Shown: positions 1 through 11,345 of the stretch, piece by piece
Layout: every line of letters starts with the position of its first letter
Position numbering within the stretch: position 1 is the first letter of the stretch
Virus record (IMG/VR): IMGVR_UViG_2529293038_000029
Reading direction: 5' to 3' (one strand)
DNA: 11,345 bases
Source of the DNA: a virus
Taxonomy: Duplodnaviria > Heunggongvirae > Uroviricota > Caudoviricetes
Program-made: the position numbers and the translations under genes
The notes under the pieces: generated by a model
Told to the model about the DNA's origin: nothing
Seen by the model: only the letters and a program-made list of their open reading frames with translations
The model's database searches: none

Positions 1-228
1 AGCGTGATCAGGTGTTTCATACTCCTGCCCAGTCTGTCCAGCTTCCAGACAACCAGCGTATCTCCTTCTGTATAGCGTTCTGATCAGTTTTTTCAATCCC
101 GGTCTGGCTGATTTCGTTCCGCTGATTTTATCTTCAAAAATCAGTTCACATCCTGCGCACTCCAGCGCGTTACGCTGCAATTCTGTATTCTGGTCATTTG
201 TTGATACGCGGACATAGCCAATAAGCAT
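1..228 (-). pseudogene. Inverted 5' fragment of a second serine-invertase gene copy; frameshifted and truncated by the window edge
   Basis: Minus-strand ATG at 228..226 corresponds to the invertase start at 2276. The sequence matches the first ~76 codons of the intact copy, but a 1-nt insertion near position 70 (tgtata versus tgata) breaks the frame. The copy continues beyond the left edge. Confidence 0.7.
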
Positions 229-284
229 GATGGATCCCCTGAATAAAAACCGGGGATGATGCCAGTTAGCCATAATCTCTGCAG

Positions 285-310
285 TTCTTGATTACGTTGG
301 TTTGGGAGAA
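285..310. other. Left hix/gix-like recombination site of the invertible segment
   Basis: Read on the minus strand it is TTCTCCCAAACC-AA-CGTAATCAAGAA: 12-bp half-sites around an AA core. The inner half is identical to the right site and resembles hix/gix half-sites (TTCTTGAAAACC). It encodes the VGLGE junction of the plus-strand tail-fibre frame. Confidence 0.6.
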
Positions 311-829
311 GGTGCTCCAGCTATTGGCGTTCCGTTCTTCTGGCCGTCCGCCGCAATGCCAAATACTGTAATCGACAGTTGGTCCAGTATGGTGTTTTTG
401 AAGTTCAACGGCGCGAAATTCTCTGCCACTGATTACCCTGTGCTGGCGAAAGTGTTTCCGGCGCTAGCATTACCTGACGCACGGGGTGATTTCATTCGTA
501 TCTGGGATGATGGGCGCGGGATTGATGTCGGACGTACCCTACTTTCAGGGCAATCACACACAATTATGGATCATGCACACAATATGGAATTGTGGACGGG
601 GGGCGGGCTTGCTGCAGGAAGTGCACGGGAAGGAGTAACCCCAGGAATACTGGCTACATATGGTGACGGGGGAATAGTTAAAACGGACGAACCCGGTCTT
701 AAGGTGCCTTCCTCACTACGAGCTCTTAGCTCTCGTAGTGTTAAACGTTATGGTGAAATTAGTGGACATGTAGGTACAGAAACCCGTCCACGAAATATTG
801 CATTTAACTTTCTGGTGAGGGCTAAATAA
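302..829 (+). CDS. Tail-fibre C-terminal variable (receptor-binding) cassette; no constant N-terminal part in frame upstream
   Basis: Carries the phage tail-collar pattern (PFFWP, YP.L...FP....LPD.RG.F.R..D.GRG.D..R..GS.Q.H.H.H) and ends ...PRNIAFNFLVRAK like other tail-fibre tips. The frame is open from 260 across the recombination site but is stopped by TGA at 257..259; there is no ATG, so the track start at 302 is a TTG. Its stop overlaps the next start (TAATG). Confidence 0.7.
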   Translation: MGEGAPAIGVPFFWPSAAMPNTVIDSWSSMVFLKFNGAKFSATDYPVLAKVFPALALPDARGDFIRIWDDGRGIDVGRTLLSGQSHTIMDHAHNMELWTGGGLAAGSAREGVTPGILATYGDGGIVKTDEPGLKVPSSLRALSSRSVKRYGEISGHVGTETRPRNIAFNFLVRAK

Positions 830-1422
830 TGAAACCTGTTTTTGATGAAAATGGGCTGACTACAGTGCCGGGCGATATGCGTTGTTTTTATTATAATGCA
901 GTAACGTATGAATATACCGGCTGGTCTGATGAATATATTAATACTGGCGTAAGTATACCCGCCTGTTCCACTGGTATTGACCCGGGCGAAAACATTCCGG
1001 GAAAAGTGGCAGTATTTACGGGTAAGGGATGGAGCCATGAAGAAGACCATCGCAATGAGACCGTTTACTCAACTGAAAATGGCGCAGCTGTTACAGTGGA
1101 TTATATCGGTGCCATCAAAGACGGTTATGTCACGCTTTCACCGTTAACGCCATACGATAAATGGGATGGTGAGAAATGGGTGACGGATACCGAGGCACAG
1201 CATAGCGCCGCAGTAGAAGCGGCAGAAGCACAGCGCCAGTCGCTGATTGATGCAGCAATGGCTTCCATCAGTCTGATTCAACTGAAATTACAGGCTGAGC
1301 GGAAGCTGACGCAGCCAGAAAACACCCGACTTAACACTGTGCTGGATTACATTGACGCGGTGACGGCAACAGATACCAGCACAGCGCCGGACGTCATCTG
1401 GCCTGAACTGCCGGAGGCGTAG
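829..1422 (+). CDS. Tail-fibre assembly protein (Tfa, P2 G / Mu U-like)
   Basis: 197 aa, directly downstream of and translationally coupled to the fibre cassette. Has the conserved Tfa C-terminus (...TAPDVIWPELPEA). Confidence 0.8.
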   Translation: MKPVFDENGLTTVPGDMRCFYYNAVTYEYTGWSDEYINTGVSIPACSTGIDPGENIPGKVAVFTGKGWSHEEDHRNETVYSTENGAAVTVDYIGAIKDGYVTLSPLTPYDKWDGEKWVTDTEAQHSAAVEAAEAQRQSLIDAAMASISLIQLKLQAERKLTQPENTRLNTVLDYIDAVTATDTSTAPDVIWPELPEA

Positions 1423-1834
1423 GCCATTCAATATCTGGCGCACCGGAAGTATCGACCAGTTCCAGTGCGTCCAGATAATCCAGCCACAAATTATATTGCG
1501 CCAGTTCCTCACCTTTCAGCCGGCCAATAGCCGCTTTACCAGGCCATTGTTTACTGTTCATATAATCGTTGGCCTGATTAATCAGTTGCTGCTTTTCCAG
1601 TTCGGCTGCAGCAATCTGTTCCTCATGTGTTGGTGGTGGAATTTCAGACCATGCAGGAAAACCATTTTCTCCAGCGATACGGATTTTTCCTTTCGGCGGT
1701 AATCCGGAAAACTCAATATACACTTGCTCATCAACTTCAACAGCATCATCTGGCCATGAGTCAGCTTGAGTGTAATCCTCTTTCATCTCCAGCGGATAGA
1801 AAGAGTTTGTAGTCGCGGAATATATGTAATTCAT
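1394..1834 (-). CDS. Alternate tail-fibre assembly protein (Tfa', Mu U'-like)
   Basis: 146 aa with N-terminus MNYIYSATTNSFYP and C-terminus ...SGAPDIEWPTPPA, typical of the Tfa family. GGAG Shine-Dalgarno 7 nt upstream of the ATG at 1834. Convergent with, and overlapping, the plus-strand Tfa by 29 nt. Confidence 0.8.
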   Translation of the reverse strand: MNYIYSATTNSFYPLEMKEDYTQADSWPDDAVEVDEQVYIEFSGLPPKGKIRIAGENGFPAWSEIPPPTHEEQIAAAELEKQQLINQANDYMNSKQWPGKAAIGRLKGEELAQYNLWLDYLDALELVDTSGAPDIEWPTPPAVQAR

Positions 1835-1855
1835 TTTTCACTCCATATAGCTAAA

Positions 1856-2248
1856 TTAACAGCCTAACGCTAAAAATGAAGCGCCGAGGCCAGGAGTACT
1901 GGCTCTGGATATAAATTTAACCGGGTCGGGACTAAAACCTGCACAGGCAATATAACCAACAGACCCGCTATCTGGTGTGTAGTCTTGTGAAACCAAAACA
2001 CGCAGACATCTGTTTGGAAATGCAATCGGGAAATGGGTTACTACATCCTGTGCAATGCCTGGTGCGCCGATTGAGCCCCACTGAAGAATAAAACCTGATG
2101 GTAATTTTTGATATCCAGTACCTGAAACAGAAAGCGTGAAGCTACCCATATCAGGTATCTGATTCGTCCCTGTCCCCACATTCTTTTTTGCCGCTTCTCC
2201 CAAACCAACGTTTAAGAAAATGCAGAGATTATGGCTAACTGGCATCAT
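1856..2248 (-). CDS. Alternate tail-fibre C-terminal variable cassette (Sv'-like), promoterless in this configuration
   Basis: Minus-strand ORF immediately upstream of Tfa', reading through the right recombination site (encodes NVGLGE). Its apparent N-terminus (to 2248) is antisense to the invertase leader and is probably not a real start. I do not recognise the domain. Confidence 0.55.
2195..2220. other. Right hix/gix-like recombination site of the invertible segment
   Basis: TTCTCCCAAACC-AA-CGTTTAAGAAAA: imperfect dyad, 12 + 2 + 12 bp with an AA core, close to hixL (TTCTTGAAAACC AA GGTTTTTGATAA). Lies just upstream of the invertase gene. Confidence 0.65.
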
Positions 2249-2502
2249 CCCCGGTTTTTATTCAGGGGATCCATCATGCTTATTGGCTATGTCCGCGTAT
2301 CAACAAATGACCAGAATACAGAATTGCAGCGTAACGCGCTGGAGTGCGCAGGATGTGAACTGATTTTTGAAGATAAAATCAGCGGAACGAAATCAGCCAG
2401 ACCGGGATTGAAAAAACTGATCAGAACGCTATCAGAAGGAGATACGCTGGTTGTCTGGAAGCTGGACAGACTGGGCAGAAGTATGAAACACCTGATCACG
2501 CT
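2195..2502. repeat. Right arm of the long inverted repeat (recombination site, invertase leader and first ~76 codons)
   Basis: Reverse-complement identity with 1..310 as described for the left arm. Confidence 0.85.
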
Positions 2503-2875
2503 TATTGAGGAATTGCGGGAAAAAGGTGTTAATTTCCGTAGTCTGACGGACAGCATTGACACATCAACACCCATGGGGCGTTTCTTTTTTCACGTCATGG
2601 GGGCTTTAGCCGAAATGGAACGTGAATTAATTGTAGAGCGTACACTGGCCGGGCTGGCAGCAGCACGCGCACAAGGACGCATTGGCGGACGTCGCCCGAA
2701 GTTGACAAAAGAACAACACGAGCAAATAGCGAGGCTGATTAAAAACGGTCATGACAGGAAACAACTGGCGATCATTTACGACATCGGCATATCGACGATT
2801 TATCGTTATCACCCTGTAGGCGATATACAGGCTGAAGAAACAACCAGGCAGACTCAGGAAAATGAAAACCGCTAA
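2276..2875 (+). CDS. Site-specific DNA invertase, serine recombinase of the Gin/Hin/Pin/Cin (Din) family
   Basis: MLIGYVRVSTNDQ N-terminus with the catalytic serine in the VRVSTNDQ motif, a resolvase-type catalytic domain (GDTLVVWKLDRLGRS) and a C-terminal helix-turn-helix (RKQLAIIYDIGISTIYRY). Start taken at the ATG at 2276, which has an AGGGGA Shine-Dalgarno; the track ORF starts upstream at 2231. Product is 199 aa. Confidence 0.9.
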   Translation: MLIGYVRVSTNDQNTELQRNALECAGCELIFEDKISGTKSARPGLKKLIRTLSEGDTLVVWKLDRLGRSMKHLITLIEELREKGVNFRSLTDSIDTSTPMGRFFFHVMGALAEMERELIVERTLAGLAAARAQGRIGGRRPKLTKEQHEQIARLIKNGHDRKQLAIIYDIGISTIYRYHPVGDIQAEETTRQTQENENR

Positions 2876-2894
2876 TCTGACCATTAGCGGTTTT
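2866..2894. terminator. Bidirectional intrinsic terminator between the convergent invertase and U genes
   Basis: Perfect hairpin AAAACCGCTAAT-ctgacc-ATTAGCGGTTTT, with a T-tract on the plus strand and an A-tract (T-tract on the minus strand) on the other side. Overlaps the invertase stop codon (2873..2875). Confidence 0.6.
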
Positions 2895-2901
2895 GCGTTA
2901 A

Positions 2902-3396
2902 TCAAAACAGCCCTTTAACGGAGCTGGCCGCGCTGTTAAGGGATGATGTGACCTTATCTTTGAAGCCGGACAGCATATCACTGAACGATGAGGATTGCAG
3001 GCGCTCCCGCAAATCCTCATCACAGCGTTCAAGGGTCAGTGAAAATTCTATCTTTTTCGCCTTACCGTAGCGATCAAACTCGGAACGGGTCGTATTCGTT
3101 CCAGTCAGGACATACATGCCGTAAATCTGCCCGACGCCATCAATCAAAGGCCAGGGTCGTCCTGTATAAGCCTGCGTGGTCAGCAGCGACAGCGACACTT
3201 CGCCACCTGTAATTTCAGGATAAAGCACACCAGAAAGAACGATGCGATCATCACCTGCACCGATATACTGCCAGCTTGCTGAACGGTTAATGCGTTCATT
3301 TTTCACATGCCGCCAGCTTTTGTTTTGCTGTAACTGCTGATGCGGCAGCGTGCGCAGCTCAAAAACAAACATGCCGTAGATCATCATCATGGCCAT
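2902..3396 (-). CDS. U: Tail protein U (P2 gpU-like)
   Basis: 164 aa; the motif ...SWRH..NERINRSASWQY.G.....LSGV.YPEITGGE... matches P2 gpU. Immediately downstream of the tape measure gene. Confidence 0.8.
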   Translation of the reverse strand: MAMMMIYGMFVFELRTLPHQQLQQNKSWRHVKNERINRSASWQYIGAGDDRIVLSGVLYPEITGGEVSLSLLTTQAYTGRPWPLIDGVGQIYGMYVLTGTNTTRSEFDRYGKAKKIEFSLTLERCDEDLRERLQSSSFSDMLSGFKDKVTSSLNSAASSVKGLF

Positions 3397-3402
3397 GACT
3401 CC

Positions 3403-6246
3403 TCAATCTTTATCGTAAAAACTGCCACGCCCGGCACGGGCGCGCCGTTCCATTTCTGCCCTGACCATTTCACCGACCAGTTTCGCCAGTTCGCGGGGAT
3501 TCTGCGTAACAACGTTATGCAGATGAACATGAATTTCACCACCAAATTCGGAGGCAACAGGCTCCCGGTTACGGGAAGTTACAGGAACTGATGCCACTGG
3601 AGATCGTATAGCCTCCGCCACCGGGCGGGAGCTGGCCGCAACAACAGTGACCAGCGCCGGAGGCAGCGGAGCCGGAACCACAGGTGTGATATTAATTGCG
3701 GGGGCAGGCTTACTGACCTGCGCAATCTTCCGCTCCTGCCACTCCCCACGAACAGCAAGTGCCCGGGGCAGGTTTTTAAAGACAATATCGCCGGGGCCAA
3801 TGCGTTTTTTCGTCTCCTCAACCAGCTTACCTGTGTTATCAGCAATTTTGCTGAGTCTGCGCAGCGTACCGGTATTGCTGTCTGTGAGCGGTTTATTGTC
3901 TTTGGGGTTATCACCTCCGGTGCCATTGCCATTTTCCACAGGCTTCGGCGGATTGATTTTCGCCAGGTCCCCCTGAAGCAAGGCAACCTTGTCCTGAAGA
4001 ATGGCCGCACGCTGTGCGTCTTCGATTTTCTTGCGCGCCCTTTCCGCTTCATCCGGAAGCACACCAAGCTTTTCAAGTATCCACGCCAGCGTATCCAGCA
4101 ACATTTTTGCAGGTGTCAGAACAAGTTGTAACGCACCGCCAAGAACGTTACCGAATATCTCGCCAGCACTGGTACATTTATCCAGAGTTTCCTTGCTGGA
4201 CTCCATCGGTGACAGCAGCGATTTAAACCAGTTAAACACCTGGCTTATCCCGCTTCCGATTGCGTCAAAAACAGGACCAAACCGTTCAAAGGTTTCGCGC
4301 AACGGGGCCAGCCGCTCCATAATCCCACTGAACACCCCGGCAAAAAATGCCCTGATTGGGTCCCAGTATTTCCAGATAAGAATGGCAGCTCCGGCAAGCG
4401 CAGCCACGATAAGACCAACCGGACTGAACAGCGCCCCGATAGCGCCCCCCAGTAACGAAACGGAACCCGTCACCATTCCCCATAGTGCTGGCAGAACCCT
4501 GACAGCATTCATTGATCCGGTCAGGAGGGAAAAACCAAGACGCAGTTTTGCCAGCGGGCCAGCAAGCACACCAATAGCCAGCGACAACGAGCCAACCGTT
4601 GCAGTCATTGCCAGCAGTGCACCGCCTGCAATCAGTAGCTGGCGCGTCAGTGCGGGATGGGCCTGCGCCAGCGCCGTCACCTTTGATACCACACGCGTGA
4701 GCCACTGCGTGACAGAACGCAGCGGACCGTCAATCAGATCTGCAATGCGGATGCGCAACCCTTCCCATGCACTGCTGAGTGATTTCAGATCGCCGTCAAG
4801 GTTGTTGGCCATAACCTTTGCCGTGCGTTCAGCCTCACCGCGCGCGCCTTCAAGTTCTTTTCTCAGTTTGGGTAAGGAGCCGTCACCTGCCGCATCAACG
4901 AGGGCCATAAATGATGTGAAAGCCTCTTCTCCGGCAATGTCCTTAAAGAACGATACCCGGTCAACTTCCCCGTATTTGCGGGTAGCTTTATAAAGGTCAG
5001 CCAGCACATCCTCCATCGGGCGCATTTTGCCCCCGGCATCCGAGACAGACACGCCAAGCTCTTTCAGCGCCTCTGCTGCCGCCTTTGGCGGTGATGCCAG
5101 ACGAGCCAGGCTGGCACGCATTGCCGTACCAGCATCACTCCCCCTGATACCCATATTCGCCAGCACGCCCGCCATCGCTGCGGCCTGCTCCAGCGATATT
5201 CCCAGCTTACCCGCCACCGGACCTGCATATTTCATGGTTTCACCCAGTGCGCGAAGGTCAGTGTTGGTACGGGTAAACGCTGCGGTGAGTGTGTCGCCGA
5301 CCCGGTCCATCTGGTCAGCAGAAAGACCGAACTGCGTCAGAATATTTGAGCCAATATCCGCCGTCTCACCGAGGTCCATACCGCCAGCCGTTGCCATGCT
5401 CAGTACGCCAGGGAGCGCAGCCTGAATGGCCTGTGGTGTGAAGCCAGCCATTGCAAGAAATGCCTGCCCACTGGCGGCATCGCCTGCGGTGAACTGCGTT
5501 TCAGAGCCAAGTTTTAACGCCTGCTCACGCAGCGCCTTAAACTGCGGGCTGTTTTTGTCGATTCGCGTCAGTGCCTGAACGCGGGACATCTCTTTCCCGA
5601 ACCCGATCGCAGGCTGCAAAAAACGCCCGGCAGCATAGCCGCCCGCCGCTGCCGCACCAATTGCCAGCGCACCACCTGTTTTCAGTTTTCCCGCTGTTTC
5701 CTGCGCGCGCGAATACCGCTCACGCGCCTGCGTTACACGCGCAAGCGCCTGCCGTTCGCGTTCAAGCTGGTTGTTGTACTGTTCGGTGCGTCTGATGGCC
5801 TGCTGGATGGTGTTATCGCTGCCTGTCAGGGAAATGCCGTGGCGTTTCAGCTCTCCGCCAATCTCCCGCATTTTCTGAATTTCCCGTGTGCGCGATTCAT
5901 TCAGGCGTTCAAGCCGGGTGCTTAACTGCTGCATCAGCTTTTGTTGTTTTTCGCTGAGCACTGTACCCGTGCGTTGTAACTGATTAAGGGCGTTAAGCTG
6001 GCGTCGTGCTTTCACGATACCCGCATCCGCTTTACTGACAGCGTCGCGGGCGCGCTCAAATGAACGCGCCTGACGCTCGAGATTTTTGATCGCCCCCTGC
6101 GTTCGCTGGATGGAGTCACCAAACTGCCCCATCAGGCGGCGGGCGTTTTCGGCAGGCCGGGTCAGCCTGTCAACGGCGCTGAAAGCGACCCGGATATCAA
6201 GAGTCTTCATTGTCTGCATTCCCGCTGCGAAGTGCCGCCCGCTCAC
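3403..6246 (-). CDS. T: Tail tape measure protein (P2 gpT-like)
   Basis: 947 aa with a coiled-coil N-terminus, a central glycine/alanine-rich hydrophobic region and tape-measure core motifs. Sits between E/E' and U. The start is uncertain: GTG at 6246, or ATG at 6219 or 6210. Confidence 0.85.
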   Translation of the reverse strand: MSGRHFAAGMQTMKTLDIRVAFSAVDRLTRPAENARRLMGQFGDSIQRTQGAIKNLERQARSFERARDAVSKADAGIVKARRQLNALNQLQRTGTVLSEKQQKLMQQLSTRLERLNESRTREIQKMREIGGELKRHGISLTGSDNTIQQAIRRTEQYNNQLERERQALARVTQARERYSRAQETAGKLKTGGALAIGAAAAGGYAAGRFLQPAIGFGKEMSRVQALTRIDKNSPQFKALREQALKLGSETQFTAGDAASGQAFLAMAGFTPQAIQAALPGVLSMATAGGMDLGETADIGSNILTQFGLSADQMDRVGDTLTAAFTRTNTDLRALGETMKYAGPVAGKLGISLEQAAAMAGVLANMGIRGSDAGTAMRASLARLASPPKAAAEALKELGVSVSDAGGKMRPMEDVLADLYKATRKYGEVDRVSFFKDIAGEEAFTSFMALVDAAGDGSLPKLRKELEGARGEAERTAKVMANNLDGDLKSLSSAWEGLRIRIADLIDGPLRSVTQWLTRVVSKVTALAQAHPALTRQLLIAGGALLAMTATVGSLSLAIGVLAGPLAKLRLGFSLLTGSMNAVRVLPALWGMVTGSVSLLGGAIGALFSPVGLIVAALAGAAILIWKYWDPIRAFFAGVFSGIMERLAPLRETFERFGPVFDAIGSGISQVFNWFKSLLSPMESSKETLDKCTSAGEIFGNVLGGALQLVLTPAKMLLDTLAWILEKLGVLPDEAERARKKIEDAQRAAILQDKVALLQGDLAKINPPKPVENGNGTGGDNPKDNKPLTDSNTGTLRRLSKIADNTGKLVEETKKRIGPGDIVFKNLPRALAVRGEWQERKIAQVSKPAPAINITPVVPAPLPPALVTVVAASSRPVAEAIRSPVASVPVTSRNREPVASEFGGEIHVHLHNVVTQNPRELAKLVGEMVRAEMERRARAGRGSFYDKD

Positions 6247-6726
6247 GCCAGCTAACCACTTCGCCGGGCGTCATCATGAAGATTTCGGCGGGCGACCAGT
6301 TAAAAATAACGGCAATATCTGCCACAAAGTCTTCTATGTGCTCAAAGCACACAACCGTGATCAGGCTTCCGTCGCCTGTTCGTTCTTCCCGCCAGAGTCC
6401 GCACCGCTCAAAAAATTTACGGCAACCACACATAACTGAATAAAGTCACGGGATGCCATTTTTTTGATCGTCACTTCATCCAGTCGCGGTGATGTCACGC
6501 GTGACAGCAGCGTAAACATGGATTCCGCTTTCAGATTCAGCACATCAGACAGCGACAAATCTCGCAGAGATCCAGCCTGCTCAATAGCCCCGGTGATCTC
6601 CACATACGTGATTTTTTCGCCGCCTCGCTCAATTGGTTGGGTAAGTTTTACGCCACGCTCACTGGTTTCTTTCACAGTGTCAGCAACTACCGTGTTTTCG
6701 GTATCGATGTTTTTCGTCTCTTTCAT
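6197..6726 (-). CDS. E+E' fusion chaperone, made by a programmed -1 ribosomal frameshift
   Basis: The -1 frame after the slippery site stays open to the stop at 6197..6199 and overlaps the start of T, as in P2 E/E'. Predicted fusion is about 176 aa. Confidence 0.6.
6361..6726 (-). CDS. E: Tail assembly chaperone E (P2 gpE-like), zero-frame product
   Basis: 121-aa ORF between FII and T, with a GGAG Shine-Dalgarno upstream of the ATG at 6726. Contains the slippery heptamer T_TTT_TTG spanning codons 104-106. Confidence 0.7.
   Translation of the reverse strand: MKETKNIDTENTVVADTVKETSERGVKLTQPIERGGEKITYVEITGAIEQAGSLRDLSLSDVLNLKAESMFTLLSRVTSPRLDEVTIKKMASRDFIQLCVVAVNFLSGADSGGKNEQATEA
6409..6415 (-). 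other. Programmed -1 frameshift slippery heptamer TTTTTTG (E to E+E')
   Basis: Plus strand reads CAAAAAA at 6409..6415, which is T TTT TTG on the coding strand in the correct register (AAT TTT TTG). Identical to the P2 E/E' shift site. Confidence 0.7.
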
Positions 6727-6780
6727 CAGGAAACTCCTTTCAGTCAGAGGCGACGCACTGCGCCGCCTGCATATTACTTA

Positions 6781-7293
6781 TCAGCCAAGCCCAAGCGCGG
6801 AACGGATGCGATCGGGCACAATGTCCTTGCCGTCCTTCCGGTAAATGAAGTTCAGCAGGTCAATCTCCCACAGCGGGCGATCGTTAACGCTCAGCTTGTA
6901 GTAGGTGTTTTTAATGGCGTAAGAGTGTGATGTGGCTTCGCCCTGTTTGGCTTCCCCCATATCAATTTCCGTCACACGTCCGCGCATTTCGACTTCATAC
7001 AGGTCGCTTTCTGCATCGGTGTAGTATTCACCCGCAAAACGCAGCAGCGTGCCGTCAATCGTGCCGCCATACTTAAGGAACAGCTCACGAACTGCGCCCC
7101 CCATGACAAAGCTCGCATCAAGCGCGGAGTCGTCCAGACCGAGATCAATACTTACCGCACCCATCATGCCACCACCCCGGTAGCTGTCGGTTTTGCGCGT
7201 CAGCTTAGGCAGAGTGACGGACGTCACCTTACCCACTTCGTTTTCACCATCCACAAACAGCGTAAAAAAGCGAAGATGTTTTGGCACAGCCAT
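6781..7293 (-). CDS. FII: Major tail tube protein (P2 gpFII-like)
   Basis: 170 aa; motifs VTLPKLTRK..YRG.GM.G, DLGLDD, RFAG.Y, MRGR..EID.GE.KQGE match P2 FII. GGGAGG Shine-Dalgarno; the start overlaps the FI stop (TGATG). Confidence 0.88.
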   Translation of the reverse strand: MAVPKHLRFFTLFVDGENEVGKVTSVTLPKLTRKTDSYRGGGMMGAVSIDLGLDDSALDASFVMGGAVRELFLKYGGTIDGTLLRFAGEYYTDAESDLYEVEMRGRVTEIDMGEAKQGEATSHSYAIKNTYYKLSVNDRPLWEIDLLNFIYRKDGKDIVPDRIRSALGLG

Positions 7294-8477
7294 CAGGCAC
7301 CTCCCAGCACCGCAAATGCGGGTTCAAAGTATTCATCAGTAAACGTCTGGTAAAGCTCCATATCTTCCAGCGGGGGAACAGGCGTATATTTGTAGCGAAT
7401 ACGCACACGCCCCTGACGTAAATCCGTGGTGCTGTTATCCACCACGTCATACCAGCACTCCGCGCCAATCAGTTTCCCGGCAGTAACCAGTGAATCCAGT
7501 TTTGCCCTGATGGCACTGATAACATCCTTCACGTTCGCAGGCGTCAGTGGACTGTCGATGGTTTCAAACTGCGCTTCCGCAATTGAATCAGCCAACACCT
7601 GTGCGGTTCGGGTATACACCTCAAAGATGTAGGCGTTCGTTTCCGGTGTGCGGTTGCCCCAGAAGCGGAACCCGTTGCGACGAATAATGGTCGTGATTTC
7701 TTTGTTGTTGAGGCTGTTGGCATCACTGTCTTCGGCCTGCAACGACCAGAACACATGCCTGGACATCCCCAGCACATTTTTAACCGGAACGTTGGACAGC
7801 GATTTGTGCCAGCCCTGTTCATGGTCAATGTACGCACGGAGGCCGCACGCATAGGCAGGCGCGGGGAACGTTTCGTTTTTGCCACTTTTGGGGTTGTAGG
7901 CGATGAAGTCCGGCCATAAGAGCATCACCTCACGTTCGTTGAATTTCTGGCGGTAGGTAATCGCCTCAGCCATCGTGTTACAGCCGTGACATGAGGCATA
8001 CACAAACGCGCGCAGTTTACCTGCAATCACGCACAGGGATTTTGTTACAGCCTCCGTGTCCAGCTCCGGCGCGGCCAGAATACGCGGACGGTATCCGATG
8101 CTTTCATCCTGCTCTGCAACAAGCAGCGCATACATCCCCGTATAGCTGCCGTCATCCTCAGAACCACCGATAACCAGTTGATCCTGCGTCTTTCCGTCTT
8201 CTTCTTTGTGTTCAGCCACGCGAACGACGATCACCTTTGTGCTCACCTGGTCTGCAATGGCCTTAAGCGCACGATAAAGCGTCCCCGTTGTCCCGCATTT
8301 TCCCAGCACGTCATTGACGCGGGTCAGCAGTGTGGGCTTGTTCAGCGGGAACAGCTTCGCGTCCGCATCATCCGCCGTTGCCACGATACCGATAACGCTG
8401 GAATCAACATCGTTAATCGCTGTTACCAGGTCGGTATTTTCCGTAACACGGGCACCATGAAAACGAGTTTCACTCAT
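7293..8477 (-). CDS. FI: Contractile tail sheath protein (P2 gpFI-like)
   Basis: 394 aa; motifs DADA..FPLNKP, KLRAF, YRQ.F..RE.M..WPDF, DHEQGWHKSLSNV, FRFWGNRT, YTRTAQV.AD, YKYTPVPPLE match P2 FI. Confidence 0.88.
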   Translation of the reverse strand: MSETRFHGARVTENTDLVTAINDVDSSVIGIVATADDADAKLFPLNKPTLLTRVNDVLGKCGTTGTLYRALKAIADQVSTKVIVVRVAEHKEEDGKTQDQLVIGGSEDDGSYTGMYALLVAEQDESIGYRPRILAAPELDTEAVTKSLCVIAGKLRAFVYASCHGCNTMAEAITYRQKFNEREVMLLWPDFIAYNPKSGKNETFPAPAYACGLRAYIDHEQGWHKSLSNVPVKNVLGMSRHVFWSLQAEDSDANSLNNKEITTIIRRNGFRFWGNRTPETNAYIFEVYTRTAQVLADSIAEAQFETIDSPLTPANVKDVISAIRAKLDSLVTAGKLIGAECWYDVVDNSTTDLRQGRVRIRYKYTPVPPLEDMELYQTFTDEYFEPAFAVLGGA

Positions 8478-8634
8478 AGCTTCAGCCCCTTGTATCCGTT
8501 AAATGATTCGGCAACAATCATCACCCACCACGCGCGTAATCTCACCCCTGCGCCGTTCTCCCGACCCGGCGACAACAAAAAGCAGTAACCCCCTCCGCAC
8601 GCACATGCGACCATGCCGCACAGGGAGGGAACAG

Positions 8635-9744
8635 ATGACCGACACCACCATGCAATTGCTCAGTCAGGGCACAGACCCCGTGAAAATGCCGGATTTTGAT
8701 ATTCTTGCGGAGGGTAAAACGCTGTCAGGCGTGGCAGAGCGCCTGATGAGCCTGTCACTGACCGACAACCGGGGATTTGAGGCGGACCAGCTCACCATCA
8801 CGCTGGATGATGCGGATGGTCAGTTGCAGCTACCGCCACGGGGCGCGCGCCTGACGGTTCTCATTGGCTGGAAAGGAGAACCGCTGACAGAAAAAGGCAC
8901 TTACATTGTTGATGAAATCGCTCACGAAGGACCGCCGGACAGGCTGACTGTTTCAGCCAGAAGCGCAGATTTTCGGGATGAATTTAACGTTAAACGTGAG
9001 GTGTCCTGGCATGATGTGACCCTTGAGCGTGTGGTATCCGCCATCGCTCATCGGTATGGTCTGAAACCACAAATCAGCGAAATGCTGATGGATATCGAAA
9101 TCGACCACGCCGACCAGACCGAAGAAAGCGACATGTCCTTCCTTACGCGCATGGCGGAAATGCTGGGCGCAATCACCACGGTAAAAAGCGGTAATCTGTT
9201 ATTCATCATGCCAGGCGGTGGCGTGAACGCACAGGGCCAGCCGTTGCCCTCGTTCGCCATCACGCGCAGCAGTGGCGATCGCCATCAGTTCCGCATTGCT
9301 GACCGCGAAGCGTATACGGGGGTACGCGCTTACTGGCTTGATCTTAATTACGGGAAAAAGAAAAAAGTCAGCGTGAAACGCCGCAAACCGCCAAAACCCA
9401 AAAAGGAGAAAAGCAGCAGCCGTGAAGGTGATTATATGGAAGGCGCAGAAGGCAATGTGTTTGTGTTACGCAAGACTTATCAGAACGAACAGGCAGCAAG
9501 ACGCGCAGCGGCGGCAAAGTGGCAGCAGCTACAACGCGGAGCCGCAGCGTTCTCCATCACACTGGCACGTGGACGCGCAGAACTCTACCCCGAAATGCAT
9601 GGCACGGTAACAGGATTTAAAAGCGAAATTGATAATCAGGACTGGATTATTGCAAAAGCCGAGCACACCATTGATAACAGTGGCTTTACCACGCAGCTTG
9701 AGCTTGAAGCCAAAATCCCGGAATGGATAGCAGAAACAGAGTAA
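8635..9744 (+). CDS. D: Tail protein D (P2 gpD, late control gene D family)
   Basis: About 369 aa with Phage_GPD-like N-terminal motifs (DFDILAEGKTLSG, LSLTDNRGFEADQLTITLDD). Start placed at the ATG at 8635 because of the strong GGGAGGG Shine-Dalgarno; the track ORF begins upstream at 8503. Transcribed divergently from FI. Confidence 0.8.
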   Translation: MTDTTMQLLSQGTDPVKMPDFDILAEGKTLSGVAERLMSLSLTDNRGFEADQLTITLDDADGQLQLPPRGARLTVLIGWKGEPLTEKGTYIVDEIAHEGPPDRLTVSARSADFRDEFNVKREVSWHDVTLERVVSAIAHRYGLKPQISEMLMDIEIDHADQTEESDMSFLTRMAEMLGAITTVKSGNLLFIMPGGGVNAQGQPLPSFAITRSSGDRHQFRIADREAYTGVRAYWLDLNYGKKKKVSVKRRKPPKPKKEKSSSREGDYMEGAEGNVFVLRKTYQNEQAARRAAAAKWQQLQRGAAAFSITLARGRAELYPEMHGTVTGFKSEIDNQDWIIAKAEHTIDNSGFTTQLELEAKIPEWIAETE

Positions 9745-9938
9745 ACAACTTAGATGCATTAGCCCTGACATTTGCTAACGCGCTTACAGCAAGAATCATA
9801 ACCAATCTGACAGCCTACCCGGTGTCAAAATCAGAAGAGCCTTACATTAGAATATGTTAATTTGTAGCAAACAAATTTACACACAAATGATTACTGCTGA
9901 AATAGCCCCCATAAATACCATGTCAAAGGATCCATGTT

Positions 9939-10604
9939 ATGAATATGCAAATTTTTATCGCACCAGCAGCCACAGTTGCTGCAGTCTGCCTTGCTGCATA
10001 TTTTGCTTTACGAAATGAACGTAAAAAGAAAGCACTTGAGATTAGAACAACTCAACTAGATCGAATATCAGAGCTAGTAAACCGAGCATCTACCAATTTG
10101 ATGCAATATACAGGTACTCTTGCCTCTATACTGGAAGCGCACGCCAAAGATAATTATCTACCGAACAAAAAATTTGACATTAATGTAATTAGCAAATGGA
10201 AAGATTGCCTCGATGAGAGTGAGGTCTGGGCGATTGATAGACAGCAACTAAGAACATGTCAGCACAGTCTGGAGTTTCATCGTGAAAAAGAATGGGCTGA
10301 ATGGAAAAAAATAATTCCACCATTACTTGATAAAATTGACCAATTTTTTCTCATATCTAAGCCAGGGCAACCTGTTACGTTTATAAATGGCCAAAACAAA
10401 ACAGCTGATGAACTACTTGTTTTCTCAAGATATTTGAGAAAACAAACAGCAGAAATTGAATCAGTACGTCAGCTGTTACTTTCTCAAATGAGAGAGGAAT
10501 TCATCGAGTTAACTAGCTTTGAACCTGTCACAATGTTTAGCTTATTTAAATCAATAAAGAAAAATGTCATGCAATTTTTCTGTATCAGTGCTCTTAAAAA
10601 TTGA
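9939..10604 (+). CDS. Hypothetical membrane-anchored protein: one N-terminal transmembrane helix plus about 190 aa soluble domain; AT-rich cargo gene
   Basis: 221-aa ORF with AAGGA Shine-Dalgarno 8 nt upstream. Hydrophobic N-terminus (IFIAPAATVAAVCLAAYFAL) followed by a K/E-rich domain I do not recognise. Visibly lower GC than the flanking phage genes. Confidence 0.6.
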   Translation: MNMQIFIAPAATVAAVCLAAYFALRNERKKKALEIRTTQLDRISELVNRASTNLMQYTGTLASILEAHAKDNYLPNKKFDINVISKWKDCLDESEVWAIDRQQLRTCQHSLEFHREKEWAEWKKIIPPLLDKIDQFFLISKPGQPVTFINGQNKTADELLVFSRYLRKQTAEIESVRQLLLSQMREEFIELTSFEPVTMFSLFKSIKKNVMQFFCISALKN

Positions 10605-10619
10605 CGCTCTGTTGCAAGC

Positions 10620-10650
10620 AACCCCAGTGTTAAACTGGGGTTATTCTTGC
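10620..10650 (+). terminator. Intrinsic terminator downstream of the AT-rich ORF
   Basis: 9-bp perfect stem AACCCCAGT-gttaa-ACTGGGGTT followed by a T-rich tract (TATTCTTG). Confidence 0.55.
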
Positions 10651-10753
10651 TAAGAGACCTTTCTACGGCATCAGTAAACAAAACGAACTATCAGTTGGAG
10701 TCTGAGCAAGTTCAGCCTAAACTAGCGACAGCACTACGTTAAGGGAGGTCGCT

Positions 10754-11014
10754 ATGTTCCGTTGTCCGCTTTGTGGCGCATCTGCCCGTATCCGCACCAG
10801 TCGTCCGGAAAATGATTCAAACACCGTGCGGCAAAAGTATTACCAGTGTAACAACCTGGAATGCGGCGTATGCTTCTCAACACTGGAAGCTTTCCATAAA
10901 TTCACATCGAAACACGCCTCCGGCATCCACTCTTCAGAAGATATCCCGTGGCATGAGCTGCCAGCTTCACACAGGGGAAACAATCAGATGAGCTTGCCTT
11001 TACCTCAGAATTAA
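10754..11014 (+). CDS. ogr: Ogr/Delta-family zinc-finger late transcription activator
   Basis: MFRCPLCGASARIRTSR...YYQCNNLECGVCFSTLE matches P2 Ogr (MFHCPLCQHAAHARTSR...YHQCQNVNC..F.T.E), with a Cys-x2-Cys ... Cys-x4-Cys zinc-binding pattern. GGGAGG Shine-Dalgarno. 86 aa, longer than P2 Ogr at the C-terminus. Confidence 0.88.
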   Translation: MFRCPLCGASARIRTSRPENDSNTVRQKYYQCNNLECGVCFSTLEAFHKFTSKHASGIHSSEDIPWHELPASHRGNNQMSLPLPQN

Positions 11015-11074
11015 CAGGCAGAATTGCCGGAGTAACAAAAAAGCGATAGATTACGCGCGGGTGCCTTTCGGCTG

Positions 11075-11287
11075 ATGGTCGGAGGGAATACCCGAAGGCC
11101 AGATGTGGAAAGGCCCCGGAAAACATCTCTGTTTAACCGAGGCCCTAACCGCATTACCTTGACAAGTGAAAGGTTAGCGCCTCTCCGGAAAAGGAGCAAG
11201 TGCTATGTCGCAAAAATCGCTTACGGCCATCACGTTCTGCGTGACGGCAATCCTCATCATCTGGATGTTGCACGGTTCGCTGTGTGA
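11075..11287 (+). CDS. mok-like overlapping reading frame of a hok-type locus (tentative)
   Basis: 70-aa ORF in a different frame, starting about 130 nt upstream of the hok-like gene and overlapping it, as mok does in hok/sok loci. Assigned by position and length only. Confidence 0.35.
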   Translation: MVGGNTRRPDVERPRKTSLFNRGPNRITLTSERLAPLRKRSKCYVAKIAYGHHVLRDGNPHHLDVARFAV

Positions 11288-11345
11288 AATACGGATGAGC
11301 TTCTGGGGAGCGGAGTTTGCGGCGTTCTTACAGTGTAAGCAGTAA
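11205..11345 (+). CDS. hok: Hok/Gef-family type I toxin (small membrane peptide)
   Basis: 46 aa, MSQKSLTAITFCVTAILIIWMLHGSLCEIRMSFWGAEFAAFLQCKQ: an N-terminal transmembrane segment then the family signature SLCEIR ... E.AAF (compare Hok [22 protein letters not shown] and HokA ...AAFLACK). AGGAG Shine-Dalgarno 7 nt upstream. The stop codon is the last 3 nt of the window. Confidence 0.75.
   Translation: MSQKSLTAITFCVTAILIIWMLHGSLCEIRMSFWGAEFAAFLQCKQ

Follow-up and report, generated by a model that had tools for sequence, protein, structure and literature searches.

The G segment of phage Mu combines a constant fibre N-terminus with two alternative C-termini and their chaperones; the invertase Gin is encoded just outside the segment, and its 26-bp sites share a 2-bp core. 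The C segment of P1, with the invertase Cin, is of the same type. In the P segment of e14, served by the invertase PinE, a tip gene and a tfa gene are followed by a tfa gene and a tip gene on the other strand. P2-like prophages of EPEC E2348/69 also carry invertible tail-fibre loci, with Hin-homologue invertases; sequencing and PCR showed both orientations of these loci to coexist in ordinary cultures, as they do for e14 (Goldberg et al. 2014, PMC4272514).

We analyzed a window of 11,345 nucleotides (the whole stretch of DNA under study), which corresponds to bases 1-11345 of draft contig AIFB01000033.1 of assembly GCA_000249195, window position 1 being contig position 1. We consider it quite probable that the locus is a host-range switch of a P88-like prophage and, jointly, that the left arm of the window is a chimera formed at the contig end. 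A Pin/Gin-type switch at this locus is already known in kind, and many E. coli genomes carry the cassette in annotated form. Biologically, little is thus added to what is textbook material on fibre switches of this type.

The invertase and its crossover sites

A serine DNA invertase of 199 amino acids is encoded on the plus strand at 2276..2875. Homology supports the start at 2276: the protein begins MLIGYVRVSTNDQ, which aligns residue for residue with both PinE of e14 (82% identity overall) and Gin of Mu (73%). The catalytic serine is residue 10 (YVRVSTNDQ), within an N-terminal catalytic domain (Pfam Resolvase, 9e-52) that is followed by a C-terminal helix-turn-helix (HTH_7, 1e-12), which is the plan of the small serine recombinases of about 190 residues. 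The closest relatives of solved structure are the Gin structures 4M6F and 3UJ3 (best PDB match, 2.5e-91). By its sequence, the enzyme is a Pin-type member of the Din family (Hin/Gin/Cin/Pin), and the serine invertase with a VRVSTNDQ motif that the first-pass annotation had placed beside the segment is thereby confirmed. We infer that it is active in this strain.

Inversion would also require Fis and an enhancer. When the sequence was scanned for an enhancer with two Fis sites, one convincing core emerged, a second one at the expected spacing not being clearly found. This candidate Fis-like 15-bp core, GAAGATAAAATCAGC, lies on the plus strand at 2369..2383, in invertase codons 32-36. It has the form G-N13-C with an A/T-rich centre, at a codon position common to the window, pinE and gin; it may tentatively be regarded as part of an enhancer.

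Two 26-bp crossover sites flank the cassette in inverted orientation, with the 12-2-12 layout and the shared TT/AA core expected of Din-family sites. The right site, at 2195..2220, reads TTCTCCCAAACC-AA-CGTTTAAGAAAA. When the sites were aligned to known crossover sites, a check proposed in the earlier annotation, it matched e14 pixR (TTCTCCCAAACC AA CGTTTATGAAAA) at 25 of 26 bases. The left site, at 285..310, reads TTCTTGATTACG-TT-GGTTTGGGAGAA and has a hybrid outer half, to which we return below. The inner half-site and core are identical to those of both pix sites of e14, whereas the fibre-side outer half-site is CTCTCGAAAACC in e14 and TTCTTGATTACC here. The gix sites, as they stand in the Mu genome sequence, also have the 12-2-12 layout, but with another core and other half-sites (TTATCCAAAACC TC GGTTTACAGGAA), and the segment of Mu is 3 kb long. 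The window contains exactly two copies of the 16-mer TTCTCCCAAACCAACG, one per strand; shuffled sequences had 0.01 on average, and none of 200 shuffles reached two. The perfect inverted repeat extends over 18 nt (294-311 and 2194-2211) and takes in no more than the inner half, the core and a few adjacent bases. The outer halves of the left and right sites are unlike each other, as is usual for crossover sites of this kind.

Cassette genes and orientation in related prophages

The invertible segment (297..2208; 1,912 nt) extends from one core dinucleotide to the other, TT in the left site and AA in the right one. As the first-pass annotation had described, two convergent pairs, each of a fibre tip and a Tfa protein, lie between the sites. 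Tip A (296..829, plus strand; ORF 302-829) is one of two alternative C-terminal parts for fibre protein H, with 177 codons from the motif VGLGE onward and neither a start codon nor a constant part of its own. It is followed on the same strand by tfaA (829..1422), which encodes the assembly chaperone for tip A (Pfam Caudo_TAP, 9e-27; 61% identical to TfaE of e14). On the minus strand, tfaB (1394..1834; Caudo_TAP, 8e-38; 60% identical to TfaP), the chaperone gene for tip B, is convergent with tfaA; the two overlap by 29 nt, exactly as do the convergent tfa genes of e14. Tip B (1856..2209, minus strand, the right end being approximate) is the other alternative C-terminal part of H and has 117 codons from VGLGE.

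A tail-collar domain had been proposed for tip A, and a profile search gave a divided answer: the match to Pfam Collar (PF07484), over residues 33-67, stays below threshold (18.8 bits, cut-off 24; E = 0.0016), but PHROG 523 'tail collar fiber protein' matches at 6e-49, and PHROG 3100 matches at 1e-50. For tip B, the match to Pfam Gp53-like_C (PF21882) covers the entire profile above threshold (57.3 bits, cut-off 24.9; 2e-15). An NCBIfam search of the two tips matched neither, and an Rfam search of the window returned no match. The layout of the cassette is that of e14, and StfE, TfaE, TfaP and StfP have homologs here gene for gene (29-61% identity). The tips themselves, in contrast, are just 43% (tip A to StfE) and 29% (tip B to StfP) identical to those of e14, so their receptor specificities probably differ from those of e14. 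Against Mu proteins, only TfaB shows a weak similarity (to U', 32%), no other pair being matched.

In the mechanism we propose, the Pin-type invertase would bind the two inverted pix-like sites, cut both at the central TT/AA and flip the segment between them. Since fibre gene H contains the upstream site, inversion would join the constant 382-residue N-terminal part, which ends in LDYLGLGE, to either tip. One orientation would yield the constant part with the tail-collar-like tip A, then TfaA, and the other the constant part with tip B and its Gp53-like C-terminal domain, then TfaB. Particles would thus end up with one of two receptor-binding tips, and these two tips may recognize different receptors.

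Related prophages carry the segment both ways round. Among eight contigs with an identical TfaA, four have one orientation and four the other, and the point of exchange is exactly the central TT. In these relatives, which are strains other than the one studied here, the outer half-sites never change flank: GTTCTTGATTACC stays with H and TTTTCTTAAACG with the invertase, and the right site of the window is kept beside the invertase in all of them. Their H proteins, of 554 or 494 residues, share 382 identical N-terminal residues and then continue into tip A or tip B. Tip A is fused to the 382-residue constant part in one relative (L003), and tip B is identical to the C-terminus of the 494-residue H protein of another (L004); a constant part joined in frame to a tip is found in L001, L003 to L006, L008 and L009. 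The Din-family invertase, the layout of the sites and the two orientations in relatives together bear out the earlier proposal of an invertible fibre switch of the Gin/Hin type with hix-like 26-bp sites.

One might argue that the inverted repeats are a by-product of diverged convergent tip genes sharing the VGLGE motif, with no site-specific inversion at all, as the repeat does encode the same peptide on both strands. That near-identical prophages have the segment both ways, with breakpoints exactly at the core, contradicts this argument; in addition, a Pin orthologue adjoins the segment, and the right site is nearly identical to e14 pixR, for which inversion was shown experimentally (PMC4272514). 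We regard such a by-product as extremely improbable.

The cores are also visible as assembly breaks. Several short-read assemblies break precisely at both of them, and one Logan contig (L012) is exactly window positions 297-2208. Eight of the 17 size-binned blocks for the protein contain solely contigs shorter than 2 kb.

The left end of the contig

The window itself differs from its relatives to the left of the segment. The constant fibre part is absent from the window as written, and invertase sequence is present to the left and to the right of the segment. Upstream of each tip lies invertase-leader sequence, in which the tip's frame runs into a stop codon at most about 20 codons before VGLGE. 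The first-pass annotation had placed the sites where the fibre reading frames cross, as in the Mu G segment; this holds in relatives, where the sites coincide precisely with the LGLGE junction in the fibre frame. The window as written has no constant part to be joined there. The same annotation overlooked both this absence and the inverted invertase copy at the left flank.

This copy occupies the start of the contig (1..283, minus strand) and comprises the invertase leader and the first 76 codons. Bases 1-286 repeat positions 2218-2502 in inverted orientation. Identity is 100% over 215 nt (to 2218-2432) and 99% over 70 nt beyond a 1-nt indel; position 71 has an additional T, and the outermost 70 nt contain one C/T mismatch. 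At the left site, the outer half is of the fibre-gene type, while the invertase-flank type is seen at position 296 (G) and in all bases to the left of 284. The resulting hybrid junction is represented by the sequences ATCTCTGCAGTTCTTGATTACGTTGGTTTGGGAG and ATCTCTGCAGTTCTTGATTACGTTGG. It is absent from the GTDB representative genomes, IMG/VR and the JGI metagenomes, as well as from 5,426 complete E. coli genomes, where the best full-length match to window positions 236-335 (94.1%) is the canonical invertase-side junction.

We read the left arm as most likely a consensus chimera at the contig end, assembled from reads of a culture containing both orientations and thus recording the other one. 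This reading rests on the position of the arm at the start of the contig, on the confinement of the differences between the two copies to the outermost 71 nt, on the uniqueness of the junction, and on a sister assembly that differs by three mismatches in 7,126 nt and whose contig starts with normal H sequence, 286 nt upstream of the corresponding site. We accordingly attribute the missing constant fibre part to the contig end: the true genome would have one invertase gene, with H on another contig. The mixed cultures that this supposes are of the kind described for the prophages of E2348/69, which are likewise P2-like prophages of pathogenic E. coli; one locus there is a three-site shufflon, whereas two sites are present here. 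E2348/69 was not found among the best cassette matches listed.

A simple inversion artefact was rejected as the complete explanation, as it predicts TTTTCTTAAACG at the left junction where the window has GTTCTTGATTACG. A plain mixture of orientations would give the invertase flank, TTTTCTTAAACG, TTGG and tip A in succession; the window has instead a 12-nt half-site of the fibre type (GTTCTTGATTAC) before the core. With these 12 nt between invertase flank and core, a chimeric contig end requires a column-wise consensus of two read populations. The indel and the mismatch in the left copy could also be true divergence between two real copies.

The arm might then be real: through an aberrant rearrangement, an inverted partial duplicate of the invertase, comprising its leader and 5' coding region, would have replaced the constant part of H, leaving an orphan cassette with invertase sequence on both sides. 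The deposited contig itself does read as a double-invertase flank, its two invertase copies do differ by one indel and one mismatch, and a junction that keeps a fibre-type outer half-site is no simple inversion product. We nevertheless find this unlikely, given that the arm is confined to the start of a draft contig (its first 296 nt), that the differences between copies stay at its very edge, that the near-identical sister assembly has a normal H at the same place, and that the junction is seen in no other genome or contig across four collections. To our knowledge, serine invertases exchange DNA at the 2-bp core, and a hybrid outer half-site is beyond their chemistry; a real arm would therefore need a separate illegitimate event at the exact edge of the 26-bp site. 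Were it real, the cassette could still flip, both sites being intact, but it would make no fibre and the prophage would be defective. It would then represent a rearrangement product of an undescribed kind at a Din site, an inverted partial duplication ending exactly at the outer site edge, and the segment left behind would flip without any expressed output.

Another reading is that the contig is a mis-join of two prophages, both carrying the 1.9-kb cassette in one genome; one might have the true P2 order seen in relative L002 and the other be P88-like. Different backbones do share the cassette at about 99% identity, with homology stopping exactly at the sites, and many E. coli genomes have several matching places (median 2, up to 12). 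The left-arm invertase sequence, however, is 100% identical to the right copy over 215 nt, whereas the invertase flank of L002 differs at several bases within the 50 nt beside the site. A second prophage also leaves the fusion of a fibre-type half-site to the invertase flank unexplained, and the hybrid junction occurs in none of the complete genomes. We consider a mis-join very unlikely; if it had occurred, the contig would be uninformative on inversion within a single prophage. The one indirect sign of both orientations in the culture of this strain is that its contig joins the invertase flank to either end of the segment.

If the left arm is a chimeric contig end, as we believe, it has a practical consequence for assemblies: segments that flip in culture can produce spurious inverted duplications or chimeric contig ends. 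Contigs may also break exactly at the crossover cores, and such breaks can serve as a cheap sign of an active switch.

A P88-like backbone and a travelling cassette

From about position 2270 to 11345, the window is 95-96% identical in nucleotide sequence to phage P88 and other Xuanwuvirus (P88, 96.2% over 72% of the window; Xuanwuvirus P884B11, 95.5%). Judged from these alignments, the backbone is that of a P88-like (Xuanwuvirus, Peduoviridae) P2-type E. coli prophage, of which the window covers only the tail end of the genome. The first-pass annotation had likened the architecture to that of Fels-2-like phages. A P2-type prophage it is, but the closest relatives are P88-like Xuanwuvirus for the backbone and e14 for the Pin/pix system, not specifically Fels-2: no Fels-2 record is among the 15 best phage matches listed, and Salmonella accounts for 3 of the 243 phage records with a match. 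The locus also differs from e14, a lambdoid remnant, in that the myovirus tail module to which it is attached is P88-like and apparently complete.

The gene order in E. coli prophages is the same: H, the segment, the invertase, U-T-E-FII-FI on the other strand, D and ogr. P88 and other Xuanwuvirus share this order from the invertase onward. A large rearrangement had been suspected from the orientation of the FI-to-U block opposite to D and ogr; this was rejected, such being the normal P88-like order.

P88 has no match to the cassette, its alignment starting at 2265; P88 thus carries different tips. The segment is found at 98.4-99.6% identity in nine complete E. coli genomes, in each of which the alignment stops precisely at both borders. 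This illustrates that the 1.9-kb cassette travels as a unit among different backbones of P2 type, homology being lost precisely at the crossover sites. A further difference from P88 is an extra 1-kb insert of low GC content between D and ogr.

Invertible cassette, crossover sites and invertase

A perfect 18-nt inverted repeat (294-311/2194-2211) borders a cassette of four ORFs lying between 285 and 2220 as two convergent gene pairs. Two 26-bp sites have this repeat as their inner portion, TTCTTGATTACG-TT-GGTTTGGGAGAA on the left (285-310) and TTCTCCCAAACC-AA-CGTTTAAGAAAA on the right (2195-2220). Apart from these two sites, one per strand, the window has no copy of the 16-mer TTCTCCCAAACCAACG (0.01 occurrences expected), which confirms the invertible cassette described in the first-pass annotation. 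Its reading of the locus as a Din-type fibre switch is supported in substance by PinE/Gin homology, pix-like sites and the occurrence of both orientations in relatives. The alignment to known crossover sites, using reference sites taken straight from the Mu and K-12 genome sequences, also bears it out: the right site matches e14 pixR (TTCTCCCAAACC AA CGTTTATGAAAA) at 25 of 26 bases, and the core plus inner half, TT GGTTTGGGAGAA, is shared without change by the two e14 pix sites. The gix sites of Mu follow the 12-2-12 layout too but differ in sequence.

The serine recombinase gene adjoining the cassette starts, by homology, at 2276 (MLIGYVRVSTNDQ) rather than at the ATG upstream (2231). Pfam assigns Resolvase and HTH_7 domains to the protein, which shares 82% identity with PinE of e14 and 73% with Gin of Mu; its closest solved structures are those of Gin (4M6F and 3UJ3). 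Invertase codons 32-36 contain one conserved Fis-like core, a second core not being clear; inversion presumably requires Fis and an enhancer. A terminator-like hairpin and T run (AACTGGCATCATCCCCGGTT TTTATTCAGG; 2237-2256, plus strand) lies between the right site and the invertase start codon, with a mirror copy at 248-267 (minus strand). It is a consensus match only and might stop read-through of the fibre operon ahead of the invertase gene.

On the plus strand, tipA (302-829, frame open from VGLGE at 296) is followed by tfaA (829-1422); tfaB (1394-1834) and tipB (1856 to about 2209) lie on the minus strand. Pfam matches of both Tfa proteins to Caudo_TAP and of tipB to Gp53-like_C are all above threshold. 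As to the tail-collar character proposed earlier for tipA, Pfam Collar scores 18.8 bits, below the cut-off of 24, but matches to PHROG families of fibre C-termini are strong, one being named 'tail collar fiber protein'. The unrelated folds indicated by family assignment suggest that the two tips have different receptor specificities. e14 carries homologues of the four cassette proteins in the same order, StfE, TfaE, TfaP and StfP (43%, 61%, 60% and 29% identity). The convergent tfa genes overlap at their 3' ends by 29 nt (1394-1422), the same length as the e14 tfaP/tfaE overlap (3518-3546 of the e14 reference, L014). An inverted repeat at 1341-1358/1467-1484 reflects a C-terminal motif, LDYIDA/LDYLDA, shared on opposite strands. 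The locus is an ordinary Pin/pix-type invertible tail-fibre segment in a common E. coli prophage lineage; the kind of switch is already known, and annotations of it exist in many genomes.

Segment orientation in related prophages

Contigs encoding exactly the window's TfaA, from near-identical prophages, include both segment states. Four of them (L001, L003, L008 and L010) have the fibre junction H...GGGA-GTTCTTGATTACC-TTGGTTTGGGAGAA-tipA, H being the fibre gene, and the other junction reads invertase flank...TGCA-TTTTCTTAAACG-TTGGTTTGGGAGAA-tipB. L004, L005, L006 and L009 carry the tips the other way round, and the outer half-sites stay with their own flanks, as predicted by exchange at the central TT. 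The sites lie at the fibre frame junction in these relatives: L003 and L004 encode H proteins of 554 aa and 494 aa, respectively, that share their first 382 residues, up to and including LDYLGLGE, and then continue into tipA or tipB. In the case of e14 and of P2-like EPEC prophages, both orientations have been shown experimentally to coexist in ordinary cultures (PMC4272514). The invertase is probably active in the window's own strain as well.

The cassette is found on contigs shorter than 2 kb in many assemblies, the pattern expected if reads attach both flanks to each end. One short-read contig of 1,912 nt (L012, Logan SRR30942577) equals window 297-2208 exactly. Both L011 and L012 match the invertible segment exactly and end at the central dinucleotides of the two sites. 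Such graph-breaking at cores could serve to flag active invertible segments in draft assemblies.

An inverted copy of invertase sequence in the left arm as assembled

Positions 1-286, absent from the first-pass annotation, are an inverted copy of 2218-2502 (the invertase leader and first 76 codons), so that the segment as written is flanked by invertase sequence left and right and lacks a constant fibre part. A stop codon lies within about 20 codons upstream of VGLGE in each tip frame. The copies are 100% identical over 215 nt, the only differences being an additional T at position 71 and a single C/T difference further out. A hybrid sequence forms the left junction: invertase flank as far as ...TCTGCA, followed by 12 nt of fibre-type outer half-site (GTTCTTGATTAC), a G of the invertase-side type and the core. 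We found no such junction in 5,426 complete E. coli genomes (best match 94.1%), nor in GTDB representatives, IMG/VR or JGI metagenomes. Because L007 is identical to the window, the latter corresponds to bases 1-11,345 of the draft contig AIFB01000033.1, and the anomaly thus falls in the contig's first 296 bases. A sister assembly contig, AIFD01000023.1 (L008), shows 3 mismatches across the 7,126 nt past the site; it begins 286 nt upstream of that site, and its sequence there is that of normal H.

We infer, with good confidence, that the left arm is an assembly artefact at the contig end, which is the most likely origin of the double-invertase flank. A culture of mixed orientation would yield two sets of reads, with tipA joined to H in one and to the invertase flank in the other. 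If a contig end were assembled from the two sets together, it could have fibre-type bases in its first dozen columns and invertase-type bases further out. The two errors within the outermost 71 nt are consistent with the thin coverage of a contig end. Serine invertases exchange DNA at the 2-bp core and cannot by themselves produce an outer half-site of hybrid type. For an inverted partial duplication to be real, a further, illegitimate event would therefore have had to fall precisely on the site edge, and we consider such a duplication unlikely. That the contig mis-joins two prophages is more improbable still. If the left arm is an artefact, it is an incidental record of switching in the sequenced culture.

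Prophage backbone and cassette exchange

A P2-type tail module fills the remainder of the window. Its minus-strand genes are U (2902-3396), tape measure (3403-6246), E/E', tube (6781-7293) and sheath (7293-8477); D (to 9744) and ogr (10754-11014) are encoded on the plus strand. Identity to P88-like phages (Xuanwuvirus) is 95-96% between about 2270 and the window end. Given this identity and the gene order, the prophage is P88-like rather than specifically Fels-2-like, the architecture named earlier. The gene order looks rearranged next to that of P2 but is normal for P88-like phages and annotated E. coli prophages.

Nine complete genomes carry the cassette at 98.4-99.6% identity, with homology ending exactly at both cores. 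In one of these, E. coli CE0021a (L002), a 99.6% identical cassette lies in a prophage of classical P2 order (H, segment, invertase and FI-FII-E-T on one strand). Since the cassette occurs on both P2-order (L002) and P88-like (L001, L003) backbones, with homology stopping at the sites, sequence comparison suggests that it passes between phage backbones as one unit.

A GpE-family ORF (6197-6325, minus strand) is called as 42 aa in L007 and L008 and as 51 aa in L003, L004 and L006, a discrepancy that may stem from a different start site or a frameshift within the E/E' region. Rfam detects no Sok or other RNA family in the window at the gathering threshold; the match to L001 stops, at about 11205-11345, where a Hok/Gef-family toxin gene is annotated immediately beyond ogr. 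Between gpD and ogr, an insert (about 9750-10750) forms a low-GC stretch (36%) of about 1 kb with a 221-aa ORF (9939-10604, plus strand) that has no match in Pfam, PHROG, NCBIfam or PADLOC. L001 lacks the insert at this position, its D gene ending 43 nt before ogr, and the ORF looks like a putative cargo (moron) gene.

What the first reader, a model, noticed from the sequence alone, without database searches (positions are those of the whole stretch)
2876..8634. Tail module FI-FII-E-E'-T-U is inverted relative to D and ogr
In P2 and its relatives, as I recall them, FI, FII, E, E', T, U and D form one co-directional late operon (the F operon) followed by ogr. Here FI to U are on the minus strand, while D, the AT-rich ORF and ogr are on the plus strand. 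FI and D are divergent across a 157-bp spacer, and U converges on the invertase across a 26-bp spacer that holds a palindromic terminator. The simplest reading is an in-place inversion of the roughly 5.6-kb FI-to-U block, which leaves D needing its own promoter. I found no Ogr-type TGT-N12-ACA box in 8478..8634 when scanning by eye.
Basis: partly seen in the sequence, partly recalled or inferred. Interest (0 to 1): 0.6.

Follow-up and report, generated by a model that had tools for sequence, protein, structure and literature searches.

The report
Normal tail-gene layout of P88-like phages
The tail genes really do point the opposite way from phage P2, but this is the standard, ancient gene order of a large group of working P2-related phages (phage P88 and relatives), so it is ordinary and not a peculiarity of this isolate.

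Summary
U, T, E/E', FII and FI lie on the minus strand. D, an AT-rich ORF and ogr lie on the plus strand. The spacers are 157 bp (FI/D) and 26 bp (invertase/U). The window is 96-99% identical at protein level to the inducible, plaque-forming phage P88 (Xuanwuvirus), which has the same layout. So do ΦSM, 500465-2, SEN5, 1,355 of 5,426 complete E. coli genomes, and all 60 sampled loci from more than 25 Enterobacterales genera whose D is at least 61% identical. These loci form one clade in D and FI trees. P2, phiCTX and a Mannheimia phage keep the co-directional order. The rest of P88 is colinear with P2, so the change is an in-place inversion that carried the pF promoter with it. A one-mismatch Ogr box (TCT-N12-ACA, 8557-8574) sits where 38 of 41 relatives have T[G/C]T-N12-ACA. 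-10 elements lie in identical register on both sides of it. I infer one shared activator site driving divergent pF and pD promoters, as annotated for P2's pP/pO. Interest is low.

The parts
2231..2875 (+). Serine DNA invertase (Gin/Hin/Pin type) of the tail-fibre switching region. It is not part of the inverted block. The homologous start is probably the ATG near 2276.
   Evidence: Pfam Resolvase 1e-51 plus HTH_7; PHROG 125 'DNA invertase' 9e-100. Most clade members with the same FI/D layout lack it.
2865..2926 (.). Convergent end of the invertase gene and the F operon. It holds a 12-pair palindrome (2865-2894, spanning the invertase stop codon) and a second hairpin with a T-run (2908-2926, minus strand) at the U stop codon.
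   Evidence: Terminator scan and the sequence itself.
2902..3396 (-). gpU tail protein, last gene of the leftward F operon.
   Evidence: Pfam Phage_P2_GpU 1e-38; 47% identical to P2 U and 99% to P88.
3403..6246 (-). gpT tape measure protein.
   Evidence: Pfam PhageMin_Tail 4e-58; 34% identical to P2 T and 98% to P88.
6197..6726 (-). gpE (6361-6726) and the E+E' -1 frameshift extension (to 6197), with slippery T_TTT_TTG at 6409-6415.
   Evidence: PHROG 1756 'tail protein' 9e-44 for the E' frame; 32% identical to P2 E; slippery site read directly and frame arithmetic checked.
6781..7293 (-). gpFII tail tube.
   Evidence: Pfam Phage_tube 6e-47.
7293..8477 (-). gpFI tail sheath, first gene of the leftward F operon.
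   Evidence: Pfam sheath domains; 46% identical to P2 FI and 99.7% to P88.
8478..8634 (.). FI/D divergent control region. It is 140-164 bp long throughout the clade.
   Evidence: Spacer alignment of 41 loci with conserved blocks.
8557..8574 (.). Dyad late-activator (Ogr-type) box TCTCCCGACCCGGCGACA, centred on 8565.5.
   Evidence: 38 of 41 spacers have T[GC]T-N12-ACA at this aligned position, against a shuffle mean of 3.2 and maximum of 9. In the P88 genome TT[GC]T-N12-ACAA occurs 3 times, and 2 of these are in the two divergent late intergenic regions.
8517..8522 (-). Predicted -10 of pF (GATGAT on the minus strand). The predicted start is near 8510, giving a leader of about 33 nt to the FI ATG.
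   Evidence: In box-anchored register, A at offset 53 and T at offset 57 occur in 41 of 41 FI sides. The offsets equal those of P2 pF. This is an inference, not a mapped start.
8609..8614 (+). Predicted -10 of pD (GACCAT, preceded by TG at 8606-8607). The predicted start is near 8621, giving a leader of about 14 nt that contains GGGAGGG.
   Evidence: The same offsets, A53 and T57, occur in 36 of 41 D sides, and no other offset exceeds 9 of 41. This is an inference.
8635..9744 (+). gpD (baseplate hub / late control D), now the first gene of a rightward unit.
   Evidence: Pfam Phage_GPD; 49% identical to P2 D and 96% to P88; cluster P0001 is 369 aa, 99% identical, with 6052 members.
9939..10604 (+). 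AT-rich cargo ORF (221 aa, function unknown) in the variable D-ogr gap, followed by a hairpin at 10620-10642.
   Evidence: No Pfam, PHROG or PADLOC hit. GC is 0.35-0.37. PGAP calls it a hypothetical protein. It is absent from P88 and replaced by a different gene in 500465-2.
10754..11014 (+). ogr-type late activator (MFRCPLCG..., C4 zinc finger).
   Evidence: Pfam Ogr_Delta 5e-14; translation; PGAP 'Ogr/Delta-like zinc finger protein'.

Best explanation
This is the ordinary late tail region of a P88-like (Xuanwuvirus-type) P2-family prophage. In the common ancestor of a large enterobacterial clade of Peduoviridae, the segment [pF promoter-FI-FII-E/E'-T-U] was inverted in place, and the arrangement became fixed. 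The inversion detached D from the F operon and placed it back-to-back with FI. The F operon is still driven by its original Ogr-dependent promoter. Its dyad box lies about 80-88 bp upstream of the FI ATG, as in P2 and other relatives with the canonical order. Because the activator site is a dyad, the same site also serves a second promoter on the other strand (pD), positioned symmetrically. The -10 hexamers on both sides lie at offset 52-57 from the box edge, which puts the box centre at about -55.5 for both promoters. This is the design that P2's own annotation records for its divergent pP/pO pair. Shown here: the layout, its distribution, its monophyly, the conservation of the box and the symmetric -10 register. 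Inferred: the actual transcription starts and the dependence of pD on Ogr.
For: P2's co-directional F operon and pF activator site come. The identical layout appears in P88, P884B11, ΦSM, PhiR44_2, Chuche, 500465-2 and SEN5. P88 is inducible and forms plaques, and ΦSM is an active temperate phage. The FI/D junction is colinear in 1,355 of 5,426 complete E. coli genomes, and the invertase/U junction in 631. All 60 genome loci with D at least 61% identical have the divergent layout, and all 20 with D at most 53% identical have the canonical one. The divergent set is monophyletic in both the D and FI neighbour-joining trees rooted on phiCTX. The outgroups phiCTX and Mannheimia phiMhaA1 are canonical. 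P88 is otherwise colinear with P2, and the tail block is as diverged (31-47%) as the other structural genes (26-54%). The box is conserved in 38 of 41 spacers, against 3.2 expected. The distance from box centre to FI ATG has a median of 82.5, compared with 83 in P2 and 79.5-81.5 in canonical relatives. The -10 positions A53/T57 occur in 41 of 41 FI sides and 36 of 41 D sides. P2's annotation lists one activator site for pP and pO, with starts 56 and 55 bp from its centre.
Against: No transcription start has been mapped for any member of this clade, so pD and its Ogr dependence rest on sequence geometry and conservation alone. The window's box is TCT, not TGT, and its -10 hexamers (GATGAT, GACCAT) are weak. 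The predicted pD leader is only about 14 nt. The neighbour-joining trees are quick distance trees without support values. Loci were sampled as the best 80 of 420 hits, so rare exceptions could have been missed.
Confidence: 0.85

Rival explanations
1. The block was inverted recently in this isolate, or the orientation is an assembly artefact at the two junctions.
For: The left end of the window (1-286) carries an odd inverted copy of the invertase 5' end. This suggests an assembly path through an invertible region nearby.
Against: Both junctions are reproduced as single colinear matches in hundreds to more than a thousand independent complete genomes and in sequenced virion genomes. The FI/D spacer is a conserved functional region, not a scar.
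Confidence: 0.01
2. The adjacent Gin/Hin-type invertase flips the FI-U block as a programmed, reversible switch.
For: An invertase gene abuts the block, and such enzymes can act on secondary sites (background knowledge).
Against: No inverted repeat has arms at the two block boundaries; the only long inverted repeats flank the 1.9-kb tail-fibre segment. Most clade members with the same layout have no invertase, for example SEN5. Only one orientation is seen in about 1,355 E. coli genomes. Flipping the block would also separate FI from its promoter geometry.
Confidence: 0.02
3. The block was not inverted. Instead, a foreign tail module already in the opposite orientation was imported by recombination from another myovirus.
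For: P2-family phages do exchange tail-fibre genes: H and G are 76-95% identical to P2 while the rest is about 40%.
Against: FI, FII, E, T and U are as diverged from P2 (31-47%) as D, the capsid genes and the baseplate genes. The FI and D trees give the same clade. Gene order inside the block and the geometry between the pF box and the FI ATG are those of P2.
Confidence: 0.04
4. The layout is ancestral to the clade as described, but D is expressed from an Ogr-independent promoter (or another activator site), not from the shared box.
For: The D side carries a TG-extended -10 and a conserved CGCGCG block of unknown role. The window's box half-site on the D-proximal reading is imperfect.
Against: The D-side -10 keeps exactly the same offset from the box as the FI-side -10, even where the leader length varies by 10 bp between subclades. 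P2 pP/pO provide a precedent for sharing one site.
Confidence: 0.15

Closest known systems
Escherichia phage P88 (NC_026014; Xuanwuvirus, Peduoviridae) and relatives ΦSM, P884B11, PhiR44_2, 500465-2 (Gemsvirus) and SEN4/SEN5 (Senquatrovirus)
   Same: The gene order and strands from the invertase or G through U-T-E-FII-FI | D-ogr-hok are identical. Protein identity to P88 is 96-99.7% for U, T, E, FII, FI and D, and the FI/D spacer is nearly identical.
   Different: The window carries a 221-aa AT-rich ORF between D and ogr that P88 lacks. The tail-fibre cassettes differ, and the invertase is only 86% identical.
Phage P2 F operon (pF-FI-FII-E-E'-T-U-D, followed by ogr)
   Same: The genes are the same and in the same internal order. 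The T_TTT_TTG E/E' frameshift site is the same. An activator box lies about 83 bp upstream of the FI ATG, and ogr lies downstream of D.
   Different: FI-U and pF are inverted relative to D and ogr. D is no longer translationally overlapped with U and heads its own unit. Proteins are only 32-49% identical. The box is TCT-N12-ACA, where the P2 late-promoter consensus is TGT-N12-ACA.
Phage P2 pP/pO divergent late promoters with a single shared Ogr binding site
   Same: One central dyad site lies between two back-to-back late operons. In P2 the starts are 56 and 55 bp from the site centre, and the predicted geometry here is the same (-10 hexamers at offset 52-57 on both sides). P88's own P/O spacer (154 bp) has the same TTCT-N12-ACAA box.
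   Different: In P2 this design exists only at P/O. Here a second copy of the design exists at FI/D, apparently created by the inversion. The starts are not mapped.
Gin/Cin/Pin/Hin invertible tail-fibre segments (Mu G, P1 C, e14 P)
   Same: The neighbouring 1.9-kb segment (about 287-2217) holds opposed tail-fibre C-termini and assembly genes. It is flanked by inverted crossover-like cores and lies next to a serine invertase.
   Different: That system concerns the tail-fibre cassettes only. The FI-U block has no flanking inverted repeats and one fixed orientation.

Membership tests
P88-like clade of Peduoviridae (Xuanwuvirus and allied genera) | High identity and colinearity with the type phage across the tail region | tested here: met
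   Megablast gives 95-96% identity over 2265-11345. tblastn gives 96-99.7% for U, T, E, FII, FI and D.
P88-like clade of Peduoviridae (Xuanwuvirus and allied genera) | Divergent FI | D arrangement with ogr downstream of D | tested here: met
   All 63 divergent-layout records fall in one clade of the D and FI trees.
P88-like clade of Peduoviridae (Xuanwuvirus and allied genera) | Complete, inducible phage genome (head, lysis, replication and integration modules) | not testable with these tools
   The window covers only the tail fibre to hok. A 99%-identical copy in E. coli JNEC-KY180 ends next to ihfA. The intactness of this particular prophage is unknown.
P2-type F operon | FI, FII, E, E' (-1 frameshift), T and U in this order on one strand behind a late promoter | tested here: met
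P2-type F operon | D is the co-directional last gene of the same operon | tested here: not met
   D is on the opposite strand, 157 bp from the FI start.
Ogr/Delta-dependent late promoter | Dyad TGT-N12-ACA centred near -55 upstream of a -10 element with a weak -35 | tested here: inconclusive
   The window has TCT-N12-ACA, one mismatch from the consensus. 26 of the 41 spacers have exact TGT at the same position, and the -10 register is conserved. The position relative to a real start is not known.
Ogr/Delta-dependent late promoter | A cognate Ogr/Delta C4 zinc-finger activator is encoded by the phage | tested here: met
   Pfam Ogr_Delta 5e-14 for 10754-11014.
Ogr/Delta-dependent late promoter | Transcription depends on the activator | not testable with these tools
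   This needs induction experiments with ogr or box mutants.
Shared-site bidirectional late promoter (P2 pP/pO type) | A single activator site equidistant (about 55 bp) from two divergent starts | tested here: inconclusive
   There is a single box per spacer and -10 hexamers at identical offsets on both sides. P2's precedent is annotated. The starts are not mapped.
Programmed invertible DNA segment (serine-invertase switch) | Inverted-repeat crossover sites at both boundaries of the segment | tested here: not met
   No inverted-repeat pair has arms at 2876-2901 and 8478-8634.
Programmed invertible DNA segment (serine-invertase switch) | Both orientations occur among closely related genomes | tested here: not met
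   1,355 of the 1,371 E. coli genomes with a match carry the same colinear FI/D junction, and none was seen in the other orientation.

The most novel reading that the evidence does not exclude
An ancestral inversion broke the P2-type F operon exactly at the U/D boundary and just upstream of the pF activator site. Because that site is a dyad, a new promoter (pD) could arise on its far side. One unidirectional Ogr-dependent promoter thus became a second pP/pO-style bidirectional late promoter, which is now fixed across more than 25 enterobacterial genera. I found no paper in the searchable library that describes this clade-defining rearrangement or the shared pF/pD site.
Probability: 0.55. Interest if true: 0.3.

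Novelty: already known. Interest (0 to 1): 0.15.

Why it matters
The practical value is for annotation. A divergent FI/D arrangement in a P2-like prophage should not be flagged as a rearrangement, a misassembly or a sign of decay. It is a reliable synteny marker that separates the P88/SEN4-type clade from the P2/186-type clade. The one modest biological point is evolutionary. A dyad-symmetric activator site lets an operon be split by inversion without loss of co-regulation, because the same Ogr site can drive both halves. This is testable with a simple 5'-end mapping experiment on phage P88.

Tried and rejected
1. A strict TGT-N12-ACA scan of the window found 0 hits. That pattern was too narrow. 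Relaxing it to T[GC]T and aligning relatives revealed the box.
2. I looked for inverted repeats at the block boundaries as footprints of the inversion or as invertase sites and found none. Only the tail-fibre segment is flanked by repeats.
3. The generic sigma-70 scan found no promoter in the FI/D spacer. This is expected for activator-dependent promoters, so it is not informative.
4. I considered the longer 413-aa D ORF from 8503, which the 500465-2 record uses. I rejected it because the extension is not conserved among relatives, PGAP and the 6,052-member cluster use the 369-aa start, and the extension would overlap the conserved promoter elements.
5. My first ogr coordinates (10773 GTG frame) were wrong. 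Pfam and the translation place ogr at 10754-11014.
6. I searched the P88, ΦSM and SEN-phage papers, and ran two further library queries (one on 'Xuanwuvirus', one combining Peduoviridae, synteny, inversion and tail sheath), for any mention of the inversion. I found none.
7. Pfam, PHROG and PADLOC gave nothing for the AT-rich ORF.
Full report
**1. The observation**

- The serine invertase is at 2231-2875 on the plus strand.
- U (2902-3396), the tape measure T (3403-6246), E (6361-6726), FII (6781-7293) and the sheath FI (7293-8477) are all on the minus strand.
- E has a -1 frame extension, E', running to 6197.
- D (8635-9744), an AT-rich ORF (9939-10604, GC about 0.36) and an Ogr/Delta zinc-finger gene are on the plus strand.
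- The zinc-finger gene is at 10754-11014 (MFRCPLCG...), not in the 10773 GTG frame.

The E/E' slippery heptamer T_TTT_TTG lies at 6409-6415 in the right frame.

The 157-bp FI/D spacer and the 26-bp invertase/U spacer are as described. The invertase/U spacer holds a 12-pair palindrome at 2865-2894, and a second hairpin with a T-run lies at the U stop codon.

P2's GenBank annotation shows pF, FI, FII, E, E', T, U, D and ogr on one strand. The block is therefore inverted relative to P2. tblastn confirms this: all six P2 homologues are on one strand in P2 and on split strands here.

**2. The layout is not special to this locus**

Megablast against phage records returns colinear matches over about 2270-11345 to P88, P884B11, Citrobacter ΦSM, PhiR44_2, Chuche, 520873, 503458 and 500465-2. 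The annotations of P88 and 500465-2 show the same strands: invertase +, U to FI -, D +. Proteins are 96-99.7% identical to P88.

Both reference phages are functional.
- P88 was obtained by mitomycin C induction, forms plaques and was engineered through its lysogen (PMC5285337).
- ΦSM is a spontaneously released, plaque-forming, lysogenising phage, described as a fully functional relative of P88 (PMC6456863).

A 651-bp probe across the FI start, the spacer and the D start matches colinearly at 80% coverage or more in 1,355 of 5,426 complete E. coli genomes. A probe across the invertase/U junction does so in 631.

**3. How old and how wide the arrangement is**

I used an alignment of diverse D proteins to scan one genome per bacterial species. 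I then located FI, FII, E, T, U, D and ogr in each of the 80 loci by tblastn.

The split is clean.
- All 60 loci with D at least 61% identical to the window's D have U-T-E-FII-FI on the strand opposite to D-ogr. They come from Salmonella, Serratia, Erwinia, Pantoea, Klebsiella, Enterobacter, Citrobacter, Pectobacterium, Brenneria, Hafnia, Yersinia, Xenorhabdus, Photorhabdus, Providencia, Morganella and others.
- All 20 loci with D at most 53% identical, which are closer to P2, have the canonical co-directional order.

Neighbour-joining trees of D and of FI, rooted on phiCTX, both place the 61 divergent-layout sequences in one clade with no canonical member inside it. The more distant phiCTX and Mannheimia phiMhaA1 are canonical, so the co-directional order is ancestral. 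Salmonella phage SEN5 (Senquatrovirus) has the divergent layout and no invertase.

P2 proteins map onto the P88 genome in P2 order throughout (Q P | O N M L X R S V W J I H G | block | D ogr | int C | cox A). The tail block is as diverged (31-47%) as the other structural genes. This favours one in-place inversion in the clade ancestor, not the import of a foreign module.

**4. How the split operon is expressed**

*The box.* I aligned 41 FI/D spacers (140-164 bp) from the clade. A dyad T[G/C]T-N12-ACA occupies the same aligned position in 38 of the 41. Shuffled spacers give a mean of 3.2 and a maximum of 9.
- 26 of the spacers have the exact P2 consensus TGT-N12-ACA. This is the consensus of the four Ogr-dependent P2 late promoters (PMC3931495).
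- The window, P88 and one subclade have TCT-N12-ACA (window 8557-8574). This is why the strict scan found nothing.
- In the whole P88 genome, TT[GC]T-N12-ACAA occurs three times. Two of these fall in the two divergent late intergenic regions, P/O and FI/D.

*The FI side.* The box centre lies 78.5-88.5 bp (median 82.5) from the FI ATG. The corresponding distance is 83 bp in P2 and 79.5-81.5 bp in canonical-layout relatives. The old pF promoter therefore travelled with the block.

*Symmetry.* Read outward from the box without gaps, the two most informative -10 positions (A at offset 53, T at offset 57) are present in 41 of 41 FI sides and 36 of 41 D sides. No other offset exceeds 9 of 41. -35-like residues lie 17 bp upstream of the -10 on each side. 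A hexamer at offset 52-57 puts the box centre at about -55.5 for both directions.

*Precedent.* P2's annotation records exactly this design for its other divergent pair: one 'activator binding site; pO, pP promoters', with starts 56 and 55 bp from its centre.

*Inference for the window.*
- A leftward pF has its -10 (GATGAT) at 8522-8517 and a start near 8510.
- A rightward pD has its -10 (GACCAT) at 8609-8614, preceded by TG, and a start near 8621.
- Both share the single box at 8557-8574, which would be bound by the phage's Ogr protein (10754-11014).

The starts and the Ogr dependence are inferred, not measured.

**5. Rival explanations**
- A recent inversion or a misassembly is excluded by the colinear matches in hundreds of genomes.
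- A programmed flip by the neighbouring invertase is not supported. No inverted repeats bracket the block, most clade members lack the invertase, and only one orientation is seen.
- Import of a foreign module is unlikely, given even divergence across the genome and congruent trees.
- An Ogr-independent promoter for D remains possible (about 0.15). It conflicts with the fixed register of the D-side -10 relative to the box, which holds even where leader lengths differ by 10 bp.

**6. Comparison with what is known, and verdict**

The locus is a member of the P88-like clade. It fails one defining feature of the P2 F operon, namely D as the co-directional last gene, and it works like P2's pP/pO shared-site promoter pair.

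The layout is visible in many deposited and ICTV-classified genomes, so the feature is already known as data. None of the papers I could search comments on it.

The finding is correct as an observation and ordinary in meaning. The only mildly new element is the inference that the inversion produced a second bidirectional Ogr-dependent promoter. Interest is 0.15.

Noticed in passing
window 1-286 versus 2218-2502; cores at 294-311 and 2194-2211: The first 286 bases are a near-perfect reverse-complement copy of the invertase 5' end and its upstream region, with one extra base near position 71 and one mismatch. 18-nt crossover-like cores (ACGTTGGTTTGGGAGAAG) flank the 1.9-kb tail-fibre cassette segment. 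No phage or complete E. coli genome matches 1-282 colinearly. The copy is probably a contig-end assembly path through an invertible segment present in both orientations; less likely, it is a real truncated inverted copy.
   Followed up: partly
window 9939-10604 (+), hairpin at 10620-10642: This is an AT-rich (GC about 0.36) 221-aa ORF with a hydrophobic N-terminus between D and ogr. It has no Pfam, PHROG or PADLOC match, and PGAP calls it hypothetical (WP_001057122.1). P88 has nothing at this position. 500465-2 has a different gene on the opposite strand, and 520873 has a 56%-identical relative. The D-ogr gap therefore looks like a variable cargo (moron or defence) hotspot.
   Followed up: partly
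window 4126-4145 (minus strand, inside T): A third match to the extended box TT[GC]T-N12-ACAA lies inside the tape-measure gene, in the direction of transcription. It is also present in P88. About two such matches are expected by chance per 36 kb, so this one is probably fortuitous.
   Followed up: no
window about 11075-11287 (+): A Hok/Gef-type toxin locus (annotated 'MokW-like host killing' in P88 and 500465-2, and 'Hok/Gef family protein' by PGAP) follows ogr at the prophage end. In a 99%-identical genome the next genes are ihfA and pheT.
   Followed up: partly
window 8530-8545, and P88 (L004) 14185-14200: A CGCGCG(N0-2)GTAATCT block occurs in the FI/D spacer, reading towards D upstream of the box. 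It also occurs in P88's P/O spacer, reading towards P downstream of the box. A CGCGCGCG run precedes the D-side -10 in most relatives. Its role is unknown.
   Followed up: no
L004 (P88) 33155-33286; L002 (500465-2) 11120-12361: P88's annotated gp50 (a 132-nt ORF inside the FI/D spacer) overlaps the conserved promoter elements, as does the 413-aa version of D annotated in 500465-2. Both are probably over-calls.
   Followed up: partly
P88 versus P2 genes H and G (L004 22580-25384): The tail-fibre genes H and G of P88 are 76% and 95% identical to those of P2, while the rest of the structural genes are about 26-54% identical. This indicates recent horizontal exchange of host-range genes between the two clades.
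   Followed up: no

Follow-up and report, generated by a model that had tools for sequence, protein, structure and literature searches.

The window, an 11,345-nt stretch of a caudoviricete genome (IMG/VR record IMGVR_UViG_2529293038_000029), carries a block of tail genes in the order FI-FII-E-T-U on its minus strand (Table 1). FI, FII, T, U and D are intact in the window, and the 2808-nt coding sequence of T and its 14-nt overlap with the reading frame before it agree with the P88 and RefSeq annotations. Gene E runs from an ATG at 6726..6724 to a TGA at 6363..6361, and AAAGGAG (6740..6734) lies 7 nt 5' of its start codon. Its product matches phrog_103 ('tail protein') at 3e-35, and the exact protein is present on at least 1000 public contigs, under the names 'phage tail protein' or 'Phage tail E family'.

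The -1 frame of E is open from 6445 to a TGA at 6199..6197, a run of 82 codons of which 54 lie past the E stop, and it overlaps the tape measure ATG (6210) by 14 nt, confirming the open frame and the overlap that an earlier note on this DNA had described. A conceptual fusion of E with this extension (E+E') has 176 aa. The zero-frame tail of E past the slip site comprises 16 codons, or 17 if the TTG of the heptamer is counted. The 51-aa E' ORF that can be drawn within the extension is, like E, found on about 1000 or more public contigs.

Table 1. Features of the tail gene block and of the E/E' frameshift region (positions in the window).
Feature	Position	Strand	Evidence or remark
Gene FI, tail sheath protein, first in block	7293..8477	-	Pfam PF04984, PF22671, PF17482
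Gene FII, tail tube protein, directly upstream of E	6781..7293	-	Pfam PF04985 at 6e-47
GC-rich 9-bp hairpin, FII-E intergenic	6748..6768	-	Fold -19 kcal/mol, z = -1.6
Gene E, predicted tail assembly chaperone, 121 aa, zero-frame product	6361..6726	-	ORF and translation; phrog_103, P2 gpE alignment
Upstream slippery heptamer A_AAT_TTT, in register, overlapping the next	6412..6418	-	Sister-lineage comparison
Slippery heptamer T_TTT_TTG, P2 type, X_XXY_YYZ register	6409..6415	-	Offset 311 from ATG
E', -1 frame extension, 71 codons + TGA	6197..6412	-	Translation; PF06528, phrog_1756, tblastn, third-position substitutions
Dual-coding stretch, E C-terminal tail (frame 0) and E' start (frame -1)	6361..6411	-	Frame conservation vs sister lineage
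Gene T, tape measure protein, 935 aa from ATG 6210	3403..6210	-	Pfam PF10145 at 3.7e-58
Gene U, tail protein, downstream of T	2902..3396	-	Pfam PF06995 Phage_P2_GpU at 1e-38

The earlier note had also placed a T_TTT_TTG heptamer in the correct register, and this is borne out, as base 6415 is the third position of an AAT codon and the register reads aaT_TTT_TTG. Together with the overlapping heptamer A_AAT_TTT it forms a U-rich decamer, A_AAT_TTT_TTG (6418..6409, minus strand). The window shows no enrichment of the bare motif TTTTTTG (7 copies, 4.2 expected). An in-register TTTTTTG inside the 27-codon zone with an open -1 frame arose in 0.2% of 200,000 codon shuffles of E, and any in-register XXXYYYZ inside the same zone in 9%. 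The decisive evidence for the frameshift site is homology and conservation rather than the heptamer count. Two other homopolymers were considered as slip sites and rejected. The A7 run (6465..6459) lies out of register and meets stops in the -1 frame before E', and the A6 run near 6616 has -1 frame stops between it and E'.

Homology to the P2 proteins is found on both sides of the slip site. With 45.3 bits (cut-off 23, E 6e-12) the -1 product passes the threshold of Pfam PF06528 (Phage_P2_GpE); it also matches phrog_1756 at 1e-39, and E' is 47.6% identical to the E' of P2 and Wphi (tblastn). BLASTP aligns the fusion with P2 gpE+E' over 150 aa (31% identity, E 9e-26) without a break at the junction, where the F-L residues of the slip site are matched and the slip site occupies the same column; within this alignment E residues 23-105 pair with P2 gpE. 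The motifs LxxPIxRG, AGxLRGxSL and LLPRxTxPxL are common to the E proteins in a multiple alignment. The Pfam model for the E part, PF10109 (Phage_TAC_7), scored 17.2 bits, under its cut-off of 25, and an NCBIfam search gave no model for E, the fusion or P2 E. A PDB sequence search with the fusion found no meaningful match (best E 0.86), and exact look-up of the window and P2 fusions in a protein collection, in FF and FL versions, found none of them present.

The locus also resembles P2 in its layout, with the gene lying between FII and T, a -1 extension that overlaps the start of T, no predicted downstream RNA structure, and T_TTT_TTG in the same register and alignment column. Gene position, profile matches, the fusion alignment and the shared heptamer position all support the earlier identification as a P2 E/E' chaperone frameshift of the lambda G/GT type. 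There are several differences. E and E+E' have 121 and 176 aa here, compared with 91 and 142 aa in P2, and the window's E carries an additional segment at its N terminus and an insert of 10 residues past the slip site, where the zero-frame tail of P2 has only 8 codons. At the place of the second in-register heptamer, A_AAT_TTT, P2 has the non-slippery C_GGT_TTT. AAGGTG, which lies upstream of the slip site in P2, 186 and a Yersinia phage, is not found in the window. D and ogr are read in the direction opposite to the FI-FII-E-T-U block, whereas P2 has a single FETUD unit. For P2, PMC3091744 describes a -1 shift at TTTTTTG giving a 91-aa E and a 142-aa E+E' without a downstream structure; the P2 pair goes back to Christie et al. 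2002, as cited through PMC3091744, PMC3931495 and PMC5009743.

The window is nearly identical to Xuanwuvirus phages P88, 500465-2, PhiR44_2 and Chuche (99.3-99.9% nucleotide identity over 6100..6800), with unchanged gene order and no difference at the frameshift site. P88, a plaque-forming phage (PMC5285337), has the same E and E' amino-acid sequences and the same decamer A_AAT_TTT_TTG. Among close IMG/VR relatives, the register and both heptamers are kept in all 79 parsed P88-type loci and a full-length -1 ORF in 78 of them, so that the register holds independently of this assembly. A slippery heptamer lies 30-32 codons 5' of the ADIAxIFxW motif in 76 of the 80 IMG/VR relatives compared.

A sister Xuanwuvirus lineage (P884B11, 520873, 503458 and Citrobacter phage phiSM) has about 86% nucleotide identity to the window, the same geometry and an E' with 63 of 71 residues identical. 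In this lineage TTTTATG replaces TTTTTTG (GTA AAT TTT ATG), leaving A_AAT_TTT as the one slippery heptamer. The claim that the exact TTTTTTG is conserved goes too far, and this sequence is not a fixed requirement. P2, Wphi, 186 and seven further lineages share an in-register T_TTT_TTG at this point of the alignment, and 14 other Peduoviridae lineages have either it or another X_XXY_YYZ there; in most Peduoviridae, including P2, T_TTT_TTG stands alone with no X_XXT_TTT upstream. Within the genus, TTTTTTG and TTTTATG variants are about equally common in IMG/VR (at least 48 against at least 43 among the matches listed), so that half of these keep A_AAT_TTT only, and one TTTTATG-type variant among the same matches was found on a P88-type background. 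Klebsiella Reipivirus relatives have C_CCT_TTC at the upstream heptamer position and lack T6G, and further relatives carry T_TTT_TTA/C/T or G_GGA_AAG, the latter in a Mannheimia phage only among the relatives examined.

Comparison with the sister lineage also locates the change of frame. In the 16 codons before the slip site, frame 0 keeps 14 of 16 residues and frame -1 keeps 6 of 16, whereas after it, where 36 of 48 nt are identical, frame 0 keeps 8 of 16 and frame -1 keeps 12 of 16. The slip site is exactly where the conserved reading frame passes from 0 to -1. In the E'-only part, 8 of 11 substitutions fall at third positions of the E' frame. By these comparisons the -1 frame is under purifying selection, starting at the slip site.

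We consider it very probable that the site is the known P2-type E/E+E' programmed -1 frameshift in a P88-like E. coli prophage, intact and ordinary. Ribosomes would initiate at ATG 6726 and translate E, with the majority stopping at TGA 6363..6361 to release the 121-aa putative chaperone. A minority would step back one nucleotide on the decamer A_AAU_UUU_UUG (6418..6409) and read the -1 frame to TGA 6199..6197, yielding the 176-aa E+E'. Folds of 49-101 nt past the slip site were no better than shuffles (z -0.43, +0.92 and +0.39), and the same folding of P2 and the sister lineage gave energies that were also no better than shuffles. No Shine-Dalgarno-like stimulator was seen in the 22 nt 5' of the slip site in the window, and scanning the entire window against Rfam with its gathering thresholds gave no match. 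Because neither a downstream structure nor an upstream Shine-Dalgarno-like sequence is predicted, the efficiency of the shift would seem to rest on the heptamer alone, as is also reported for P2.

The arrangement follows the same logic as lambda gpG/gpGT, in which overlapping ORFs between the major tail and tape measure genes are linked by a frameshift; lambda is a siphovirus, whereas the tail here is contractile. Xu et al. in 2004 reportedly described a general class of lambda gpG/gpGT-type tail chaperones with a conserved programmed frameshift. The slip heptamer of lambda is G_GGA_AAG. By homology with P2 E/E+E' and analogy with lambda G/GT, E and E+E' would work together at a fixed ratio, with the N-terminal part common to both coating the tape measure T and the rarer E' domain recruiting tube and sheath assembly, and neither protein would remain in the virion. 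PMC5009743 reports that the lambda chaperones are required at a fixed ratio and are absent from virions, and that P2-like phages frameshift with 2- to 3-fold the efficiency of lambda G/GT. The P2 and lambda chaperones share no sequence similarity according to PMC3931495.

It is possible, on a tentative view that we take seriously, that ribosomes shift in this way but use the upstream A_AAU_UUU (6418..6412) as the slip site and not the P2-type U_UUU_UUG, tRNA-Asn and tRNA-Phe slipping from AAU_UUU to AAA_UUU. The sister lineage has lost T6G and kept A_AAT_TTT with E' fully conserved, and it includes phiSM, described as fully functional (PMC6456863); the near-equal frequency of the two variants, the variant lacking T6G on a P88-type background and the Klebsiella C_CCT_TTC at that position point the same way. 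In E. coli reporter assays an A-site UUG shifts worse than UUU or UUC, and the motifs R_RR.U_UU.Y and H_HH.U_UU.Y are classed as efficient (PMC4066793). On the other side, T6G is sufficient elsewhere, since most Peduoviridae have T_TTT_TTG without X_XXT_TTT upstream; retention of both heptamers in all the parsed P88-type loci provides no discrimination between them within the lineage, and both could contribute. The junction peptide differs by site. A shift at A_AAT_TTT gives VNFFERCGLW and a classical two-tRNA slip at T_TTT_TTG gives VNFLERCGLW, so the VNFFERCGLW proposed by the earlier note fits the upstream heptamer and not a tandem slip at the heptamer it named. VNFFERCGLW is also expected from a P-site-only slip or from transcriptional slippage, and the double site could give rise to two forms of the fusion, one with Phe and one with Leu where the frames join. 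If the upstream heptamer is operative, the genus would be a case of slip-site turnover without loss of function, the series running through A_AAT_TTT_TTG (P88-type), A_AAT_TTT (sister lineage) and C_CCT_TTC (Klebsiella), with T_TTT_TTG one codon downstream in P2.

Explanations that dispense with a ribosomal frameshift fare worse. Independent initiation of E' at GTG 6352 or at the -1 frame ATG 6433 is very unlikely, even though PGAP and phage records give a stand-alone 51-aa 'GpE family phage tail protein' and ATG 6433 opens a 78-codon -1 frame ORF, with GTG at that position in the sister lineage. No purine-rich Shine-Dalgarno sequence precedes either codon (...CACGGTT-GTG and ...TTCAGTT-ATG). 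In P2, E' overlaps T and has no ribosome binding site, being produced by frameshifting, as PMC3931495 reports. The -1 frame is poorly conserved 5' of the slip site, around ATG 6433, and is already better conserved between the slip site and GTG 6352; in P2 and 186 it opens 11 codons before the E stop, with no start there. Less likely still is transcriptional slippage, in which RNA polymerase would stutter on T6 and add one U to some mRNAs, giving E+E' with the junction VNFFER. The six-T homopolymer is present, and one extra U sets the same frame as a -1 ribosomal shift, but six residues are short for appreciable slippage, programmed bacterial transcriptional slippage using runs of about 8-9 or more. 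Nor can run slippage be the mechanism common to these phages, since E' stays under selection in the sister lineage, which has only T4, and in the Klebsiella relatives, which have CCCTTTC. A functionless feature, either a heptamer present by chance or a decayed gene in which an indel split one ancestral ORF or the assembly carries an error, might be suggested by the unenriched motif and the frequency of in-register XXXYYYZ in codon shuffles. Against this are the identical two-ORF geometry in 79 independent contigs and across the family, the purifying selection on the -1 frame and the viability of phages with the same arrangement (P88, phiSM), and by the conservation and selection data this explanation is already effectively refuted.

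The programmed ribosomal frameshift thus preferred is a system already known, and the understanding of that system is unchanged. The site supports the gene calls of the tail block, and the FI-FII-E-T-U genes can be argued to be intact because of the frameshift site and the identity to P88. The earlier suggestion that the tail module is, or recently was, functional agrees with E and E' sequences identical to those of a plaque-forming phage and with intact FI, FII, T, U and D, and as a probable reading it extends to these genes and not to the state of the whole prophage. At its left end the window has the look of a mis-assembly or rearrangement, which prevents judgement on the whole prophage.

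The locus has some value for annotation. The public records examined list E and E' as two separate proteins, those of P88 and other Xuanwuvirus phages giving E' as a separate 156-nt CDS (51 aa) with no joined frameshift product, whereas the predicted products are E and the 176-aa E+E' fusion. For the modelling of frameshift sites, these close phages carry differing or overlapping heptamers at one position.

The hairpin between FII and E is located where phage 186 has an annotated 'tI partial terminator', and a P2 hairpin is also found there. No T-run follows the hairpin in the window and a terminator scan made no call at it; it may attenuate transcription into E-T-U.

Gene E of the window, encoding a predicted tail assembly chaperone, starts at an ATG preceded by AAAGGAG (6740..6734, minus strand). 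Base 6415, the first of the TTTTTTG heptamer, lies at offset 311 from this ATG and is therefore the third base of an AAT codon. The zero frame reads GTA AAT TTT TTG AGC across the slip site, so the register given in the earlier note is correct. The -1 frame (E') is open as far as that note had it, and its overlap with the start of the tape measure gene T (935 codons from ATG 6210, the start in the P88 and RefSeq annotations) amounts to 14 nt.

Features of the E/E' locus and neighbouring tail genes
Feature	Coordinates	Strand	Description
Tail sheath FI	7293..8477	minus	profile match
Tail tube FII	6781..7293	minus	profile match
Gene E	ATG 6726..6724 to TGA 6363..6361	minus	121 aa
-1 frame (E')	open 6445 to TGA 6199..6197	minus	82 codons, 54 past the E stop
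A_AAT_TTT heptamer	6418..6412	minus	in register, overlaps T_TTT_TTG
T_TTT_TTG heptamer	6415..6409	minus	slippage register
Tape measure protein T		minus	downstream neighbour of E; PF10145, 3.7e-58
gpU		minus	neighbour of the tape measure gene; PF06995

E' scored 45.3 bits against Pfam Phage_P2_GpE (gathering score 23) and matched phrog_1756 (1e-39), while zero-frame E matched phrog_103; Pfam PF10109 reached 17.2 bits on the E part, under its cut-off of 25, and NCBIfam had no model for E or the fusion. A tblastn comparison put E' at 47.6% identity with the E' portions of P2 and Wphi, whose CDS are annotated 'gpE+E'; -1 translational frameshift'. The conceptual E+E' fusion aligned with P2 gpE+E' in a single unbroken BLASTP alignment (31% identity, 150 residues, E 9e-26) which pairs the slip-site Phe-Leu of the two proteins, and a multiple alignment revealed motifs common to twelve family members over the full length. 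The P2-type E/E' frameshift proposed in the earlier note is thus borne out by where the gene lies, how the frames overlap, the heptamer's register and the homology of E as well as E'; the -1 product gave the Phage_P2_GpE match and the fusion the unbroken P2 alignment. Judged by its sequence, the frameshift gene is a member of the P2 E/E+E' family and is predicted to work like that of P2. It differs from P2 in having a longer E, more zero-frame codons past the slip site and an additional overlapping heptamer. The further comparison with lambda G/GT stands as an analogy, not as a sign of homology.

Over 6100..6800 the window shares 99.3-99.9% identity with Escherichia phages 500465-2, PhiR44_2 and P88 (Xuanwuvirus, Peduoviridae), the E and E' amino-acid sequences are the same in P88 and the window, and the tail block is frequent in E. 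coli chromosomes. Exact copies of the 121-aa E occur on at least about 1000 contigs, as do those of a 51-aa ORF labelled 'GpE family phage tail protein'; an exact look-up of the fusion, in either version, gave no match in the protein collection. Frameshifting at E/E+E' has stood in textbooks since 2002-2004, and the window's sequence is nearly identical to that of known phages. P88 is inducible and forms plaques (PMC5285337). The earlier note's suggestion of a functional tail module is supported by intact FI, FII, E, T, U and D of P88-matching lengths; this support reaches no further than the tail genes, the left end of the window being odd.

Bare TTTTTTG shows no enrichment: the window has 7 copies, counting both strands, against 4.2 expected. 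When the codons of E were shuffled 200,000 times, TTTTTTG fell in register inside the 27 codons with an open -1 frame in 0.2% of shuffles, and any in-register XXXYYYZ there in 9%, so the weight of the case falls on homology and conservation. All lineages examined carry an in-register heptamer at the equivalent aligned position: T_TTT_TTG in P2, Wphi, 186, a Klebsiella element, SEN4, RSA1, Yersinia 201.16, Acidovorax Alfacinha1 and Burkholderia PhiBP82.2, T_TTT_TTT in a Zymomonas plasmid-prophage and a Vibrio phage, and G_GGA_AAG in a Mannheimia phage. The site was kept in 79/79 close IMG/VR loci that could be parsed and full E' in 78/79. A wider survey covered 80 more diverse IMG/VR relatives, which are contigs rather than independent lineages and a sample biased towards the query; 76 had a heptamer 30-32 codons upstream of an ADIAxIFxW motif. 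TTTTTTG was present at 47 loci (together with A_AAT_TTT at 8 and with C_CCT_TTT at 6), C_CCT_TTC only at 14, A_AAT_TTT only at 10, T_TTT_TTA at 4 and T_TTT_TTC at one; at the remaining 4 none was found, through locus damage or parser failure. This family-wide conservation excludes a chance heptamer or gene decay.

Damaged copies of E' among close relatives are rare, and decayed or mis-sequenced. The exception among the 79 loci has a truncated E' of 56 codons, an indel in one relative from an IMG/VR pattern scan (within L100-L219) joins the E' frame to the tape measure frame, and a further relative, L221, has a premature stop in E'.

In P88 and RefSeq records E' is annotated as a CDS of its own from GTG 6352, and independent initiation there or at ATG 6433 would supply E' in place of a frameshift. 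The sister lineage within Xuanwuvirus (P884B11, 520873, 503458 and Citrobacter phiSM), about 86% identical to the window at E/E', bears on this. Over the 16 codons ending at the slip site, residues are kept at 14/16 positions in the zero frame versus 6/16 in the -1 frame; over the 16 codons past it the figures are 8/16 versus 12/16, with equal nucleotide identity on the two sides (37/48 and 36/48). Constraint therefore switches frame exactly at the slip site, and in the E'-only part third positions of the E' frame hold 8/11 substitutions. On these comparisons, such a switch is what frameshifting predicts, and initiation at either start predicts otherwise. Since neither start has a Shine-Dalgarno sequence and constraint changes frame at the slip site, not at either of them, independent initiation is unlikely. 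Transcriptional slippage on the six T would also give access to the E' frame; it too is unlikely, as relatives with only four T or with CCCTTTC retain E' under selection. For the ribosomal frameshift no stimulators were detected: folds of 49-101 nt downstream had energies not below those of shuffles, no Shine-Dalgarno-like element lies upstream of the slip site, and an Rfam scan of the window gave no matches. P2 reportedly also lacks downstream structures (PMC3091744).

The earlier note gave the frameshift as conserved with an exact TTTTTTG heptamer; conservation applies to the slip position, to within one codon, and not to the heptamer itself. The sister lineage reads GTA AAT TTT ATG, having lost TTTTTTG and kept A_AAT_TTT with a fully conserved E', and its member phiSM is reported as fully functional (PMC6456863). 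Among the matches listed in the IMG/VR pattern scan there were at least about 48 loci with TTTTTTG and at least about 43 with TTTTATG, at least one of the latter on a P88-type background. In the Klebsiella Reipivirus relatives, the upstream position is occupied by C_CCT_TTC and TTTTTTG is absent. Reporter assays in E. coli showed better shifting with UUU or UUC in the A site than with UUG or UUA, and efficient shifting at R_RR.U_UU.Y motifs (PMC4066793). Together these variants and assays indicate a slip position fixed within one codon and a replaceable heptamer, and the window phage may use A_AAT_TTT, T_TTT_TTG or both. Two-tRNA slippage at T_TTT_TTG, with TTG read as Leu before slipping, would yield ...VNFLERCGLW, whereas ...VNFFERCGLW would result from slippage at A_AAT_TTT, from a slip in the P site alone or from slippage during transcription; the junction VNFFERCGLW given earlier thus fits these three routes and not the two-tRNA slip at T_TTT_TTG. 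Slip-site variation inside the genus is a minor point that merits one line in an annotation note.

The FI-FII-E-E'-T-U block occupies the minus strand (2902..8477), with the invertase and tail-fibre genes beyond U. Plus-strand genes (8503..11345) diverge from FI: D (PF05954), ogr (PF04606) and, from 11205, a hok/MokW-like gene. P2 has FI-FII-E-T-U-D-ogr on one strand, so in Xuanwuvirus the block has the opposite orientation with respect to D and ogr; P88 and E. coli prophages share the window's layout. Between D and ogr, an ORF of 221 aa (9939..10604, plus strand), whose N-terminus carries a hydrophobic segment, lies in a low-GC stretch (9601..10800, 37-41% versus 50-58% around it). It had no match in Pfam, PHROGs or PADLOC, is a hypothetical protein in E. 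coli JNEC-KY180 and is unannotated in P88. P88 has only about 0.5 kb between D and hok, and in E. coli O111 strain 12A ogr directly follows D. This ORF looks like a moron, a variable cargo gene.

Bases 1..286 repeat 2218..2502 almost perfectly in inverted orientation, with identity of 100% over 215 nt and 99% over 70 nt. The stretch 2218..2502 takes in about 270 nt from the start of the DNA invertase gene (2231..2875, Resolvase + HTH_7). Directly inward of the two copies, 18-nt inverted repeats ACGTTGGTTTGGGAGAAG (294..311 and 2194..2211) look like the invertase crossover sites; between them lies an invertible tail-fibre segment, both strands of which carry fibre C-termini and assembly genes. 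The left flank in O111 strain 12A is formed instead by the tail fibre gene's constant part. Given the inverted copy and this comparison, the left end looks as if the assembly had folded back at the invertible segment, or as if a genuine rearrangement had removed the constant part.

The FII-E intergenic region holds a 9-bp GC-rich hairpin (AGGCGGCGC-AGU-GCGUCGCCU, 6748..6768, minus strand, -19 kcal/mol, z -1.6) with no T-run after it. At the equivalent place a 'tI partial terminator' is annotated in phage 186, and P2 has a strong hairpin. The window hairpin may attenuate transcription, giving less E, T and U than sheath and tube. Finally, the phiSM genome carries P2-type genes for sheath, tube, E/E' and tape measure, and the phage is placed in Peduoviridae, but its naming paper describes long non-contractile tails and Siphoviridae (PMC6456863); genome and reported morphology disagree.

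Follow-up and report, generated by a model that had tools for sequence, protein, structure and literature searches.

The 11,345-nucleotide stretch of Escherichia coli prophage DNA analyzed here (hereafter the window) carries a single-gene moron cassette inserted between the phage genes D and ogr, and we tentatively propose that its 221-aa product is most likely a stand-alone inner-membrane phage-exclusion factor. The features are summarized in Table 1. The preliminary description had compared the region with P2; the carrier prophage is P2-related, but it is P88-like (genus Xuanwuvirus) and not P2 itself, with its tail genes FI to U located on the strand opposite to D. The 221-aa gene occurs in the pathogens EPEC E2348/69 and O55:H7 CB9615.

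Table 1. Coordinates of the D-ogr slot, the inserted cassette and its parts in the window.
Feature	Position	Strand	Basis
D (369 aa; tail/baseplate hub gene), bordering the slot on the left	8635..9744	+	Pfam Phage_GPD, E 1.6e-16
Inserted low-GC cassette (968 bp), missing from cargo-free P88-like alleles	9755..10722	+	Breakpoints, GC profile
Left frame, short sequence common to three of four unrelated cargo alleles	9755..9771	.	Homology
Upstream block travelling with the ORF to other mobile elements	9842..9938	+	Nucleotide homology, alignment
Cargo ORF (221 aa), predicted bitopic membrane protein with helical bundle	9939..10604	+	ORF list, dN/dS, family searches, AlphaFold2
Predicted N-terminal transmembrane helix (codons 5-24)	9951..10010	+	Kyte-Doolittle
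Strong terminator-like stem-loop 3' of the stop codon (core 10620-10642)	10607..10656	+	Terminator scan, folding
Right frame, common to different cargo alleles, with putative rebuilt ogr promoter and ogr ribosome-binding site	10679..10753	+	
ogr (86 aa; activator of the late genes), bordering the slot on the right	10754..11014	+	Pfam Ogr_Delta, E 5e-14

Between the stop codon of D (9744) and the ATG of ogr (10754) lie 1009 bp, as compared with a gap of 42 bp in the cargo-free alleles of ETEC H10407 and phage P88, in agreement with the approximately 1 kb of AT-rich DNA previously described at this place. The start of D at 8635 is where the 369-aa gene call in two homologous loci (L004 and L027) maps. 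A blastn comparison with the ETEC H10407 locus (L005), combined with a junction alignment, places the breakpoints at ~9754/9755 and 10722/10723 and defines an insert of 968 bp. In 300-bp windows, the GC content drops from 0.50-0.56 to 0.36-0.38 over positions 9750-10650. The ORF itself has a GC content of 0.360 and a GC3 of 0.279, against 0.47-0.57 and 0.47-0.61, respectively, in eight neighbouring genes, and among the nine genes tested it deviates most in synonymous codon usage. Both measures that the preliminary description had proposed for comparison, windowed GC and codon usage, are thus found to differ from the flanks. No match to any Rfam family was found anywhere in the window.

The D-ogr slot is empty in ~720 complete E. 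coli genomes and occupied in ~145 (~17%). Four cassette types were seen in the slot, each consisting of a single gene. One is the 221-aa gene, present at this site in 57-58 E. coli genomes; among the other three, one is a PDC-S31 candidate in PADLOC (E 5e-27), another gives a sub-threshold match to HEPN, and an alpha/beta-hydrolase is likewise one of the alternative cargos. At the left edge, homology with two of the other alleles continues past the empty-site breakpoint, to 9771 (L002) and 9769 (L003). In two genomes, IS1 lies just 5' of the 221-aa ORF. Among variable sites of P88-like phages, the D-ogr slot is a minor one, and the 221-aa gene does not form part of the conserved P2-family core, an alternative that had been raised when the region was first described. 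Its description as horizontally acquired moron cargo in a variable slot is supported by the foreign composition, the empty site in most of the genomes compared and the occurrence of the same gene in unrelated mobile contexts. A literature search returned nothing on WP_001057122, the D-ogr slot or P88-like cargo.

The cassette is made up of three parts, namely a conserved block 5' of the gene, the single ORF and a hairpin. Nucleotide homology begins at 9797 in the comparison with a lambdoid copy (L023) and at 9842 in the comparison with a copy in an integrase island (L026). The upstream block holds the invariant sequence GAATATGTTAATTTGT at 9850-9865, and the Shine-Dalgarno sequence previously noted for the ORF is present as AAGGA at 9926-9930, 8 nt 5' of the ATG. 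The block is presumed to hold a promoter or operator; a consensus sigma-70 promoter, conserved or otherwise, was not found in the DNA 5' of the ORF. Beyond the stop codon, the structure at 10607-10656 folds at -26.7 kcal/mol (z = -5.65 vs shuffles). A strong hairpin is thus located where an intrinsic terminator had been reported, but its U-tract is interrupted, which makes termination plausible rather than canonical. The hairpin is not kept in gene copies from other contexts.

At the right edge, a predicted ogr promoter was identified, consisting of a -35 element (TTGGAG, 10695-10700), a 17-nt spacer and a -10 element (TAAACT, 10718-10723). The element is found at the same position in all alleles, where it scores 7-10 of 12 and its -10 ends 30 nt 5' of the ogr ATG, and in the P2 record the -35 and -10 of ogr are annotated at the corresponding position. 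We infer that it acts as the ogr promoter. The insertion point would fall within the -10 element and, because the right edge of the cassette brings a replacement promoter, ogr should remain expressed 3' of the hairpin. Transcription of ogr from the P2-like prophage BTP5 was detected in lysogens in every condition examined (PMC7067206), and the D-ogr slot therefore adjoins DNA that is active during lysogeny. The 221-aa gene may itself be expressed in the lysogen; given its low GC content (36%), it could be silenced by H-NS.

The 221-aa ORF is a real gene under purifying selection. Its overall dN/dS is 0.24-0.34, falling to 0.07-0.18 across the transmembrane helix with its juxtamembrane region and to 0.06-0.11 in a distal loop. 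Among the three sequences compared, a sample of low power, no region with a dN/dS >1 was detected, and hence no arms-race signature. Residues 5-24 form the only hydrophobic segment over the threshold (Kyte-Doolittle 19-residue mean of 2.11), consistent with the one N-terminal transmembrane helix recognized earlier. All 16 family members examined have a hydrophobic segment at the N-terminus (Kyte-Doolittle mean 1.34-2.11), which is marginal in some of them (1.34-1.55). The helix is followed by a conserved juxtamembrane motif, LRNExxKKxLEI (codons 24-35), and the two segments are the most conserved part of the protein (0.75 in the transmembrane and 0.78 in the juxtamembrane segment, 0.42-0.54 elsewhere). 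The conservation in these segments has a 100-degree periodicity, with one conserved helical face, P9-T12-V16-A20-L24, which suggests a specific helix-helix contact within the membrane.

The charges flanking the transmembrane helix are 0 on the N side and +4 on the C side; across the family they range from -2 to +1 (-1 or 0 in 14 of 16) and from +1 to +4, respectively. By the positive-inside rule, the sole basis for the topology, the protein is predicted to be a bitopic inner-membrane protein of the N-out/C-in type. A short N-terminus would be located outside, and the ~195 residues that follow the helix would be folded into a helical bundle facing the cytoplasm. The AlphaFold2 model is a helical bundle with a pLDDT of 85.4 (five models, 80-85). 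The part of the protein described before as a charged soluble domain without recognizable motif does match no family, but it is better described as this bundle, predicted to be cytoplasmic. The C-terminal helix (residues 199-219), judged from its sequence to be amphipathic, would return toward the membrane, although model confidence is low here.

The protein belongs to an uncharacterized and tiny family of Enterobacterales. The family consists of 23 clusters among 1.84 billion proteins, and all members with a named source organism belong to the Enterobacterales. Full-length homologues with the same length and architecture, down to 19% identity, are found in at least ten genera. Searches of Pfam, NCBIfam, PHROGs and PADLOC with the protein and all 16 aligned members returned noise only; the best match among the PADLOC-DB v2 models was REase_II (E 0.023, 13 bits), and no model matched consistently across the 16 members. 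Nothing under E 0.03 was obtained in a PDB profile search by sequence, and nothing significant with Foldseek on the model. The remote-homology and structure analyses that had been recommended for the protein thus placed it in no family, and none of the searches linked it by homology or fold to a known protein of defence, exclusion or abortive infection.

Members of the family are located at cargo positions of P88-like and lambdoid prophages, in conjugative elements and in integrase islands. A lambdoid prophage and an integrase island each contain a copy that is 77-78% identical over the ORF and ~100-140 bp of the DNA preceding it. A genome scan with a tighter family alignment returned a locus in Erwinia only. 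The gene is always alone, with no conserved neighbour, and an HMM search of all ORFs in all loci fetched revealed exactly one copy per locus and no hidden paralogues. An alpha/beta-hydrolase precedes the Erwinia homologue, and a two-gene cassette with a conserved alpha/beta-hydrolase partner was considered; this was rejected, since the similarity shared by the hydrolases is only that of the generic superfamily (27% over 161 residues).

In approximately five of the ~10 sampled contexts, a neighbour matching PADLOC or nSTAND models was identified. These include PD-Lambda-1 (L037, E 9e-240), GajA of the Gabija system (L038, E 1e-242) together with a UvrD-type GajB, an MkoC-like (Mokosh-like) helicase with a TIR gene nearby in the integrase island mentioned above (E 5e-63), a 1292-aa nSTAND NTPase (L033) and a candidate PDC-S42 (L017). 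No defence neighbour was found at the Erwinia chromosomal locus (L036/L040) or in one conjugative element (L039). The anti-phage role suggested in the preliminary description is supported only indirectly, through the genes that adjoin homologues elsewhere and one alternative cargo of the slot, and not by any homology or fold match to defence families. A defence role for the 221-aa protein is thus suggested by association only.

It is reasonable to regard the 221-aa gene as a candidate phage-exclusion gene. In the version we prefer, the protein would act in an abortive-infection-like manner. The cytoplasmic bundle would sense or bind a component of the infecting phage, and the conserved transmembrane and juxtamembrane segment would then act, disturbing the membrane through self-association or contacting a conserved membrane protein of the host. 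In a less likely version, DNA entry would be blocked from the cytoplasmic face. Known membrane effectors of defence systems usually have at least two transmembrane helices, which counts against a defence function.

A possible, though rather unlikely, alternative is that the gene is a lysogenic-conversion gene without a role in defence, modulating an envelope process of the host such as division, stress response, transport or colonisation, and spreading with mobile elements through a niche-dependent benefit to the host. The absence of every kind of defence homology from the searches is in line with this, as are the non-defence chromosomal setting in Erwinia (hydrolase, cytochrome b and Rieske oxygenase), the homologue found among the backbone cargo of a conjugative element and the one adjoining a pore-forming colicin in a lambdoid prophage. 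The bitopic helical N-out/C-in proteins of E. coli include the division and envelope factors ZipA and YhcB, which favours it further. On the other hand, the family is repeatedly adjacent, in independent contexts, to well-supported defence genes, other cargos of the D-ogr slot are defence candidates, and a rare and patchy distribution of 23 clusters is typical of accessory conflict genes and not of physiology genes.

Superinfection exclusion by a block of DNA entry, in functional analogy to SieA, Imm and HK97 gp15, is considered unlikely. The conserved transmembrane helix would in that case bind an inner-membrane component or the genome-delivery conduit of the phage, and the single conserved face in the most conserved segment of a prophage-carried inner-membrane protein fits such a contact. 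However, most of the protein is predicted to lie in the cytoplasm and hence not on the side where it could interfere with a periplasmic or membrane conduit, and a family present in many hosts and in non-phage elements is a poor fit to a target in one phage group. P22 SieA is also a single-gene, prophage-borne inner-membrane protein (PMC10883804), but hhalign gave a probability of only 0.7% for the pair, the alignment covering no more than 20 residues where the transmembrane helix ends, and the cargo protein differs in having a single transmembrane helix and a large helical domain with a predicted location in the cytoplasm.

The resemblance to other exclusion genes is similarly restricted to their general nature. 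According to the P2 and P22 record annotations, SieB (P22 and lambda) as well as Tin and Fun(Z) of P2 each exclude other phages and are encoded by one non-essential prophage gene in an accessory position, but sizes and architectures differ from those of the cargo gene, the hhalign probabilities are 0.6% (SieB), 0.1% (Tin) and 0.1% (Fun(Z)), and the cargo protein gave no match to Pfam SieB. In the four-helix-bundle (4HB) sensor domains of histidine kinases and chemoreceptors such as NarQ, Tar and QseE, the first helix of the bundle likewise runs on from a transmembrane helix. The sequence identity to these domains is, however, 6-14%, with no Pfam match, and 4HB domains are periplasmic and followed by a second transmembrane helix, whereas the cargo protein has one and its bundle is predicted to face the cytoplasm. 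Since de novo designed bundles score equally well or better, the resemblance is one of fold class only.

An accessory function in the lytic cycle of the carrier phage, as a modulator of lysis timing or holin activity or in counter-defence, expressed together with the late genes, appears improbable. Like holins and antiholins, the product is a membrane protein; in lambdoid contigs a homologue is found on the strand of the late genes, with the antiterminator Q on one side and the holin on the other, and late read-through into the 221-aa gene is possible because no terminator is present between it and D. Yet similarity to any holin or antiholin family is lacking, one lambdoid copy is located on the strand opposite to the surrounding early genes, including Q, and the gene is missing from most P88-like phages, the inducible reference phage P88 among them. 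With homologues in conjugative elements, in integrase islands free of phage genes and at a chromosomal locus, a function confined to the lytic cycle of a phage becomes less likely. Finally, that the ORF is what remains of a decaying gene or arose by chance in AT-rich DNA without function is highly improbable and effectively refuted, as the truncation in phage 520873, the IS1 insertions and the failure to find a consensus promoter are outweighed by the low dN/dS, the confident structure prediction, an ORF intact in nearly all 58 carrier E. coli genomes and the length and architecture kept by divergent homologues across genera.

Among P2-like phages, cargo hotspots are described, in the parts of the sources that were searched, at the old-tin locus between A and Q and at the Z/fun locus among the tail genes (PMC9122126, PMC13586616, 10.1101/2024.10.15.618418); ogr and gpD are not mentioned in that searched text. 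As far as those parts show, the D-ogr slot has in common with these hotspots that foreign low-GC cassettes, many of them defence-linked, are placed between conserved genes. It differs from them in its position and in belonging to a P88-like genus, as well as in its occupancy of about one in six genomes, in the small number of cassette types, all single genes, and in that the ogr promoter is cut and rebuilt. That the 221-aa protein founds a new anti-phage family and that the D-ogr slot is an additional P88-like cargo and defence hotspot are, taken jointly, conceivable but somewhat doubtful. The new family would consist of a single inner-membrane-anchored protein, restricted to Enterobacterales, in which the bundle senses infection and the transmembrane segment acts.

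The carriage of the 221-aa gene by well-studied pathogens makes it easy to test. Should it show no phage phenotype, it would be one more orphan moron of little general interest; should it turn out to act in defence, it would represent a compact, membrane-based system encoded by a single gene and without likeness to known ones. The D-ogr locus itself offers a neat case of cargo being accommodated without breaking phage regulation, in which unrelated cassettes enter the ogr promoter, each with a replacement -35 and -10, so that the late-gene switch would survive.

The window comprises the right end of an E. coli prophage whose nearest phages belong to Xuanwuvirus (P88, P884B11, and 520873) and not to P2, the reference chosen in the preliminary description. 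Phage P88 shares this gene order, with FI to U likewise on the strand opposite to D, and its D-ogr junction is cargo-free. Whereas FI to D form one operon in P2, the FI-FII-E-T-U block of the window and P88 lies opposite to D, which appears to be a genus trait of Xuanwuvirus. Judging from this arrangement, D must have its own promoter, predicted within the divergent region. In many RefSeq (PGAP) genomes, D is annotated as a short gene of 266 aa together with a spurious antisense pseudo-fragment (window 8503-9744; 14492-15345 in locus L001); other records give the full 369-aa ORF, which matches Phage_GPD. The window end coincides exactly with that of a complete Hok/Gef-type toxin ORF of 46 aa. 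As such an ORF is found 3' of ogr in phage P88 and in prophages at no fewer than four distinct sites of integration in the host, it is prophage cargo of the extreme right end. An Rfam gathering search identified no Sok-like or any other RNA in the window.

Features of the window
Feature	Position	Strand
Invertible tail-fibre module, Gin/Cin type	302-2875	
Alternative fibre C-terminus	302-829	+
Tail-fibre assembly gene	829-1422	+
Tail-fibre assembly gene	1394-1834	-
Alternative fibre C-terminus	1856-2248	-
DNA invertase of the module	2231-2875	+
Tail genes U, T, E, FII, FI	2902-8477	-
Divergent region, predicted D promoter	8478-8634	
Gene D	8635-9744	+
Insert	9755-10722	
Left frame	9755-9771	
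Invariant upstream sequence	9850-9865	
Cargo ORF	9939-10604	+
Hairpin	10620-10642	
Right frame	10679-10722	
ogr	10754-11014	+
hok-type gene	11205-11345	+

Approximately 1 kb of AT-rich DNA separates D from ogr, as first described: GC content drops from 0.50-0.56 to 0.36-0.38 over about 9750-10650 (300-bp windows). The 221-aa cargo ORF has a GC of 0.360 and a GC3 of 0.279, compared with 0.47-0.57 and 0.47-0.61 in eight neighbouring genes, and its synonymous codon usage fits that of the neighbours worst among the nine genes. The ORF was confirmed together with its Shine-Dalgarno sequence (AAGGA, 8 nt 5' of the ATG). For the proposed intrinsic terminator, a terminator scan located a hairpin (extended form -26.7 kcal/mol, z = -5.65); its U-tract is interrupted. 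The preliminary description of the sequence is thus correct. In the empty alleles of ETEC H10407 and P88, 42 bp separate the D stop from the ogr ATG, and alignment to cargo-free alleles gives an insert of 968 bp with breakpoints at about 9754/9755 and 10722/10723.

Among 5426 complete E. coli genomes, about 720 had an intact empty D-ogr junction, and the present cargo gene filled the slot in 57-58, including EPEC E2348/69 and O55:H7 CB9615. The slot otherwise held a 340-aa hypothetical protein (the commonest alternative, 65 genomes; L003 1966-2988, minus strand), a DUF2971 protein (16 genomes), or an alpha/beta-hydrolase (six genomes). It is thus a minor variable site holding single-gene cassettes. 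For the 340-aa protein, HEPN_RiboL-PSP scores below the Pfam cutoff (E 1e-4, 22.5 bits vs. 28.4), and its gene could be an abortive-infection gene of the RNase type. The DUF2971 protein matches the PADLOC candidate PDC-S31 (E 5e-27). Hotspots reported in P2-like phages are the A-Q (old/tin) locus, the Z/fun tail locus, and near-int sites, and the searched text of these sources contains no mention of ogr or gpD (PMC9122126, PMC13586616, 10.1101/2024.10.15.618418). No description of the cargo family or the D-ogr slot was found in the literature.

Unrelated cargos of the slot (window, L002, L003, and L004) have short frames in common at both edges, with TTAGA/CTAGA at both junctions. The left frame might mark a place where cassettes are exchanged by recombination. 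In P2, both the -35 and the -10 of ogr lie within the D-ogr spacer, the -10 ending 33 nt 5' of the ATG, and the terminator 3' of ogr serves both ogr and F-operon transcripts. The P88-like empty allele has TAGAAT 30 nt 5' of the ogr ATG, with the insertion breakpoint inside it, between TAGA and AT. In all cargo alleles, a -10 is re-created with its distance to ogr unchanged, and a TTGG-type -35 is supplied exactly 17 nt upstream; this putative promoter scores 7/12 in the window and 8, 9, and 10/12 in the three other cargos. From its sequence, we infer that the right frame is a rebuilt, active ogr promoter, and its presence in unrelated cargos would be explained by ogr remaining transcribed downstream of the cassette. 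In lysogens of the Salmonella P2-like prophage BTP5, transcription of ogr occurs under every condition tested (PMC7067206).

The cargo gene is real and moves alone. Its dN/dS is 0.34 and 0.24 relative to homologues of 85% and 73% identity, respectively, with no region above 1. The 73% homologue is located in a lambdoid prophage, between replication genes and Q and adjoining a pore-forming colicin, and in an integrase island, adjoining a 1207-aa helicase. DNA homology to these copies extends from 9797 or 9842 to 10611; thus the ORF is accompanied by ~100-140 bp of upstream DNA but not by the hairpin. Within this upstream block GAATATGTTAATTTGT is invariant, although the coding DNA is just 77% identical. 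No conserved consensus sigma-70 promoter was found in the block, which may represent either a promoter or an operator. In two genomes, IS1 lies ~45 bp 5' of an intact cargo ORF, cutting off the block (L043, E. coli AR_0128, 794-1491). In phage 520873 (L021 4503-4901), the ORF is cut to 124-132 aa, D is fragmented, and the sheath gene contains IS100.

Homologues occupy the D-ogr slot of P88-like prophages (window, L027), the Q-holin interval (L017-L020) or the nin-like region adjoining a colicin (L023-L025) of lambdoid prophages, an integrase island with a helicase and a nearby TIR gene (L026), a site immediately 3' of an integrase (L032), conjugative elements, either after a 1292-aa nSTAND NTPase (L033-L035) or in the backbone (L039), a locus with an integrase and a SNIPE-like gene (L037), one adjoining Gabija (L038), and an Erwinia chromosomal locus (L036, L040). 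Neighbours match PADLOC PD-Lambda-1 (L037, E 9e-240), GajA (L038, E 1e-242), MkoC-like (the L026 helicase, E 5e-63), and candidate PDC-S42 (L017, E 2e-34), a guilt by association drawn from about ten sampled contexts. No conserved or paralogous neighbour was observed in the sampled loci, hence the cargo gene works by itself or together with host factors. In Kluyvera-like contigs, the lambdoid prophage (L023 4077-5652) encodes a protein of 408 aa that bears a pore-forming colicin domain, followed on the opposite strand, where an immunity gene usually lies, by a 100-aa gene; both are just upstream of the cargo homologue.

A word-indexed search identified seven clusters of the family, and 23 were identified when 1.84 billion representatives were searched exhaustively with a HMMER profile. 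Full-length members are nearly all 214-235 aa, and those with a named source are all from Enterobacterales (Escherichia, Kluyvera, Enterobacter, Klebsiella, Citrobacter, Salmonella, Cedecea, Yersinia, Pantoea, and Erwinia) and annotated as hypothetical. In keeping with the reported lack of recognizable motifs, no member scored above noise in Pfam or PADLOC, the family profile had no match in PDB, and Foldseek returned no match with E < 0.05 in PDB and BFVD. The single N-terminal transmembrane helix was borne out by one hydrophobic segment (residues 5-24), present in 16/16 aligned members. Conservation peaks in this helix and the juxtamembrane motif LRNExxKKxLEI (0.75-0.78 vs. 0.42-0.54 elsewhere), with a 100-degree periodicity defining one helical face (P9, T12, V16, A20, and L24). 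P9, A20, L24, K30, K31, H114, and W122 are invariant in the 16; a further well-conserved element is an FF(M/L)I(T/S)xPG loop. Since the N-terminal flank is negative or neutral in 15/16 (+1 in the member P0016) and the C-terminal flank positive in 16/16, an N-out/C-in topology is predicted. The AlphaFold2 model (16 sequences; pLDDT 85.4, pTM 0.71, all five models 80-85) has a continuous helix 4-71, comprising the transmembrane helix and the first bundle helix, further helices at 81-93, 101-114, 116-136, and 156-192, a two-strand bridge (78-80/153-155) at the membrane-distal tip, and a C-terminal helix 199-219 of lower confidence. The model connectivity would bring the FHR turn (113-115) and W122 close to the juxtamembrane lysines, at the end proximal to the membrane.

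Tentatively, the cargo protein is a stand-alone membrane-acting phage-exclusion protein. As a cytoplasmic location is predicted for the large domain, an abortive-infection-type version is preferred, in which the bundle would sense a phage component and the conserved transmembrane and juxtamembrane segment would then act by self-association or through a host membrane partner; in a second version, DNA entry would be blocked from the cytoplasmic face. Direct tests gave no sign of kinship to SieA, SieB, Tin, or Fun(Z). A non-defence conversion gene is a less probable reading, and an accessory function in the lytic cycle is quite improbable, as the family is also present in non-phage elements. A non-functional ORF can practically be dismissed. 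Of the suggested horizontally acquired moron with a possible anti-phage role, the cargo status is therefore firm and the defence role plausible but unproven. A prophage moron that is also a candidate defence gene, carried at a variable slot, is a well-known kind of thing.

Follow-up and report, generated by a model that had tools for sequence, protein, structure and literature searches.

The end of the window, by which we mean the whole 11,345-nt stretch of viral DNA analyzed here, most probably carries a ∼400-bp type I toxin-antitoxin module of the hok/sok family (probability about 0.85), present as a moron in a P2-like prophage, where it lies between ogr and the attachment site. The element is of a known kind, and the identical protein has been annotated and catalogued before. 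The sole mildly new point appears to be the missing conserved mok in a large phage-borne cluster of Hok proteins, a cluster that retains every RNA switch element of plasmid R1 except mok. The features of the locus are collected in Table 1.

Table 1. Features of the ogr-hok region in window coordinates, with the basis of each call
Feature	Position	Strand	Basis and remarks
ogr/Delta-like zinc-finger late activator, 86 aa; last conventional phage gene	10754..11014	+	Pfam Ogr_Delta, 52.4 bits; RefSeq annotation of the identical region
Candidate hok promoter	11024..11052	+	Putative; −35 TTGCCG (11024..11029), 17-nt spacer, −10 TAGATT (11047..11052), 6 nt before G11059
hok mRNA, first 287 nt	11059..11345	+	Would extend ∼120 nt beyond the window (3′ UTR hairpin, fbi, terminator)
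tac element GGGTGCCTTTCGGCT	11059..11073	+	Partners: fbi (beyond the window) or ucb; invariant in 30/30 relatives
70-aa "mok-like" ORF	11075..11287	+	ORF listing; overlaps hok in another frame; present in the window allele, not conserved
Predicted Sok-like antisense RNA, ∼60 nt	11103..11163	−	5′ end at G (complement of C11163); homology with SokB/SokC
ucb/anti-SD box AAAGGCCCC	11109..11117	+	Pairs with GAGG (closed form) or tac (open form); invariant across relatives
GAGGC, site of the mok Shine-Dalgarno in R1, hokB and hokC	11139..11143	+	Rfam alignment; no start codon after it here
Small hairpin ACCTT-GACAAGTGA-AAGGT, hypervariable target of the Sok 5′ tail	11156..11174	+	Matches the accuu...aaggu stem of the Rfam consensus
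Candidate Sok promoter	11171..11199	−	Putative; −35 TTGCTC (11199..11194), 17-nt spacer, −10 TAACCT (11176..11171), 7 nt before the predicted start
hok Shine-Dalgarno GGAG	11193..11196	+	8 nt upstream of the ATG, within a small CUCC/GGAG hairpin (helix 6, 90% paired)
hok toxin gene, 46 aa	11205..11345	+	Pfam HOK_GEF, PHROG 251, RefSeq; the stop codon is the final three bases of the window

We placed the module relative to the ends of the prophage. Counted from the ogr stop at 11014, the 70-aa frame begins after 60 nt and the hok ATG follows after 190 nt, in agreement with the first-pass annotation, which had put the locus about 60 bp past ogr. No terminator-like site was found between ogr and hok in a scan of the ogr-hok-att region, and lytic-cycle read-through from ogr into hok is therefore possible. 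The sequence beyond the window was read from a genome that is 100% identical across positions 10700..11345, a segment shared without mismatch by several complete E. coli chromosomes. There, a 3′ UTR hairpin, fbi and a terminator follow within 125 nt, so that the locus does run past the window edge as was anticipated. In strain TUM1887, identical across the last 646 bases, hok is followed by ∼300 nt and then by ihfA. Comparison with a prophage-free strain, an earlier suggestion for placing attR, proved informative: homology to the empty K-12 site begins 262 nt beyond the hok stop, and the insert, which sits between ihfA and btuC, carries at each end a copy of a 25-bp att core (AAAGAAAAAAGGCCGCAGAGCGGCC, in the ihfA terminator region). 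Judged from these alignments, attR is outside the window, 262 nt past the hok stop.

The ogr-hok unit is also present at a second chromosomal site (500465-2, near flk/fabB), and it adjoins an integrase on an IncC plasmid. The isolated phages Chuche and P88 carry the hok module between ogr and int, in the case of Chuche between ogr and a com/methyltransferase-integrase block. Because the att core lies downstream of hok and the module recurs in phages and at other sites, we regard it as prophage cargo occupying the slot between ogr and att. The first-pass annotation had left a choice between such a prophage-borne module and the first host gene at the right junction, a chromosomal locus of the hokA-E type. 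In P2, ogr borders the attachment site; here, hok is the last ORF of the window, beyond ogr, and E. coli chromosomes do contain several hok loci, all of which would suit a host gene. That reading is nevertheless exceedingly unlikely, given that K-12 without the element matches only beyond the hok gene, from the duplicated core region onward, and that the same ogr-hok unit is found at the 500465-2 site, on the IncC plasmid and in both isolated phages. The gain is chiefly one for annotation: this result fixes the right end of the prophage, with hok as cargo inside it.

Of 5426 complete E. coli genomes, 1158 contain the ogr-hok stretch at a coverage of at least 80%. The insert of TUM1887 is ∼19 kb long and consists of a tail module, ogr, hok, a repressor-like HTH gene and an integrase, without head, lysis or replication genes. 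A neighboring 221-aa ORF gave nothing significant in Pfam, NCBIfam, PHROGs or PADLOC.

Judged by its sequence, the 46-aa ORF is no chance reading frame but encodes a genuine Hok/Gef toxin. Its translation (MSQKSLTAITFCVTAILIIWMLHGSLCEIRMSFWGAEFAAFLQCKQ) matches Pfam HOK_GEF (PF01848) with 29.9 bits, above the gathering cut-off of 22, with residues 7–44 aligned to positions 5–42 of the 42-position profile, and its full length is covered by a match to PHROG 251 (E 1.3e-22), which bears out the Hok/Gef signature initially read in this ORF. RefSeq names the identical protein "Hok/Gef family protein" (WP_000078916.1). When the peptide was aligned with HokA-E and R1 Hok, as had been proposed, the conserved residues were all retained: the Cys (C12), the Thr (T14), the Leu-Cys-Glu (L26-C27-E28) and the Glu (E37). 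A published family logo numbers these positions Cys16, Thr18, Leu30-Cys31-Glu32 and Glu41 (bioRxiv 10.1101/2025.08.07.668861). The closest named protein is K-12 HokA (41% identity), and identity to R1 Hok is 30%. The HokA equivalog model NF007290 is the best NCBIfam hit, although the window protein scores 34 bits against its cut-off of 89 and thus fails the equivalog. PHROG 251 bears the label "MokW-like", which is a misnomer for this 46-aa protein, a Hok and not a Mok. We also considered, from that label, whether the locus could be hokW-sokW and rejected this assignment, as HokW is a different peptide (51 aa, starting with MKQQKAM) that belongs with HokD to a different cluster, cluster 35.

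The hok coding sequence is intact in 24 unique versions from unrelated contexts. Counts of synonymous and non-synonymous differences in the IMG/VR set were dropped as evidence of selection, because these 80 best IMG/VR loci had been picked for 100% protein identity. One decayed relative was seen in E. albertii L013, with an internal deletion and a stop right after the first codon.

The identical peptide is entry 72_1621 (LRP137) in the catalogue of Escalera-Maurer et al. (bioRxiv 10.1101/2025.08.07.668861), where it belongs to cluster 72, a high-abundance cluster, and was cloned. In that work, 42 of 45 tested homologs were toxic; 72_1621 is not one of the three non-toxic ones, and the text implies its toxicity upon overexpression, in an assay that used an inducible promoter and a fixed SD in place of the native leader. 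The coding sequence of 72_1621 in Table S2 of the preprint is one synonymous base apart from that of the window, the peptides being identical residue for residue, and the predicted SD given there is GGAGC. The same authors found hok enriched in prophages. Their study set aside mok, Sok and the mRNA structure; the anatomy of the leader, the att placement and the mok result are added here.

We then turned to the RNA. Rfam model RF01794 matches the plus strand at 11059..11218 over the full model with 48.4 bits (E 1.2e-9), under its gathering score of 59; relatives from the same cluster score 35.6–50.5 bits, and R1-type, hokB and hokC loci 87–118. When applied to K-12 controls, the model hits the strand in hok sense, with sokB and sokC annotated on the other one; the plus-strand match therefore corresponds to the hok mRNA leader. 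We accordingly rejected this Rfam "sok" match as the antitoxin. A sigma-70 consensus scan of the ogr-hok-att region called no promoter above threshold on either strand, so that both promoters in Table 1 are placed by homology only. The candidate hok promoter fits 8 of 12 consensus positions, which is under the scan threshold, and its −10 site is kept as TAGATT, TAAATT, TACATT or TAGAAT in relatives from unrelated contexts.

The predicted transcript contains the elements of the hok RNA switch. Its 5′ end (GGGTGCCTT, from 11059) is complementary to fbi (AAGGCACCC), located 57 nt beyond the hok stop; the terminator, a hairpin with a T-run, lies 21 nt downstream of fbi. In the minimum-energy fold of the full-length, 409-nt RNA (z = −8.1), the molecule is closed by a 15-bp pairing of tac with GGTCGA-T-AAGGCACCC, and the 5′ end folds locally once the 3′ end is removed. 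Across 30 sequences, 96.7% of the cells of the tac/fbi helix are paired and no pair is changed on both sides; because the core is invariant, covariation neither supports nor refutes this helix. Ten pairs between tac and ucb (positions 1–11 with 50–59, the latter at window 11108..11117) are kept in 30/30 sequences and form a consensus stem in both RNAalifold and Rfam. The support for this stem is conservation and not covariation, since all its columns are invariant. By analogy with R1, the tac/ucb consensus pairing is the open form, which would free the GAGG motif. The GAGGC motif itself pairs with a dcb-like GCCTC at 11179..11183, and these pairs (83–87/125–129) are likewise kept in 30/30. The hok start region (AUGUCGCAAA) pairs with an intragenic segment (UUUGCGGCGU), with every pair kept in at least 29 of 30 sequences.

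When a closed structure was written out by hand, pairing over the 30 sequences reached 95.2%, versus at most 56% with slid partners; one of the aligned sequences had served to derive the structure, which inflates the first percentage. Both partners have changed in eight pairs, most of which belong to the 5′ hairpin or the 3′ UTR hairpin. In the target hairpin, pair 106/116 switches from U-A to A-U (8 versus 9 sequences).

The antitoxin could be positioned by comparison with K-12. SokB and SokC, as annotated, begin at the same point of the Rfam model, position 106, which corresponds to window position 11163, and their hairpins match those of the predicted window RNA position for position: at a length of 60–64 nt, it folds like SokB and SokC, leaving the 5′ tail free and forming a long GGGCCUCGG...CCGGGGCC hairpin (z = −4.0). 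From this homology we infer a Sok RNA running from ∼11163 to 11103 with its own promoter. The interval 11040..11110 given by the first-pass annotation lies ∼55 nt too far upstream, and the annotated site of the antitoxin RNA is corrected accordingly. The 3′ end is a tentative placement, as the RNA would terminate in UUUCC and not in a canonical U-run. A search of the minus strand for a sigma-70 promoter and a short terminator had also been proposed, and the scan of the ogr-hok-att region called neither at this location. The candidate Sok promoter fits 6 of 12 consensus positions, and its −35 box overlaps the hok SD. It shares its layout with the R1-type TTGCGC-17-TATCCT and the sokB TTGCCG-17-TAAGAT, and the AGGTTA and GAGCAA columns that make up its −10 and −35 are invariant or nearly so in 30 relatives. 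The variability of the mRNA peaks at positions 62–78 and 92–112, with an entropy of 0.65 bits versus at most 0.35 in other regions. These two segments would be the loop of the Sok hairpin and the target of the Sok 5′ tail. Such a distribution, together with the U-A/A-U switch, fits an antisense interaction under selection.

Judged by alignment with relatives, mok is not a conserved part of Hok cluster 72. The 70-aa frame reported earlier as mok-like does exist in the window, although it is open in a single leader allele; what did not hold up is its standing as a conserved mok. Its ATG at 11075, located within the tac stem, is not preceded by an SD, and the in-frame alternatives are GTG 11105, with GAAGG 6 nt upstream, and TTG 11159, a codon that is replaced by TAG in nature. 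The frame is closed by a stop, with no start left, in Chuche, P88 and 500465-2, whose loci are 93–96% identical to that of the window, and also in 933W; it is closed and startless even where the Hok peptide is identical (Chuche, L022 and others). In a sample of 95 loci that includes the best 80 IMG/VR matches, 30 (22 of 47 unique leaders) lack any ORF with a start ahead of the hok SD that extends as far as this SD. Since only the 80 best protein matches were retained from IMG/VR, identical toxins are over-represented here; a scan of genome contigs gave only five loci, of which three came from contigs with improbable host labels, and added little diversity. The same ORF test recovered a mok with an SD in the positive controls, namely R1-type (+112), hokC (+94) and hokB (+89). 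Indels of a length not divisible by three abound in the leader region. R1 mok, with GAGG as its SD and a start 8 nt downstream, is required for Hok synthesis, and mutations of its start codon abolish Hok. In contrast, none of 30 full-length relatives of the window locus has an ATG, GTG or TTG 4–13 nt past GAGG. A literature search for mok-less hok loci found nothing relevant.

The 70-aa frame, or its version starting at GTG 11105 or TTG 11159, might still be a working mok needed to open the hok start, making the locus a canonical hok/mok/sok system. The frame is open in the window allele and spans both the hok SD and the hok start; this leader allele is the commonest one (51 of the 95 loci), and 63 of the 95 have, after GAAGG, an ATG or GTG in frame at +45/+47, such as the window's GTG 11105, both counts coming from the sample that includes the best 80 IMG/VR matches. 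The hok start would also be held in an intragenic helix as in R1, where translation of mok opens this helix. We nevertheless find a working mok rather doubtful, in view of the loci that encode an identical Hok behind a closed and startless frame, of the share of loci in which no ORF reaches the hok SD in the same sample, of the frequent frame-breaking indels, of the position of ATG 11075, and of the lack of a start after GAGG that sets these relatives apart from the controls. Unlike in R1, translation of this Hok appears to be independent of a conserved mok frame.

In other respects, the locus has the layout of R1 hok/mok/sok (parB). Both have, in the same order, a weak promoter, tac, ucb with its CCCC, GAGG, the target hairpin and a Sok promoter over the hok SD, the two promoters of the window being candidates, and both have a hok start paired with the "AAF" codons, a 3′ hairpin, an fbi complementary to tac, a terminator and an mRNA of ∼400 nt. 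The window locus differs from R1 in its divergent protein, in having no AUG 8 nt past GAGG, in the 21 nt between fbi and the terminator, and in its sub-threshold Rfam score. The window cluster also differs from hokB and hokC, which do have a mok with an SD.

As extrapolated from the homologous hok/sok of plasmid R1, a weak promoter would start a stable mRNA of ∼400 nt at G11059. The full-length mRNA would be locked, with tac paired to fbi, the CCCC box over GAGG and the hok start paired within hok codons. Slow 3′ trimming would then remove fbi, tac would refold onto ucb and the leader would open. A short, unstable Sok-like RNA (∼11163 to 11103) would pair with the opened leader, leading to destruction of the mRNA. 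When the supply of Sok stops, upon loss of the prophage, shut-off of transcription or possibly infection or induction, the 46-aa Hok would be made, insert in the inner membrane and kill the cell. The biological role of the module may be prophage retention, abortive infection or help in lysis, prophage retention being a plausible gain. The persistence of such prophages, the 19-kb tail-only remnant among them, in roughly one in five complete E. coli genomes could plausibly be due to the toxin-antitoxin module at their edge.

Two other accounts of its function have to be weighed against such a working addiction or defense module. The locus could be a disarmed passenger, with a toxin ORF that is intact but is not translated from the native mRNA for want of mok and has no present function. 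The dependence of R1 on the mok start codon speaks for it, as do decayed copies like that of E. albertii L013 and the inactivation of several K-12 hok loci by IS elements. The ORF is nevertheless unbroken in all 24 unique coding sequences, tac, ucb, fbi and the SD are invariant or nearly so, unlike what a locus in decay would show, the restriction of hypervariability to the Sok-recognition segments suggests that the antisense interaction is still selected, and the module is carried by more than a thousand of the complete E. coli genomes (1158/5426), which together make a mere passenger improbable. The main role could instead lie in the lytic cycle, in lysis or release after induction. Such a function has a precedent in hokW-sokW of the Stx2 prophage Sp5/933W, a phage-borne type I pair experimentally shown to be a toxin-antitoxin system, whose Hok is of a different cluster and which accelerates lysis and yields twice the phage release upon mitomycin C treatment (PMC8621323), and, with no terminator seen between the two genes, ogr transcription could reach hok. 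We regard a mainly lytic role as unlikely, since the module is also found on conjugative plasmids and in the TUM1887 remnant. Having no head, lysis or replication genes, that remnant cannot use the module to help lysis.

If the module is functional without mok, a further and tentative proposal can be made, which we put forward with low confidence. Cluster 72 would be a naturally mok-independent branch of hok/sok, in which the startless GAGG is not the SD of a leader peptide but a ribosome standby or loading site blocked by Sok, comparable to the standby/loading site of tisB that is blocked by IstR-1. The hypervariable Sok-recognition segments seen among phages with identical toxins would then reflect diversification into antitoxin alleles that do not cross-react. 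Were such diversification real, several of these prophages could coexist in one cell. Confirmation of mok independence would mean that the textbook requirement for mok-coupled translation is not general for the Hok family.

Finally, we delimited the unit that moves. Alignment of loci from unrelated contexts shows a block of homology from ∼11038, near the −10 box, to the last base of fbi, and from these limits we take the ∼375-bp block to be the mobile unit. P2-like phages carry it, as do ∼170 Stx phages, in which it comes right after lom; further copies are found on plasmids (IncI1 and IncC) and near ykgM and serS in chromosomes. The window locus travels with phages and plasmids, whereas the chromosomal hokA, hokB and hokC sites are fixed. 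In 933W, the relative of the window locus is a second, unannotated hok located just after lom, with 81% DNA identity.

The hok stop codon (11343..11345) forms the right-hand edge of the window, and 46 of the 80 best-matching IMG/VR contigs likewise terminate 3 nt past this codon. Where the boundary of an element is drawn at its last gene, the 3' UTR of the hok mRNA is lost with its fbi box and terminator, as is the attR arm, and this loss is systematic. The Rfam model RF01794 carries the name "sok antitoxin" and matches the leader on the hok-sense strand; the annotated K-12 sokB and sokC genes lie on the other strand. All members of the window's Hok cluster score 36-50 bits with this model, below its gathering score of 59, and Rfam-based annotation would therefore overlook them.

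Relatives of the window's hok are also found in Stx phages. In 933W (45091-46265), as in about 170 further Stx phages, there are two distinct hok loci: the previously studied hokW, which belongs to cluster 35 and not to the cluster of the window's gene, and a relative of the window's hok with 81% identity that lies directly after lom. The hok following lom is left without annotation in both 933W and VT2-Sakai. In PHROGs the window-type protein goes by "MokW-like host killing", although it is a Hok and not a Mok.

We further examined strain TUM1887, the genome nearest to the right end of the window, where an insert of about 19.1 kb lies between ihfA and btuC (NZ_CP128963.1 2217000-2260000, about 421..19536 of this interval). 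It shares 99.2% identity with window positions 2282..11345. Its genes are those for tail, baseplate and fibre proteins, together with an invertase gene, gpD, ogr, hok, an HTH gene and the integrase gene. Since head, terminase, lysis and replication genes are all absent from the insert, what is left is a tail-only remnant in which hok has been retained. Upstream of the shared region, window positions 1..222 match the TUM1887 element at 92% in inverted orientation, and the remainder of 1..2281 has no match there. Together with the DNA invertase gene adjoining the tail-fibre genes, this arrangement suggests an invertible or exchangeable tail-fibre segment.

Features of the window outside the ogr-hok unit
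Feature	Position	Strand	Match	Location
DNA invertase gene	2231..2875		PHROG 125, E 9e-100	adjoins tail-fibre genes
221-aa ORF, hydrophobic N-terminus	9939..10604	+		between gpD-like gene and ogr
Terminator-like hairpin AACCCCAGTGTTAAACTGGGGTT	about 10629..10651			downstream of 221-aa ORF

The interval between the gpD-like gene and ogr varies between relatives. The 221-aa ORF that fills it in the window has no significant match in Pfam, NCBIfam, PHROGs or PADLOC; the interval is empty in the isolated phage Chuche and is occupied by a different 340-aa gene on the opposite strand in 500465-2, an ogr-hok unit at another chromosomal site. This slot looks like a second cargo position adjoining hok.

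The module can erode where it is not maintained, as seen on the E. albertii plasmid pEA5_1, whose decayed copy reads TAG as its second codon, has lost 15 nt of coding sequence by deletion and shows a degraded 3' hairpin. Near serS on CP061270.1, two Hok/Gef genes form a tandem with a spacing of about 470 nt, and the second shares 87% identity with the window's locus; this sequence, recorded as a "plasmid" of 1.2 Mb, resembles a piece of chromosome. A search of genome contigs also returned window-type enterobacterial hok genes (72-98% protein identity) in three contigs assigned to Planococcaceae, Vagococcus and Xanthomonas pisi (L020, L021 and L023), host labels that probably reflect assembly contamination.
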